Origin: Octopus vulgaris
Lineage: Eukaryota
Assembly (NCBI GenBank): GCA_951406725.2
Contig: OX597821.1
Location: forward strand, 10,230,001 to 10,294,000
Reading direction: 5' to 3'
DNA length: 64,000 bases
A model generated the notes under the pieces. That model saw only the letters and a program-made list of their open reading frames with translations, made no database searches and had not been told where the DNA came from. Both the position numbers and the translations under genes were made by a program. Positions 1 to 64,000 of this stretch are shown here, one piece after another. Positions within the stretch are counted from its first letter, which is position 1; every line of letters begins with the position of its first letter.

Positions 1-735
1 GCAATATTCCACATGATTTATAAACGGTGATTAAATACTGGGTGGAAAAACTGTGTTGGGCAGTTGCAACAGCAGCAGCAAAAACGGCAGCTCCAACACC
101 AGCAGCAAAAACGGCAGCTCCAACAGCAACTACAACAATAACTGCACTAACAGCTACTGCAATTAATGTTGAAGAAGTCTGAAAATAATTCAAGTTATTC
201 CTCTATAGCAGAATTCATTTATAACCCAGAAGATACTACTGTTTCTGCACATTTTGGAAGATACGAAGAAACCTTCGAAAAGGATGTAAAAATTGGACTG
301 ACAAGAAAAAAGTGCGACTACATTTAAGAAAGTTATCCCCTGCCGAATATGAAAAAATACTTCAATCACATTTTGCTGAAAGAACCTGGTGAGATTCGTT
401 TCGATGAAACTATTAATGCTTTATCGAAAATTTTCAGTTAAAGAAGTTCCCTATTCAATACTCGCTGGCAGTGCTTGAATTTAGAAAAGAAAAGAGCATG
501 AAAATTTCGACATCTATGCTGGGGTTGTTAAAATAATGTCTGAAAGATTCAAATTAAATCAACTCTTGACTTGTGAAATGTTTAATTTTTGTCCTAGAGC
601 AAACACTGAAATTAAAAATGCAGATATGCGTTCCAGGATATTAAGAAAATTAGAATAGGACCAAAATTTAAGAGATGGGGAATTATGTACATTATTTACA
701 ATTGACGGATATTTGTTTTCATCTTCCTTGTTGTT

Positions 736-781
736 AACGCAACGTTTCGGCTGATATATCCTCCAGATTTCATCAGGTGTC
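736..781 (-). ncRNA. Minimal type I hammerhead ribozyme relic
   Basis: Minus strand reads GACAC-CUGAUGA-AAUCUG GAGGAUAUAU CAGCC-GAAA-CGUU-GCGUU. Core intact, stems I and II partly mismatched, palindromic AACGUU stem III. Confidence 0.6.
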
Positions 782-819
782 TTGGGGAAATTTTGAACCT
801 GGGTTCGAAATTTCCCCAA

Positions 820-865
820 GACGCCTGATAAAGACTGGAGAATATATGAGCCGAAACGTTGCGTT
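820..865 (+). ncRNA. Minimal type I hammerhead ribozyme relic (core mutated)
   Basis: GACGC-CUGAUAA-AGACUG GAGAAUAUAU GAGCC-GAAA-CGUU-GCGUU. Stem I pairs; the core has G>A (CUGAUAA). Confidence 0.5.
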
Positions 866-2595
866 AACAACAAACAAGATGGAGACAAATATCTATCAAT
901 TTTAAATAATGTACATAATTCTTCATCTCTTAAATATAGAACTGAAAAAAAAAAAAAAATTATTACGCAAAATGGGCGTCTCCAGCAGTTTATGTCAATA
1001 AAAAATAATAACATCCAACAGTTTTAATCGGATGTTTCATGCCATATAATTACCTGTTACCAAGTGCGGAAGAAATTTTTGCGAAGTTGAATGAGGAATT
1101 TTTCTTTCAAGTTTAGAGCTATCTGAGGCATACATGCAGTTAGAAGTTGCTGAGAAATGTTCAAAAGTGTTGACGATAAATACCCATAAGGCATTGCATA
1201 AATTTTATCCACTTCATTTTGGTATAAAGTAGCACCAAACATTTTCCAACAAGTTATGGGCATACTACTCTCAGGTTCGAATTTCGCTATAGTTTACCTT
1301 TAAGAGAGACGTATATAAAAGTGAATCTCGTGACCAGCAAGCTGAGCATGTTTCAAAGCTCTTCGAAAAAATTAATGATCATGGTATAAGCTCAGTGATA
1401 AATTGTGTGAACTTTTTATGAGAAGAATAAAATACCAGGGCAGACTATCGGTGAAAATGGACGCAGACCAGACCCGTCAAGAAAAAATATGACACTCCCG
1501 AAAAACATTACAAGCATTTCGGGGCCCCGCAAAATATGAGCACCGTTGTATAACAATCGAATATTAAAAGAATACCATACTGGATATCCAGTAATTTCTA
1601 GGATGAAGTGTCTTATGAGGAGTTATGTTTACTGGCTGAAAATGGATCTAGATATTGAGACGTTGATAGACTGCTGCTGCGGTTGTGCTTTTGTAGCGAA
1701 TGCAACAGCTTTGAAATTTTAACCTTGGTCGAAAGCCAATATTCCATAGATCAGGTTACACATAGACTTCGGAAGACCATTAAGTGGATCATATTATCTA
1801 ATAATGGTAGATAGCTTACAGAATGACCAGAAATGTGTAAATGTAAAAAGTTTACCTCTACTATAACTGGATTTTCTTTTTTGCACGGTATGGGCATACC
1901 GCGCACTATAGTCTCCAAGAACGGCACACAATTTACAGCGAATGAATTCAAGAATTTTTGCAAGTGGTACTCATTTGAACATATCACTACTCCTCCGTAT
2001 CACACATGATCAAACGGATAATCTGAACGCTGTGTGGAGTTGTTCAGAATGGTACTGCCTAAATCCAGAAATGAATTAGTGGATGATGTAACCTTGACAC
2101 AATTCCTGAGAGTTAACCGTATAAAGCCAAACCCAAATACTCTTTCAGACGAATCACTCGCTGAACTGATGTTCGCAAGAAAAATTAAGTTAATTTTTGA
2201 CAATTATAACAGAAAAAGAAAAACTAGGGAAAACACTAAAAAGTACCACAGAGTATTTAAAAACTGGTGATAATGTGTTTTCAGAGTGAATAGAAATGGA
2301 AAAGAAGTTGAGAAGACGGTAAATAAAACGGATCGATAAAATGACGTATATATATTCTGAAAGGGTCATAAAAGATACATAAATGAGATGAAAAGAATAT
2401 TGCTGCCGAAAAGTTTACAATGTAAAAAGTAACCATGGACGTTTTCTGCGATATTTTTGATCTCCAGATTTCATAAGAAGTCGGTGAACCAAATTGTACT
2501 TATACTAAAATAAGAGAACATAGAGTATATTTGGAGTGAGTTCCAAAAAAAGAAACTTATTCATTTCCAACGAAAGTCAATCTCACAAGGTGAGA

Positions 2596-2803
2596 TGTGG
2601 TCAGAGACACTAACATACCTGTGTGTTTAAAAGAGGAACTCGTCGAAATCATAAAAAGAGTAACGTGTAAAGTTGAGACGACAAAGATCGTTTTGAAGTC
2701 TCGTGCAGTAGTAGTAGAAGTACGTCGTGTGAAGACATTACCTTAGCGCTACTTTGTTAAATCATGAATCCAAACGTAAATCAATAAAAAGGATATAATC
2801 ACA
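2596..2803 (+). repeat. Putative 3' LTR of the Gypsy remnant
   Basis: Starts TGTGGT after a purine-rich stretch (AAGGTGAGA), ends ATCACA (inverted TG..CA termini), AATAAA at ~2783, lies just downstream of the integrase remnant. Confidence 0.6.
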
Positions 2804-2929
2804 TATCGATATATGGTTTTTATGTAAAAGACAACCGTAAAACTTGAAATAAGCATTAACAAATGCAAATTTTTGTATCTAAATGTAATGATAAGCGATA
2901 AGGTACATATCAGTTCATACATTCCAGTC

Positions 2930-3058
<129 letters not shown>

Positions 3059-5092
3059 AGATATGCATATATGGGTACATGACATCACAAAAAGTAAACA
3101 ACATGAAGTACGAAAATAAAGCTCGTTATGCAAACAACGAGAGAGACAAATGGAGAAAAAGACAAGCAACGTAAAGAAAGAGCCTTCATCAGTTGTCGGC
3201 CGTACTTCTACTCGTTATTTCGAGCATTGAACGATAATATAAGAATTTGAAGGCAGTTGCTCCCGCGAACCAAAATAAAGTTTGTGATTTGGGGAAGTTC
3301 AAAGTGGGTAACAAAAACAAGACAGTGGAGACATACAAGGAAACCGAGAAGAAAACAAACATGGACGGTCGATAGACCAGACGAGTTAAAGAGATATATT
3401 GTCTTTGACAAGAGAAAAGATACAATAGAAGATAGATAGGAATACATGCAGTCTGTACGACACCACTGACTGCTCCTTTCTACACACACAAACACACACA
3501 CGCAGACATACATACACACACATACAAATACACATACACACATACACACATACACACATGTACATACATGCAACTAAAACGTGAAGGCGATGCCTCAGCA
3601 GTGTTGTAGCCCAGTGACCGAATCAAGCTCACACATGCAGGCATCTGCGTACATACTTCAAATAAATATGTGTGTGTCCCTGTGTGTGTCCTAGTACGTA
3701 TTTTCACTCTTATTCATAGGTGTATTAGCATGATTATTTTCCTGTCTTTCATTTTGATTCATTCAATTATCGTTCTGAACCTACCGCATTATCTAAATCT
3801 TTAACGAATCTCAACCTCCAAGGCTTTTGTTACTATGGCTGTCAATTGTCTTTTCTTTGGCGTTAATTCTATAGCAGATACGGTTCTGTCATCTGAGGGA
3901 ACTTCATAGAAATGCGCATTATTGCTGAAACGTAGATAAATCTTTAATATGGTTTATTTACAAAAGTCACATTTGATTACATCGCAACATATATTTCAGA
4001 AAGGAAATAATGAGACTAAACTTGTTCGCCAATGTTTAAGCTTATTTCCAAGATAATTGTAGCCTGGTGGACTCAAACATATTGTTATATGCATTTTCCC
4101 ATATTTCAGTTCCAAGTTTATACACAGTAAGTATACAGTCCTACCTTCGCGTTTTTATTGTCGATAATTGAATGCAACCATACAAATATTTAGAAATTAA
4201 TATTTTATAGTTCGATGAACCAATTTCTGAACGTACCTAATTACGGAAAAAGAACATTCTAACTAAATCTATTTCATTTGATTCGTTTAAGATAAATAAC
4301 TATACACATTTAGACACACACGTTCACATACATTAACTTAAGTAATCATCATGTAGTAAAACGTAGAGACCGCAACGCATCTAAGTGATGTTATGCAAAT
4401 GTGAACTGCGTTGGATAGATACACATTTTCAAACAGTAAAATAATAAAAAATCGTGTGCTTCGCTAATATTAACTGTTTTCTTTCGGTCACTGAAGAATT
4501 AAGATTTATATATTATATAGAGCAGTCAGTTCTCTTTCACTAATTGTATTTTTATTAAGTTATCATTTTAAAGGGTTTACTTTGTGATTTCAGTATTTTG
4601 CAGTGGTGTGAAAGAGATTTGATACATATTTTAAGGGAAAAAAATTGCTTGAAATGAATGTGCAGTTTATGCTTGATTCTTATTCTAAACATAGATGTTT
4701 TTAAATCGGCCTTGGATTCCATTGAAAGGCATGACTACGGTTATGAGAGATTTTCATATTGCTATATGATGGATTATTCTTATAATATTTATCGAAATAT
4801 AATGTTCAGTGCAAAACTCTATAAATGCTCCTACAGCTAAATAATCTAAATCGGAAACGTATATTTGAAGATGAAAAGAAATATCTATGGCAATATAAGC
4901 TTATAAAATGACCTGTTAAACAACGGAGTAGATAGATACTAAATTATTTAGTAGATAAAATCATTGAGTAATTTCCTAAAATGTATTGCATTCAATAGTA
5001 ATATACTTTAAAATTCCAATTTCTGATATATTCCCGACTAATTATAATTAATCTTCATAAAATCTTCGTTTAATATATATATATATTTAAGA

Positions 5093-5680
5093 TTGCGGTG
5101 AAGTGACAGAGCACGCCGGGCAGAATGCTTAGCGGTATTTCGTCTGCCGCTACGTTCTGAGTTCAAATTCTGCTGAGGTCGACTTTGCCTTTCATCGTTT
5201 CGGGGTCGATTAAATGAGTATCCGTTACGCACTGGGGTCGATATAATCGACTTAATCCGTTTGTCTGTCCTTGTTTGTCCTCTCTGTGTTTAGTCCCTTG
5301 TGGGTAATAAATAAATAGGTATTTTTCTGCCGCTACGTTCTGAGTTCAAATTAGGCCGAGGTCGACTTTTCTATTAATCCTTTCGGCGGTCGATAAATTA
5401 AGTACCAGTTACGCACTGGGGTCGATGTAATCGACTTAATCCGTTTGTCTGTCCTTGTTTGTCCCCTCTGTGTTTAGCCCCTTGTGGTCAATAAAGAAAT
5501 AAGAATGCATAGCGGTATTTCGTCTGTCTTTATTTTCTAAGTTCAAATTCCACCGATGTCGATTTTGCCTTTCATCCTTTCGGGTTTGATTACTTTATGT
5601 ACCAGATGTATACTGGTTTCGATGAAATCGACTGGCTCCGTCCCACCAAAATGTCGGGCCTTGTGTCTAGAGCAGAAAAT
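5093..5680 (+). mobile_element. Tandem cluster of three SINE family A units (tRNA-like head plus GTCGACTTTGCCTTTCATCCTTTCGGGGTCGAT central domain)
   Basis: B-box-like GAGTTCAAATTC at ~5159, ~5342 and ~5540, each followed by the same central domain. Homologous to copies at 35276, 59607 and 63711. Confidence 0.85.
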
Positions 5681-5686
5681 AATATA

Positions 5687-6099
5687 CGGATCTTTTCGGT
5701 TTGAACGGCAGTTTTTCTAGCGGTGTCATATGAAATTGTCACCCACAATTATGACCCTAGTGTTGATCTATTGCATTTCAATCTGTTTTAGGGTTAGGGG
5801 TGGGGGGAAGGGTATTTTTTTTTTATTCACAAATGTAAATAAACCCAATCTGTTTCTTAAACGAGGGTCATATTCATACAGCACAGAATGTTTTTTTTAC
5901 CTCAATAGACGTCAGTGATTGGTTGAAATTGCAGAAATTAAAGAAAAACAAACAAATATCTTATAAACTACAGAATTTTCTTAATAAAGCCAAGAGAAAA
6001 AGATGTTTTATAAACACATTCTACCAGTATACGAAGTTTAAATTTTTTTACTTACCTAGAAATTATGTTAAATACTGCCGTTCAAACCGAAAAGATCCG
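5687..6099. mobile_element. MITE (non-autonomous DNA transposon), 413 bp
   Basis: Perfect 26-bp TIRs CGGATCTTTTCGGTTTGAACGGCAGT (5687-5712 / 6074-6099), flanked by direct AATATA (5681-5686, 6100-6105). Confidence 0.9.
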
Positions 6100-8434
6100 A
6101 ATATACATATATTTCAAAAGGTGGTACGCCGAACGAAGATCTAAGCAACATTCCGTCTATCTTTACTTTCCTTGTTTAATCGGGGTCGATAAAATAATTG
6201 CCTATTTATCACTCGGTTCTTTCAAATAGTGCCTGTTTATCACAAGTTTCAATACAATCGATTTTCACGGATTTTCTAGTCTTTTACAAAAATTTGAAAC
6301 TAATATATTCTAAGTAAAAATAATGACCACATTTGAAAGAGAAACAAAAATCTTCCAGTAAAAATTGTATATAAAATACATTTCCAACACTGTCATATAT
6401 TAATGTTAGTGAACAACATGAGTTTCATCATACGTTTTTTTTTCTACACCTAAGTAAAAAAAAAAAAATGTCTATTGTTCTCTAAATAATACATCTAACG
6501 TCGTAGAACAAACCTACTCTTACTCAATTTATAATGTACTTTTTTTTTTCTTTGAGTGACTGACAAAAGCAATTTTGTATAAATGGACTGCTCGTATTTA
6601 ACTGCCTGAAAATCTTTGGAAATTTGAACTGATTGGACGCTGTCGCACTCAGTAGTTTAACACACCCACACACATTTATGAGTGCTTATGTATGGGTGTG
6701 CATATATATATATATACATAGGTATATGTTTATGTATAAATGTATGCATATGTAAATATGTGATTATATATATATATATATGCGTGTATATTTCTCATGA
6801 AATAGATTCAAATAACTAGGGACTGCACCAATCGCTTATAATTTGTTGTCAGTATATTTCTTAATGCGAAACATTCTTATAAATTTTACCTTTTATCATT
6901 TTGGCATCAATAGAATACATTCTCTTTTTTCCCCTAAATGATTGGACATGTGAAGATAATACAGAATTATATATTTATGCAAATTTAATGTGTTGTATTG
7001 TGGGTTAGTGTTGTTCTTTTTTTGTGTGGCTCCCTCGGTCGCTTGGTTCAATGAATTAAACTTGTATATCGAAATATATAATTCACTATTTCTAAATTGT
7101 ACTTTGTAACTAATTTAATGTTTTGATATATATATAATTAGCCTTTATTGGATAGATCTATAATTGAAAGCTTTACGGCTTAAAACAACCTATTGAATAG
7201 CTACAATATATTTAGTAATAAATTGTCAAACGTCCATTGCCATTAGCGACTCGTTTACCAGTTTTAACATATCAAGCAAATACGAAGCTTTTCGTCCATT
7301 GGTTCATTAGTCAACATATTTGGTTTGGTGAGGTGAGGCGTGGTATGACGAATGTTAATTTCTCATTTACCGGATTCTGGAAACTTTTCTCATTTAAAAA
7401 CAATTTCTTTAATTTGACATTTCCTTGATTGTAAAGGAAAACGAATACAATAGAAAATATATTATTTTTCAAATAAAAGAAAAATCTTCAGTGAATTAGA
7501 AATCGCTTGTTTTTAATGATGAACTTTTGAATGTATTGATTGCAGACATTTTGAAGACTAAGCTGTCTAAACTGTGACACTTTTGATCTTCTAACAAATG
7601 CAAAATTATTAAAAGCGTGAAGGCTTCTTCGTTTCTTTTTGTCTTTTTTTTTCTGTTTCTAACATTATCAATATTTTGATAATTTACTTTCTTTCATGTA
7701 AACCAATGTAACAGAAGTAATCACGTAATATTTTTTTTAAATTTCTATAATTTGCGATCTTCCTTTTTCTCCTAATAATTTATTATTATGTCTCTTTTAT
7801 AAAATTGTTTCATTCTTGTCCTTAATGAGAACAGATTTTCAATATATCGTTCATGCATATAATATGCTTTATTTTGAAGAAAATCCATCCCCGTTGATAA
7901 TTAACAGCCACCGAAACTTATTATTCATAGAATTATTACTTTTCATTTCCTTATGGGCATATCATTCACTTTTCCTCATGTATTTGAAGTGGAACAAAAT
8001 ACTTTGATTTAAATCGTCAGAAAACGAGAGAACAAATACGAGAAAATTAACATTTCATTTAGTAGCGAGCAAGTTAATCCTGTGAGAACGGAGAGCAACC
8101 TATATTGAAAGGTCTCAGAGGATATCTTTCCACAATTTATTATTAACAAAATCACGATTATACTTAATCATATAAATGTCCATTATCGATATATTATTCA
8201 TGCATAACATACTAGCACCAATCTCAAAACCCTCACTGTCACTAAAAGAGTAAATTACAAAGTGAGTTGCTCCCTCATGTCAATTTCTAAAGCCCGGATG
8301 TTCATGGTTGCTATGTTCCTAAAACTACTGACGTGACGGTTACTCTCTAGATTGCTAATATTCATAAATATTATACTCCGGTGGCTTGTACTTTTCAACC
8401 AATTGCAGCTTTTTGTCACACTCAAGAGCGTTAC

Positions 8435-8498
<64 letters not shown>

Positions 8499-8572
8499 AT
8501 TATTAGTATTATTATTATTAATAATAATTATTAATTATTATTATAATAATTATTATTGTTATTATTATTATT
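8435..8572. repeat. (TTA)n microsatellite, tail/target of the adjacent LINE
   Basis: Directly visible. Confidence 0.95.
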
Positions 8573-9349
8573 CAGCAGTTTTATTTTTATAACGTGCTTT
8601 CACTTCACTATCGAGCGCAGCTCTGTGTGCCTTGGGTACGTGCTGCGGTTTGTTGTGATGCTCATATGGTTACTGTATTGAAAGTGTTTTGCGTAGGATG
8701 TGTGCAGTGCCTAGTAGTGCAATTTTCTGTATGTTATATGTGTTTGTAAGTCCTGGTGTTTTTGTTATGTATTTGTATGAATATTTTTTATCATACCTAA
8801 TGCGCCTACTATGATAGGAATTATTTCTGTTTTTAGATTCCACATTCTGGTTACCTCTATTCCCAGGTCTTTGTATTTTGATAGTTTCTCCATTTCTTTT
8901 AGAGACACGTTGTCATCTGCCGGTATTGATATATCAATTAGAAAGCATGTTCTTTCTTCTTGATCTCTGACAACTATATCTGGCCTAGTGGCCTCAATTT
9001 CTCTATCTGTGTGTATTGGCATATATCAGAGTATGGTTGCTTTCTCGTTTTCTGTGACCTTTTCTGGTGTGTGCCAATACCATCTTTTTTCTGTTGTTAT
9101 TCCATAATGTTGGCATAGCGTCCAGTGTATGTAGGTCCAAACTCTATCGTGTCTCTGTATATGTTCCTTCTTAGCCGGAATTGGGCAGCCAGATATAATA
9201 TGATTTATTTTTCTTGTCTATATCCACATATTCTGCAGTTACTTGTTATGTGTCTTTTCATTATATGTTTTTGGTAACCTCTGGTGAGGAGGCTTTGGTC
9301 TTGTGCTGCAATTAAAGATCCCTCTGTCTCTGATTTGAGTCCTGAGCTT
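8573..9349 (-). mobile_element. R4/Dong-like non-LTR retrotransposon 3' fragment (CCHC plus restriction-like endonuclease)
   Basis: ORF 8765-9022 'RPDIVVRDQEERTCFLIDISIPADDNVSLKEMEKLSKYKDL..IIPIIVGALG'; upstream 'CRICG..INHIISGCP..RHD'; 3' end runs into (TAA)n; homologous to 23046-24005. Confidence 0.9.
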
Positions 9350-9934
9350 CAATCAGAAAAGTTCGGGGACCATCAAACTCCTTCTCTAATTAACTTAGAA
9401 AAACAACAAAAGTTACTTTTCTTTAGAATTATAAGATAATACTTTTTTTTCATTTACAAAAGCGTTATGGTATGTTCGAGGAAGGTTTGGCTACTGTTCT
9501 CTCTTTAACATATACCACTATTACATAAGGAATAGTAACGTAACACTCTTGATTCAGAGGGTTAAGAAGAATAAAATATGTTCCATATTATCAACGTCGG
9601 TCCTCATATTTCTGCTTTATCCTCTCTTCTTTCATAAAGATTAAAATAAATATTAGTAAAGATATTAAAATAGCGCCAACATTCGACCTTATTCAGGTTT
9701 ATTAAAACCAGAAATAAATAGAGCGACATGAATACCTGGATAAACTACTTTAAAAAGGAGCTAACAATGTTCGGTTAATCCTTGACTGTTTGTTCAGACT
9801 TGTTGCATCCAAACTATCCAGAAGAGGGTTCAAACTGAGCTTCCGGAAGATGTGAGAATAATAAACGTTTATAATGGTTGGGGCACTCCGTCTGTTGAGA
9901 CGCCGACTATTCTGTACTGTGTTGTCATAGTCGT

Positions 9935-11316
9935 CTTCTTCTTCTTCTTCTTCTTCTTCTTCTTCTTCTTCTTCTTCTTCTTCTTCTTCTTCTTCTTCTT
10001 CATATTTGTTAGGTGGTACGATTTCTTGTTTGTATTTGTCAGCTTCCTAAAAATATTGACAGCAGATTTTTTGTTTTGCTCGTGTTTTGCCGCTATCTGG
10101 ATCAGTTTTCCTTCCTTCTGAAGTAGATATCTGTGCAGTTCTCAGGCGGTTATTTTATAATAGTTTTCCAGCTGTATAAGGCCTCTGCCACCTTCTATAT
10201 GTTCTTGTTTTCCTGTCTATTTTGGTTAGTTCATTTTAGTGTCCAGTTAAGGATATTGTAGCTGTAACATATAACTTGACATCTAAAGTGTTAATACCTA
10301 TTATCTTGTTTTTAGCATTGAACTCTGTTTTTAGTATTGATCTAACTCGTCTATAGTATTCTTTCTTTATTTTCTTGTTCATTTGTTTGTGTTGTATCAT
10401 ATCTAGTTCATGGATTCCTAAATATTTATAAGTTTGGCTTTTGTCTAATTCTCTTATTCCATTGGCTTTATCTAGTGCGATGTTTTTACACTTAACTACT
10501 TTACTTATTTTTAGGGTTGCTTTGGCGCATTTTTCTAATCCAAATTTCATATCTATTTCTTTGGTAAATCCATGAACTGTCTGTAGTAGTGTTTTCAGCT
10601 GTTTACCATTTGCAGCGTATAGTTTTAGGTCATCCATATATAAAAGGTGGCTGATCGTTTTGCCGTAACATTTATATCCGCATCCAGCTCTATTTAGCTT
10701 ATCAGATAGAAGTGTCAGTGCCAAGCAGAAAAGGAGTGGAGAGAGCGTGTCTCCCTGGAATATTCCTCTTCTGATGGGGATGGCTTTGGTTTTCATGAGC
10801 CCCTCTTTTGTTTGGAGCTGTAGTACTGTCGACCATTTATTCATAGATTGTCATATGTATTTTATAATTGTTGGTGCTACCTTGTTAATGGCTAGTGTTT
10901 CGAGGATCCACGTGTGGCGTATGCTATAAAAGGCCTTTCGGTATTCGATCCAGGCCACACTGGGGCCTTTATTCTTTCTGTGGTTTTCTTCAGTTATGGC
11001 TTTATTGATCATTAATTGATCTTTACAGCCATATGAGCCCTTGCAGCATCCTTTCTGCTCTTCAGGAAACAGGTTGTTTTCGTCCAAATGCTTGTGCAAT
11101 CTTTGCGATATTACTGAAGCAAATGCTTTGTACATTGTAGGGAGAAAGGTTATAGGTCTGTAGTTATGTGGTTTTGGCGTTTCGTTGGAATTGGGAATTA
11201 GGACGGTTTCCCCTTTAGTGAGCCATTCAGGCATTGTCTCTTCCTCTGCCAGTATGTCGTTAAAGTTTTCAGCCAGCTTTTTGTTTATTCCTGTTAGATA
11301 TTTATTTCAACCATAA

Positions 11317-11318
<2 letters not shown>
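9935..11318 (-). mobile_element. R4/Dong-like LINE reverse transcriptase fragment (pseudogenised)
   Basis: ORFs 10851-11234 (NYRPITFLPTMYK, EQKGC, YRKAFYSI) and 10236-10844 (GIFQGDTLSPLLF, HLLYMDDLKLYA, YKYLG). The 5' truncation joins (TAA)n; internal (GAA)n at 9935-10001. Confidence 0.93.
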
Positions 11319-11415
<97 letters not shown>

Positions 11416-11535
11416 GTTATTGTTGTTGTTGATGATTTTATAATCACCATGATTATCATGATCATAATCATCATCATCATCATCATCATCAACATCATGA
11501 TAATTATTATCACCATTGTTATTATTGTTATTATT
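11318..11535. repeat. (TTA)n/(TCA)n microsatellite
   Basis: Directly visible. Confidence 0.95.
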
Positions 11536-12073
11536 GAGTGAGAGAGCAGCGCATGTCATCAAAGTGACATTGGGGTAAAATATACGAAGCTCAAAATACC
11601 CATCACGACTAACCGTCTGATAAGGGCACTCCAGACACATGCATCGCAATCGTATGTGCATTACATGGTGATCTTATATCAAGGTAACCAGCGCATGGCC
11701 TTGCAGGCGGGACCCAATTAGAATTGCCTTCAGATTGAGTAACCTGGCCCGATCAAAATGTTCCTGAATAAGATTTGTTTAAGAATGATGAATGAAACAC
11801 CCATGTTTTCAGAGGTCAATTATAAAAACCCTAAAGAAATCGACTGGCTAAGTCACTCATCACCTACTTCAGCTCGTGATCAGAGATGAGCATATCGTCA
11901 GCTACTGATGGATATGCTCAACGGGTTATTATCAAGCAACTGACATGCAAATCTGTGGTATGGGCAGAATGTATGCTGCTGTCCATCTTCGAAAACATTG
12001 TATATGATAACACTTCCAATCAGTTACTATCAAAATCCATTAGAGCCACTGTCTCGTCCTGTATCAAGACATT
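11536..12073 (-). mobile_element. ~550-bp non-coding (TAA)n-associated retroposon, diverged copy
   Basis: Reverse complement aligns end to end with 24166-24719; (TAA)n on both sides. Confidence 0.85.
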
Positions 12074-12251
12074 ATACTGCATATTATTATTATTATTATT
12101 GAGAAGAGGAATAAAAAGAAGATGAGGAAGAAGAGGGGGGAATACGAAGAAGAGAAAGAAGAGAAAGAAGAAGAACAAGAAGAAGAAGAAAGAGATCAAA
12201 CAGAAGACGAAAAATAAGAGGAAGCAGATTACTTCAACTAACTGAATTATC

Positions 12252-12449
12252 GACGGATATTTGTCCTCATCTTGTTTGTTGTTAACACAACACTAATTTA
12301 GCATTATTTTATAAAAGTATAACTTTTACTTGATATTAAGATGGCAGATTAGTGTGAAGGATTTAAGATACTTTTAACTACAAACAAGGTGTGTTAACAA
12401 CAAACAAAATGAGGACAAATATCTGTGGAATTTAAATAATGTAAATAAT
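12252..12449. repeat. Inverted repeat homologous to the outer arms of the 666-935 foldback, with unrelated centre
   Basis: GACGGATATTTGTCCTCATCTTGTTTGTTGTTAACACAAC (12252-12291) versus TGTGTTAACAACAAACAAAATGAGGACAAATATCTGT (from 12390). Confidence 0.8.
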
Positions 12450-12459
12450 ATAAATAATG

Positions 12460-14330
12460 TACACTTACAGCAGTTTTGGTTTTTAATTGCCACGTACTAA
12501 ATATCTCAGTCTCAAGGTCCTAATATTTCAACTTTGTTCGGACCACTTTGCTGAAATAGCACTGTCATATCATTCACCATACATTTTCATGTCCTTAGTC
12601 TTTAATAACCATGTCTGGTCTGTTAGCTTTTCTTTGCCTATCTGTTTGTATCAGATAATCCCATAGAATGGTAACATTCTCTCCCTCAGTGACTGAATCT
12701 GGATGGTGCGAATACTAGGTCTTTGGGTGTGGAATAACATAGTGACGGCAAGTATTGGCCAAACTCTACCATACCTGGTTTTATATTCTATAAGGGCTTG
12801 GACTGAGCAACCGTGTGGTCAATACTCTCCAGTTTATCATTGTGTTTTCCGCATTGTCTGCAACATTTGCTCAGTAGTTACCAGAGAAGTGGCTCTGATA
12901 TTCATTCGCAAGGTAAAACTTTCTGTTGCAGCTTTCCAACCAGTATTCTGTAACCGTTAATGACTTCTCATATCTACATCAGTTCCCATAGCTCGTTTGG
13001 TGAATTGAACATGCACTGGTTTTTCTTGCCACAGTCTCGATATGGCTTTTGGTTTACACATTTTGCTGCCTTAGAGCGTGGTGTGTCCACCTTGTCATCA
13101 TCATCAAGGACGCTAAGCACTCGTTTGTATTTATCTGATGTCTCCTTTGAGACTAAGTGTATTCACTCTCTCTATTCGTGTTGCCTTACCATCAATATCA
13201 TCCAGTTTCTATTATTTTGGATGTATAATTGGAGTCATAAGTGGTACGTTTTATAGGACGTTTCAAGTCGGCTTAAGACACTGCTGCCTTCCTTTCGTAG
13301 GTAATAGAGTCTGTGGACCACTGATTTTTGGTGGTGCATCATATCTAGTGTCAGCAGTTTCCTGGTCTTTATGTCCATACGCTAGAATTCACTCAGATTC
13401 CAACGGATGACATTCATACTATACTGGACCAATAGTACATCCAGGGTTTTTATAGCTGCAATGCTGCTCAGTTTTCAGGATAATTCCGACAAGTCTATAA
13501 TACTATTTCCTGATCATTGCTTTCATTGATCTGTGTCTAGGCTAAATTCCATATTTTATGACATCATTTAATATTATCACAATTACTAGTAGTCCTTGCA
13601 GCTCCCTGTCATATTTTCCATTTAATTTCAGGTCATTCATTCAGAGTAAATGTGAGATTATATTTTCAGACATTATGTGGTGTGATTTGTTCTATTCAGT
13701 TTAAAAGACAAGGAAATGAGGGAATCAGAAGTGGAGAGGAGTAATTGATTCGCCTTGAAATATTTCTCGGCTTATTTCGTTATGTGAATTAGCAATTTTC
13801 GAGTAGCATCCGGTTTATTAATAACTTGTCTTTGCAACCGTGTATGATTCTTTTGCACCATCATTGTTCACAGAGAAGGATGTTGTTTTCATCGAAAAAG
13901 TGGTACATTCTTTCGATGAGGATAGATGTAAATATTTTGTACATGGTAGACAAACAAGCGATCCGCCTGTAGCTTTTTTGGGGTTTCATGTGTCGCTTGT
14001 TTTAGTGAGTAGCTAAGATATCGCTAATGTTACCAACCATGGATTGTCTTCAGAGTTTCTGATGATATTAGAGAAATATTGCATTGACAGAGGGTTTGGT
14101 AATGAGAGACTAATAATCCAGAAGTTTGGGATTTTATCATGCCCAGGAGATTTCCACTTACGATTTTTAGATAGAGCTTGAGTCAGTTCATGCATCGTAG
14201 CAACGTTCCATCATTGATCTTCAATATCGGCGTTTCTTTCTTCTCTTCCTACCCATTCGGTTCCCTTGTTGAATTCCATTATATTGCTCCACATGCTTTT
14301 CTAAAATGTCACTACTTATTTTATATCAGG
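12460..14330 (-). mobile_element. Older, degraded R4/Dong-like LINE RT fragments
   Basis: 'KWKSPGHDKIPNFWI' (ORF 14013-14195), 'YRRIACLSTMYKIFTSIL..FDENNIL..EQ' at ~13870-13970, and a post-RT 'HQKSVVHRLYYLRKEG' motif at ~13290-13335. Confidence 0.7.
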
Positions 14331-14419
14331 CGGGTCTTTTACATCAATCGATTGTTTTGACGACAACAACACAAATAATAACAAAAATACAATGTTTGCT
14401 GATGCAGTGAACACAAAGA

Positions 14420-17400
14420 GAGTAATTTTTGCTGTCGTGTTCGATGAAGAATTCGTGAACTGTCAAAACTGAAAGATTTCATTAAATTTGAGTGGAGTAA
14501 GGCTGCAGTGCTCGTACCTCCCCAAACCCCCAAACCGTAGAGGGGAAAAGAGAAGACACTATGTTTCAAATGCGTATCACGCAAACGTAGGAGGGATCAG
14601 TCACGTTGAGAAGGCCCTGAAACAAATTTTAATAGATATGGACCATATACAAAGAGGGAGGCAGTTTGCCAGCATTGAGGTCCTCCTTAAAATGAAAGAT
14701 CTCGCGCCAAGACACACAGTTCACTCTGATGGACTGAAGAGTGGGTCCTTTATCCCACATATCTTTCAAAGAGAAATACCAGAATTAGGGTAAATGGCGT
14801 GCCACAGGGCGTAACCATTTGGTGGATTGTCGTCTGTGTGGTGCAGAACCTAGATGCAATCCTAGACGTAAAAAGGGGCAGCAGCGCGAACAGATGTGGA
14901 ATCAATTTGGAAATATTAATCCATGCAAAACTGGAAATATCGGGAAGATCCTGGATCTGATCCAGTTGCCCAAGGGGGTGGAATTTTGTGCTGTAGTTGA
15001 AGGCAGAAAACCCAGGTGCGACATCTGTGGGTCCACAACCACCTAACATCTTTCTGACTAAAAAGTTAGGGAGTACAATGCAACACCTGTCGCCTACATT
15101 GCACCCCCAATAACAGCAACATCATCAAAAGAAACCTTTTAATAAAACGGAGACACGTAGACCCATGGACTGGAGAAAACCAGCCAGGGCTCTGTCAATC
15201 CATCTCCCACTAGCGTCTGAAACACACACTCACAAAACTAGGCCCATGCTATCACAAACACACTCACACACACTGAGACAGATCCTACAGACAATAGACC
15301 TTCCTCAACCCGTAAAGGAGACAGGGAATTACCTTACAAAGCATGAAGCGTAAAAGGCAAAGGAAAAAGAAGACAGACGAACCTGCACCAACGTCTGAAA
15401 GCACAGAAACCTAGGGCACATTGAGAATAGACATAGCAAAAACATCACCAGCACCACCATCCACGCAAGCACCACTATCACAACGACATACACCAATGCA
15501 CTCAGAACCACATGTAGCCCCCAAAAGAAATCTCACAGTCACGAATACAGAAACACCGAATTACATGCTCATGAGGAGAGCCCAATTTTTTTTGGTATTC
15601 ATATCCATAAAAAAAGGATATTGAGAGAGAGGTGAAATTTACGACACCAGCACACTTAGGGTTCTGGATCACTTGTTGCTAATTCGGCTAACCCTCAAAG
15701 CGTACAAAGAACTTCACAGGGATTTCCCGAATGACGTGGGAATGTCAAACGTCTGCTCCACGAAGAGGCTTTTAGCCGGATTCCCAGAGGAACCAGATAC
15801 GGAGCCCGGGCCACGGCGCTGCAAGCATTTCCAGAAGCGTAAGTAACCCCGTTCATTTTTCTTTACCTCAATCTTTTTGAGCCGTCCTGGCGATTGTCAG
15901 AGGGGGTTGCATAAATTTTCGCGGCTTTATGTCGCCTTGGAATCAAGGTTGCTTGCTCAATGACCTTAGGTCAGTACGTTTGAATTTGATAGCAGCCAGT
16001 GAGCCCAGGTTTCCCAGAGGCCTGATTTTGCACCCATTTTCGATCTTCCAACCATTTACGCATCACTTAGTCGGCCAAGAATAGTAGGCGAGTTGGCAGT
16101 ACTGTTTAGGAAGGGCTGAACGTCCTGGACCCGGAAGGTAAATTAGTTGCCCAGGACGTGAGCGACAGTAAAGGCGGTACACTTGGACCAGTCACTGTCT
16201 ACACCCGAGAGGAGCGTAGCCAGATTCCTTCAGACGTTTGGATGTTTTCCTTGGGATGTCATGCGTACGTCACGACAGGGTGGGGTTAGCGGATAGTAGA
16301 AGGGACCGTAAGGGCCTCATAAACCTGCTCCGTCGCTTCTTGTGGGTTGACAGGTACTGACTGTATTTCCCGAATGCGCCAATGTGGACATGGGCGAACT
16401 GCTATGGGTCTTCCACATCGTATCTAGATAAAGCATTTTGTAAGCCTGCAGATAGAAGTAGTATAAGTTGTCCACAGTTCAAAGTCGTTGGCTACACGGA
16501 CCATAAATTTTGATCCATAGACAGGGCCAGGGGTAATGGAAGCTGAATGCATCCATACCGGATACTTTCAGAGATCGTGTTAGCAAGTTATTCCATCGAG
16601 ATTTGGCTTGTGCAATCGTCAATAGCCGTTGGTGGATATCCCTGAAAAGGGACATTAGAATAGAGGCGGAACGTTTTAGTAAGGAAACAGCGTTACAGGA
16701 ATCTAGGATAGAAACAGCATTAGAGGAGACTAGAATAGAGGGAGACCTAGTTAGGAAGCAAAAAGAGGCGCTTAAGAAAGGCATAGCGACCGACGTGCTA
16801 CCGGCGAGATTGGCTCTTGATTAATTCTTCAATGCGAAGCACGAAGGATGCGCCGTCAGAGCTAAGGCGCTTGCACTTAGACGGGAGAGGACAAAAGTTG
16901 TTCGATGGGCCCGGATGGGAGAGGCGATACGTGGAAACAAAGAAACAATTCGGTGTTTGCGAGCTGAGATTGGCGCATGTTAATCGATTCCAAGCAAATA
17001 TGTTCAGAATTTCAGCGGTGCTTCGCCGAACTGTCTGTGGCGCGCGGTGCTCCTGGGACGATGGTGGAGTTCACCTCCTATCTTAGGGGCATGCTGCGCC
17101 TCTCAGCCAGGGAAGCAGATATCTGCGTGATGTCGATGAAATCCGAAGATATACGGGACGCGATGACGACCTATGCAGAGAGATGTCTCGGGGGCGGGGA
17201 AGGATCTGCCCTTCGAGATTTGTTATCATATGTCACACTTTCTCGTTCTTTTCTTGGCAGATGCTTACCACAACTGGCAGCAGAATGGGAGAATTTCCAG
17301 TGGTGTGAGCCGTGGAGCGGTGGTGTTGTTCAGGAAGGATCCGAAGAAGGGGAACACAACTGTTAAGTTTTGGCCTATATTTTGCTGAATGCAGATTATA

Positions 17401-17720
17401 AAGTTATGGCGAAGGTGTTAGCCAAGAGGTTGGCGCTCGTCTTCGATAAGTTGTTTGGTGATGCGCAGATATGCAGTATCCCAAACAGAACTACCCACGA
17501 TGACCTGCACCACACGCGATACATCATAGAGAGTGTGGGTAAGGAATCGGTCAAGTGGGCTTGCAGCTTGTCCCGTGGAGAGGCTCGTACATGCTGAGCG
17601 ACAGCATTATAGCGAACTGGACGTAAGGACCAGTGAAATTGCTCGGGGTGGTGTTTGGCTCAGAACTCCACATGGACAAGAACTGGAAGGAAGTGGCGAG
17701 CAGAATAGCTAATCTCACCC
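14420..17720 (+). mobile_element. Degraded L1/Tx1-like LINE (ORF1 with zinc knuckle; ORF2 APE endonuclease and RT)
   Basis: ORF1-like 'VVEGRKPRCDICGSTT'. APE-like 'WTWAN..SYLDKAF..YTDHK..GPG*WKLNASI'. RT 'SRGAVVLFRKDPKKGN..WPI / LLNADYKVMAKVLAKRLALV..AQICSIPNRTTHDDLHHTRYII'. Confidence 0.85.
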
Positions 17721-19023
17721 AGAATTGGGCAGAGAAAGAAAGAGAGAGAAGGAGAGGGAGTGCCTGAATTCCTTTGTATTCCTTTGTACGATTGAACTGA
17801 AATTGATATTTGTTTTAGGTCTTCTGCCAATTTGAATGCGGCCGTACACTTACTAACATCTTTTGGCTTTCGAATACAAGCATTTCTTTCTCTTTCTATA
17901 TTTTGTTAAGTTACAAATTCTCTGTTTCGTTCAGGATCTTCTTTTTTCTTGTATCAAGTAATGGACGAAAGCTTTTATAAAGAAAAAAATTAAATTCATG
18001 GAGCCAAACAAAGTCAAAAGTATTAATTGTATATTTTCCTTTCCTTAATACTTTCAAAGGCATAGTATGAGAGAGTTTTGTCTGTTATTTCTAGCAAGTT
18101 AAACATCCACACATAGTTGTTCAATTGGCTCATTTGTTGTTGTGTATAAGTAAACAAAAACAGAAAGACAAGCACACATGTATATATGAATGTATATTAA
18201 TGTTACCGAAATTATTTTTACCAAAATCTCTGACATACAGCTGGACATTCGCATTATATTATGAAAGATTGTTACGCTATAACAAAGTTTATGTTAGTGT
18301 GAGGATATAGACAGTTATATTACCCGTGTATTTAACTTATATGTATTTTATGTAACCTTCGGAGAAGGCAGAGAATTATGGTTTTGCTGCAATTTGAACA
18401 GAGAATGTAAACTAAAACTAAAATAAGATACTTTGTATTTTAAAAGACAACATTGCTTTTACGACCATCCTTTTTTATGCAAAATAATATTTTCTGACAT
18501 AGCCATGACGGCAAACATTGACCTTGGAACTGGAATCTAAAGGATAAATAGCGTTACTGATCGCAAGAATATTTGAAGATCTAGAAAAAACATCTCAAGA
18601 TATTTTGTCAGATTGACAAATGATTTAACCCCCGTTTATTCAAAATAATGATAAAACTTCATAGACGATCAACAGTGAATATAATCTGTATATTAGCTAA
18701 CAGTATCACCTGGCAGAGGAACAATCTAGTTAGATGTATTGGAGGAATATATTGAAAATAAATCTTAAATCCCTAAGTTTCCAAAGTCAGAAGTGTAGTG
18801 AAAGCAATGTAACATAACATAAGAGCAGCGAAGAAAATTATAAACTATTTGTAGTTACTTGACGTATTACATTTAGAAAATGAGCTTCACAAATTGTTTC
18901 CAGCCTAGACATTTAGATATGTATGGAGATTTGTGCATATAAGACCATACTGTCGGAAATAGATACGTGTCTATGTCACACATTACTCAACGATTAAATG
19001 TAAAACGGTTTTATTGAATTATT

Positions 19024-19821
19024 CATTTACTTGTTTCAGTCATATGCCTGCGGCCATATTAGAGCACCGCTTTTAGTCGGGCAAATCGCTTCCCAGACTT
19101 TTTCTTTGCAAGCCTACTACTTATTCTACCGGGTTCTTTTGCTGAACCGCCAAGTTAAGGGGACGTAAATGCACCAGCATCAGTTGTCAAGCGATGGTAA
19201 GTGGAGGACAGACACAGACGCACATAAACACACACACACGCAGGAGTGGCTGTGTGGTAAGTAGCTTGTTTACCAACCATACGGTTCCGGGTTCAGTCCC
19301 ACTGCGTGGCACCTTGAGCAGGTATCTTCTACTATAGCCTCGGGCCGACCAAAGACTTGTGAGTGGATTTGGTAGACGGAAACTGAAAGAAGCCCGTCGT
19401 ATATATGTGTATGTATATATATGTGTGTGTGGGTGATGTGTTTATCCCCCTAGCATGCTTGACAGCCGATGCTGGTGTGTTTATGTCCCCGTTACTTAGC
19501 GGTTCGGCAAAAGAGGCCGATAGAATAGGCACTGGGCTTACAAAAGAATAAGTCCCGGGCTCGAGTTTCTCGATTAAAGGCGGTGCTCCAGCATGGCCGC
19601 AGTCATATGACTGAAACAAGTAAAAGAGTAAAAGAGAGTAAAGATATATATATATATACGACGAGTTTCTTTCAATTTCCGTCAACTCAACCAAATCCAC
19701 TCATAAGGTTTTGGTCGGCCCGAGATTATACTAGAAGACACTTGTTTAAGGTGCCACGCATTGCGACTGAACCCAGAACCATTTGGCTGGTAAGCAAGCT
19801 ACTTACTACACAGCCACTCCT
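19024..19821. mobile_element. Nested pair of SINE family B (tRNA head, CORE-like domain): minus copy (tail 19024-19198, head 19657-19821) with a plus copy (19239-19640) inside
   Basis: Head GCAGGAGTGGCTGTGTGGTAAG..GGTTCAGTCCC..GGCACCTTGRGCA and tail ..GGCGGTGCTCCAGCATGGCCGCAGTC..GAAACAAGTAAAAGAG occur in both orientations. Confidence 0.9.
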
Positions 19822-21702
19822 ATTTCTGATGAATCAACACCGGTGGGAGATTTAAGCAACAAGCTGACTAAATGCCATACATCTTCCAACATCTTTAAAT
19901 GCAAAGAATAATATATACTCAGAGATTAAGAAGGATACAAACTGTGACTTAATTTGTTGTAGGTAGACCATTTGTGGAGGTGTTCTAAGAGAAGTAGTGC
20001 TGAACTAGAAGCAATAAATATGAAAAAGAGCCGACTTAATCCAGATACTGTATAATGGTAATCGACTGAGCCTCTTAAATGTTGGTTGAGCTTGTTTCGC
20101 AATAACACAGTTACAATATCAAAACCAATGCGGAAAAAAATTCTAGATAGGCTTAGTACTCAACTTGAAATCAATAGATGTTTTGAAGGTTTTACAATGC
20201 TAAAAGCAAAATTAGAAATATAATAATTTTAATTCACGTTGATAACCTTTATATTAATAGAGTAACTAAACCCCTTGTTGCTTTTACCTCAGTCTGAGGA
20301 ATATTCTTATTCATTTGTTCCATTAATTATGCTACTAAAACTGTTTGATGTTTGGAGTTCGATTAAAAAATAAAACTTTCAAGTTATTAAAGAACTTTCT
20401 GATTCTCTATGCCTTATGAATTTGGGATTGAGCTAACTAGAGAAGGGGTTAGGTACATAGTTTCCAAGTATGCTTATTCACCCTACAAAATCTAGCTCCC
20501 AACACCTCACCTGGCCATCTGATATCGGAATAGCACTCTAAATAATGCCGTTCTGTAATGAACGTTAATTAGCTTTTACCTGGATGTAAAAAGCACTTGT
20601 TCTAGTGCTTAGAATATTAAGTTAAAGCCCGAAAGTTCTTTGATTGCGCGTTGTATCAGAGTAAGTCGCATAAATTCATGTTACTGCAGTCCACTCAGCT
20701 GACGATGATATCTAGTCGGCTGTTGGTTTACACGTTATCCTAGTGTCAAGTGTAGAAGGCTCTAGATTTAAGCAATTTGCGATAGTATTATACCTGGCAT
20801 AGGATTACAAAGCTAGATACACAGCTAAGAGATCTAAGAGATACGAAAAGATAATATACATATCTCGCGCTTTAATAGGGCAGCTAATTATACACTATTG
20901 ATTTCAAATCATAATTATATAGACTAAAAAAATCAAATCATTAGAACTAAATATGCTTGGGATACGGAATGGTCAAGGCTGGAATATTTCTTTGATCATG
21001 TGTGTACTCGCTTAAACTCTCTTTGGGACAAACAGTGACAATATAAATATTTTGATATATGTAGTATGAAACTTGTTTCCATGCAATTAAAAGATAAGAG
21101 TTTTCCAGTTGAGAATGGATGGGAACAGTGTTGATTGACAGTGTTGATTTATAATGTAATTTACAAGTAAAGTAAATCAGTTTGCATATCTATGAAATGC
21201 ATCTACAATTTCAATGATATGTTTCAAGTATAGATATCTGGGAAATGAATATTCCTTATCTAATGTATACTTCTATCTTGAAAATTAACAGATGTGTTAG
21301 TAATTATTCATAATACTATATCAACTTCAGTGCGACGGAATGTGTCATTACTTTCCCAACTATAACATGTATAGTAGTGAAATACGTACATGAAAAAGTG
21401 AGTTCTATCTATTAAACGCTTTATAATATTATTGTATTAACGCACATCTATACTTTTTAATGTTATTAGATATTGTTACTGTCATGAATAAGTGACTATG
21501 CATAAGGGAAAATAGAAATATAATCCGTCTAAGTTTATATTACCGTTGTTCTTTTTTTTTAGATATGGGAAAAGAAACCGAATTTAATAAGCAATAATAC
21601 ATCAGAAAATCAAATTCTCTCAGCAGGCCTGCGTCCTAAGAGGACATTATTAGTTTTATTTTTATCTTTGCTTTTAGACAAGAGAACAAAATGCGTGTGT
21701 GT

Positions 21703-21709
21703 CTATATA

Positions 21710-21779
<70 letters not shown>

Positions 21780-21782
21780 TAT
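21703..21782. repeat. (TA)n microsatellite
   Basis: Directly visible. Confidence 0.95.
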
Positions 21783-21909
21783 TGCACAAAAGCGACCAAT
21801 TGATTATGAATATTGAATTATATTGCAAAATCACTCAACAGTAACCAAAAAAACCAAATCTATTAATGGAAGAGGATATGAGAATGCATCAATATTACTC
21901 AGTGTATAC

Positions 21910-22185
21910 TAGCGTGACCAAGTGATCAGGGTGTTAAACACACGATCGCTAGATTTTGGGTTCATTTACCGGACCGAGCAACGCGTTGTTTTTTGACAAG
22001 TGAACAATCATTTCATCTTACTCCAGTCAACTCGGCTGCAACTGGGTTGCAGACCTGTGAACTGATTGGCTTTCCGATCAATGAGAATATTGTCCTGCTC
22101 GCATAGCCGGTGGGGTTACGTTATTCGAAAGCTACAAAGATATACAAAGTACATTGCGAACAGCGATGTATTATAACATCCAATA
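21910..22185 (+). mobile_element. Highly diverged SINE, family C-like
   Basis: tRNA-like head (GGGTTCATTTACCGGACCG). Tail 'GGGGTTACGTTATTCGAAAGCTACAAAG..CATTGCGAACAGCGATGT' resembles 28590-28650. Confidence 0.5.
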
Positions 22186-22429
22186 TGATATAACACATTG
22201 ACCTGAAAATTGGAGTTAGCAGTTCAATTTGACACCCAGTCAACTGAGTTATAACAACTTCATAAACCATATACATGACTGAGATAAAAGCGGGTCGACC
22301 ATAAACTAGTGCTGTGTCATCTGAAATCCAATAAGGGTCTGCATAAATTTGTTAATTCAGTTTCGACCGGTATCACTAAAGAATGAATAAAGAGCGCCTT
22401 TGTAAAACAAAAGAAATTAAATTTAACGA

Positions 22430-22494
<65 letters not shown>

Positions 22495-22997
22495 GGACTT
22501 GATAGAGCAAAGGAAGTGGTACCAACATAAACTCGACAGTATCATCGAAAAGGATAATGGAAAGATCGTATGTGATTTTATGATTTAGTGCGAACCATGA
22601 GAATTGGAAACCAGACATAGTCTTGAGGCAGAAAGCAAATGGTGCTGGATCATAGATATATCATGCCCAGCTGAAAACAATGTATGCAATAAGGAAGAAA
22701 AAATGTCGATAGATATGACAGGTTATCTTTGGAGGTTAAGATGTTGCGGTCGCTGAAAAAGGTGGTAGCATTAACAATAATTGTCGGAGTTCTGGGTACA
22801 GTGAGCAAAAATCTTGAGAAGTACATGAGATAAATATGGGATACAATAAGGGTGGAGCTCTTGCAGAAAACATCACTGCTTGGAACAGCTCGAATACACC
22901 AGATGGTGTTTGAAAAAAAAGTGGTGTTACCTTAGTTCATTGGTAGGGAACAGCTGGCACCGTAGTACATCTGCAGCGATTGAATTTGTACAAAGAC
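22495..22997 (+). mobile_element. R4/Dong-like LINE 3' fragment, second subfamily, flanked by (AAT)n on both sides
   Basis: 'KWYQHK', 'KPDIV' endonuclease motif, 'IIVGVLGTVSKNL', 'LQKTSLLGTARI'. (AAT)n at 22432-22494 and 22998-23044. Confidence 0.8.
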
Positions 22998-23031
<34 letters not shown>

Positions 23032-23045
23032 GCAATAATAATAAC

Positions 23046-24005
23046 TGCCTAACAAATATGAAGAAGAAGAAGGAGGAAGAATGGGAGCAGAAGAAGGCGA
23101 AGAAGAAACAACAAAAGCTATAAAACAAATGAAATCCAAACTAAAACTAGAACAGCAACGGACCTTGAATAAAACGATGGCAAGAAAAGTCCTTTCATGG
23201 CAAATAATTGGCTAAACAAAAGACACCGAAAAAAATCCTAGCAATGGATGAGAAGCTCAAGCCTCAAAGCTGAGATTGAAGGAGTTTTAATTGCGGCACA
23301 AGACCGAAGCTTTCCCACCAGAAATTACCAAAAACATATAATGAAAAGAAACATAACAAATAACTGCAGAATATGTGGAGATAGACAAGAAACAATAAAT
23401 CATATCATCTCTGGCTGCCCAGGCATGGCTAAGAAGGAATATATTCACAGGTACGACAGAGATGGGACCTACATACACTGGAAGCTATGCCGACACTATG
23501 GAATAACAACAGAGAAAAGATGGTATAGGCACACACCAGAAAAGGTCACAGAAAACGAGAAAGCAACCACACTGAGATATGCCAATACACACAGATAGAG
23601 AAACTAAGGCCAACAGACAAGATAGAGTTGTCAGAGATCATGAAGAAAAAAATGCTTTCTAATTGATGTATCAATACCAGCAGATGACAACTTTTCTCTA
23701 AAAGAAATGGAGAAACTTTCAAAAAACAAAAACCTGCTAATAGAGGTAACTCAAATGTGAAACCTAAAACTAGAAAAAAATGCTATCATAGTAGGCGCAT
23801 TAGGTATGATAAAAAAATTCAGACAAATCCATTACAAAAACACAAGAACATACCACAATATACAGCATACAGAAAATTCACTACTGGGCACTGCACACAT
23901 CCTACGCAAAACACTTTCAATACAGTAACCATAAGAGCATTGCGGCAAACCACAGCACATACCCAAGGCACACAGCCCAGTAATTTTATAAAAATAAAAC
24001 TACTG
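23046..24005 (+). mobile_element. R4/Dong-like LINE 3' fragment
   Basis: ORF 23248-23598 'LIAAQDRSFPTRNY..CRICGDRQETINHIISGCP..YIHRYD'; endonuclease remnant; ends AAAACTACTG(AAT)n. Confidence 0.92.
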
Positions 24006-24030
24006 AATAATAATAATAATAATAAAACTA

Positions 24031-24071
<41 letters not shown>

Positions 24072-24127
24072 TAATAATAATAATAATAATAATAATACCA
24101 ACAACAACAACAACAATAATAATAATA

Positions 24128-24165
<38 letters not shown>
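24006..24165. repeat. (AAT)n/(AAC)n/(GAT)n microsatellite
   Basis: Directly visible. Confidence 0.95.
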
Positions 24166-24719
24166 AAATGCTCTGATGCAGTACCAGGCAGTGGCACTCA
24201 TGGCTTCTGATCTTAACTGATTGGAAGTGTTATCATGTACATTGTTTTGTCTTGGTATAAAAGATGGGCTACAGCAAATATTCTGCTCAATACCACAGAT
24301 TTACTTGTCAGTTGTTTGACCTTAACCAGTTGAGCATGTCCCTTAGTGGCTGACGATATGTGCACCTCTGATCACGAGCAGAAGTTGTGGGGGAGCACCA
24401 TAGCCGTGTGTTGAAAGGAATTCTTGGAGGTTTGGATAATTCACATTTGGAAACATGGGTGGTTCATTCAACCTCCTTAAACACTCCTTATTCAGGGACC
24501 TTTTGAATGGGATGGGCTACTCGACAAGAAGAAAATTCTGACTGGGCCCCACCTGCAAGGTCATACGCTGTTTATCTTGATATGAGATCACCATGTCGCG
24601 CTCATATGGTTGTGATGCATGTGTCTGGTGTACCCTTATCAGATGGGTAGTCATGATGGGTATACTGGGCTATATTTTACCCCAGTGTCACTTTGATGGC
24701 ATGCACTGCTCTCTCACTC
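24166..24719 (+). mobile_element. ~554-bp non-coding (TAA)n-associated retroposon, full-length copy
   Basis: Starts AAATGCTCTGATGCAGTACCAGG, ends GCTCTCTCACTC(AAT)n. Two further copies at 11536 and 38911. Confidence 0.88.
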
Positions 24720-25299
24720 AATAATAATAATAATAATAATACTTTCTACATAAGGCACAAGGTCTGAAAGAGGCGACTATAACTTACATCGACCATAGCA
24801 TTTCACTGGTACTTAAGGTATCGACTGTGAAAGCTTGAAAACCTAATAATATTTACTCCATAGTACTGAATGTCTCTTGTTGGGATATTTATAAATAGTA
24901 ATTTTCTGTTTTAACATATATTATTTTAACTGTTAGGTCAGTTCATAATATACTTTTGCACATCTTATTTTGTAACTGTAAATGCAAGGAAAATAGTAGT
25001 ATATTTCTTATTAAATTTTAATTTTCTACGTACTTTTAAAGTTAATTACCTGTGTGAATATGTTTGTTCGTTTGCATGTTATCTGTAGAGGATGATGTCA
25101 AATAAAATAAAAACAAAGCAAAAACGAGTCTTTTAAATACGAAGGCATGTATCAGGACTAATAAAACATAAGTAATTATGTTATTTTAAACCTCATACTT
25201 AATTGCGTGTCTCAAAATATTGTGTGACTTCTCATAATTGTCGACTCCAAGTAGGTTGCTGCCTATAGAAACGGTGATGCTAAACAAGCGAATAGAGCT

Positions 25300-26760
25300 T
25301 CTCTTAAAAATGGCTAGATACAAGATAATTGTAGTTGACTTCAAAAGCAGAATAATGGAAATCAATGCGAAACAAAATGTTAGCGAATTTATTCAGGTTT
25401 TAACCGGTTGTCTACATTACTATAGACACAATATTCGAAAATATTTGATCAGTTCCATATGCATTAATTATATATTCCCATATGTTAAGTGATCACGTTA
25501 AACTAATTGTTAATCTCACTGGGAAGCCAAATAATGATATGGTTTAGCATAAATGCTTTATTAATATCACACGATCTTATCTCCACAATTCATTTGTGAC
25601 TTTGTGACTATAAAAGAAATTTGCATGTCCTTAATTATGCAGTAACGCAGAACATTATACATATGTCAGGAAAGTTAACTTTATTACATCTTGCTTGTAA
25701 AATATCAAACTAGCTGAGGAAACACATGCAGCGACTCCCATTGCATTTTCAAATCAAGGTTAATGCATTGCTCTTGGCCTTCTGCATAGAATTGCTGTCA
25801 ATGTGAACGCTGTAACGACAACATGAATGAAAGAATGATAGCGACAGATTTGACTCAATACGTGAAACAAGCAGCTTAATGGTAATTTTCAAGAAATTAC
25901 CGGACGGAGATATTATCTTTCTGTTGTTTATGTACGATATTTATCAAATTCGATTTATGACGTCTGTGACAGATCGAAACTAAGATGGAGAAGTACTTTA
26001 GCATTATTGCCAATGCAACTGATAAATCGACAGCTTTCTAAATGATTTTGGTTCCGAATTTAGATATATTGTATTATATTTGATTATCGAACAGAGTTAA
26101 ACAGTAGTATTGAAAATAGGCAGCATTTACTCACAATGGTGTTTACAATGATGGCGTGGAAGAAATATTTTGCTAGACGTTTTAATTTCTGTCTGTAGCT
26201 GAAATCATTCGACGTTGTAGAAATGAATATAATACGTGAACCTTTCATTTATAATCTAAACAATCGGGATTTCTTGGCACATCTATCTGAAATTTCCAAT
26301 GTATAGATTAACGTATGAAAATACATACGCATGTTCGAGCGTGTGTCTGTTTAGATGAGGTACTGTCCATTGACGTCTGCATTTAAAAAAAAGTCTCGGT
26401 TTTGATCATCGATGACTATTGAACGGCGCTACAATGTTATTGATTTTGTCGCTTAGTTGGAATTTCCAAAACAATATATCAATTGACTTGGAATTAAAAC
26501 CTTAAAAATTGAGTTCTTACTTTATTACCTGCTATCATCATGTTCGGCCGATTAAATCACAATCTCTAATAAAATTTATAAGTGAAAACTGGAGAGTAAT
26601 TGTCCCAGATAACATAATGAAACGAAGTAACAGACTCAGACGAACTAACGTGGATTGTTATATGAGCTCGATCCACTTGCAGTATATTACAGATCATGCT
26701 AAAATTATACATTTAAGAATGTAACTCGATCATGGCGGCAATGAATTTCTGGAACGCTCT
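25300..26760 (+). pseudogene. Possible highly eroded hAT-type transposase
   Basis: Scattered motifs only: 'IANATDK' (cf. PIAxALDKLQ) and C-terminal 'NIMKRSNRLRRTNV' (cf. hAT dimerisation domain KRRNRL). Confidence 0.3.
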
Positions 26761-27109
26761 GTTCTTCGGTGATGCTAATGCTCTAAATATACTGCTGAAT
26801 AATAATAAAAGAATAACATTGTGTTTAAAAAAAAAATCTTAATACTGAACAAAATCAAATAAATTAAATATCAGAACACAAGAGATGGGAGTGGGAGGAA
26901 AAGACAGCTTCGAGAAAAATCTAGTTTTGGTATACTCTACGCGCAAAAAAGCATGCAAAAATTACATATAATTCATTTGATTTAACGAATTTTCCAATGA
27001 CTTTCAAATATATTAATTTTGTCGCTTATAACTTGTTATTTTAAATGCTGAGGAATTCATAAAGCACTTTGTATGTTTCGACATACATATTCTACGAAAA
27101 GGCATGTGC

Positions 27110-27144
27110 TAATAATACTACTGCTGCTGCTGCTGCTGCTGCCT

Positions 27145-27187
<43 letters not shown>

Positions 27188-27230
27188 AACTACTACTACT
27201 ACTACTACTGCTGCTGCTGCTACTACTACT
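27110..27230. repeat. (CTG)n/(CTA)n microsatellite
   Basis: Directly visible. Confidence 0.95.
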
Positions 27231-27544
27231 AAACGTTGGTGTAATTTTGGTCTTGCTTGATTTAACTGTAAGCAAGCAAACGAAGCATTTAAGAAACCCC
27301 GTTCCATTAATAAAATCTGTTAAATCTTTATCAAAATACATAGCATCTAAGTGGTTGGATTCGTATAATTTCTGCATTTTAATTCTAAGATTAGAAATCA
27401 AGTGCCCGGAATAGGAAATAATCTATATTTCTTAATTTTCTACAATTTGTATCATCTCAGTCTCATTTAATATAAAATCCCATTCCTCTTGCATTTATAA
27501 TTATTTGATTGCATACTTGAGTACCTCTCACAATATCAATCACG

Positions 27545-27574
27545 TGTATATGTATGTATGTATATATATGTGTG

Positions 27575-27622
<48 letters not shown>

Positions 27623-27625
27623 CAT

Positions 27626-27668
<43 letters not shown>

Positions 27669-27707
27669 TATATACACACACACATATATAATTATATACA
27701 TATACAT

Positions 27708-27790
<83 letters not shown>
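27545..27790. repeat. (TA)n/(CA)n microsatellite
   Basis: Directly visible. Confidence 0.95.
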
Positions 27791-27792
<2 letters not shown>

Positions 27793-27804
27793 ATTAGGGT
27801 CTTA

Positions 27805-28261
27805 AGCAACGCCTATATTCCTAAGAATAATAGGTAAACCACTTTAATGTTGTAGTTAACGCATGTAAATGAAAACATATACACTAACAAGGTCCATATT
27901 GTCCGAAAAGTGCCGATCTAGAATTATTAATATTAATGTGTTCCGTTTCCGTCTATTTCCGTTGCCCCATCAGTTAAGACAGCTCCACTTCGGATCTTTC
28001 CGCACTCGCGTCGCCATTTGAATTTATGTTTACGTCATCCAAATAAATGGATGATTTAGTAATTCGATAATGTGTATACATAAAATTAAAATACACATCA
28101 ATTCTTAATATTGCAACAAAGAGGGGTATTTCAACAAAAAGGAGTCACGAAATGCCAGGAGGGTGTAAGGGAAAGCTTATATTACAAGAAATAAGAGCTA
28201 AACCGCTCCAGGGCTGTACTTAATGCAATAGAATGAAAACATATACATTAACAAACACAGG

Positions 28262-28340
<79 letters not shown>

Positions 28341-28912
28341 AGAGAGAGAGAGAGAGTGAGAGAGAGAGAGAAAGAGATATGTGGAGGCGCAATGGCCCAG
28401 TGGTTAGGGCAGCGGACTCGCGGTCGTAGGATCACGGTTTCGATTCCCAGACCGGGCGTTGTGAGTGTTTATTGAGCGAATAAACCTAAAGCTCCGCGAG
28501 GCTCCGGCAGGGGTGGTGGCTATCCCTTCTGTACTCTTTCGCCGCAGCTTTCTCTCACTCTTTCTTCTGTTGGCTTGCTCGCTTAGCCAGCGGGGTGGCG
28601 TCATTTGAAGGCTAAAACAATGCGAAGCGCATTGTGACCAGCGATGTGTAGCAACATACTGATAGCCTGGTCGATCCCGTGATATATATAGATATGTTTA
28701 TATAATTGTCCGAAAAGGGCCAATCCAGAAAGACGATCGAGCTGTCTTAACTGATGAGGTAACTGAAATCGCCAATAGTAATGCGTCAATATTAAGAACT
28801 CTCGTTCGGTACTATGCCGTTCTATGTTAGGGTATATGTTTTCAATCATGTGCGTTAACAACAGCATTAGAACGGTGTAGCTCTCTTATTTCTTGCAATG
28901 TAGGTGTTTCCC
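27805..28912. repeat. Diverged repeat in three copies: 27805-27985 (+), 28170-28255 (+, partial), 28735-28912 (-)
   Basis: Shared blocks TTAAYGCA..TGAAAACATATAC..TAACA and CATCAGTTAAGACAGCTC (reverse complement at 28740-28757). Confidence 0.7.
28383..28682 (+). mobile_element. SINE family C, tail type 1
   Basis: tRNA-like head GGAGGCGCAATGGCCCAGTGGTTAGGGCAGCGGACTCGCGGTCG..GGTTTCGATTCCC; inserted in a TA/GA microsatellite. Confidence 0.9.
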
Positions 28913-29046
28913 AGTAGCCTAGTCGTATTTAGTAGCATGTCAATTTTCTTTTTTAATGGGGCATTGCAAACACCCGTTTATATATAAATATATGTACATA
29001 TATATATATATACATATATACGTACACACACAAACACACGCACACA

Positions 29047-29130
<84 letters not shown>

Positions 29131-29250
29131 CTGGCCTGCTCGCTTAGCCAGCGGGGTGGCGTCGTTCGAATGCTAAAACAATGCGAACGCATTGTGACCA
29201 GCGATGTGTAGCAACATCTGATGGTCTGGTCGGTCACGTGATCACGTGAT
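29131..29250 (+). mobile_element. 5'-truncated SINE family C tail
   Basis: Near-identical to 28570-28683; within (TA)n. Confidence 0.85.
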
Positions 29251-29256
29251 ATATAT

Positions 29257-29298
<42 letters not shown>

Positions 29299-29323
29299 AA
29301 ATAAGCAACAAGAATGACTCCGG

Positions 29324-29412
29324 TAATTTGGTACGATCGTTTCGTACTACATCATTTTATTAAATGTTGTATTACAACACTTTTAAAATGCTGAGCACTC
29401 ATCAGCCAATTA
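29324..29412 (-). ncRNA. Type I hammerhead ribozyme, apparently intact
   Basis: Minus strand: UAAUUGG-CUGAUGA-GUGCU..(long hairpin)..AGUAC-GAAA-CGAUCG-UA/CCAAAUUA. Both core boxes perfect, stems I and II pair, stem III is palindromic ACGAUCGU, GUA cleavage triplet. Confidence 0.85.
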
Positions 29413-30204
29413 TAGAGGTTTTCCATTAATAGAAACATTTTCATATCAAGTGGCAACATTATAGAGAAGGTAGATACATAGACAAAGATGTGGATTTAAA
29501 TTTTAAGAACATTTGAGGTAGTGGAACCCATCAACTGACTGACTAAGATTCAGCTGTTCCAGACGTCTGTAAGGTTCTGAGAAGGAAGAACAAATGAGAG
29601 GAGACAATAAAGATTTTCTAAATATAGAAATGTGGTAAAGGGGATGTCATAGCTCCATATAAGGAATTTATGTGGAAGACAGCATTGTCACAACTAAATG
29701 CCAATTACTACTATTTGATGAGCAGATTCGGCTTTAGGAGATCTAGGTCAACGTCAAATTGTCACAATAAAATTCACAGAGAATGCAGAGACCTTACAGA
29801 ACCTATGCATATAATCACAACAGTTGGTCAATAAGTTCCAAGTACTTTGCCACGTTAGAATAAAGGAAAAAATATAAATCTAAAATTTATTAAAATTTGG
29901 AAAAAGAGACTATCACTTATTATGAGAAGGCATAGTACTTATTAACTGGGGGAAAAAGCCTTATTAATCAATTGAACATATTACGGGTCAAAATATATAC
30001 TAAGAAGATGGAAGTGGGAAATCAAAGAAGGAAGATATTCAAATGTTTAGTAGAAAGCGATATTTTATAATATGAAGAGATATAATTTAGAAGAGTAAAT
30101 TATTCAAATTTCATGGATAGTGAGTTGATATTAATGAATTAAAATATAGGATCTAGTGGAAATAAAATTTACTACCTGCGGGTAAAAGTTAATTAGTTAG
30201 GTAA

Positions 30205-30708
30205 AAATATCTTAGGTTAATTATATATTAAGAAATGGGAGTGAGATAATCAAGATGAACCAAATAGTTTCCCTAGGGACATAGGATTAATACTACTTAA
30301 TATTGGAGAACATTATAAAAAAGAAGAATTTAATTCTAAGTTTGCAATGAAATTTTTAATCATTTATGATTTAATACTGGTTTAGTCATAGACCAGTATG
30401 GTATATTCGTTCCTATTTGGTTAAATATATTTTGTAAAGATATCTTAGACTAATTATATATAAAGAAATAGAAGTGAGATAATCAAGGTGAATTGAATAG
30501 TTTCTTTAGGGACATAGGATTCATACTATTTAGTATTCCTACTATTTGGGATTCATGCTATTTAGGATTCCAACTACTTAGATTCATACATTTTAATTTA
30601 AGAAAAAAGAAGAATTCAATTTTAAGTTTGCAGTGGTGTTATTTTAGTCATATATAAATATTAAATTGAAAGCTAATATGGTATATACCTTCTTATTTGG
30701 TTATAAAC
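30205..30708. repeat. Two diverged tandem units (~230 and ~270 bp) in the PLE 3' region
   Basis: ATATCTTAG..TAATTATATAT..AGTGAGATAATCAAG..TAGGGACATAGGATT..AAGTTTGCA..TATGGTATAT..TATTTGGTTA starts at 30205 and again at 30436. Confidence 0.8.
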
Positions 30709-31381
30709 AATTAAAATTTGAAAAATATAGGAATATTCACAAAATTATTAGTTAAAGTATTTAAACGTTCGGGTCGTACGATGTATACAAGATACCCTAC
30801 TCCAAACGGTTATTCAATAGATTTGTATTATTCTGATGTTTCAAAATTTCATAAGTTTCCATAGAACAAAGTTGACAACCATCCCTACTATTTCTATGAG
30901 GTTGCCCTCTTCTAACTATATCCCATTTTAGGTTGAATTCTATATTATTTGTTTTTAGTTCCCAAATTTTACGAGATAATGTTGTGCAACCTGCCTAAAA
31001 GAGGTAAAATGATTGTTAAGACGTTTCTTAAAATCAACCGAACAACCGAAATACAGAAAGCTATTGTTTGAAGTTATTATCGTGCATTTATAAATCACGT
31101 TTTGGACTGAACAACGGCCAGATACCGGACATTTTGATCTAATCCTACAATTACAACTGGGGGTATAGTGTCCGCGACTATTTAAGGACAGTTCACTTCC
31201 ATTACTGTTATTTAAATTATTGTTAGTTTTAGTATTATTTTCACTATTAGCAATTACGTTGTTATGCAAACTAGGGTTACTAATTATTAATCTATCCTCA
31301 TTATTATCACCTACCATACTTTTATCTATGCCACCTATATTATTGATATTGCTATTATCACTATTTACATGTTGTTATTAA

Positions 31382-31439
<58 letters not shown>

Positions 31440-31472
31440 TTCATTCGATATTATTATTAATTATTATCAGTA

Positions 31473-31525
<53 letters not shown>

Positions 31526-33630
31526 ATTATTGCTATTTTTACAATTATTATCACTATCATTTTTGTTACTATTCATTCTACTCCTGGCTAACTTAATGTT
31601 TTTACTATTAAGTCTAGCTATTATGGTAGCCATATTTGGGAGAGTGGAATATGAAATTCTCACTGATCTCTTAGAAATTATTTTATGATATTTTTGGGAG
31701 GCTGGAAATTTTAGCGGTCGTTTCTCCTGTTGGTGAATGTAGGATGAGGACATTTTGTCCCATATTTTAATGTTTAAAATGATCTGCGTGGAAATCGAAT
31801 CTTCCTGGCATAGTTTAATATCAATAATATTGCGAACTGGTTATTTGAATTGGTTTCCAATATTCTTTTTGTATATATTCGTGTTTTGAGACAAATTTGC
31901 TTCAGTCTTGGGAGAGTCGTTACACCAAAAGTAAAATCACACGCTTAGGTTCAGGTCCATATATTTATTGTTAGTCATCTTTTTTAAATATCTAAAAAGC
32001 TAATTAATCGATCGTTTGTTTAATGTGGTGGTTAAACAAACATTAAACAAACTAGCCAACCGTCACCCTTTTAAATACTTGGCTCTCTTTGCTTTTGTTA
32101 TTGGTTAGTCTCATATGTGCTGAAGATTTATGGGTTTTGCTTCTAGTTCTTTTATGTGGTTTGAAGCTTAAAATGAAGTAGGTGTGTGTGAACATCTGTG
32201 TGAAGTTAAGTGTGTCTGCGCGTGTATCTATTCACATATGTGTGAGTCAGCGTATGTATGCGTACCGGTGTGAGTATATAATTGCGTGTTTGTGTTCTTG
32301 AGCGTTTGTTTCTTCTTGCGTGCCTGTACATGCATGTGTCTGTGCATGTATGTGTGTATGCGTGCGCGTGCCTGTGCGTACGCATCTGTATGTGTACATA
32401 AGTGGATGTGTGTTTCGTTATATATTCTTGTGTTCCTGTCTATATATTTATGTGTGAGACCTCATACTGAACGTGGGGTCTGCGCATAAATAATGTAAAC
32501 AAATCCCTCGTGATATTTTCTCTTACTCCTTAAGAATTTTGTCAAAGCACCACCCCCCCCAGGGAATATAAGTTATCTGATATTGAGCGTAGGAAACTGA
32601 ATATCAAAGACGCTTTGATGAGATTCGCATTGGTCTGTATTAGCCAATGTCTATGCCTCCAGCAATATCAGTCGTATGAAGCTCTCCTAATTTGATGCAA
32701 GTTCACTTTTCATAATACAAAAACATTTATTGTACACGTCTTGACTTTGAGTAAGAATTTCTGGATACAGACTGACTGTCAACTCATTTAACGGATTGTT
32801 TTCATATCGCATGGAAATCATAATTCTGCTCTGTAGTCTTTGATATAGAATTATCAGTTGTGTAGTAGTTTAAATATAAAAGTAGAGAAATATAAAAGAA
32901 AATATCAGTATTTGTAAGCACTAAATGAGTATGAAAACTGGACTACAGATAGTAATATGTATAACATCTATAATCGTCAAATATATGCATCCGTTCCGTT
33001 GTTCTACTCTTTTTAATCGAACGAAAAAATATACTGCACATATAAATATCTCTAAGATTTATTATCACACTTTCGGAATATCACGGATGTAATCCCATTA
33101 ACGCATCTCCGTGGAAGGTTTATCACTTCAGATTGCTAAATATTTTCATCAAGCAACGTCCTCTCTTGTATGTTTGCATGATTCAAATGGAATTATATGA
33201 GATGGATTTCCCCCTGCAGGATGATGTCCTTCCACCTATATTAACATATTAGCACATTTTAAGGTAATATTACTCTATGTCCATGGACATCCGGGAATGA
33301 ATACTAGCTATCCGATGTCACTTGGTCGAATACGTATTTAATTATTAGTACTCTCAAATTTAGAATTGAAGACGGAAATAAGTGAGTAAATATAATAAAA
33401 AATTACATCTCTTTAATCCAGAAATGTGTATATGGTTGATCAAAGCCTGGTGGATTCGTTATAGTTTCTCTTTACCTCCATGAATTGAGAATATTGCTCT
33501 CTGGGAGATATCTTATGGAATATGAATAATATTTTACTGCTATTTCAAAATTTCGGTAAGTGGTGAAGCAGTTTGCTGAACCCTAATTATAATTATGCTT
33601 CAAATTATAGAATTGTGTACATTCGTAAAT

Positions 33631-34255
33631 ATCCTTACGCTTCGTACACATTTATAATTCATAGCTATTTACTACTATAGCGCCTGCGATACATCTATAT
33701 CACTGCTGGTGATATCATCAATTTTAGAATTTATCCACAGATGATGTGACATCTGATTTCAAATTTTAGTGGTTGAATGTTTTGCTTATAATATTTTATG
33801 CACCATGCGCTCTGTTTTTATTGCAAAACATGGTCAGAGTTTAACGTGACAGTTATGGATTATGACCCGGTAGGCCACACTGACGAGGCTCAGGGTTTAA
33901 ATACTCAGATGCCGAAACCTGGTTTGTAGATACCCTTAATTGCATAATATTTTTATTTGTGCTGTTAAATGTTTTCGCCCTGTCTGTTTTCCTCGCATAC
34001 TGTTTTTCTCTGTTATCTCGGTGTGGTACGGTGGATACATTTAAGATCTTAGCTCTTATTTCTAGCAAGTAGATGCTTGTTATGCATCCTTACGCTTCGT
34101 ACAAATTTATAATTCATACCTATTTAATGGTATTGCGTCTACGATCCACCTATGTCACTGCTGGTGATATCATCAATTTTAAAATTTATCCACAGCTGAT
34201 ATGAACACTAGTGACATCTGATTTCAAATCTCAGTGTTTGAATGTTTTGCTTATA
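33631..34255 (+). repeat. Local direct duplication (~160 bp; 33631-33790 and 34087-34255)
   Basis: ATCCTTACGCTTCGTACA..TCACTGCTGGTGATATCATCAATTTTA..GTGACATCTGATTTCAAAT..TTGAATGTTTTGCTTATA in both copies. Confidence 0.85.
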
Positions 34256-35145
34256 TATATATATATATCTAAAGCTTTTGTTAGGTAGCAATTCTCCTCT
34301 ATTCAACCCACAAGCTGACGTCCTCTCGGAGATATATTTACAAAAACGACGTTTCAAATATCTCGCTGTGAGACTGAACCTCATGTAGTATGATGGGAAG
34401 CAAGCTTCTCAACCACATCACCGCGTCTGCGTTGTAATGCAGCCTACACCTGTGAAGTCTATATCTGTTCATACGTCCACATTCTGCAACCACGTCTTCG
34501 TCTGTTACAATGTTGCACTTTTTACCATGACTGTTCTCTTTGTCACGTTTGCACCTATACCCTAATTCGAGAGATACGTATATTTTGGATTTTTTGAGTT
34601 GCTAATCGGCATGAAATATTTAATATATTTTAAATGTAATAAAATTTGTGAGTCTGCGATTAATAATTGGATCTAAGGTCATTACAGAGAATGCGTTGTA
34701 CACATAACAAGTTTTGATATGATAGGTTGGTTTTCTTAAAATGCTCACCGTTACCATATGTATTGTTTCACCTTATGTCGATGCTCATTTCTTTTTCGAA
34801 TTCAAGGGAACGGATATTTAACCGAACTCAATTTTAAGCGTGTTTTAATATTATCAAAATTATATTAAGTAGTGCAGTGAGTTATGCTAGAATTAACAGC
34901 CATGTCAGCAGACAGCAATAGGCATTATTATTAGTTTCTACAATAGGCACTGAAAAACGGACTAAGTCATTGAATGTATGTGATTATGCTGAAGAGCCAA
35001 CATGCCCAGATGTCGATACTTTAATTTCGTTTTCGTCTGTTAATAATGTGTATATTAAAATTTATAAAAATGATTTCATTAATATTACATCAATGTCGGT
35101 TGTAGACTTTCAAAATGCATTATGCTTACTGATTAGAGATATTCG

Positions 35146-35146
<1 letters not shown>

Positions 35147-35209
<63 letters not shown>

Positions 35210-35210
35210 G

Positions 35211-35273
<63 letters not shown>
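35147..35273. repeat. (TA)n microsatellite
   Basis: Directly visible. Confidence 0.95.
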
Positions 35274-35277
<4 letters not shown>

Positions 35278-35438
35278 ACAGAGGGGACAAACAAGGACAG
35301 ACAAGGGATTAAGTATACCCCAGTGCGTAACTGGTACTTAATTTATATGAAAGGCAAATCGACCTCGGCGGATATCAGAACGTAAACAACAGACGAATTT
35401 CGCCCGGCGTGCTAACGTTTCTACCAGCTCACCGCCTT
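35274..35438 (-). mobile_element. SINE family A with several short internal deletions
   Basis: Reverse complement matches the 5093-5280 head and body. Confidence 0.85.
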
Positions 35439-38400
35439 TAATATATATATATATATGCACAGATACATATAAATACATATAACTACCTTTATATATGCAC
35501 GAATATATATACACATATACATTACATATATATATGCATGTATGTATGTATTTATAGTTATATGAATTTGTATGTGCGCCATCTCTATAAAAAATTTTCC
35601 TTTATTTTATCAGTCAATTCTTTAGAATAAAACTCATTTCCTGTATTACGTTCAATTTTCTAGATTGTCCATTATATGTCTAGTTATTCGATATATTTTA
35701 TTACATATTTTTCGATTATTCAATTAAGAAAATGAATACTAAAATAAATATAAATAAACAAAACATAATGAGGAGGACATGAATTTAATGGGGAGGAAAT
35801 GAATCCATCAAAACATTTACTTTAGGGTAAATATGAAATGAAACAATTTTAAAATTAAAACGCTAAACGTAAACGGGTAAACTGGACAGTTTCTATCTCC
35901 TAACTTGGGTGATGCGAATAGTATTCTGAACGAATCTAACTTTTCAAACCCTTCCTAATTGCATTACTGACTGTGCAGGCACTGAGAACAGAGAAAATGT
36001 ATGACCATTTTACCAGATCAAAATATGAGTATCATTTCTCTACCATTAACAATCTTATTCCTCACTCACAACCGTCTTCAAATTATATGTATTATCTTAC
36101 ACTTCATTCGATAATAGAACATGATTCAATAACCCCCTCCGTCTCCTTCTCTCTCTCTCATTCTATCATTCACTCTGTTTCACTTCATGTGCTACGCTCA
36201 GAAGTATAGTTGGCCGTTTGCGTCCAAGGTATACTTTGAAGATTTATGATTTTTCCGGAGTGTGATACATCATCATCCTTTTGTTAGCCGCCAGATTCTT
36301 TACAATTCTTTACAATTCTTATGGCTAGTATTTTACTCTGGTGCCACAAGTCGTGTTTAACTTTTTGTTAACTAGCTTTGTAAATATAGTATCAAATCAT
36401 ATATTGATATTTCTGGGCTTGTGCAACGTATATCAAAGAGCCAACAATCTTCTAACATTCTGTATGCACTAGCACCATCCACGTCTGCTATATAATTGTT
36501 CTTTCAAAGGAACTACTACTACAGGCCAAGCTGTCCTGACATCCGTGGTGGCTAATAGGAACTGCATAATCACCTGCATCCAAAAGGCAGTGCCACGTCA
36601 CCGTATGAAATGTAATACATTGGTTTACTAATCGAAAGCCATGTGAGGAAAAAAAATAAATCTATAGGGATAGGTTAGTAATGAATGGAAAAATCTTTCA
36701 TTATAGGTATAAAAGAAGAGTCTATAGATTAAGATTAAACAAAAAATTAGATTTAAATCAACGTTTAACGTTAGATATATTAGTCAAATCACTTACAAAT
36801 TACACATACCCAACATTTGAGAGAAAACATACATTGTGTCAAGTAAAATTTCTACGTAAATTGGCTTGAAGATACAGTAGAATAGTAGCACATGCAACGA
36901 AGAAAACGATAGTTCACTTGATGCGTGCAGAAATGCGATAAATCAAATACATTATCAGCTGCAACAGAGACAACAGCCATGTGAATTGTGGTTAAAACCC
37001 TCCCGAAAAAGTCGACGTCAAAAGAATAAAAATAAGAAAACTGTTCACAATAAAGTTTGTCTTTTGTTTCCTTCGGTTGAAACCGCCAGAATGTCTGAAA
37101 CGAAACTAAAGAGAAGCCCTTGTGGCTTATAAGGTATCGATAATAAAATTGAATTTAATAACAGGAGGAAATATACGATAATTACAACGGCTTTAGTGTT
37201 GTTATTTGTAGTAGCGATGGTAATGATAGTGCTAATGTATTTCGATATCATAATAATAATGTTGGCGATGTAGCTTTTAGCGTGGATTTGATTTTAGTGA
37301 TGCTGCTGGTGAACATACTGAGGGCCTTTAAAGTAATGAAAGTCGGATGCTGATAATGATATTGGTAATTATGATAAAGTTACTGTTGGTGGTGATCGCT
37401 TCGTGAATGCCTGGTCGATGTTGTATAATGGAAATGGGGTCTGAAACGAAGTGATCATGAAAACCTTGAGACGTGTTGTAAAGGAAACGTTATATGATGT
37501 TCAGTGTGATGGAGACGACGGTGATTTTGATGACCAATAAATATTTGTGTATGCATGTGTTTGTAACTGCATATACATCTGTTTATAGGTGTATACAATA
37601 ACCCGGCGTAGATTTAATATAGGGATTGGTGTTTGAATCCCACTCAAAGCGATTATGAGTGTGTACCTGTATTTCATTTACACATACTTGACTGTAGCTT
37701 TCCACTATAAAATCCATGACACCAACCATACCTGTAGGGATTGGTAACCTGTCTCTGGTAATTCCCGCGACTGACCACTTCACTCAAAAATATTGCTTCT
37801 TAGTAGTGTATTCCAAACCAGGATCTCACACACTTTATCATGTATTTGAATCAGGAGATTATCTTCTTATACAACATGCATTATATTTGTTCTGAATTCA
37901 TGATCTTTCATATTTCATAACTTGTAAATTATCCTGTTCTTACTACTCCCTTAGTGTATTGATACTCTCGGTCACAAAATGGGATATAGCATGGTAACAG
38001 TGGTTTCCCCGCCTCGATCTATATATTGCTACCGTTCCTCATGTCTTCAACTTATTCTTGAAGGTTTTCCATGTTTTAATAAGTCTTCGAACTGTAGGTA
38101 AACACTCAGTTGTCGAAGCGATGAATGAAGCTCTTAAGAAAGAAACAGAACTGAAGAAAGAAAAAACGGAAGGACTTATAATGTTTGCATGACACCAGTC
38201 ACTGCCGACGTATGTCAATAAAGGAAAATGAGACAAAGAGCGAAAAGAGCTACGTGTAGATTATGTAATGAGAGAGTGGAATCTGCTATGCATATAGCAC
38301 GTTCCTTTATTCCTGGGACGTATTACGGCAAAAGGTATTTGAAATAAAAAGAGAATGTGCCGAAATCAACCAGAATGTGTATAAGAGAACGATTAACATA

Positions 38401-38793
38401 CGCTTTCATAAGATTTTGCAGTATACGCTGACCACTGACTTCAAGCAAAAGGACCAGAATTTACCGTTCTGGACAAGCGGTAAAAGAGTACAGTGTCATA
38501 GATAAGGCTATATTTGTGGATAGAATGTAGCGGTGAAAGATCAGGGTAAATAAAATAATAGCTCAGGGAAATGCAAAAACTGAGATAGTTTTCTAGAAGA
38601 TTAATCCGAGGTGTTATGGTTGTTCAAGAATCCGTCACCAACAGCTATATTATTATATTGAATTCGTTATGACAGTCTGAGTTGCATTAATACAGAAACC
38701 TGCTCTAGTAAGAAATTTACTTATTATCAATAGAAACTGGTTGTGAGCCCGTATCAAAGACATTGATTCCAAATACAGAAAATTTGTGCGTAA

Positions 38794-38794
38794 C

Positions 38795-38888
<94 letters not shown>

Positions 38889-38910
38889 TGATAATAATGA
38901 TAATAATAAT
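38794..38910. repeat. (AAT)n microsatellite
   Basis: Directly visible. Confidence 0.95.
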
Positions 38911-39138
38911 AAATGCCCTGATGCAGTACCAGACAGTAGCTCTCATGGCTTCTGATCTTAACTGATTGGAAGTGTTATCATGTACATTGTTTTGTCTTGG
39001 TATAAAATATGAGCTACAGCAAATATTCTTCTCAATACCAGAGATTTGCTTGTCAGTTGTTTGACCTTAACCAGTTGAGCATGTCCCTTAGTGGCTGACG
39101 ATATGTGCATCTCTGATCACGAGCAGAAGTAGTGCGGA
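38911..39138 (+). mobile_element. 5' half of the (TAA)n-associated ~554-bp retroposon
   Basis: Near-identical to 24166-24393. Confidence 0.88.
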
Positions 39139-39239
39139 ATATTACAAGCTAATATCACCTCTCTGGTTATATTTATTATCATCATTATCATCATTATCTC
39201 CGTCATCATCGTCATCATGATCTTCTATAAAATTGTCTT

Positions 39240-39365
39240 CTCCTTCTCCTCCACCTCCTTCTTCTTCTTCTTCTTCTTCTTCTTCTTCTTCTTCTTCTTC
39301 TTCTTCTTCTTCTTCTTCTTCTTCTTCTTCTTCTTCTTTTCTTCTCCCCCTCCTCCTCCTCCACC
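39240..39365. repeat. (TTC)n/(TCC)n microsatellite
   Basis: Directly visible. Confidence 0.95.
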
Positions 39366-39883
39366 TCCGCCTCATGAGATGCTATTTTTTCATTATTTTT
39401 ACTATAATCATATCCAGTCTCCTTCCTTTCAGTTATATAGTCAGTCTTTAAGGGGAAGTCTCACAAAAACCTGTAATTCTGATTTTCTAGCAGCAATTCA
39501 GCTTCGCGTTCATGCCGCTTTTTATCGTTTTAAAGCTACATACACTGCAAACAACATAGATCACTTTTTTGTCCACATAGGCAGGCTTCAGTTTATGCGC
39601 CTTTTGTGCTGGTATACTGCACTGACTTAAAAGGTAATTGATACTCCTATAGCCTTTCCTGCAGATTCTACATTTACGGAGTTTGCTTTATCTTTGACTC
39701 ACTTATAGAAATAGTGAGTCCCCCTGCAAAATTCCTCAGCATATTTTCGCTTTACCTAGTATTTCACATTATTCCTCATTGATTCCGATTGTCCTAAGAT
39801 AATCCAAGATACGTGTGCGTTGCAATCCTTAAGTTAATGAATCTATCAAACAGCTAAATTCTTATAATCATGATCATGATCAC

Positions 39884-39932
<49 letters not shown>

Positions 39933-40524
39933 TTTCATTATCACCATCTCAATCACAAACACTTTTATCTCTCATCATCACCATCCTCATTATCATTATC
40001 ATTATTTTTAGACTTGTGATTTCTGCCACCTATTTATATCTCATATTCAATTTTAAAACACCGCTTATATTTCAAATTTTGAATTCATGCTGTGATTGAA
40101 CAGCAATCATATGACAATCTCCCAATGTGTTATCCTTTGCGTTTGAAATCTTTCAAATATACTTTTTCATGTATTTATATATTTCAGCCCATCTCCATTT
40201 AATTCATTTCCTGTTATTTAACTATTTATGTATTCACCATATTTGTTTCTCTACAATGGTTCTATTAGCTTGTCATCTATTACCGCTCAATAGATATAGA
40301 ATCCAACATATTCAATTCCGTTTATTTTACATGTTTAGGGGATTATTTTATTGAATAGGCAATTAGGAATGGAACCCTAACAGAGTTTTGTAAATGTAAA
40401 AACACTGGCTATTTCAGAATTTTGTGAATGTAATTAGCAATTAAATACCACCTATATGCCAGTGAATTAATGCATTTGTTTCCTGTCATTTTTTCTTTTT
40501 GAGTAAAGAAGCAATGAAATATAT

Positions 40525-40907
40525 TGGAAGCACTCCGTCGGTTACGACGACGAGGGTTCCGGTTGATCCGAATCAACGGAACAGCCTGCTCGTGAAATTA
40601 ACGTGTAAGTGGCTGAGCACTCCACAGACACGTGTACCCTTAACGTAGTTCTCGGGGATATTCAGCGTGACACAGAGAGTGACAAGGCCGGCCCTTTGAA
40701 ATACAGGTACAACAGAAACAGGAAGTAAGAGTGAGAGAAAGTTGTGGTGAAAGAGTACAGCAGGGATCACCACCATCCCTTGCCGGAGCCTCGTGGAGCT
40801 TTAGGTGTTTTCGCTCAATAAACACTCACAACGCCCGGTCTGGGAATCGAAACCGCGATCCTACGACCGCGAGTCCGCTGCCCTAACCACTGGGCCATTG
40901 CGCCTCC
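40525..40907 (-). mobile_element. SINE family C, tail type 2
   Basis: Head matches 28383-28565; 3' part differs and ends CCCTCGTCGTCGTAACCGACGGAGTGCTTCCA. Confidence 0.9.
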
Positions 40908-41079
40908 ACGATAGATATATTACTCTGATGGTAATTGAAACCAAAATATCTCAAACAATAACATTGTTATTAAAAGTGAATGTTCATCACATATATCTAT
41001 GCGTATCACGATGCATCAACATGTATATTATTTTAGTCGAGCACATTGCATATCCGTCCTCTTTTTCCTGAGTAGTACG

Positions 41080-41502
41080 TCTTTTACTCTTTTACTCGTT
41101 TATTTGTTTTAGTCATTTGACTGTGGTCATGCTAGAGCACCGACTTTAGTCGAGCAAGTCGAGCCAATTATTTGTTCTTTGTAAGCCTAGTACTTATTCT
41201 ACCGGTCTCTTTTGCCGAACCGCTAAGTTACGGGGAAGTAAACACACCAGCATCGGTTGTCAAGCGATGTTGGGGGGGGGGCAAATACAGTCACACAAAT
41301 ATACACACACATACATATATATACATACATACATACATACGCCGAGCTTCTTTCAGTTTCCCTCTACCAAATCCAATAACAATACATTAGTCAGTCCGAG
41401 GCTATAGTAGAAGACACTTGCCTAAGGTGCCACGCATTGGGACTGAACCCGGAACCATGTGGTTTGTAAGCAAGCTACTTACCACACAGCCATTCCTGTG
41501 CC
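41080..41502 (-). mobile_element. SINE family B
   Basis: Reverse complement of 52083-52500. Confidence 0.9.
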
Positions 41503-41517
41503 TTTTCTAATGACTTT

Positions 41518-41707
41518 ACAAGGCTGAGTTTTCTTCTCACGCTTTCAACATTTTACACTGAAGAAGATGAATGTTTCAAAATGATCCAACGCTGTGTAAG
41601 CACACCCATCTTTCACATATATATGCATATATATGTATAAAGATAGATGATAGATAAATAAATATATATATAGGTGGATGGATGCATAACTAGATAGACA
41701 GACAGAC

Positions 41708-41806
<99 letters not shown>

Positions 41807-41807
41807 C

Positions 41808-41876
<69 letters not shown>

Positions 41877-41906
41877 TATAGATAGATAGATAAAAGTAGA
41901 ACTACA
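41518..41906 (+). mobile_element. Short (TAGA)n-containing insertion with a 15-bp flanking direct repeat
   Basis: TTTTCTAATGACTTT at 41503-41517 and 41907-41921; (TAGA)n at 41690-41892; inverted sister copy at 42606-42795. Confidence 0.75.
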
Positions 41907-42605
41907 TTTTCTAATGACTTTTCCCAGCGATATTATATGCGGATTGGGTAAGATTGACATAGTAATCCAGTAAGATTATGCCATCGCATAGCTGATTGTA
42001 AATTGTTTCCAATATATTCATATTATGGAATGTTCGTAAAACTCTAGTAAACATATGGGACTATGGATTGATACACGTGCATGCAGTGATGTCCATCAGT
42101 AATGTGGATGTATAGCATGGTCGTTGAAGGAGTAGATCTGATCTGAAAGGAGCGACACCATCAACTTACGCAGGAAAATGTTAAACAAATAATGCATGTT
42201 AATTTTAGTAAAGTCATAGCTTGATTTGAGTTTTAAAGCATCTGGCGGCGAAGTGACAAAATCGTTATTGCACCGGATTAAATCCTTAGAGGCATTCCGT
42301 CTGTAATTACGTTCAAATTTCGCCATGGTCTAATTTGATTTCCATCCACTCGGGTCGATAAACTAGCAGTTTAATAATAACACAAAACAAATGGACCTTG
42401 TGCCAAAACTTGAAACCTATATAATTTAAAACGCATATTTTTGAGCGTGCATATTTTCGGCAAACTGTAAATGAAAGAAGGAAGTTTTTTTAACTGCCTT
42501 TAATTATCCTTTTACATTCAGTTTTAAATGATGTGAAGCGAAATACCTCTATGTACATTAATATATTAGCTTACGTGTTTATTTGTTTGGGAGCTTTTTT
42601 ACCCC

Positions 42606-42795
42606 AGTTCTACTTTTATCTATCTATGTGTATGTCTGTCTGTCTATCTATGCATACATCAACCTATATATATATATATATATGCATATATATGGGAAAG
42701 ACGGGTGTATTTATACAGCGTTGGGTTTATTTTGAGACAACCATCTTCTTCAGTGTAAAATATTGAAAGCGTGAGAAGTTAAATCAGCCTTGTAA
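42606..42795 (-). mobile_element. Second, inverted copy of the 41518-41906 element (short microsatellite)
   Basis: Reverse complement reads TTACAAGGCTGA..CTTCTCACGCTTTCAA..TTTTACACTGAAGAAGATG..GATAGATAAAAGTAGAACT. Confidence 0.8.
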
Positions 42796-43140
42796 TGAAG
42801 TATTGCTCAAGAGAAAGATATTATTTTACTTTGCACAATTTTGGATTTTCGTGACTCGGGAGTTTAAATCTCCGTATTAATTTATGAATGATATTGTCGC
42901 GCGTGTGTATGTGTGTGCGTGTATATGTGCGTGCCTGTTTATGCATGTGTGTGCGCTTGCCTGTTTGAAGTTTGTCAATAATCATTATTTTAAGGTAGCT
43001 ACTGGAGAGGGCTAATTAGTCCTGCGGCTCGAAACTAAAACAGCAATAATAAAAACAGCAAAAAAAAAAAGAAAATTTATCACTACCCTATCAATATGGC
43101 ATTAATTTACATTTAGTTTAAATGAAAATCACAAATTTTT

Positions 43141-43208
43141 GAAGTTCACTTAAAACTTCCAAATTTCACTTAAAACTTCCAAAGTTCACTTAAAACTTCC
43201 AAATTTCA
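43141..43208. repeat. 20-bp minisatellite, ~3.4 copies (AAAKTTCACTTAAAACTTCC)
   Basis: Directly visible. Confidence 0.9.
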
Positions 43209-43759
43209 GCACATAACAAACACTTTTGTAGAACTGATCCCTATGCTGGATATTCAAGAACCAAATAAAGGGCAGATTTTCAATCCTGGGTTCCTCCTGA
43301 TTCCAAAAAGACACTCCATGTCTAAACCATAGGCGGATAAACAGAAAGAATTTCGTTGTTATTATTATAGATATTTCATATATCCTTCATCAAAGATGCA
43401 TAAAGAAAAAAAACAATAATATAACAACAAACCGAACACAGAAACAGGAAAGAAATCATGTGATGATAAGATGTTATATCTGTAAATATACTAGTAGTTC
43501 ACTTACGCAAAATGTTAGAGTGCACTATCGTAGACTGAACCACTTTAATAATTTAAAACAATGGAAGATGACATGTCGTTAGTTTGAAATCAGTATAATA
43601 ATGGTCGCATCTAAATATCACAAATTATCTGATTGATGTTCTATAGATCCCGAATTTCTGTTCTTTCAATAATAAAACAAATAATAAGTGTAAAATGATT
43701 ACCGATATTTGTGTTTCGCGATTATGGTTTTGTGTAAAGCTCTGAGCACGGACAATAGT

Positions 43760-44400
43760 TAATACGCCAGTCGAAATGCTTGATAGTATTTCGTCCGTCA
43801 TTACTTTCAGAATTCACATTTCGCCCGATGAAATAAGTAACGTTTAAATTACTGGGATCGATGTTATCAACAAGCATCCATCTCCACAAAGTTTCACGCC
43901 TTGTGCCTATGCTATATCGACATTGTAGGCATTTATACCTCTTCTTACGTTGGTGATTACAGAATTTCAAGTTAAATTTATCATAGACGGATATTGGTTT
44001 GTTGATTCCACTGTTGCCCTTTGAATACATATCTCGATATATTCACTTGTGATAAAAGCATCAAGTGTTCTTCTTAAATCTGCGACCTTTCGTCTCTGGT
44101 CGTTTATTATATTTTTCGAATAGGACTTGAAGTATATACTTCTTACGTTACTATTCTTTCAGACATTAAATCTTCTACATATAACAGCTAAATATTTCTT
44201 AATTTTGTCAACTATAGGCAGAATGCTAGAAGTCTTAGGGGAGTGTGATAATCGATAATTCGTCCCCAATGTTTGACTGGCACATATTTTTAAGTAGGTT
44301 GATGAAAGATGAAACCGCACTTGGCAGAATTTGAACTCAGAATATCAAGTCGGAATAAATGATGCTAATTATTTTGCACGGCTAGGAAACGATACTACCA
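43760..44400. mobile_element. Two very diverged SINE family A relics (43760-43910 +, 44225-44400 -)
   Basis: 'GAAATGCTTGATAGTATTTCGTCCGTC..' and 'GGCAGAATTTGAACTCAGAAT' resemble the family A head. Confidence 0.5.
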
Positions 44401-44999
44401 ATGTTCCTTAAATGTCCCTTAAATTATTCCCTACACCCCCTAAAAGAAGGCATTCACCAACAAGCCATTTCTAGGAACACATGAGACGGGTTTTTCATAG
44501 CACTCCTTTGATCGTATATCTACGTGACCTAGTAACCTCTAGTGCTAAAGAGCATCGTGGTTAACAGCATATTCGGAGGGCAAATTTACCTGTTTTACTA
44601 GTAGCTGTTTCTCGCACCAAAATTTCTTAAATCCGACAAACATTTCTGAATATGAAGGGCACAAATCTCTGCTATATAGTCCAAACGAAGAAATTTTTAC
44701 AACTGTGGCAGTAGACAGCTAGGGACTGGTTAATAATATATGATATAGAACTAGTTGAATCAAATTATATTATGGGCGTTGGCTTGAAATCTAAAATGAA
44801 ATAACGGGAGACATATAACAAAATATCGTATAAAAGTGTTTGTGAGAAATCAGATACATAATGATATATTGATTTGTATTCTATTATATTTTATTGCATT
44901 TAAGCCATAAATATCTGGTAAAAATTGTTTTAAGCACAATCTATGGCTCCAGGGGCATACATAAAAACGTACACACACAACAAATCTATATATAGATGC

Positions 45000-45054
<55 letters not shown>

Positions 45055-45160
45055 TATATATATATATTTAAATGTATATACATATATAAATATAAAACAT
45101 ATGTGTATATTTATACACACAAACACAAATATATATATATATAGAAATATATATATAGAA

Positions 45161-45200
<40 letters not shown>
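45000..45200. repeat. (TA)n microsatellite
   Basis: Directly visible. Confidence 0.95.
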
Positions 45201-45207
<7 letters not shown>

Positions 45208-46079
45208 TATAAATACATATTTACATACTACATATGTGTATGTATAAAGTGTTTTTTATAAACAGCAGGCCCAAATTAACGCCGGTTTGTTGAAGGGAAG
45301 CTATGTTATGTTTGCTATATATATATATCACTTGGGGACAAATAAAGCAGGCGAAATTAAGAAAAGTTTGCAGAAAAAAAATGTAGACGGCGGCGAAATG
45401 CTGAACAACGGCTATATATATTTTGACTTCCTTAATTCCAACGTAAAAAAAGAATAAAAACAGCAAAAATATATTGCTGTTCGCTTAATACACAACTGCA
45501 CACGTACACAGTCTTCCCCTCTCCGACGCCGACACGTAAGCGTAAGTAGGTACGGACGTATGGAGTGATTGTAGTTTATTTGTAGGTACTGAAGTATATC
45601 TATGTGTAAACATGTGTGCGTTTGCATGTGCATGTAACGTATATGTTTGTGTGTTTGTGTGTGTGTGCGTTAGTCTGAGTAATTATCGATATAGCAGCTT
45701 ATCAATTTGAGCTGTTTTAGGCGCAGGTACAGATTTACATACTTTAGATAACTGAGGATATATACTTGTAGCAGACCTAGGAAGCTTATATATTGAATAT
45801 ATTGTTTGCTCAATGTGCACCTACTCATATACGTACATATACACAACACCGACATATGCACATATATCTGGATAGCAGTCAGGAATATCATTTACATATT
45901 ATTATGCAACTCAGCGCATAGGGCGCTTCCTGTATTTTTTTTTCATTTTAGCACGTATTCATTCCTAGAATTCCTTTTGGGCCCAAATTTTTTGAATTTT
46001 TTTTTTCCATATGCATGGAGGTTTTCAGAATTGCCCGCTCTAAAGTATTGAGTATCAAGTTACTACTTCGCAGAACGAT

Positions 46080-46340
46080 CTCTTTAAATCATCGGTAGAG
46101 GAAAAACGACCATCTGTGTTTTCTACATGAAAGTTGTTCTTCCATTAGAAAAATACTCGGGCACATACAGTGAGGATGATATTCCTAAGGCAGGAGCATT
46201 TTGAATGGGAATCGATGCCACATCCGCCACATTCGCCGTACATTGCCCCATCTGATCATCATTTATTGCGCAGTTTCCAAAATCACTAGGACGGAAAAAA
46301 TATGAATTCTATAGACGAGGTCAGAAAGAAGTTCCTGTTC
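46080..46340 (+). mobile_element. Mariner transposase C-terminal fragment
   Basis: 'EEKRPS..FFH*KNTRAHT..FEWESMPHPPHSPYIAPSDHHLLRSFQNH*DGK' matches the mariner HDNARPH..HPPYSPDLAPSDYHLF signature. Confidence 0.85.
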
Positions 46341-46432
46341 GTCGGACAGATTAGATTGTCCGATTAACAGGTAGGTGAAACTCTGCGGGGAAGACCCTTT
46401 TATGATATATTTGTAATGCTTTGCAGGTTTAA

Positions 46433-47710
46433 TATCCTCAGTCAAGAAGCAGATCATCCTCGCAATTTCGGCTGATTAGTCTTGGGATTGCTCCAATCTG
46501 GTCAGCCCCAAGGAAAAACTAAGCTAAGAGTATTAGATTCCTTGGAAAAAGAATCGAATGTATACGAAAACAAGGAGAGAAAAACAGACAATGTTACACA
46601 AATATAAATACAAAAATACAAAAATACAACAAAAATAAAAATAATAATAATAACAGGACATAACAACAGGTGTCTTTCGACTGGGGACGACGTGAATACA
46701 GCTGGCGTGTGTGGAAATGAAGCCTACGGCAGAGATATAGGATTTTCACGAACACAGGGAAGAATATCGATGTAGCAGTGACCACAGCCAAATGCAAAAA
46801 GAGTGCTAACAGTCTAGCCTCTCTCTGACGTGACAAGAGGAGAGAGTGAAAAAGAAGAACAAAAGAATTAAGGAGGGGAGGAGAAGAGAGAGAATGAGAC
46901 AGAGAGTTGTAGAAGCAGATGGACAGAATAATTAAGGAGAAAAAAGAGACAGGGACATAGTGAAGTGAAAATTGAGCAAGAAATGCAAAGAAATGTAAGG
47001 GGGGGGAAAGAACGAAGAGTGGAATGAACGAATAAGCGTCATACAATTCATAGTTTATCTTTTATTCCCCCTCTAATTTTTCTTCCTTTATTTCCTTTTC
47101 TCCCACACTCACATTCCTTGGCCCTTTCTTTCTTTAACTCCCACCATTTTCCATTCGTTTATCTCCCCTGCACCTTACCCATTGTCTCTGATTTTTTTAA
47201 CCTCCAATCCTGCTGTACTTCACCCTTCTCTTCTTGTTCCACGTGGCCGGGGCCCGGCCAGCTATGGTCTTTCTTGACTGTCAAGACGTCTTGTGTCCAT
47301 CTCCGATGATCCTGTCTTTAAGCTTTTTCTTCATACAGGCCAGCTCAATTGGAATCGTTTTAAGTCGAAAGGGGCCTGTGTCTTATTTCTTGTTGTATTT
47401 GTAACTGTGTACCTTGATCTCCGGTCTTTCTTTGTTGTTTTTCGTCTTTGTTGCCGTACATATTCGCCAGCTTCCTTACATAGGGTGCTTATGCTCTTAG
47501 CTCAGACTATTTTGGGGAAACCAGATTGAAGCATCTCAAATGTAACTGTCCGAAATGGTCATGAGTTTTGGTACTTGACTGATGAACGGAGGCCAAGAAT
47601 GACCCTTCTATTTTTTGCATGTCCTAATTGTTGCTTCTCTTCTCCGCGCTTTGTGTCGTCTATCTGCCCTAACATTTTAGCACACTCTATTGCCTTTTTG
47701 TTCCATTTGT
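46433..47710. repeat. Diverged ~1.2-kb inverted pair of a non-coding repeat
   Basis: 46433-46730 is a loose reverse complement of 47325-47587 (CAATCTGG..CCCCAA..AGCTAAGAG..CGAAT..TACG..CTTTCGACT..AGCTGGC). Purine-rich left half, pyrimidine-rich right half. Confidence 0.65.
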
Positions 47711-47718
47711 ATATATGC

Positions 47719-47805
<87 letters not shown>

Positions 47806-47835
47806 TATATAGATATAGATAGATAGATATATAGA
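47710..47835. repeat. (TA)n microsatellite
   Basis: Directly visible. Confidence 0.95.
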
Positions 47836-48377
47836 TACATATATACATATGCATACACATATGTATATACCTATAGGTATACTCACACAAACAAACATAC
47901 ACGCACGCAAATATATATGTTATTCAATTACTCATAGATGTAGCTTTCTGCCAACTTTCTCCTAATTATGAACCAAATAACCATCCTTATCCGCATACAT
48001 TTAATGACACGTTGTTCATAACGCTTCGAAGTATTTTCTTGTCCATCAATCTCTTCGAGAGATAACATCATATCTTTTATTAAATGATGAAAGACAAACA
48101 TCTCTATAGTTCTATCCTTCTCTAACCAAATTATAGAGCCTGATATTATCAAATATTTGCTCTTATTGTGGTAATATGTAGAAATGCAGTACTTTTAATA
48201 AGGCGTTGAATACTGCTTCTTTTCTACTTTTACACACTGAGAAAGATCATATATGTAATTGCATATTCCTCTGTGATTATCCGCAATCCGTCCCGATCTC
48301 TTTAAAACCCTCTCCACTATACATGCACATATGTACGTATAGTTGTGCAACGGTATTAAGAAGCAAAGTGATAAATG

Positions 48378-48693
<316 letters not shown>

Positions 48694-48903
48694 TTATGAA
48701 CTTATGAAGCGAGGTAAAGTTTTATAACAGATTATATCAATGACAATGACAGCAGAAATTAATTGAAGTATATCATTGGCTTGGAGATTTATTTGCAAAT
48801 GGATTCAATGGCCACATATGTTTCTGATAGTAATAAATAACTATATACTATTCTTGGAGCTACGAAAACGAACTACAATTGTATTGGGGAAGTTGATATT
48901 TAA

Positions 48904-49227
<324 letters not shown>

Positions 49228-49232
<5 letters not shown>

Positions 49233-51440
49233 TAACACATAAACAGCGAAGAAAAAGAATAAGAAATAAACAACATCGTGATATCGAGGCACATGCAACG
49301 TATTACAAGACGCCCGTACTGTGTACCACGAACTCGCGTAGTGGTTGTTCATTTTTTTCTTTGTTTTTTTTCGCATTAACTATTTACCATTCGCTCACAC
49401 TGCCCTACGTCCCTCCCGTCCTTCCAACTGTTTTTTTGATTACGTAATTCGAGGAATTATTTCTGCCATCAGATTTTGTTACAGTATTCATTCGGAGTGC
49501 GCCTTTTCTGCACCTTCCTTTGATTTTGCAAACTGTATTCTGACCAATCAGTGTGTAGCAGCACTCAATTACTTATGCTGATTGGTTGGTTTAGATATCA
49601 CGCTTTGTTGAACATGTCAAGAGTCCTGTATCTTAACCCTGGCCGAAGCAGCAATTGTTGGGATATTTTTAGAAATGTTGTAAATAGCCTTTGTAAGGGA
49701 TTTTTATATTTCAATTGTCATCATCATCATTGTCAGCACCTTAATTACTGTTGCTAGTGGTGATGGTGGTGGCAATAGAACTTTTAACCCTAAATAAGAT
49801 AATTTTCCTGCTATCTTCTTCTGGATCATCTTTAGTATTGTTGTTGTTGTTAGTGTTCATGGTCGTAGCAGTAGAAGTAGTAACTATAAGTATTATTATC
49901 ATTGCTTATTCAGCTTGGGTTCGAATGTATCAATAAAATTCTATTCCTCTGATTTTCCTCTCGATTTCACTTGGGCTGTGTAATTTGTAGAATGGAAATA
50001 TTATATATATTTTCCGACCACATGTTGCTAGGTGGTTACTCAAAGGTATCTGACGGACCTCTGGGTCTCTAATCTGTTGCCGGTGTACACGTGAGCGTTC
50101 TGATAGTGCGTTTCCCGTCTGACCTACATATATTTCTTCATAATTTGGGCATTTGATGCAGTAAATTAAATTTCTGCTTTTGCAGTTCATATTCGCGTTT
50201 GTGAATATTTTCCCGGTTTTTGTGTTTATATATTGGCCGGTATGTATGAATTCGCATGTGCCACTCGCCTATTATTGCATTTAGGTACAGTGAATATTTG
50301 GTCTTTGTTGCTAAGGTCAAATTTTACGTTTGTTAATAATTTTTGAAGTTTTAGGCTGTCTTTTACTAAGAACCATAGCTCGATCCGTGATTATATCTTT
50401 TAATTCATTACTTTGAGCAATGATTGGTAGGTTTGCTTTGGCAATGTTGAAGATATTCTGGTGACATAGGTTGTGTGTCACTATGAATGGTATGACTTGT
50501 TCTTGTTTTCCTCTTCCTTGGGTTGTCCTAAGTTGTTGTATGGGTATCTTTATAGCCCGCTGTAAGCCATTTTCTATAAATAGAGATGGGTATTTTGGTT
50601 TGAGCAAAAATTCTCTTAGTTCTGTTAGGCGCTTGTTCCTGGTATTTGCATCTTCTACAATGGCACAAATTCGTCTGGCTAGGCAGTACGGGATGTTGCG
50701 TTTTGTATGTGGTGGATGGCACGACTTAAAATTCAGGTATTAATGTGTGTCTGTGTGTTTATAGTATATATCTGTGGTGATGGTGGTGTCCTTTTTAATT
50801 ACCATTATATCTAGGAATGGTAATTTGGTACTACTCATCTCCTTTGTAAATTGGAGAGATGAGTGTAGGTTATTCAGGAGGATATTGAACACTTCCACAG
50901 TATTTAGAGATTCTGTCCAGATTATGAAGCAGTCGTCAAGGTATCTCTTCCATGCCTTTTCAATATACTTTCTAAATCCAGTGCCATAGTTTACCTCCAC
51001 CTCTTGGTAGAGTTGTTGTTCTAAGTATCCCATTACAGAGTTGGCGTAAACGGGAGCAAACCTCGTTCCCATCGCCGTGCCTCAAATTTGGATGTAATTC
51101 TTTCCATTGAAGAAGAATGTGTTGTTTTCTAGAATAAGTTTGACTGTGTCTATAATATAAATGGCACTGTGAATCTGCTGGGAATCACTTCTCTATGTTT
51201 TTCTAACCAGTATTTAATCGCCTTTATTCCTAAATCGTGTGGAATATTGCAGTTGAGGCTTACCACATCAAAACTTAGTAAAACTGAATTTGTTTCTGTT
51301 GTTTTGGGAAGATGGGACAGGAAGTCGATGTCATCCCTGATGAAACTGGGTATATAAGTACATAGTGGTTTCAAAACAATGTCAATAAAATTGCTTAGAC
51401 GGTGGGTAGGGTATGCTTGACCAGCTATAATAGGTCACTA
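49228..51440 (-). mobile_element. Penelope-like element, Neptune-like (RT and GIY-YIG), frameshifted and 5'-truncated
   Basis: 'LLSFDVVSL..IPH', 'MGTRFAPVYAN..WKRYLDDCFIIW..LPFLDIMV..YYKHTDTH', Cys linker, 'NLIYCIKCPN..YVGQTGNALSERSRVH..NH'. Confidence 0.93.
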
Positions 51441-51510
51441 CAGTCAAAAATTGTGAAGCATGACTGTCACCACTACTACATGAACCTGAAGATTGGATAA
51501 TTTAATGCAT

Positions 51511-51561
<51 letters not shown>

Positions 51562-51563
<2 letters not shown>

Positions 51564-51640
51564 AGGCGCAATGATCCCTGCTGTACTCTTTCACCACTCT
51601 TTCTCCCACTCTTTCTTCTGTTGGCCTGCTCGCTTAGCTT
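51562..51640 (+). mobile_element. Internally deleted SINE family C after (TA)n (51514-51561)
   Basis: GGAGGCGCAATG joined to ATCCCTGCTGTACTCTTT..TTGGCCTGCTCGCTTAGC. Confidence 0.75.
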
Positions 51641-52082
51641 TTCTCCCCTAAGAAATGCTTTGCACTTTTCCGAAATTTGAAACCCTTATTAACCTGAAAA
51701 CTTATTGCTAAATATTATGTACTGTTTTTCATAAACAAATTATTCTTCTACGATTGTAAAATGCGTTAATCTATGTTAATCTACTGTGTTAATGTGTTAA
51801 TCTTCTATGCACTTGCATTAACTGATTGAATTAAATTGCATATCATGTATCATTTCTGCATAGAATAAGATGTGTTAAATCCAGTCTCCTTTTAGGTATC
51901 GCTTTTTGAGATTTTGTTTTTCGACACGAATGAATAATATTGTGCAAGAAAAATGTCTAAAAATAAAAATAAAACAAGGGGCACGTGCGTGACGCGGAAG
52001 AGAAAAACTACGTCATATAGCACTTGTATAGTAAATTTTAAGCGGGTTTTTTTCGAAAATAAAAATCAGCAAATAAAAATCA

Positions 52083-52244
52083 GGCGCAGGAGTGGCTGTG
52101 TGGTAAGTAGCTTGTTTACCAACCACATGGGTCCGGGTTCAGTCCCACTGCGTGGCACCTTGGGTAAGTGTCTTCTACTATAGCCTCGGCCCGACCAAAG
52201 CCTTGTGAGTGGATTTGGTAGACGGAAACTGAAAGAAGCCCGTC

Positions 52245-52302
<58 letters not shown>

Positions 52303-52500
52303 TGTGTGTGCTTGTGTCTTGACAACCAATGCTGGTGTGTTTATGTTCCCGTCACTTAGTGGTTCGGCAAAAGAGACCGATAGAATAAGTACTGGGCTTA
52401 CAAAAAGAATAAGTCCCGGGGTCGAATTTGCTCGATTAAAGGCGGTGCTCCAGCATGGCCGCAGTCAAATGACTGAAACAAGTAAAAGAGTAAAGAGAGA
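52083..52500 (+). mobile_element. SINE family B, full length with internal (TA)n
   Basis: A/B-box-like head, CORE-like GGCACCTTGGGTAAGTGTCTT, tail ending GAAACAAGTAAAAGAGTAAAG. Confidence 0.92.
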
Positions 52501-53129
52501 GAGTTCTCTGTAATGAATAATAAAATTGAATATAGAATGTAAACTTGCAGTGAACACAGCAAAATTTCATCGTATTTACCAGTGAATTGTTTAGTATGGT
52601 TATGTTTGCGCGCAGCTCAAGTTCTCAGTTGGTTTCAGCCTATCGATACAATTTGTTTAAGATATATCTACGGTTTTAATAAGCAGCATCAAATGTAGTT
52701 GGTTACAATCATATTTGATTTGCATGTTTACAAATAACTATTCTGTGTTTCGTTGTCAGAATTGATTCCATAGGTATCTTGCGAATTACCACTGCAGTGC
52801 TTGGGATACGGAAGACCCATTAGTATATTGTTCAATTCACTTGTGCACTAGAATGAGGAAGATTTGGTATATTAGAAGTTTGAAATATTTTTGTATACAT
52901 TTGGAACAATTAGTAAAAAAATATTACATTCGCTTACACATCCAAGCTCTAAAGAATTATAAATATCCTGCTGTTTCTATAGAAAAGCTATCAGCTTTAC
53001 GAAATTTTACATGCTATTCACAAAAACATACAGAAAATGTAACTATTTTCGAAGAAGAGTGTAGTTTGGATGACAAAACATAAAGCAATATTTTTTCCAG
53101 GTCCCCAGATTAGATAACTTAAGATATTC

Positions 53130-53800
53130 ATTTTATAGAACAAATGCTTGTGGATAGACTTGGACGGTATTAAATATATAAATAAATAGAATCAATTTTG
53201 AAAGAATTAGAAAATCCCACCTTTTTTGTTAATTATTAAACGACATGTTCTTCGCTATTAGAAAGACTGGTTGTTGCATGAGTTTTATCGCCCATTATAT
53301 CCCCAGTCACATAGCTTTCAACAAAACCGTTGTTATTTAAGGGAAATGCTGAAAGTTTACATAAGATCATATATTGTAAAGAGGAAGGAATATGAGATAC
53401 AGGCATGATACTCCTGGAACTTTCAGAGTACATATACTATAGATGTCTATAATAGAAGTTCGTGTGTTGAAACCTTGATAATTTTATGTTTTAAGTATAT
53501 TTTCGAATGGCATATCCTACAAAATTTCAGAAGTTTTCTTAATAAAACTTACATTACGAAATATCTTCATTTCTTTCCTATTGTCATCCTTTGGGCGTCA
53601 AAACAACAGATGATTAATTCATTCTATTTCATAGTACAGAGTTGCTGCTACTTATAAATTTGGAAACTCAAATATACTACAGAATATACTAGGCACTCAG
53701 ATAGCAGAAAATAAGGTGTATTTGTGTTCCGGAATGCCAATACACTACTGAATATATTGCCATATAAGGTCGATGAGATGGGTGCTCCTCTAAAGCTAGA
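53130..53800 (+). pseudogene. Possible ancient CR1/L2-type RT relic
   Basis: Ordered eroded motifs 'ACG..LDGI', 'SILKEL', 'YRPL', 'TGMILLEL' (cf. GMILLDLQKAFD), 'QNILG'. Confidence 0.3.
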
Positions 53801-55459
53801 GATGATATAGAAAACGTGATAATATATTTTGTGTTGGGAAACTAATCGTACGAAAACATTGGGCTTCGCCTTCAAAGCAGAATCTCTTTGTAGCAACATT
53901 AATACATATAATGATCAAATAAAAAGAATACTGAAAAGAATTTACTGAAATAAAGTAATTTGGTACTATCCGTTTTAGAATAAACACTTTATGAGTTCTT
54001 TGCTTATTTTAATTATATAATTTCCTTTGAAGCGTGAAAAAAATTGTAAAATGACCCTTCTGCTTTCAATTACCCTAACCGAATGTTCTGTAAGACCCAA
54101 CTGACACATTTTGTTTTCTGTTCTGCATCTCGAGCTCCGTGTCTTCCTCATTTCACAGTTTACAACTAATTTTAGATGATTCACTTGATACCTAAATAAT
54201 AAATAATGAACATAACAGACCTTCAAATCACGAAGGGCATCGCGAAATCTGCATTTTGCCATTGGATTCGATTTTCTTTCTAAGAAATTAATTCAAAGAT
54301 CCAGGAAAGAGAAATTAAGTTAAACATTGATTATGCACACGTTTTCTATCATATTTTTGAAAGCAATTTTGACCAAATCTTACTAATCTTACGTATTCAT
54401 GAACTGGCTCCATGGTAATACTTTTTGAATCCCATAGAGTCAAGGTTAGGAAACTTTTAGCATAGTATCGTTTAGATTGCCAACGCATATCATAGCAAAA
54501 AAATAATAATGAAAGGACCACAGAGTGACGATGGGAAGGTCAGAGTGGTAATGATACTTTTGTCTAAGGAAACCTTATTACAACTTTCACTTCCTCTAAT
54601 TTTATTTCGTGACTACCATCGTAAAAAATACCAGAAATTATACATTTCTAGCAGCACAAATGTGAAATGGAATATTTTTTGGAATGTGGTAAAACGTCTT
54701 TGTAATTTTTCCAGTGCCCAATTTGAATTTTCATTTTCATAACCAACTATAATTTGTGTATTGTCATAGCATCGTTAACAACAGCTTTCTTACGCAAGAA
54801 ATATTTTACAATTTGCTCCATAATCACTATCATCTTAATTCCAACGTAGTTGCTGGCCGGCCAATTGTACCATACAATTTAACGTCAACTGTCTCGTGCT
54901 TGATATAAACAACGGGCTGGTTCCGTTGCTTATAACTGAGCCAATAGTTTCTCACTGAGTTGGTTCAAATATTCTCTAGAATACTGTAGATACCACACAA
55001 CTCATTAATTCACGCAATGCAAACAATGTATTCCTACCCATATACAAATCTGTAAACATGTTTCTATTGTCTATATCTGATGTCCAGTTTACGCCATTTC
55101 CTAAATTTTTAAAGCATGAGATGATGTCTGCGCAAGCGGTTTAAGATTCTTCTTTTTCACTGGTCTTCAGCAACATATGCTTTTAGTTACTCTAGCTTAA
55201 ATTACGCTTGTCAACACATGTCTTCCAGCACAAGATGAATGAATGGCTTTTAGCTACTTCTGGGTTGCTCAATTCAAATCTGGCATCCAAATTTGTCTAC
55301 CATAGATTTTTGAGATAGAATATCTTAGTTTATTAGAAACAGCTAGTTAATGATCATAAAGGAATAATTTAACATACGTAAAGGCAATTTTTAATAGACA
55401 ATATATCTTGCGTTTAATGTAATAAATCAAAAGAGAAAGTTAAAGGGAGTAAATACACA

Positions 55460-57157
55460 TTACGATGTAAGTTCCATTGGGCCTTGGTAGCGTTCTTCAA
55501 TCACTTTTACATCTTGATGAAACCGTACGATTTGTTCTTCACTAACATCACCCTAGTCTTCTGGAAATTCACTAAAGTTACTGTGTAAGTAGTGCAATTT
55601 AACGCTCATTCTTCACCCAAGTGCTTGCAAACCCAACAGCAGCTCTTCCATAAAATCTTGAGAGTTGTCACCTTTCCTGTTCACAAGGAAAGTCTGCACC
55701 ACTTTAAGGAAGTTCTTCCCAGCTCTAGTGTCAGCTGCACTCATTTCTGTAAGAAAATATGGTCTCATGAAGAATGTTCTTTGAGATTGCTAAAATATTC
55801 CTGCCTTCCCTTTCTCGTCACTGAAACTTGGAAAGGCTATAGATATATAGCTGAGATAGTCTCCACTTTCACAAAGAACTTCGAAGAATTGCTTCATCAC
55901 ACCAAACTTTATGTACAATGGGGGAAAGACAATGCTTTTCCTATCAACCAGAGTGTCGTTAATGATGTTCTTTTCATCCGCCCTTAAACTCTTTTTTTTT
56001 TGGCTGTTATTCTTTTTTTAGCTAGTGATGCTTTGTAGCCCCACTGTCCCAGTAGCACAGGAAACAAGCATTCTTAGTGCAACCTCCTTGCTGGCGCAGC
56101 TGGAAGTTTAACATTTTCACATCGACAGAAATTACCCACCGATAAACACGATGTTGCAACCGCTCCAGGATAATCTTGATGTTAGCATATTCCTCTTTCG
56201 TACCCGTTGTGAAATAAAACAAGTTTTAAGCTGCATTTAGTTCCCGCTCACGAGTCCCATATTGAAAGGAGCACTTGAAAATCATTACAAAAACAAGCTG
56301 ATCCTCTGAATAGAAGTACTTCCGCAGTTCTGCTTCTATGTTACATAAGAGGTGGGCACAAATGCCAGATTTCAGCTGTCTTTTGTATTGCAGCCTAGAA
56401 GCCGACAATTCAGCGGACTGCTTTGTTTAATACGAATCCGTGAGCAGATCTTTCAATTTAGACTGACTAAAGAGAGAAAAATTATCAGTCTGTATCAGAT
56501 GGCATAACATCATAACCTGTTCATTTTCATCAGTAGTTGGCGAAATCAGATCTTCATCAACAATCTGTGGCAGTTCAATATACAGCTATAGGTATTTCTT
56601 CGGAGTGTGCAACCGGTAGACGGACAGGCAGGATATCTGGATATTGCAAGTGTCGTTTCGTTTTTTCTTTGACGAGGGAAAAGTACCAGTCATCCACATG
56701 GTTTGCTGGTTCTCTCCAAACTATTAGCACAACAAACCTTGAGACCATGATCACAATGTTTACACCCATGCTTTGCAAACTTTGTGGAGAGCCCAGTTTT
56801 GTTCTGGTTTCGAAGTGCTACTTTAAAGTAAGCCAGATACACCTTCTTGACGAAGTTATTTATGTTCCTCCTCTGAGCCTGTGGAGTGAAGTTTACACAA
56901 ATGTAAAAGCAAAACTCAGCTTGAATATATTATTCGAAATTAGCATGACAATCCAGCAAAAAATTCCCATGAATAATGATATGAAGTTAACCTTTTTTGG
57001 TATGCTCCAGATAACCAAAAATATATACTGGTGGCCAAATAACGTTATGTCAGTTTTGGAATCTGAAGTTACTTCTGAAATCAGTAGCGAAAAATTAATC
57101 TAAAACAGCTCTAAGAATTTATGCGAGAGAATAATAGTTTTAGTTTGTTGACCAGTG
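55460..57157 (-). mobile_element. Decayed DNA transposon, DDE transposase of a widespread invertebrate family (TcMar-m44-like, by inference)
   Basis: 'FCFYICV', 'IVWREPANHVDDWYF..QYPDILPVRLPVAHSEEIP', 'WVISVDVKMLNFQLRQQGGCTKNACFLCYWDS', 'FPHCT*SLV / MKQFFEV', 'GDVSEEQIVRFHQDVKVIEERYQG'. Terminus CACTGGTCAACAAAC at 57157. Confidence 0.85.
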
Positions 57158-59606
57158 TTCTCACTCTGCCTTTTTCATAGTTATTTGATGCTTCTCTATA
57201 ACTCGGACGCTTTTGCAATTTCTGGAATGATAAATCGTTCTATGACACGCATATCCATCCTACATAACCCATAATTGAAGATATTGTGCTCGATAATTCA
57301 AATATTTCGAAGATTGTCAGTTAACGCTGACATATGTACGAAACTTATTCCACCGAATTGGAAGCAGCATATGTTGTCCTGTATATCAACAGAATTTTAT
57401 ACACACCTCCCTAGATGATTTATTGATAGAAGCACGTCTGTCAACCTTAATCTCATTCCTCCCTCCAAGAGAAAAAGATGCTAGAAAATGCATTAAGGTT
57501 TCTCTATATATCTCACCTAGAATCTGACTTATGTCTAGTATATCCAGTCTATTCAGAACTTCGATTTATTAACTTACAGGAAATCCGTTAATTCTCTGTT
57601 AACTACGTCTTGTATCAAATACCTGTCATACCTGACTAATGAAGTATATAAACATGTAGGGCTGAGATGATCATAAAAAGTAGGGTGTTATTCATACTTA
57701 TGTAACAAATACTTACAACTTTATGGCCCTCGATTAGATTCTTCATAGCCTCGCTGCACAAATTCAGACAAAAGATGTGGACTATAAGACGTAGAGGAAT
57801 GAAAGAGTACCCAATATGTACGGCTTTCATGTAGCACTATAAACTTGCGAGGATATCATAATATATGTGATGCGTGGTATATACCTTGCTTTGTACCACA
57901 CCCTCATATCATTTGCAGCTGATCCACTTCGCCACTCTAGGGTAAAATTTCCACTAACAAATTCGTGTGGTCCTAAAACATTCTTCAACCTTTCAAGGCA
58001 ATTTCATTTGCGAGCAGACTTCCTCCAATTAATCTCCGTCTTTCATTCACGTAATACATTCATGAACACCACACGATTGCAAACACTCACTAAATATTCT
58101 CTAACGTAGTCCCCCTTTTATTCTAGTTGGTTTACAGTCATGTTGGTATACACACCGCGTGTAACACTCATCTTACTAGCTTCAAATCAACGTTGTTAGT
58201 GAATCTGAAAATTATCTTTGATTTGTCCTAACGCACAAACACTTAATCCTTTATTTCTCTCTAATCCTGTGTCTCTTTTTTTTTTTCGGATATGGTCCAA
58301 TACTTATGTACGCTAAAAAGTATATCTTATTTCCATGAAAGTCGACACCTCTCCAAAATTTCATATACATTGGCTATAGGAAGGTACTACTATATTCTGA
58401 GCACACTTGAATTTCTTACGCAAATTACTGATATTTCAGGGAAGCCCGATCTGTACTAGTTCATCTAGCATACGACACTAATTAGTGAACGTTTGTCGTG
58501 GAGATAGGAGATATTTAGGTAAGTAGTATTGCTACTCATTACGGAATCAAAGATTTCTCCGTGTTTACCACACATATCTGATACGTGATGGCGGGAACCA
58601 TCTGTCGCTATTCTGGGATGGTATGTGTCACTTGCTTAATCAAATCCAAAATGAACAAGCCTCTCACGTTTTCTGCCAAATATCAATGACCATTTTCCTT
58701 CTATCTGTAATAAATCCCACAAGTAAGTAAATGATACCTCACATCATCTCTCTCTGATGTTCCTCACTTTAATATCAATTCATTATCAGCGTATATAATG
58801 CGCATCATATTTTGAAGACAGCTTCTAATATTTGTGTTGTGTACCATTGAATAACAGCTCAACAAAATAAAACAAAAAAATATTCACTGTAAGGATCAAG
58901 CAAACGCTATAACGATACTGTACATCACACATAATATGCACTATCGTACATTACCAATCATCTAACATGCAAATAGATATATCATTATTACTATCAATTC
59001 CACCATCATTGAGCATCACAGTTAGAGAACATACATTCTTAATATACGCCATATTGACAAAGCTTTATATTCGTGGACACGAAATGCGTTAACGATAATT
59101 AATAAAATACGCAGAAGGCTATGCTGCGTTCAACTATTTCTATGAATTTGAATCTAAAATTCTACTGCTATGACAAAGCTGATTCTAAACAGAGGCACGT
59201 TTGATCATTGGCTACTCTTCACATAAAAACAGCTACCCATGGTTTGTATAAGATACATGTTCCCTTTTTAAGCGGTATTCTTTAAAACTACAAGATTTAC
59301 GTATCACCATGATTATGTGACCTCGTAACACTATTTTCCCCCGGCATACTCAATTCACACATCTCTTTCCTTCATTAGCGATAGTAGATTTAACAGATAA
59401 AATCTACATTAAACAAATACCCAGATCATCCTTCAGAAAACGGCGGTCAGCAAGAATTTCAGTTTGCCTATATTATTCCTAATATTTGTAAACAGTTTCA
59501 AAGGAATATTACATTAGTGCATGTTGCATTAAGCACAATGACGTTGGCTCTAAATGAAATCGATAAAAGAGAAACATTTCTATTTCAATTGTATAAATAA
59601 CACAAA

Positions 59607-59817
59607 GTGGCGAGGTGGCAGAAACGTTAGCACGACGGGCGAAAAGCTTAGTGGCATTTCGTCTGTCTTTACCTTCTGAGTTCAAATTCTGCCGAGGTCG
59701 ACTTTACCTTTCAGTGTCGATAAATAAAGTACCAGTTACGTACTGAGATCGATCTAATCGACTGGACCCCACCCATCAAAAATTGCGGGCTTTGTGCCTA
59801 GAGTAGAAAAGTGTTGC
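59607..59817 (+). mobile_element. SINE family A with 14-bp TSD
   Basis: ATAAATAACACAAA at 59593-59606 and 59818-59831. Confidence 0.9.
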
Positions 59818-61189
59818 ATAAATAACACAAATGAATATTTTAGATTAATACTTTGCCATTTAAAATTTAAAAAAAATATCTAATGAATTGTTCATAAAAC
59901 TTGCCAGGATGCACCATATTCCGGGTCTAATAAATCATGTGATCATAATAATTGTCCTTTTAGAAAACTAGATTATTCTATGGTTTCTTTTTCCCAGGCG
60001 AATTAAGCGTCTTGAATCACAACTTTGCCAACAATTTAAGTAACCTTCAAATTCATCTAACACATTATATAGCACAAATTTTACACTCACTAAAAATATT
60101 ATGCTGTAGAGAATAATATAATTTGAATTGGAATTTGTTGTTAATGATTCCAGTATTTTGTAATATATTAAGTGAAGACGAATTCATGAAATGTTACATT
60201 TTTATGGGTACTAAGCATTACTACTGTTTCACAATGAACAAATACATTTAGAAGTTTCAATGACAACTGCTTGACATTACGTGACAATAGTAAACAAAAT
60301 CGTCTTTCATCCTTCGAGAATAAACAAACCATGACGCCGAGCGTTTTCTCCCTGTCTGTTTCGTAACATTCTTTCATTCTATTTTTCATTCATAGAATAG
60401 CTTTGTGTGGCAGCAAATCCACCTTTACTATTTTCAAAATACTTCGAAAATGAAGTGAATTTAGCGATAAATTATATTTTTGTATTATATAAGTCTTACA
60501 GAAATTTATATCGTGATACTGTATTGCGACTGGTTTAGGCCGTGCTGTCATTTCCTGATTATCGATATCAAAAGCTTTAGCAGTTTCAGATTCTTTGACA
60601 TGAGCACCAATATACTGAAAGGCATTTAATTATCCTTATACATGTTCGAACTGGACTAAGATCATTTCTGATGGAGTTACTACTGTTTGAAGACAAGGTT
60701 GGTTAAGAAAAGGTATAAAACCACTTAGTTGTTCTATTCTTCATTTCTTTCTGCCTTCTGGCTAATTCACCTTAATTTTCTGTAAAGGACATGCACGCTA
60801 TAGAGTTAAAGTTTCTAAAACGACAAATAAACACGCGAAACAAACCTAAACACACGCACATCAACGACAAAGAAACACTCATACACAGTGAGGCCAGCAC
60901 ACATTCGTATGTGCGTGCATGTCAGTATATATATTACTAGATATTGCTTATTTCAGTCATTCGATTTCAGCCATGTTAGGACATCATTTTTAAATATTTA
61001 GTGGAAATAAATCGACTCCAGTGGTTATATATAAACGTGCGCGCCTGTGTATGTGTGTATAAATATTAACACTTAGTTAACTCAACACGGTGTGTGTGTG
61101 TGGGGGGGTTCTATATTTGTATATGCGTTTTATGCAAGATACTAGCTTGTGTAGATTGCTACAAAATGAATGAGTTGATAATCGGGTAC

Positions 61190-61191
<2 letters not shown>

Positions 61192-61265
<74 letters not shown>

Positions 61266-61272
61266 TGTGTGT
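61192..61272. repeat. (TA)n/(TG)n microsatellite
   Basis: Directly visible. Confidence 0.95.
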
Positions 61273-64000
61273 GGGTAATAAAAGAAGGAAAATGCACACA
61301 GTTTGCATAATTTTTATATATTTTAAACGAAAGAGTACTGTGTTTGTCGAACGGTTTCGCTTTCGCTAATCATGACATTGAAATTGTGATTTCGTATTTT
61401 CTTAAGAAGATTTTAGTCCATCTTCCTCAAAGTCCATGAAAGTGTGAATCAAGAGATAGAAATATCTAAGATGAGGTAATTGGTGATAGTTATTACTCGG
61501 GACAGGGGATGTAATTGCTCATTTTGGGCGTGGAATAAATAAACGTACAAAATTTCATGAGCTAATGTTGTGAGAGGAAATATGTAGATTGATGGATATG
61601 TGACCATGATTTAAAATATATACTGAGTCCAAAATTGGTTATGTGTTCATATTTAGGCGTGTGCTGTATTTTTCGATAAATTAATTGTCTTTATTTAAAC
61701 GTTCTTGTACGGAAATAGTTTCTTGCACTGATAGATGGGACAAACTGAATTTTTTTGGAATTACCTTACACATCTCTGTATGTGTTCACTGAAGGTATCT
61801 GTCTATACCTTGGGAAACGGATCTGTTCGTTATGTAGTGTGGTTCTCAGTCTAAATAACATAGTTTTCTGTCCTATATAGTTGTATCGACAAGTTGAACA
61901 ATCTATAACATAAATTCTCTTATGCACAAATTAGTCTTAATCGTGATCCTCTCTCCTTGTTTGAATTGGAATTTCTAGCCTTCCAGTATGTTGGAGCAAG
62001 TTCTATAGCTTGCACGTCCGCATATTTTAACCATTGGTTTCGTGGTCCTTGTGTATATCTTTGCATTTATTAGTATCTTTTCATCGATTTGGGTTGCTTT
62101 TTACATTTGATAAATTTCTTTTCAGAATGTTCATTCTTGGATCCCTAGTGAGCATTGGTAGATTTTGTACAGTAGTGTTACATGCCTCATTGTTTCTAAG
62201 GTTCTGAGTTGATATATACGGTAGTATTTTTGGATAAGCTCTGGCGTTTCGCTTCGTATCCTTTAAAGTTTTAATGGTTATTTTCTTGGCACTTTTAGTT
62301 CCATCATCTATAAGTTTGAGGGGATAGTGCCTCTCAGTTAGTGCTGTTCTGAGTCCTTTAATACGGCGGTCCCGGGTATTTCCATGAGTGACTATTGTGC
62401 AAATCCTTTCGCTAAATTAAAGGGAATATTTCTTTTGATGTGTTTTGGGTGGCATGAGCTAAACAGACATATTGCTCGGTGTCTGTTGTTTTATGATAAA
62501 TGTCGGTTACAATTTTTTGTTGACGATTTCATCAGAATATTTAAGAAAGGGAAATGGTTGCTGCTATATTCCATTGTAAACTGAATGTTGGCGTTTTTAT
62601 TATCAAGTATCGATTTAAATTCCAAAAGTTTATCAACTGTTTCGTTCGAAATGATAAAACCATCATCCAGATATTTTCTATTTCTCTCTTGTTTAATGGT
62701 GAAATGGATATCCATAGTTTTGCAGTCATACTTCATATATTGTGAATTAAATATACACAATATTATGTTCGCAATAACAGGAGCTGCTTTTGCTCCAATC
62801 GCATTTCCATATTTTTGTCGATGGTAGGTGTCATCAAATAGGAAATAATTTATCTGAAGTATACATTTTACTGTTTCAATAATAAAAAACAGGTTTTATG
62901 CGTTAACCAAAGTCTTCAGCGTTCTTTTCCAGCCAGAATTTTATTGCTTCTATTCCATAGTCATGTGTGATATTGATGCAAAGATTAACAGCATCGAAGG
63001 AAACAAATATCTCTTAATTTGTTTAGCATATCTATGCCGTCTCTAATTTGTTATGTATTTCAGTAAGGATTTCAGTAGGATCTCCATAAAATTACTTAGG
63101 GGGATGGATTTCACAGGCTAGTCCAGCTATAATTGATCTTCACTTTAACTCTTCTGGCGCTAGGATATTTATGTATTTGCCTGGTGATTTCTTGCAGATT
63201 TCATGAAATATCTTGCTGTTGTGTATATTAGGTAGGGCGTAGCAAAACGTAGGTTTACATTCAAATTTCGTGATGTCTGTTTCTTTTTTTGTCAGGCCTT
63301 TTACATGCAGATTAATTTTTGGATACGAGATTTTTCATTGCTTTTTGTTGTTTATGATTTCCAGCTTTTTCGTGGAAGGCATCGCTTTCTAGCATGCATA
63401 GCAATTGGTTTTCGCACTATTCTGTGTCTTTCAGGATTACAGTACTTCCGTTGTCTGCTTCTTTGATAGTTCTTTGTCGTTTAGTAACTCAATGAAATGT
63501 TTCCATTGTAAATTGAATTGCTTTTTCGTTTATGGACAGTATTTGGGAAATTTTGGATTTGGTCACAGAGCACAGAGAAGTCATCTGGTGTTTAATCCCA
63601 CACTTAAGTGGAAGATAATTTCTTCCGTTTTTAACCAGTGATTCATCCTTGTTTTCGCAGTACGTTAGTGTTTCTGTGAATAGTAGCTTTCAGCAGAAAT
63701 CCGAAATATTCATTTGTACTCTAGGTACAAGGCACGGAATTTTTTTCTGGGGCGCCAGTCGATTAGGTCGACCACTGTACGCAACTGGTACTTAATTTAT
63801 CGACCCCGAAAGGATGAAGGACAATGTTGACCTGAGCGGAATTTGAACTCAGAACAACATAAAGACAGACAAAATACCGCTAAGCATATTGCCTGACTTG
63901 CTAAGGTTTTTGCCAGCTCGCCGCCTTCAGAATTCCGAAATATTGCCTTTAATTTCATTCGGGTTATATTATCGTGGAGTTAGGGTAAATGTTAATCTTT
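61273..64000 (-). mobile_element. Second Neptune-like Penelope element, degraded; probably continues past the window end
   Basis: 'YALPNIHNSK..RSIIAG', 'SFDAVNL..ITHDYG', 'KAAPVIANIM', 'KYLDDGFII..IQFTME..PFLNIL', GIY-YIG 'IDCSTCRYNYIGQ..RLRTTLH'. Confidence 0.88.
63711..63927 (-). mobile_element. SINE family A with ~17-bp TSD
   Basis: CAGAAWTCCGAAATATT at 63694-63710 and 63928-63944. Confidence 0.9.

What the first reader, a model, noticed from the sequence alone, without database searches (positions are those of the whole stretch)
666..944. 270-bp foldback carrying back-to-back hammerhead ribozyme motifs, one per strand
Seen: 134-bp arms with a 2-nt loop, inserted in a Gypsy gag. Each arm reads stem I-CUGAURA-stem II-GAAACGUU-stem I', pointing outward from the centre. 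Both copies are damaged at different positions, so an intact ancestor can be reconstructed (GACRC CUGAUGA A GGCUG..CAGCC GAAACGUU GYGUU). Established: minimal type I HHRs with palindromic stem III occur in Penelope terminal repeats, and these repeats are often inverted. Inference: this may be a non-coding unit mobilised by Penelope machinery, whose transcript from either strand is a rod-like RNA with a ribozyme.
Basis: partly seen in the sequence, partly recalled or inferred. Interest (0 to 1): 0.75.

Follow-up and report, generated by a model that had tools for sequence, protein, structure and literature searches.

The report
Mirror-image Penelope retrotransposon end fragment
This hairpin is two back-to-back copies of the end piece of an abundant, protein-coding Penelope-type jumping gene, a layout typical of that gene class; its two damaged hammerhead ribozyme motifs are likely inactive, and the interest lies in the parent element, whose tRNA-like segment may serve as its promoter.

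Summary
The foldback is real: 134-nt arms, 88% complementary, each with a damaged minimal type I hammerhead. It is not a non-coding unit of its own. The arm is the terminal-repeat end and likely coding start of a Penelope/Poseidon-type retrotransposon: it follows the RT-endonuclease ORF in 22 of 30 copies and encodes a peptide matching the N-terminus of an intact relative. The exact core occurs 4,108 times; the exact centre at only 2 places. Typical inverted pairs have one short and one tailed arm (92 of 99) and ~12-bp target duplications (57 of 80), as known for Penelope. This copy is atypical: both arms carry tail, share four variants, and replace 740-880 bp of a decayed Gypsy-like element, which fits a cDNA fold-back. 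The parent repeat carries a tRNA-Arg-like head, absent from this copy, at which 39 of 45 head-bearing copies begin; Pol III transcription is untested. The scan reported this family before on other DNA.

The parts
666..799 (-). Left arm: inverted copy of the Penelope terminal-repeat end / likely ORF start, carrying part of the tail and lacking its last ~10 nt
   Evidence: open frame on minus 559-1023
736..781 (-). Minimal type I hammerhead motif; core intact, first two stem II pairs broken; predicted inactive
795..806 (.). Centre: a short hairpin (5-bp stem, 2-nt loop) that already exists in the parent element, just after the likely start codon; likely fold-back or annealing point
   Evidence: sequence; same site in linear copies; same centre in L039
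802..944 (+). Right arm: Penelope terminal-repeat end / likely ORF codons ~4-51, ending at the distal (tail) end of the family
820..865 (+). Minimal type I hammerhead motif; G8-to-A in the core, two stem II mismatches; predicted cleavage site after 860; predicted inactive
915..944 (+). Tail: the ~30 nt between the short and the long 3' end of the family (start approximate)
   Evidence: loose ends at both positions; PMC11167929, PMC3846280
666..671 (.). Left junction microhomology with the host element (5 of 6 nt, TTAA exact); no target duplication
66..671 (+). Host: decayed gag-like part of a Gypsy-like LTR retrotransposon (many stops and frameshifts)
   Evidence: only a weak Pfam hit, DUF7083 E 0.035; 'gag' is recalled, not tested
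945..2270 (+). Host: decayed pol-like part resuming after a 737-878 bp gap; starts with an expanded A-run (right limit approximate)
   Evidence: Integrase_H2C2 E 1e-7 at 1540-1719 and rve E 2e-6 at 1827-2006

Best explanation
The foldback is a short, inverted insertion of the end of a high-copy, protein-coding Penelope/Poseidon-type retrotransposon, likely made by that element's own reverse transcriptase and endonuclease and now likely an inert relic. Shown: the parent reads ORF stop, 33 nt, tRNA-like head (~75 nt), (AAT)n, ~25 nt, ATG, then the arm with the hammerhead motif, then the tail; in L135 and L138 the arm's frame runs on into the RT-endonuclease ORF. Shown: most inverted copies have one short and one tailed arm, independent 5' ends, and a ~12-bp target duplication. 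Inferred for the family: both nicked target strands prime reverse transcription, one at each of two internal start sites, and the two cDNAs are joined in the middle by short complementarity. Inferred for this copy (about 55% within this explanation): one cDNA primed at the distal site stopped at the small hairpin 795-806, folded back, copied itself for 134 nt and joined the target ~850 bp away through TTAA microhomology, which accounts for the two tails, the four shared variants, the symmetric centre, the deletion and the missing target duplication in one event. The hammerheads are passengers of the terminal repeat; in the parent they would cut the element's RNA as a dimer or with protein help, but here both are mutated and would be masked by the antisense arm.
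For: Arm downstream of the endonuclease-like ORF end in 22 of 30 copies, head in 27 of 30. 569-aa frame with RVT_1 E 2.7e-6; 51 longer relatives, most with RT plus PF28514 and PF26215; P0003 (847 aa) aligns from residue 18 to the arm frame of L135. 4,108 exact cores, control 0; inverted arm within 2.6 kb for 60 of 99 cores. 92 of 99 pairs are short plus long/mid, 5 short-short, 2 long-mid, 0 long-long; among the 57 pairs not picked by the window query 52 are short plus long/mid. Direct repeat of 10 nt or more at the outer ends in 57 of 80 pairs against 2.8 of 80 in shuffled pairs. The short arm reaches further 5' in 23, the long arm in 11, within 8 nt in 9 of 43 close pairs, which one cDNA copying itself cannot give. 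Window arms share 4 non-CpG variants of 9 and 10, the most of 99 pairs; 0 of 302 other arms carry 3 or more of them. Gap of 737-878 bp in 5 of 11 host-element copies that show both sides. Literature: dual opposite-strand minimal hammerheads 100-700 bp apart from truncated PLEs (PMC4209133); inverted pLTR, tail on one end, TSD, palindromic junctions (PMC3846280, PMC8557442); two RT starts and hammerhead inside the ORF start (PMC11167929).
Against: No intact full-length copy was fetched; the start codon is inferred. Pfam, NCBIfam and PDB gave no GIY-YIG hit for the C-terminal part; that domain is called from the motif in relatives and from recall. Rfam detects no hammerhead. The window copy departs from the family rule (no short arm, no TSD), and its four shared variants are equally explained by later conversion between the arms. 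Samples of cores and heads come from the first listed places on one contig and are biased to intact motifs. Twin priming is an inference from genomic pattern; PMC3846280 prefers self-priming on an antisense template.
Confidence: 0.85

Rival explanations
1. Same Penelope origin, but this copy began as an ordinary short-plus-long insertion with a TSD and was remodelled later by DNA repair: the left arm was rewritten from the right arm, gained the tail, and rejoined the host element ~850 bp upstream. This rivals only the route of formation.
For: Four shared variants found together in none of 302 other arms; L039 shows that the same centre can occur in an ordinary short/long pair; microhomology at the left junction; total divergence of each arm from the family majority (9-10 of 81) is twice the mean of 5.4%.
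Against: Private changes per arm (5 and 6 of 81) match the mean family divergence, so the two arms split at about the time of the main wave; only 304 of thousands of arms were sampled, so a diverged source copy is not excluded.
Confidence: 0.3
2. One reading: a dedicated non-coding 270-bp foldback (retrozyme- or viroid-like rod RNA with a working ribozyme) that Penelope enzymes move as a unit.
For: All 40 scored top hits of the query are compact foldbacks; some junction positions recur in 2-4 copies; family reads with opposite-strand joints are present in RNA runs.
Against: Those 40 were selected by likeness to the query out of 4,548 candidates; junctions differ between copies; copies with the same junction share at most 0-2 variants; the exact centre occurs at 2 places, one a 30-nt remnant; the arm is coding; each transcript has one damaged motif, predicted to be paired to its antisense.
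Confidence: 0.04
3. The short copies, this one included, come from a separate tRNA-headed SINE that borrowed the Penelope end, not from the coding element's own RNA.
For: The head motif occurs 3,735 times against 788 for a motif 10-30 nt upstream; 39 of 45 head copies begin at -7..+1; tRNA-derived SINE-like repeats with hammerheads are known in Schistosoma (PMC2770079, passages).
Against: The same head lies directly behind the ORF stop in 27 of 30 coding copies, so no separate element is needed: reverse transcription primed ~270 nt from the RNA's 5' end would run off at the head. The window copy has no head, so its source cannot be told.
Confidence: 0.15
4. A MITE or foldback DNA transposon with long terminal inverted repeats.
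For: Long inverted arms, high copy number, ~12-bp target duplications.
Against: Ends are unequal in 92 of 99 pairs, the centre is variable, and the arm is colinear with an RT-encoding element.
Confidence: 0.01

Closest known systems
Penelope/Poseidon clade of EN+ Penelope-like elements, e.g. PAc of Anolis (PMC11167929, parts 1-2 of 4 read) and Adineta Pen2a (PMC3846280, passages read)
   Same: Single ORF with RT then C-terminal endonuclease-like part; terminal repeat includes the ORF start; hammerhead inside the first codons; inverted truncated repeat at the 5' side; ~30-nt tail on one end; TSD of about 10-12 bp; palindromic junctions.
   Different: This family's repeat carries a tRNA-Arg-like segment and an (AAT)n tract ahead of the ATG; the passages read describe TATA/Inr-like promoter motifs instead. 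The window copy has tail on both arms and a target deletion.
Minimal type I hammerheads of metazoan PLEs (Cervera and de la Pena 2014, PMC4209133, parts 1-2 of 4 read)
   Same: 5-bp stem I, extra base before stem II, G10.1-C11.1 pair, palindromic 15.2-16.2, no real stem III; pairs on opposite strands 100-700 bp apart were already reported.
   Different: Both window motifs are mutated; cleavage triplet is GUU; activity untested. That paper found no monomer cleavage and low dimer cleavage.
Non-LTR retrozymes (bioRxiv 10.64898/2026.07.22.740005, part 1 of 5 read)
   Same: Short PLE-related repeats with type I hammerheads.
   Different: Retrozymes are head-to-tail tandems with at least two same-strand ribozymes; this is an inverted pair with one motif per strand.
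Schistosoma Sm-alpha / Sj-alpha SINE-like elements (PMC2770079, passages read)
   Same: tRNA-derived sequence and a hammerhead in one short repeat (applies to the parent family, not to the window copy).
   Different: Described as non-coding SINE-like repeats; here the head sits inside the terminal repeat of a coding element.

Membership tests
EN+ Penelope-like element, Penelope/Poseidon clade | Single ORF with a PLE-type reverse transcriptase | tested here: met
   569-aa frame with RVT_1 E 2.7e-6, just under the curated cut-off; DKG, GxAMGSPxS and YVDD motifs in copies; 51 relatives, many of 750-850 aa
EN+ Penelope-like element, Penelope/Poseidon clade | C-terminal GIY-YIG endonuclease | tested here: inconclusive
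   No Pfam, NCBIfam or PDB hit. Copies read VYSIPCSCGRLYKGET, colinear with GVVYRIPCECGKVYIGET in relative P0015; naming it GIY-YIG is recalled
EN+ Penelope-like element, Penelope/Poseidon clade | Pseudo-LTR that contains the ORF start, in direct or inverted arrangement | tested here: met
   Arm both after the ORF (22 of 30) and at its start (L135, L138; P0003); inverted partner for 60 of 99 cores
EN+ Penelope-like element, Penelope/Poseidon clade | Tail at one end only and a short TSD | tested here: met
   Family: 92 of 99 pairs, TSD in 57 of 80. The window copy itself does not meet it: partial tail on the second arm, no TSD
EN+ Penelope-like element, Penelope/Poseidon clade | No zinc-finger-like linker between RT and EN (separates it from Neptune/Nematis, PMC8557442); clade placement by tree | tested here: inconclusive
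   No such motif seen by eye in the linker; no tree with named clade members was built
Minimal type I hammerhead | CUGANGA and GAAA core, stems I and II, G10.1-C11.1, palindromic stem III | tested here: met
   Met by the family majority and by intact copies (fold of L041); other repeat families of this genome keep the core with different stems I and II. Not met by either window arm
Minimal type I hammerhead | Self-cleavage | not testable with these tools
   No read starts or ends pile at any place in 3 fragmented, unstranded RNA runs; uninformative
Non-LTR retrozyme | Head-to-tail tandem units with two or more same-strand hammerheads | tested here: not met
   Inverted pair, one motif per strand
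tRNA-derived SINE | tRNA-related head with A and B boxes | tested here: inconclusive
   Absent from the window copy. Parent family: head aligns at 49 of 77 columns to tRNA-Arg(TCG), z 8.4, best of 35 distinct tRNAs from 30 loci of few isotypes; ARAGORN 0 of 16 loci; no Rfam tRNA hit; A/B box wording is recalled
tRNA-derived SINE | Non-coding element separate from its autonomous partner | tested here: not met
   Head and arm are part of ORF-bearing copies
tRNA-derived SINE | RNA polymerase III transcription | not testable with these tools
   Indirect only: start pile-up and no shared TTTT on the sense strand
MITE / foldback DNA transposon | Fixed, equal termini and uniform length | tested here: not met

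The most novel reading that the evidence does not exclude
The parent is a protein-coding Penelope retrotransposon that captured a tRNA-Arg gene as an internal RNA polymerase III promoter, lost all sense-strand TTTT terminators over ~2.6 kb, and acts as its own SINE: reverse transcription primed at two internal sites ~240-270 nt from the RNA's 5' end yields thousands of short inverted insertions by twin priming, with rare cDNA fold-back products such as this window copy.
Probability: 0.35. Interest if true: 0.7.

Novelty: new variant of a known kind. Interest (0 to 1): 0.42.

Why it matters
The window copy alone is an ordinary, decayed Penelope fragment of a kind already described. The family matters for two reasons. 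First, how Penelope elements form inverted insertions is open; the short-plus-long rule (92 of 99 pairs), TSDs and either-order 5' ends give genomic support for twin priming at the two start sites measured in vitro for PAc, and they define a direct test. Second, a tRNA-derived segment inside the terminal repeat of a coding retrotransposon, marking where most copies begin, was not found in five literature searches; if it is a Pol III promoter, a protein-coding mobile element would be transcribed by the tRNA polymerase.

Tried and rejected
Rfam on window 1-3000 and on an intact copy: no hammerhead or tRNA family at E up to 10. ARAGORN on 16 head-bearing loci: none. Sequencing runs: no RNA holder listed on record as RNA. 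Three raw RNA runs of one study (organism B, which may not be the window's species) gave 7,139, 5,093 and 4,741 family reads, equal on both strands, 62-68% running on into unrelated flanks, with no pile of starts or ends: this fits read-through of genomic copies and says nothing on a promoter or on cleavage. On the window itself, run X21 has no depth on either flank, so expression and editing of this locus are untested. Contigs of X16 and X18 cover 450-695 with 4 differences, but reach only 30 letters into the arm, under the tool's 31-letter bar for bridging. A Dong/R4-like LINE as the partner was considered (ORF upstream of the arm in 4 loci) and rejected: those joins occur at the shared (AAT)n tract. 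The pile of 5' ends at +72..+77 is partly an artefact of long AAT tracts and was not used; several ends called at -14..-20 are palindromic junctions at the head start over-extended by BLAST. No LTR pair of the host element was found upstream. L271 and L273 first looked like foldbacks in the same host family; L273 is a solo arm matched by both window arms. TTTT test results against my reading: L121 has 3 runs (3.9 and 2.8 expected), L122's zero is not significant under the Markov model (P 0.28), and only 1-6 copies cover the first 1 kb. Supplements of the papers were not read; they may list mollusc hammerhead families or this repeat.

Full report
Observation. Each arm holds an outward-pointing hammerhead-like motif. 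The right one has G8-to-A in the core and two broken stem II pairs; the left one has an intact core but has lost the first two stem II pairs. Rfam sees neither these nor an intact copy.

Copy number and layout. The 270-bp query gave 4,548 candidates, and the 40 scored are all compact foldbacks, a selection effect. An exact core pattern matches 4,108 times, control 0. Of 99 distinct cores taken from the first listed places, 60 have an inverted arm within 2.6 kb, at very different spacings (both arms of a pair count when both cores are exact). The window's exact centre occurs at 2 places, and the second is a 30-nt remnant without arms. So the foldback is not a fixed unit.

The parent element. 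One locus had a Penelope-like ORF end running into an arm. Searching with it gave 4,980 candidates, 150 scored. In the 30 loci returned, the arm follows the stop codon in 22 and a tRNA-like head in 27. The order is stop, 33 nt, head, (AAT)n, short linker, ATG, arm. L121 holds a 569-aa frame with RVT_1. In L135 and L138 the arm stands at the front of the ORF and its frame runs on into it. An intact 847-aa relative, P0003, begins with a peptide (TPDDGRRSNWPKRCVNN) that aligns with the arm's frame from residue 18. The arm is therefore the terminal-repeat end and the likely first ~50 codons, with the hammerhead inside them, as reported for PAc (PMC11167929, parts 1-2 of 4). The GIY-YIG label rests on motif likeness to relatives; profile searches gave nothing.

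The ribozyme motif. Core and stem II are exact in 83 of 304 arms, but in only 17 of 168 arms not chosen by the core pattern, as expected for old neutral copies (mean non-CpG divergence 5.4%). Other repeat families here keep the same core with different stems: a looser pattern gave 1,486 matches against 8 in the control, a mix of this family's mutants and others, and 20 fetched loci of the others show their own stem I and II pairs, no tRNA head and no PLE ORF nearby. Cervera and de la Pena described this minimal motif, its low activity, and opposite-strand pairs 100-700 bp apart (PMC4209133, parts 1-2 of 4). A transcript of the window foldback carries one damaged motif and its antisense, which is predicted to pair with it, so it would not cleave.

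How inverted copies form. Of 99 inverted pairs, 81 are long-short, 7 mid-short, 4 ORF-continuing-short, 5 short-short, 2 long-mid and none long-long; 42 pairs come from the query-selected loci and 57 from others, with the same pattern. A direct repeat of 10 nt or more (one mismatch allowed) flanks 57 of 80 long-short pairs, against 2.8 in shuffled pairs (1 of 81 dropped for lack of the end motif). In 43 close pairs the short arm reaches further 5' in 23, the long arm in 11, and 9 are within 8 nt. Paired arms share 13.5% of their variants against 4.5% for random pairs, maximum 8.4% in 1,000 shuffles. I infer two reverse-transcription events per insertion, from two start sites, often on the same source; PAc cuts and extends both strands and has two starts that bound the tail (PMC11167929). 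PMC3846280 (passages) describes the same layout and favours self-priming, so the mechanism is not settled.

This copy. It is one of the 2 long-mid pairs, both selected by the query itself. Its arms share four non-CpG variants, the most of 99 pairs, and none of 302 other arms has three of them. Its centre is a small hairpin of the parent. Of 11 other copies of the host element, 5 show both sides and hold 737-878 bp between the junctions; the left junction has TTAA microhomology, the right one TG and an expanded A-run; there is no TSD. One fold-back of a single cDNA with a microhomology join explains all of this (about 55%); later repair-driven rewriting of the left arm (about 30%) or two distal starts on one diverged template (about 15%) remain. 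The host has integrase zinc-binding and core hits downstream, in line with a decayed Gypsy-like element; it is broken by many stops.

The tRNA-like head, outside the window copy. It aligns best to tRNA-Arg(TCG), 49 of 77 columns, z 8.4, among 35 distinct tRNAs of few isotypes; ARAGORN and Rfam do not call it. A head motif occurs 3,735 times, a motif just upstream 788 times. Of 45 head-bearing copies, 39 begin at -7..+1 and 6 carry the upstream sequence. Among cores whose copy reaches that far, 22 of 36 stop within 17 nt around the head start, 0.036 per nt against 0.005 inside the head. A small hairpin also lies at this spot, so fold-back or annealing there is a rival to a transcript end. Following a lead from earlier notes, I counted TTTT runs: none is shared by 30% of 42 copies, 19 T-runs against 785 A-runs in 53 kb, and 0 in near-full-length L138 against 3.6-5.8 expected (P 0.03 under a Markov model); two other LINE ORFs are not depleted, but L121 is not either. 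This is suggestive only. RNA runs could not test it. Five searches found no paper describing such a head in a PLE (listings only, plus passages of PMC8557442, PMC13282606, PMC2770079 and part 1 of 5 of bioRxiv 10.64898/2026.07.22.740005); supplements and subscription journals were not seen.

Verdict. The window copy is an inert, slightly atypical product of a known class. The family is a new variant of that class because of its tRNA-like head, which eight earlier notes of this scan already reported on other DNA; I reached that reading before opening them. Interest 0.42.

Noticed in passing
window 12249-12291 and 12390-12460: A second, decayed inverted pair of the same family's arm ends, with the hammerhead part missing from the middle.
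   Followed up: partly
L050/L077, L051/L078, L058/L081, L071 (G000:C1): The 3' end of a Dong/R4-like LINE (723-aa frame with RVT_1; clade name recalled) is joined through the shared (AAT)n tract to the Penelope arm; other copies switch from the head to LINE or SINE sequence at the same tract.
   Followed up: partly
L282-L301 (G000:C1): At least two other T-rich repeat families with a minimal hammerhead core and 4-bp stem II, often beside microsatellites; no tRNA head and no PLE ORF in 20 of 20 loci; one inverted pair (L298). Possibly ends of Neptune-type elements (recalled, untested).
   Followed up: partly
arms across loci, position 38 after the ATG: A subfamily variant changes core U7 to A (40 of 297 arms), often with a second linked change; position 7 is the variable one of the hammerhead core (recalled).
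   Followed up: no
window 5122-5641: Three tandem copies, spaced 183-197 nt, of a SINE-like repeat.
   Followed up: no
L271, L273, and G000:C1:7949744-7956945 (L138): Other copies of the same Gypsy-like host family also carry or adjoin Penelope arms; not tested against chance.
   Followed up: no
L203 (G000:C12:25267077-25270148): Cluster of seven tRNA-Cys-like genes within 3 kb.
   Followed up: no

What the first reader, a model, noticed from the sequence alone, without database searches (positions are those of the whole stretch)
12252..12449. Second foldback copy whose two arms both begin at the predicted ribozyme cleavage site
Seen: the arms match the outer parts of 666-935, but on both arms homology stops 1-3 nt upstream of the predicted cut GUU/GUGUUAAC (left arm edge 12291, right arm edge 12390). 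About 98 bp of unrelated sequence lies between them. Inference: the integrated copies came from RNA whose 5' end was made by HHR self-cleavage, which would be a genomic fossil of ribozyme activity. Loss of the centre of an unstable palindrome is the alternative explanation.
Basis: partly seen in the sequence, partly recalled or inferred. Interest (0 to 1): 0.7.

Follow-up and report, generated by a model that had tools for sequence, protein, structure and literature searches.

The report
Penelope stubs enclosing mitochondrial DNA scrap
Two short, back-to-back ends of a very common Penelope-type jumping gene enclose an 83-base piece of mitochondrial DNA that was likely captured when a DNA break was repaired, and because most copies run straight through the predicted ribozyme cut site, this locus is probably not a fossil of ribozyme cutting.

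Summary
The two arms are real: 12252-12291 (antisense) and 12390-12463. They start at -3 and at -1 (or -3) relative to the predicted hammerhead cut. The spacer is not unrelated: 12294-12376 is 79/83 identical to the mitochondrial contig across the trnL1/trnL2 junction (a NUMT), followed by an extra 15-nt copy of the arm. The arms are 5'-truncated ends of an abundant Penelope-like element (at least 7,452 exact tail hits; RT and GIY-YIG-like ORF upstream). Of 97 unselected arms, 92 run through the cut, 5 end at -1..+4, and 25 end at the tRNA-like head start. Junctions exactly at +1 are about 1% of arms. The left arm keeps the GTT triplet, which a cleaved RNA would lack. A weaker signal remains: a 2-3-fold bump of junctions at +2..+9, five other loci with both arms ending at -3..+1, and a 3-nt deletion across the cut in about 10% of arms (absent in a second hammerhead family). 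Best reading: an ordinary inverted Penelope insertion sealed by end joining with mitochondrial filler. This scan noted the family before on other DNA, but not the NUMT filler.

The parts
12252..12291 (-). Left arm: 5'-truncated end of a Penelope-like element, family positions -3 to +37 relative to the predicted hammerhead cut. It may extend to 12250, and 12292 may be a CpG-decayed -4. Short 3' end.
   Evidence: 40/40 identical to the family consensus. Contigs join left flank and arm in runs X2, X4, X5 and X6.
12292..12293 (.). Two unassigned junction bases
   Evidence: They differ from the mitochondrial bases before 9347 and only partly fit the arm.
12294..12376 (+). NUMT: mitochondrial 9347-9429, the last 42 nt of tRNA-Leu(UAG) plus the first 43 nt of tRNA-Leu(UAA), in tRNA sense
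   Evidence: 79/83 identity to contig C227, E 3e-34, with ARAGORN mitochondrial tRNA calls. A 75-nt contig with the window's own letters lies at nuclear depth (42 versus 37 for the flank) in run X1, which may be the assembly's source.
12374..12388 (+). Extra templated copy of arm positions +4..+18; its first three bases are shared with the NUMT end (3-nt microhomology)
   Evidence: 14/15 match to both arms; junction read.
12390..12463 (+). Right arm: 5'-truncated Penelope-like end from -1 (or -3 at 12388) to about +68. It lacks the long 3' tail.
   Evidence: Alignment to consensus; tail class short. Contigs join arm and right flank in X2 and X5.
666..944 (.). Reference copy: two head-to-head arms of the same family, each truncated about 60 nt upstream of the cut and each with a whole minimal hammerhead

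Best explanation
Two 5'-truncated ends of a Penelope-like retrotransposon sit head to head around an 83-bp mitochondrial tRNA-Leu fragment and a 15-nt extra copy of the arm, which were likely captured as filler when the two cDNA ends were joined by end-joining repair during insertion. Shown here: the arms, the mitochondrial identity of the spacer, the family's coding parent, and the family's usual two-arm, one-long-tail, target-duplication geometry. Inferred: the enzyme cut both DNA strands and copied two RNAs; both copies stopped early, as such copies do all along the element; free mitochondrial DNA and a templated arm piece sealed the gap. The ends fall near the hammerhead cut mostly by chance, helped by the short palindromes AACGTT and GTTAAC that flank it.
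For: Mitochondrial match and tRNA calls. A 3-nt microhomology and a templated arm piece at the junction. RT motifs (Pfam RVT_1, E 1.5e-7) and a GIY-YIG-like C-terminus upstream of the same terminal repeat; 18 homologues at 55-69% identity, 13 of them with RVT_1. 140 of 162 head-to-head pairs have one long and one short tail, and 95 of 162 show a target duplication of 7 nt or more versus 6 in the control, as described for PLEs (PMC8557442 passages; PMC11167929). Truncation points are spread along the element and 92 of 97 arms pass the cut. Foreign sequence between arms is common: 31 of 162 pairs have 30 nt or more unexplained, some of it microsatellite or later insertion. NUMTs enter breaks by end joining with microhomology or added bases (PMC2567098 abstract).
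Against: Both arms ending within -3..+1 is rare under independence: about 0.6 such loci expected versus 5 others seen, rough Poisson p 4e-4. Five of 22 body truncations lie at -1..+4 (p 0.008). This copy is atypical (short/short tails, no target duplication), so it may have been damaged or remodelled after insertion. It is the only one of 162 pairs with a mitochondrial filler, and none of 9 other nuclear copies of this mitochondrial stretch is flanked by family arms, so no pattern supports the timing of capture.
Confidence: 0.55

Rival explanations
1. The copy first inserted as a perfect palindrome folded back at AAC|GTT (both arms starting at -3). Later the hairpin tip broke and was repaired with mitochondrial DNA.
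For: The left arm ends at -3, and the right arm also fits -3 with one T-to-G change at -2, a variant seen in other copies. Two intact AAC|GTT-centred palindromes and one near-perfect one exist elsewhere (L382, L384, L383). The lost tail and missing target duplication suggest later damage.
Against: Only 2-3 such palindromes were found genome-wide with the one pattern tried. The break would have had to lose no arm bases. Arm and NUMT divergences (0/40, about 7/74, 3-4/83) do not separate the ages.
Confidence: 0.25
2. Both cDNAs were made on hammerhead-cleaved RNA and stopped at its 5' end; the reverse transcriptase jumped onto an unprocessed mitochondrial tRNA-Leu precursor.
For: The right arm fits +1 with a single chance base. 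The mitochondrial piece is in RNA sense relative to the right arm. Junction hazard is about 2-3 times higher at +2..+9 than at -16..-5. L385 has both arms at +1/-1 with a short filler. A 3-nt deletion across the cut occurs in about 10% of arms versus about 3% for the deletion in a perfect tandem nearby, on three tail haplotypes, and is shared by partner arms in only 7 of 20 pairs versus 63-76% for inherited variants.
Against: The left arm holds GTT (-3..-1), which is absent from a cleaved 3' fragment (chance about 2%). There is no peak at +1. Much of the +2..+9 bump is fold-back at GTTAAC or microhomology joins. A second hammerhead family shows no clear deletion across its cut in 100 listed copies. 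In the anole PLE, uncleaved RNA was the dominant template and no RNA-seq reads began at the cut (PMC11167929). Minimal PLE hammerheads cleave poorly as monomers (PMC4209133).
Confidence: 0.17
3. Assembly chimera that joins mitochondrial reads into a hairpin.
For: No listed contig bridges either arm-NUMT junction.
Against: The piece differs from this genome's mitochondrion at 4 sites, one of them shared with older NUMTs. A contig with exactly these letters lies at single-copy depth in X1. Flank-arm contigs occur in organisms A, B and C.
Confidence: 0.03

Closest known systems
Endonuclease-positive Penelope-like elements with an inverted 5'-truncated copy and a one-sided 30-40 bp tail (PMC8557442, passages and Fig. 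2 legend; PMC11167929, main text)
   Same: RT followed by a C-terminal GIY-YIG-like domain with CxC, minimal hammerhead in the terminal repeat, head-to-head truncated copies, and a tail on one side in 140 of 162 pairs.
   Different: This copy has two short tails, no target duplication, and a mitochondrial filler at the inversion point. The family has a tRNA-like segment between the ORF and the hammerhead.
Minimal type I hammerheads of metazoan PLEs (PMC4209133, results and discussion)
   Same: CUGAUGA core, an extra base before stem II, short stem I, and a loop-less palindromic helix III (AACGUU).
   Different: In this copy the ribozyme itself is absent. Activity is untested for the family.
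NUMTs inserted at double-strand breaks by end joining (PMC2567098 abstract; PMC3467031 passages)
   Same: Short mitochondrial piece, with microhomology at one junction and added bases at the other.
   Different: It lies exactly between two inverted retrotransposon ends. My searches listed no paper describing this for PLEs.
Non-LTR retrozymes (bioRxiv 10.64898/2026.07.22.740005, abstract, introduction and part of methods)
   Same: Type I hammerhead and PLE affinity.
   Different: Retrozymes are head-to-tail tandem, non-coding units bounded by cleavage. Here copies are inverted, mostly span the cut, and have a coding parent.

Membership tests
Penelope-like element (EN+) | RT domain in the parent element | tested here: met
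   RVT_1, E 1.5e-7, in L194. The RT motifs lie in one reading direction with the C-terminal domain and the terminal repeat in L123.
Penelope-like element (EN+) | C-terminal GIY-YIG endonuclease with CCHH motif | tested here: inconclusive
   Motifs are visible by eye in L084 and P0001 (motif names recalled), but there was no Pfam or PDB hit.
Penelope-like element (EN+) | Inverted 5'-truncated copy with a tail at one end | tested here: met
   140 of 162 pairs are long/short. This copy is one of 19 short/short pairs.
Penelope-like element (EN+) | Hammerhead motif in the terminal repeat | tested here: met
   Core and stems pair in the consensus. Rfam gave no hammerhead hit in the window.
Penelope-like element (EN+) | Clade assignment by RT phylogeny | not tested
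   No tree was built.
Minimal type I hammerhead | Self-cleavage at the GUU triplet | not testable with these tools
   Needs a cleavage assay. No raw RNA reads were offered.
NUMT | High identity to the host mitochondrial genome, in nuclear context | tested here: met
   79/83 to C227; lies on chromosome-scale contig C8; nuclear-depth contig in X1.
Non-LTR retrozyme | Tandem head-to-tail hammerhead units, copies bounded by the cut | tested here: not met
   Copies are inverted pairs or single arms, and 92 of 97 span the cut.
MITE / foldback DNA transposon | Fixed symmetrical termini and constant length | tested here: not met
   The ends are asymmetric and the centres vary from 0 to more than 900 nt.

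The most novel reading that the evidence does not exclude
A few percent of this Penelope family's insertions were copied from self-cleaved RNA. That left a bump of junctions just 3' of the cut, several loci with both arms ending at it, and a recurrent 3-nt jump across it; at this locus the enzyme jumped from the cut end onto a mitochondrial tRNA precursor. This would be genomic evidence that PLE hammerheads cut in vivo and that PLE reverse transcriptase can make NUMTs from RNA.
Probability: 0.17. Interest if true: 0.65.

Novelty: new member of a known kind. Interest (0 to 1): 0.3.

Why it matters
Whether PLE hammerheads cleave in vivo is open (PMC8557442, PMC11167929). This family of roughly 25,000 arms (inferred from 7,452 exact hits) allows a genomic test. 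The sampled answer is that uncleaved RNA was the main template, with at most a few percent of copies from cleaved RNA. The locus also shows that the inversion junction of PLE insertions can hold captured mitochondrial DNA, a possible route for NUMT formation, but it is one case in 162 pairs.

Tried and rejected
Rfam scan of the window: no hammerhead family, only microsatellite-driven miRNA hits. ARAGORN with the bacterial setting and Rfam missed the mitochondrial tRNAs; the mitochondrial setting found them. ARAGORN did not call the tRNA-like head as a tRNA. Pfam and PDB searches with the endonuclease-like segment found nothing useful, and the protein atlas did not hold it. Sequencing-run search: no RNA holder was listed, so RNA ends could not be examined; only contigs could be laid, none bridged the NUMT junctions, and no empty site was seen. 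MITE and retrozyme readings were rejected (membership table). The idea that the 3-nt deletion is a general scar of ribozyme cleavage was not borne out in a second family (counted by eye from the listing). A 15/15 match of window 12282-12296 to mitochondrial 13987-14001 (E 0.01) was treated as chance. Rows left out: 20 of the 100 listed hits were not fetched and were judged small deletions by eye from the listing; 5 of 58 automatic junction calls in that set were re-classed by hand as indels; only 30 of 165 and 30 of 418 hits were classified. No supplementary files were read; those of the PLE papers may hold octopus consensus sequences that bear on naming the family.

Full report
Observation. 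The window lies on contig C8 of a 2.8-Gb genome. The two arms match the outer parts of 666-935. Against a family consensus built from 97 copies, the left arm (12252-12291, minus strand) is 40/40 identical from -3 to +37, counting +1 as the first base after the predicted cut. The right arm runs from -1 (12390; -3 at 12388 with one change) to about +68 (12463). The predicted cut after GUU is supported by pairing of stems I and II in the consensus.

The spacer. A search of the genome with 12285-12395 gave 11 matches, the best other one on contig C227. C227 is 15,651 nt and carries 23 mitochondrial tRNA calls. Window 12294-12376 equals its 9347-9429 at 79 of 83 bases and spans the end of tRNA-Leu(tag) and the start of tRNA-Leu(taa). 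It crosses the gene junction and has no CCA, so the source was mitochondrial DNA or an unprocessed precursor, not a mature tRNA. After it comes a 15-nt extra copy of arm +4..+18 (12374-12388) that shares three bases with the mitochondrial end. None of the 9 other nuclear copies of this stretch has family arms next to it. The gene order and earlier scan notes suggest an octopus; that label is inference.

The family. An exact 30-nt tail motif occurs 7,452 times, control 0. Upstream of the hammerhead lie an (AAT)n tract, a tRNA-like head and, in longer copies, an ORF end with RT motifs and a GIY-YIG-like domain. Pfam confirms RT, and 13 of 18 homologues carry RVT_1; the endonuclease is recognised by eye only. 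Of 162 head-to-head pairs, 140 have one long and one short 3' end, 19 are short/short and 3 long/long; 95 have a target duplication versus 6 in a shuffled control. This is the insertion geometry described for Penelope-like elements (PMC8557442, passages), explained by two RT start sites and cutting of both strands (PMC11167929, parts 1-2 of 4). The 'foldback' is therefore two cDNAs joined head to head. This copy is short/short with no duplication.

(a) Unselected sample: 97 arms anchored on +4..+33 in the first 34 Mb of C1. 22 end in the body between -78 and +4 (five at -1..+4), 28 in or near the microsatellite, 39 in the head (25 in its first 12 nt) and 8 reach the ORF. The method does detect a peak, at the head start. 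Five of 22 in 5 of 84 positions is a mild excess (p 0.008). (b) Enrichment patterns for junctions at -16..-4, -4..+9 and +9..+21 gave 165, 473 and 418 hits. Classifying 30, 80 (plus 20 by eye) and 30 of them left 23, 53 and 11 true junctions (with hand corrections). In the central set the apparent ends were spread over +2..+9. Thirteen were at +2, mostly fold-backs at GTTAAC, and only one true junction was at +1. After a rough correction for filter pass rates, the hazard at +2..+9 is 2-3 times that at -16..-5 and about 1.5 times that at +10..+21; the filters are sequence-biased, so these ratios are approximate. (c) Direct test at +1: 698 arms have a non-consensus base at -1 versus 5,356 consensus. 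Of 40 examined, 4 are true junctions, which scales to about 1% of arms. There is no sharp peak. For this copy, the left arm keeps GTT at -3..-1, which a cleaved 3' fragment does not contain.

Results that favour a minor role for cleavage. A pattern for two arms both ending near the cut found 22 loci (control 8). Five are family pairs with both ends at -3..+1, two of them perfect AAC|GTT palindromes; about 0.6 were expected under independence (rough estimate). About three quarters of the 698 arms above carry a 3-nt deletion spanning the cut, so roughly 10% of arms; the deletion in a perfect AAC-AAC tandem 6 nt away has 172 hits, about 3%. The deletion occurs on three tail haplotypes and is shared by the partner arm in 7 of 20 pairs versus 63-76% for inherited variants, so it is partly inherited and partly recurrent. 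A jump across a nicked RNA using a 2-nt microhomology would give exactly this product, but so would slippage at a structured site. A second hammerhead family (669 hits) showed no clear deletion across its cut in 100 listed copies, about 40 of which have a non-cleavable triplet (by eye). In the anole element, ribozyme mutants inserted normally and no reads began at the cut; minimal hammerheads were inactive as monomers (PMC4209133, parts 1-2 of 4).

Other individuals and species. Contigs joining the left flank and arm occur in runs of organisms A, B and C, and contigs joining the right arm and flank in A and B. A contig with the NUMT's own letters lies at nuclear depth in X1, which may be the assembly's source. 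No contig bridges the NUMT junctions and no empty site was seen.

Mechanism. Most likely (0.55), two cDNAs stopped early and were joined by end-joining repair that captured mitochondrial DNA and a templated arm piece. Foreign sequence between arms is not rare (31 of 162 pairs, some of it later insertion), and NUMTs are known to seal breaks with microhomology or added bases (PMC2567098, abstract; PMC3467031, passages). Next (0.25) is a later break at the tip of an AAC|GTT palindrome. Cleaved-RNA templates with a jump onto mitochondrial RNA get 0.17.

Novelty. Every component is a known kind. Paper searches listed no report of a NUMT between PLE arms or of a genome-wide test of PLE ends against the hammerhead cut; the library is incomplete. 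I also saw passages of PMC13282606, which did not describe this family, and part 1 of 5 of the retrozyme preprint. Earlier scan notes describe this family on other DNA; look-ups for the NUMT filler, the cut-site deletion and this sequence found nothing.

Noticed in passing
genome-wide, e.g. L259-L287: A 3-nt deletion spanning the predicted hammerhead cut occurs in about 10% of family arms and is the commonest deletion in the element; it is partly inherited and partly recurrent.
   Followed up: partly
L032-L121: 25 of 97 arms begin within 12 nt of the start of the tRNA-like head that lies between the ORF and the hammerhead, suggesting a Pol III-type start or a strong RT stop.
   Followed up: partly
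L338-L367 and listing: A second hammerhead family (669 hits) in which about 40 of 100 copies have G at the cleavage position, predicted not to cleave.
   Followed up: partly
L255:429-598; L237:19-76: Two other NUMTs in fetched loci (170 and 58 nt); the first lies about 150 nt outside a family palindrome, not between its arms.
   Followed up: no
L286:1530-1613: An arm ending exactly at +1, followed by about 80 nt of filler that resembles sequence also seen in L094 (another repeat), then the opposite arm.
   Followed up: no
window 41557 (+) and 21247 on the reverse-complement count: Two related hammerhead-like motifs of a different family with CUGAAGA cores.
   Followed up: no
window 11588-11841 and 24418-24671: An inverted pair of a 254-nt dispersed repeat, 78% complementary.
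   Followed up: no
window about 150-1600: The reference copy 666-944 appears to interrupt a decayed retrotransposon pol-like sequence (impression by eye, recalled motifs, untested).
   Followed up: no
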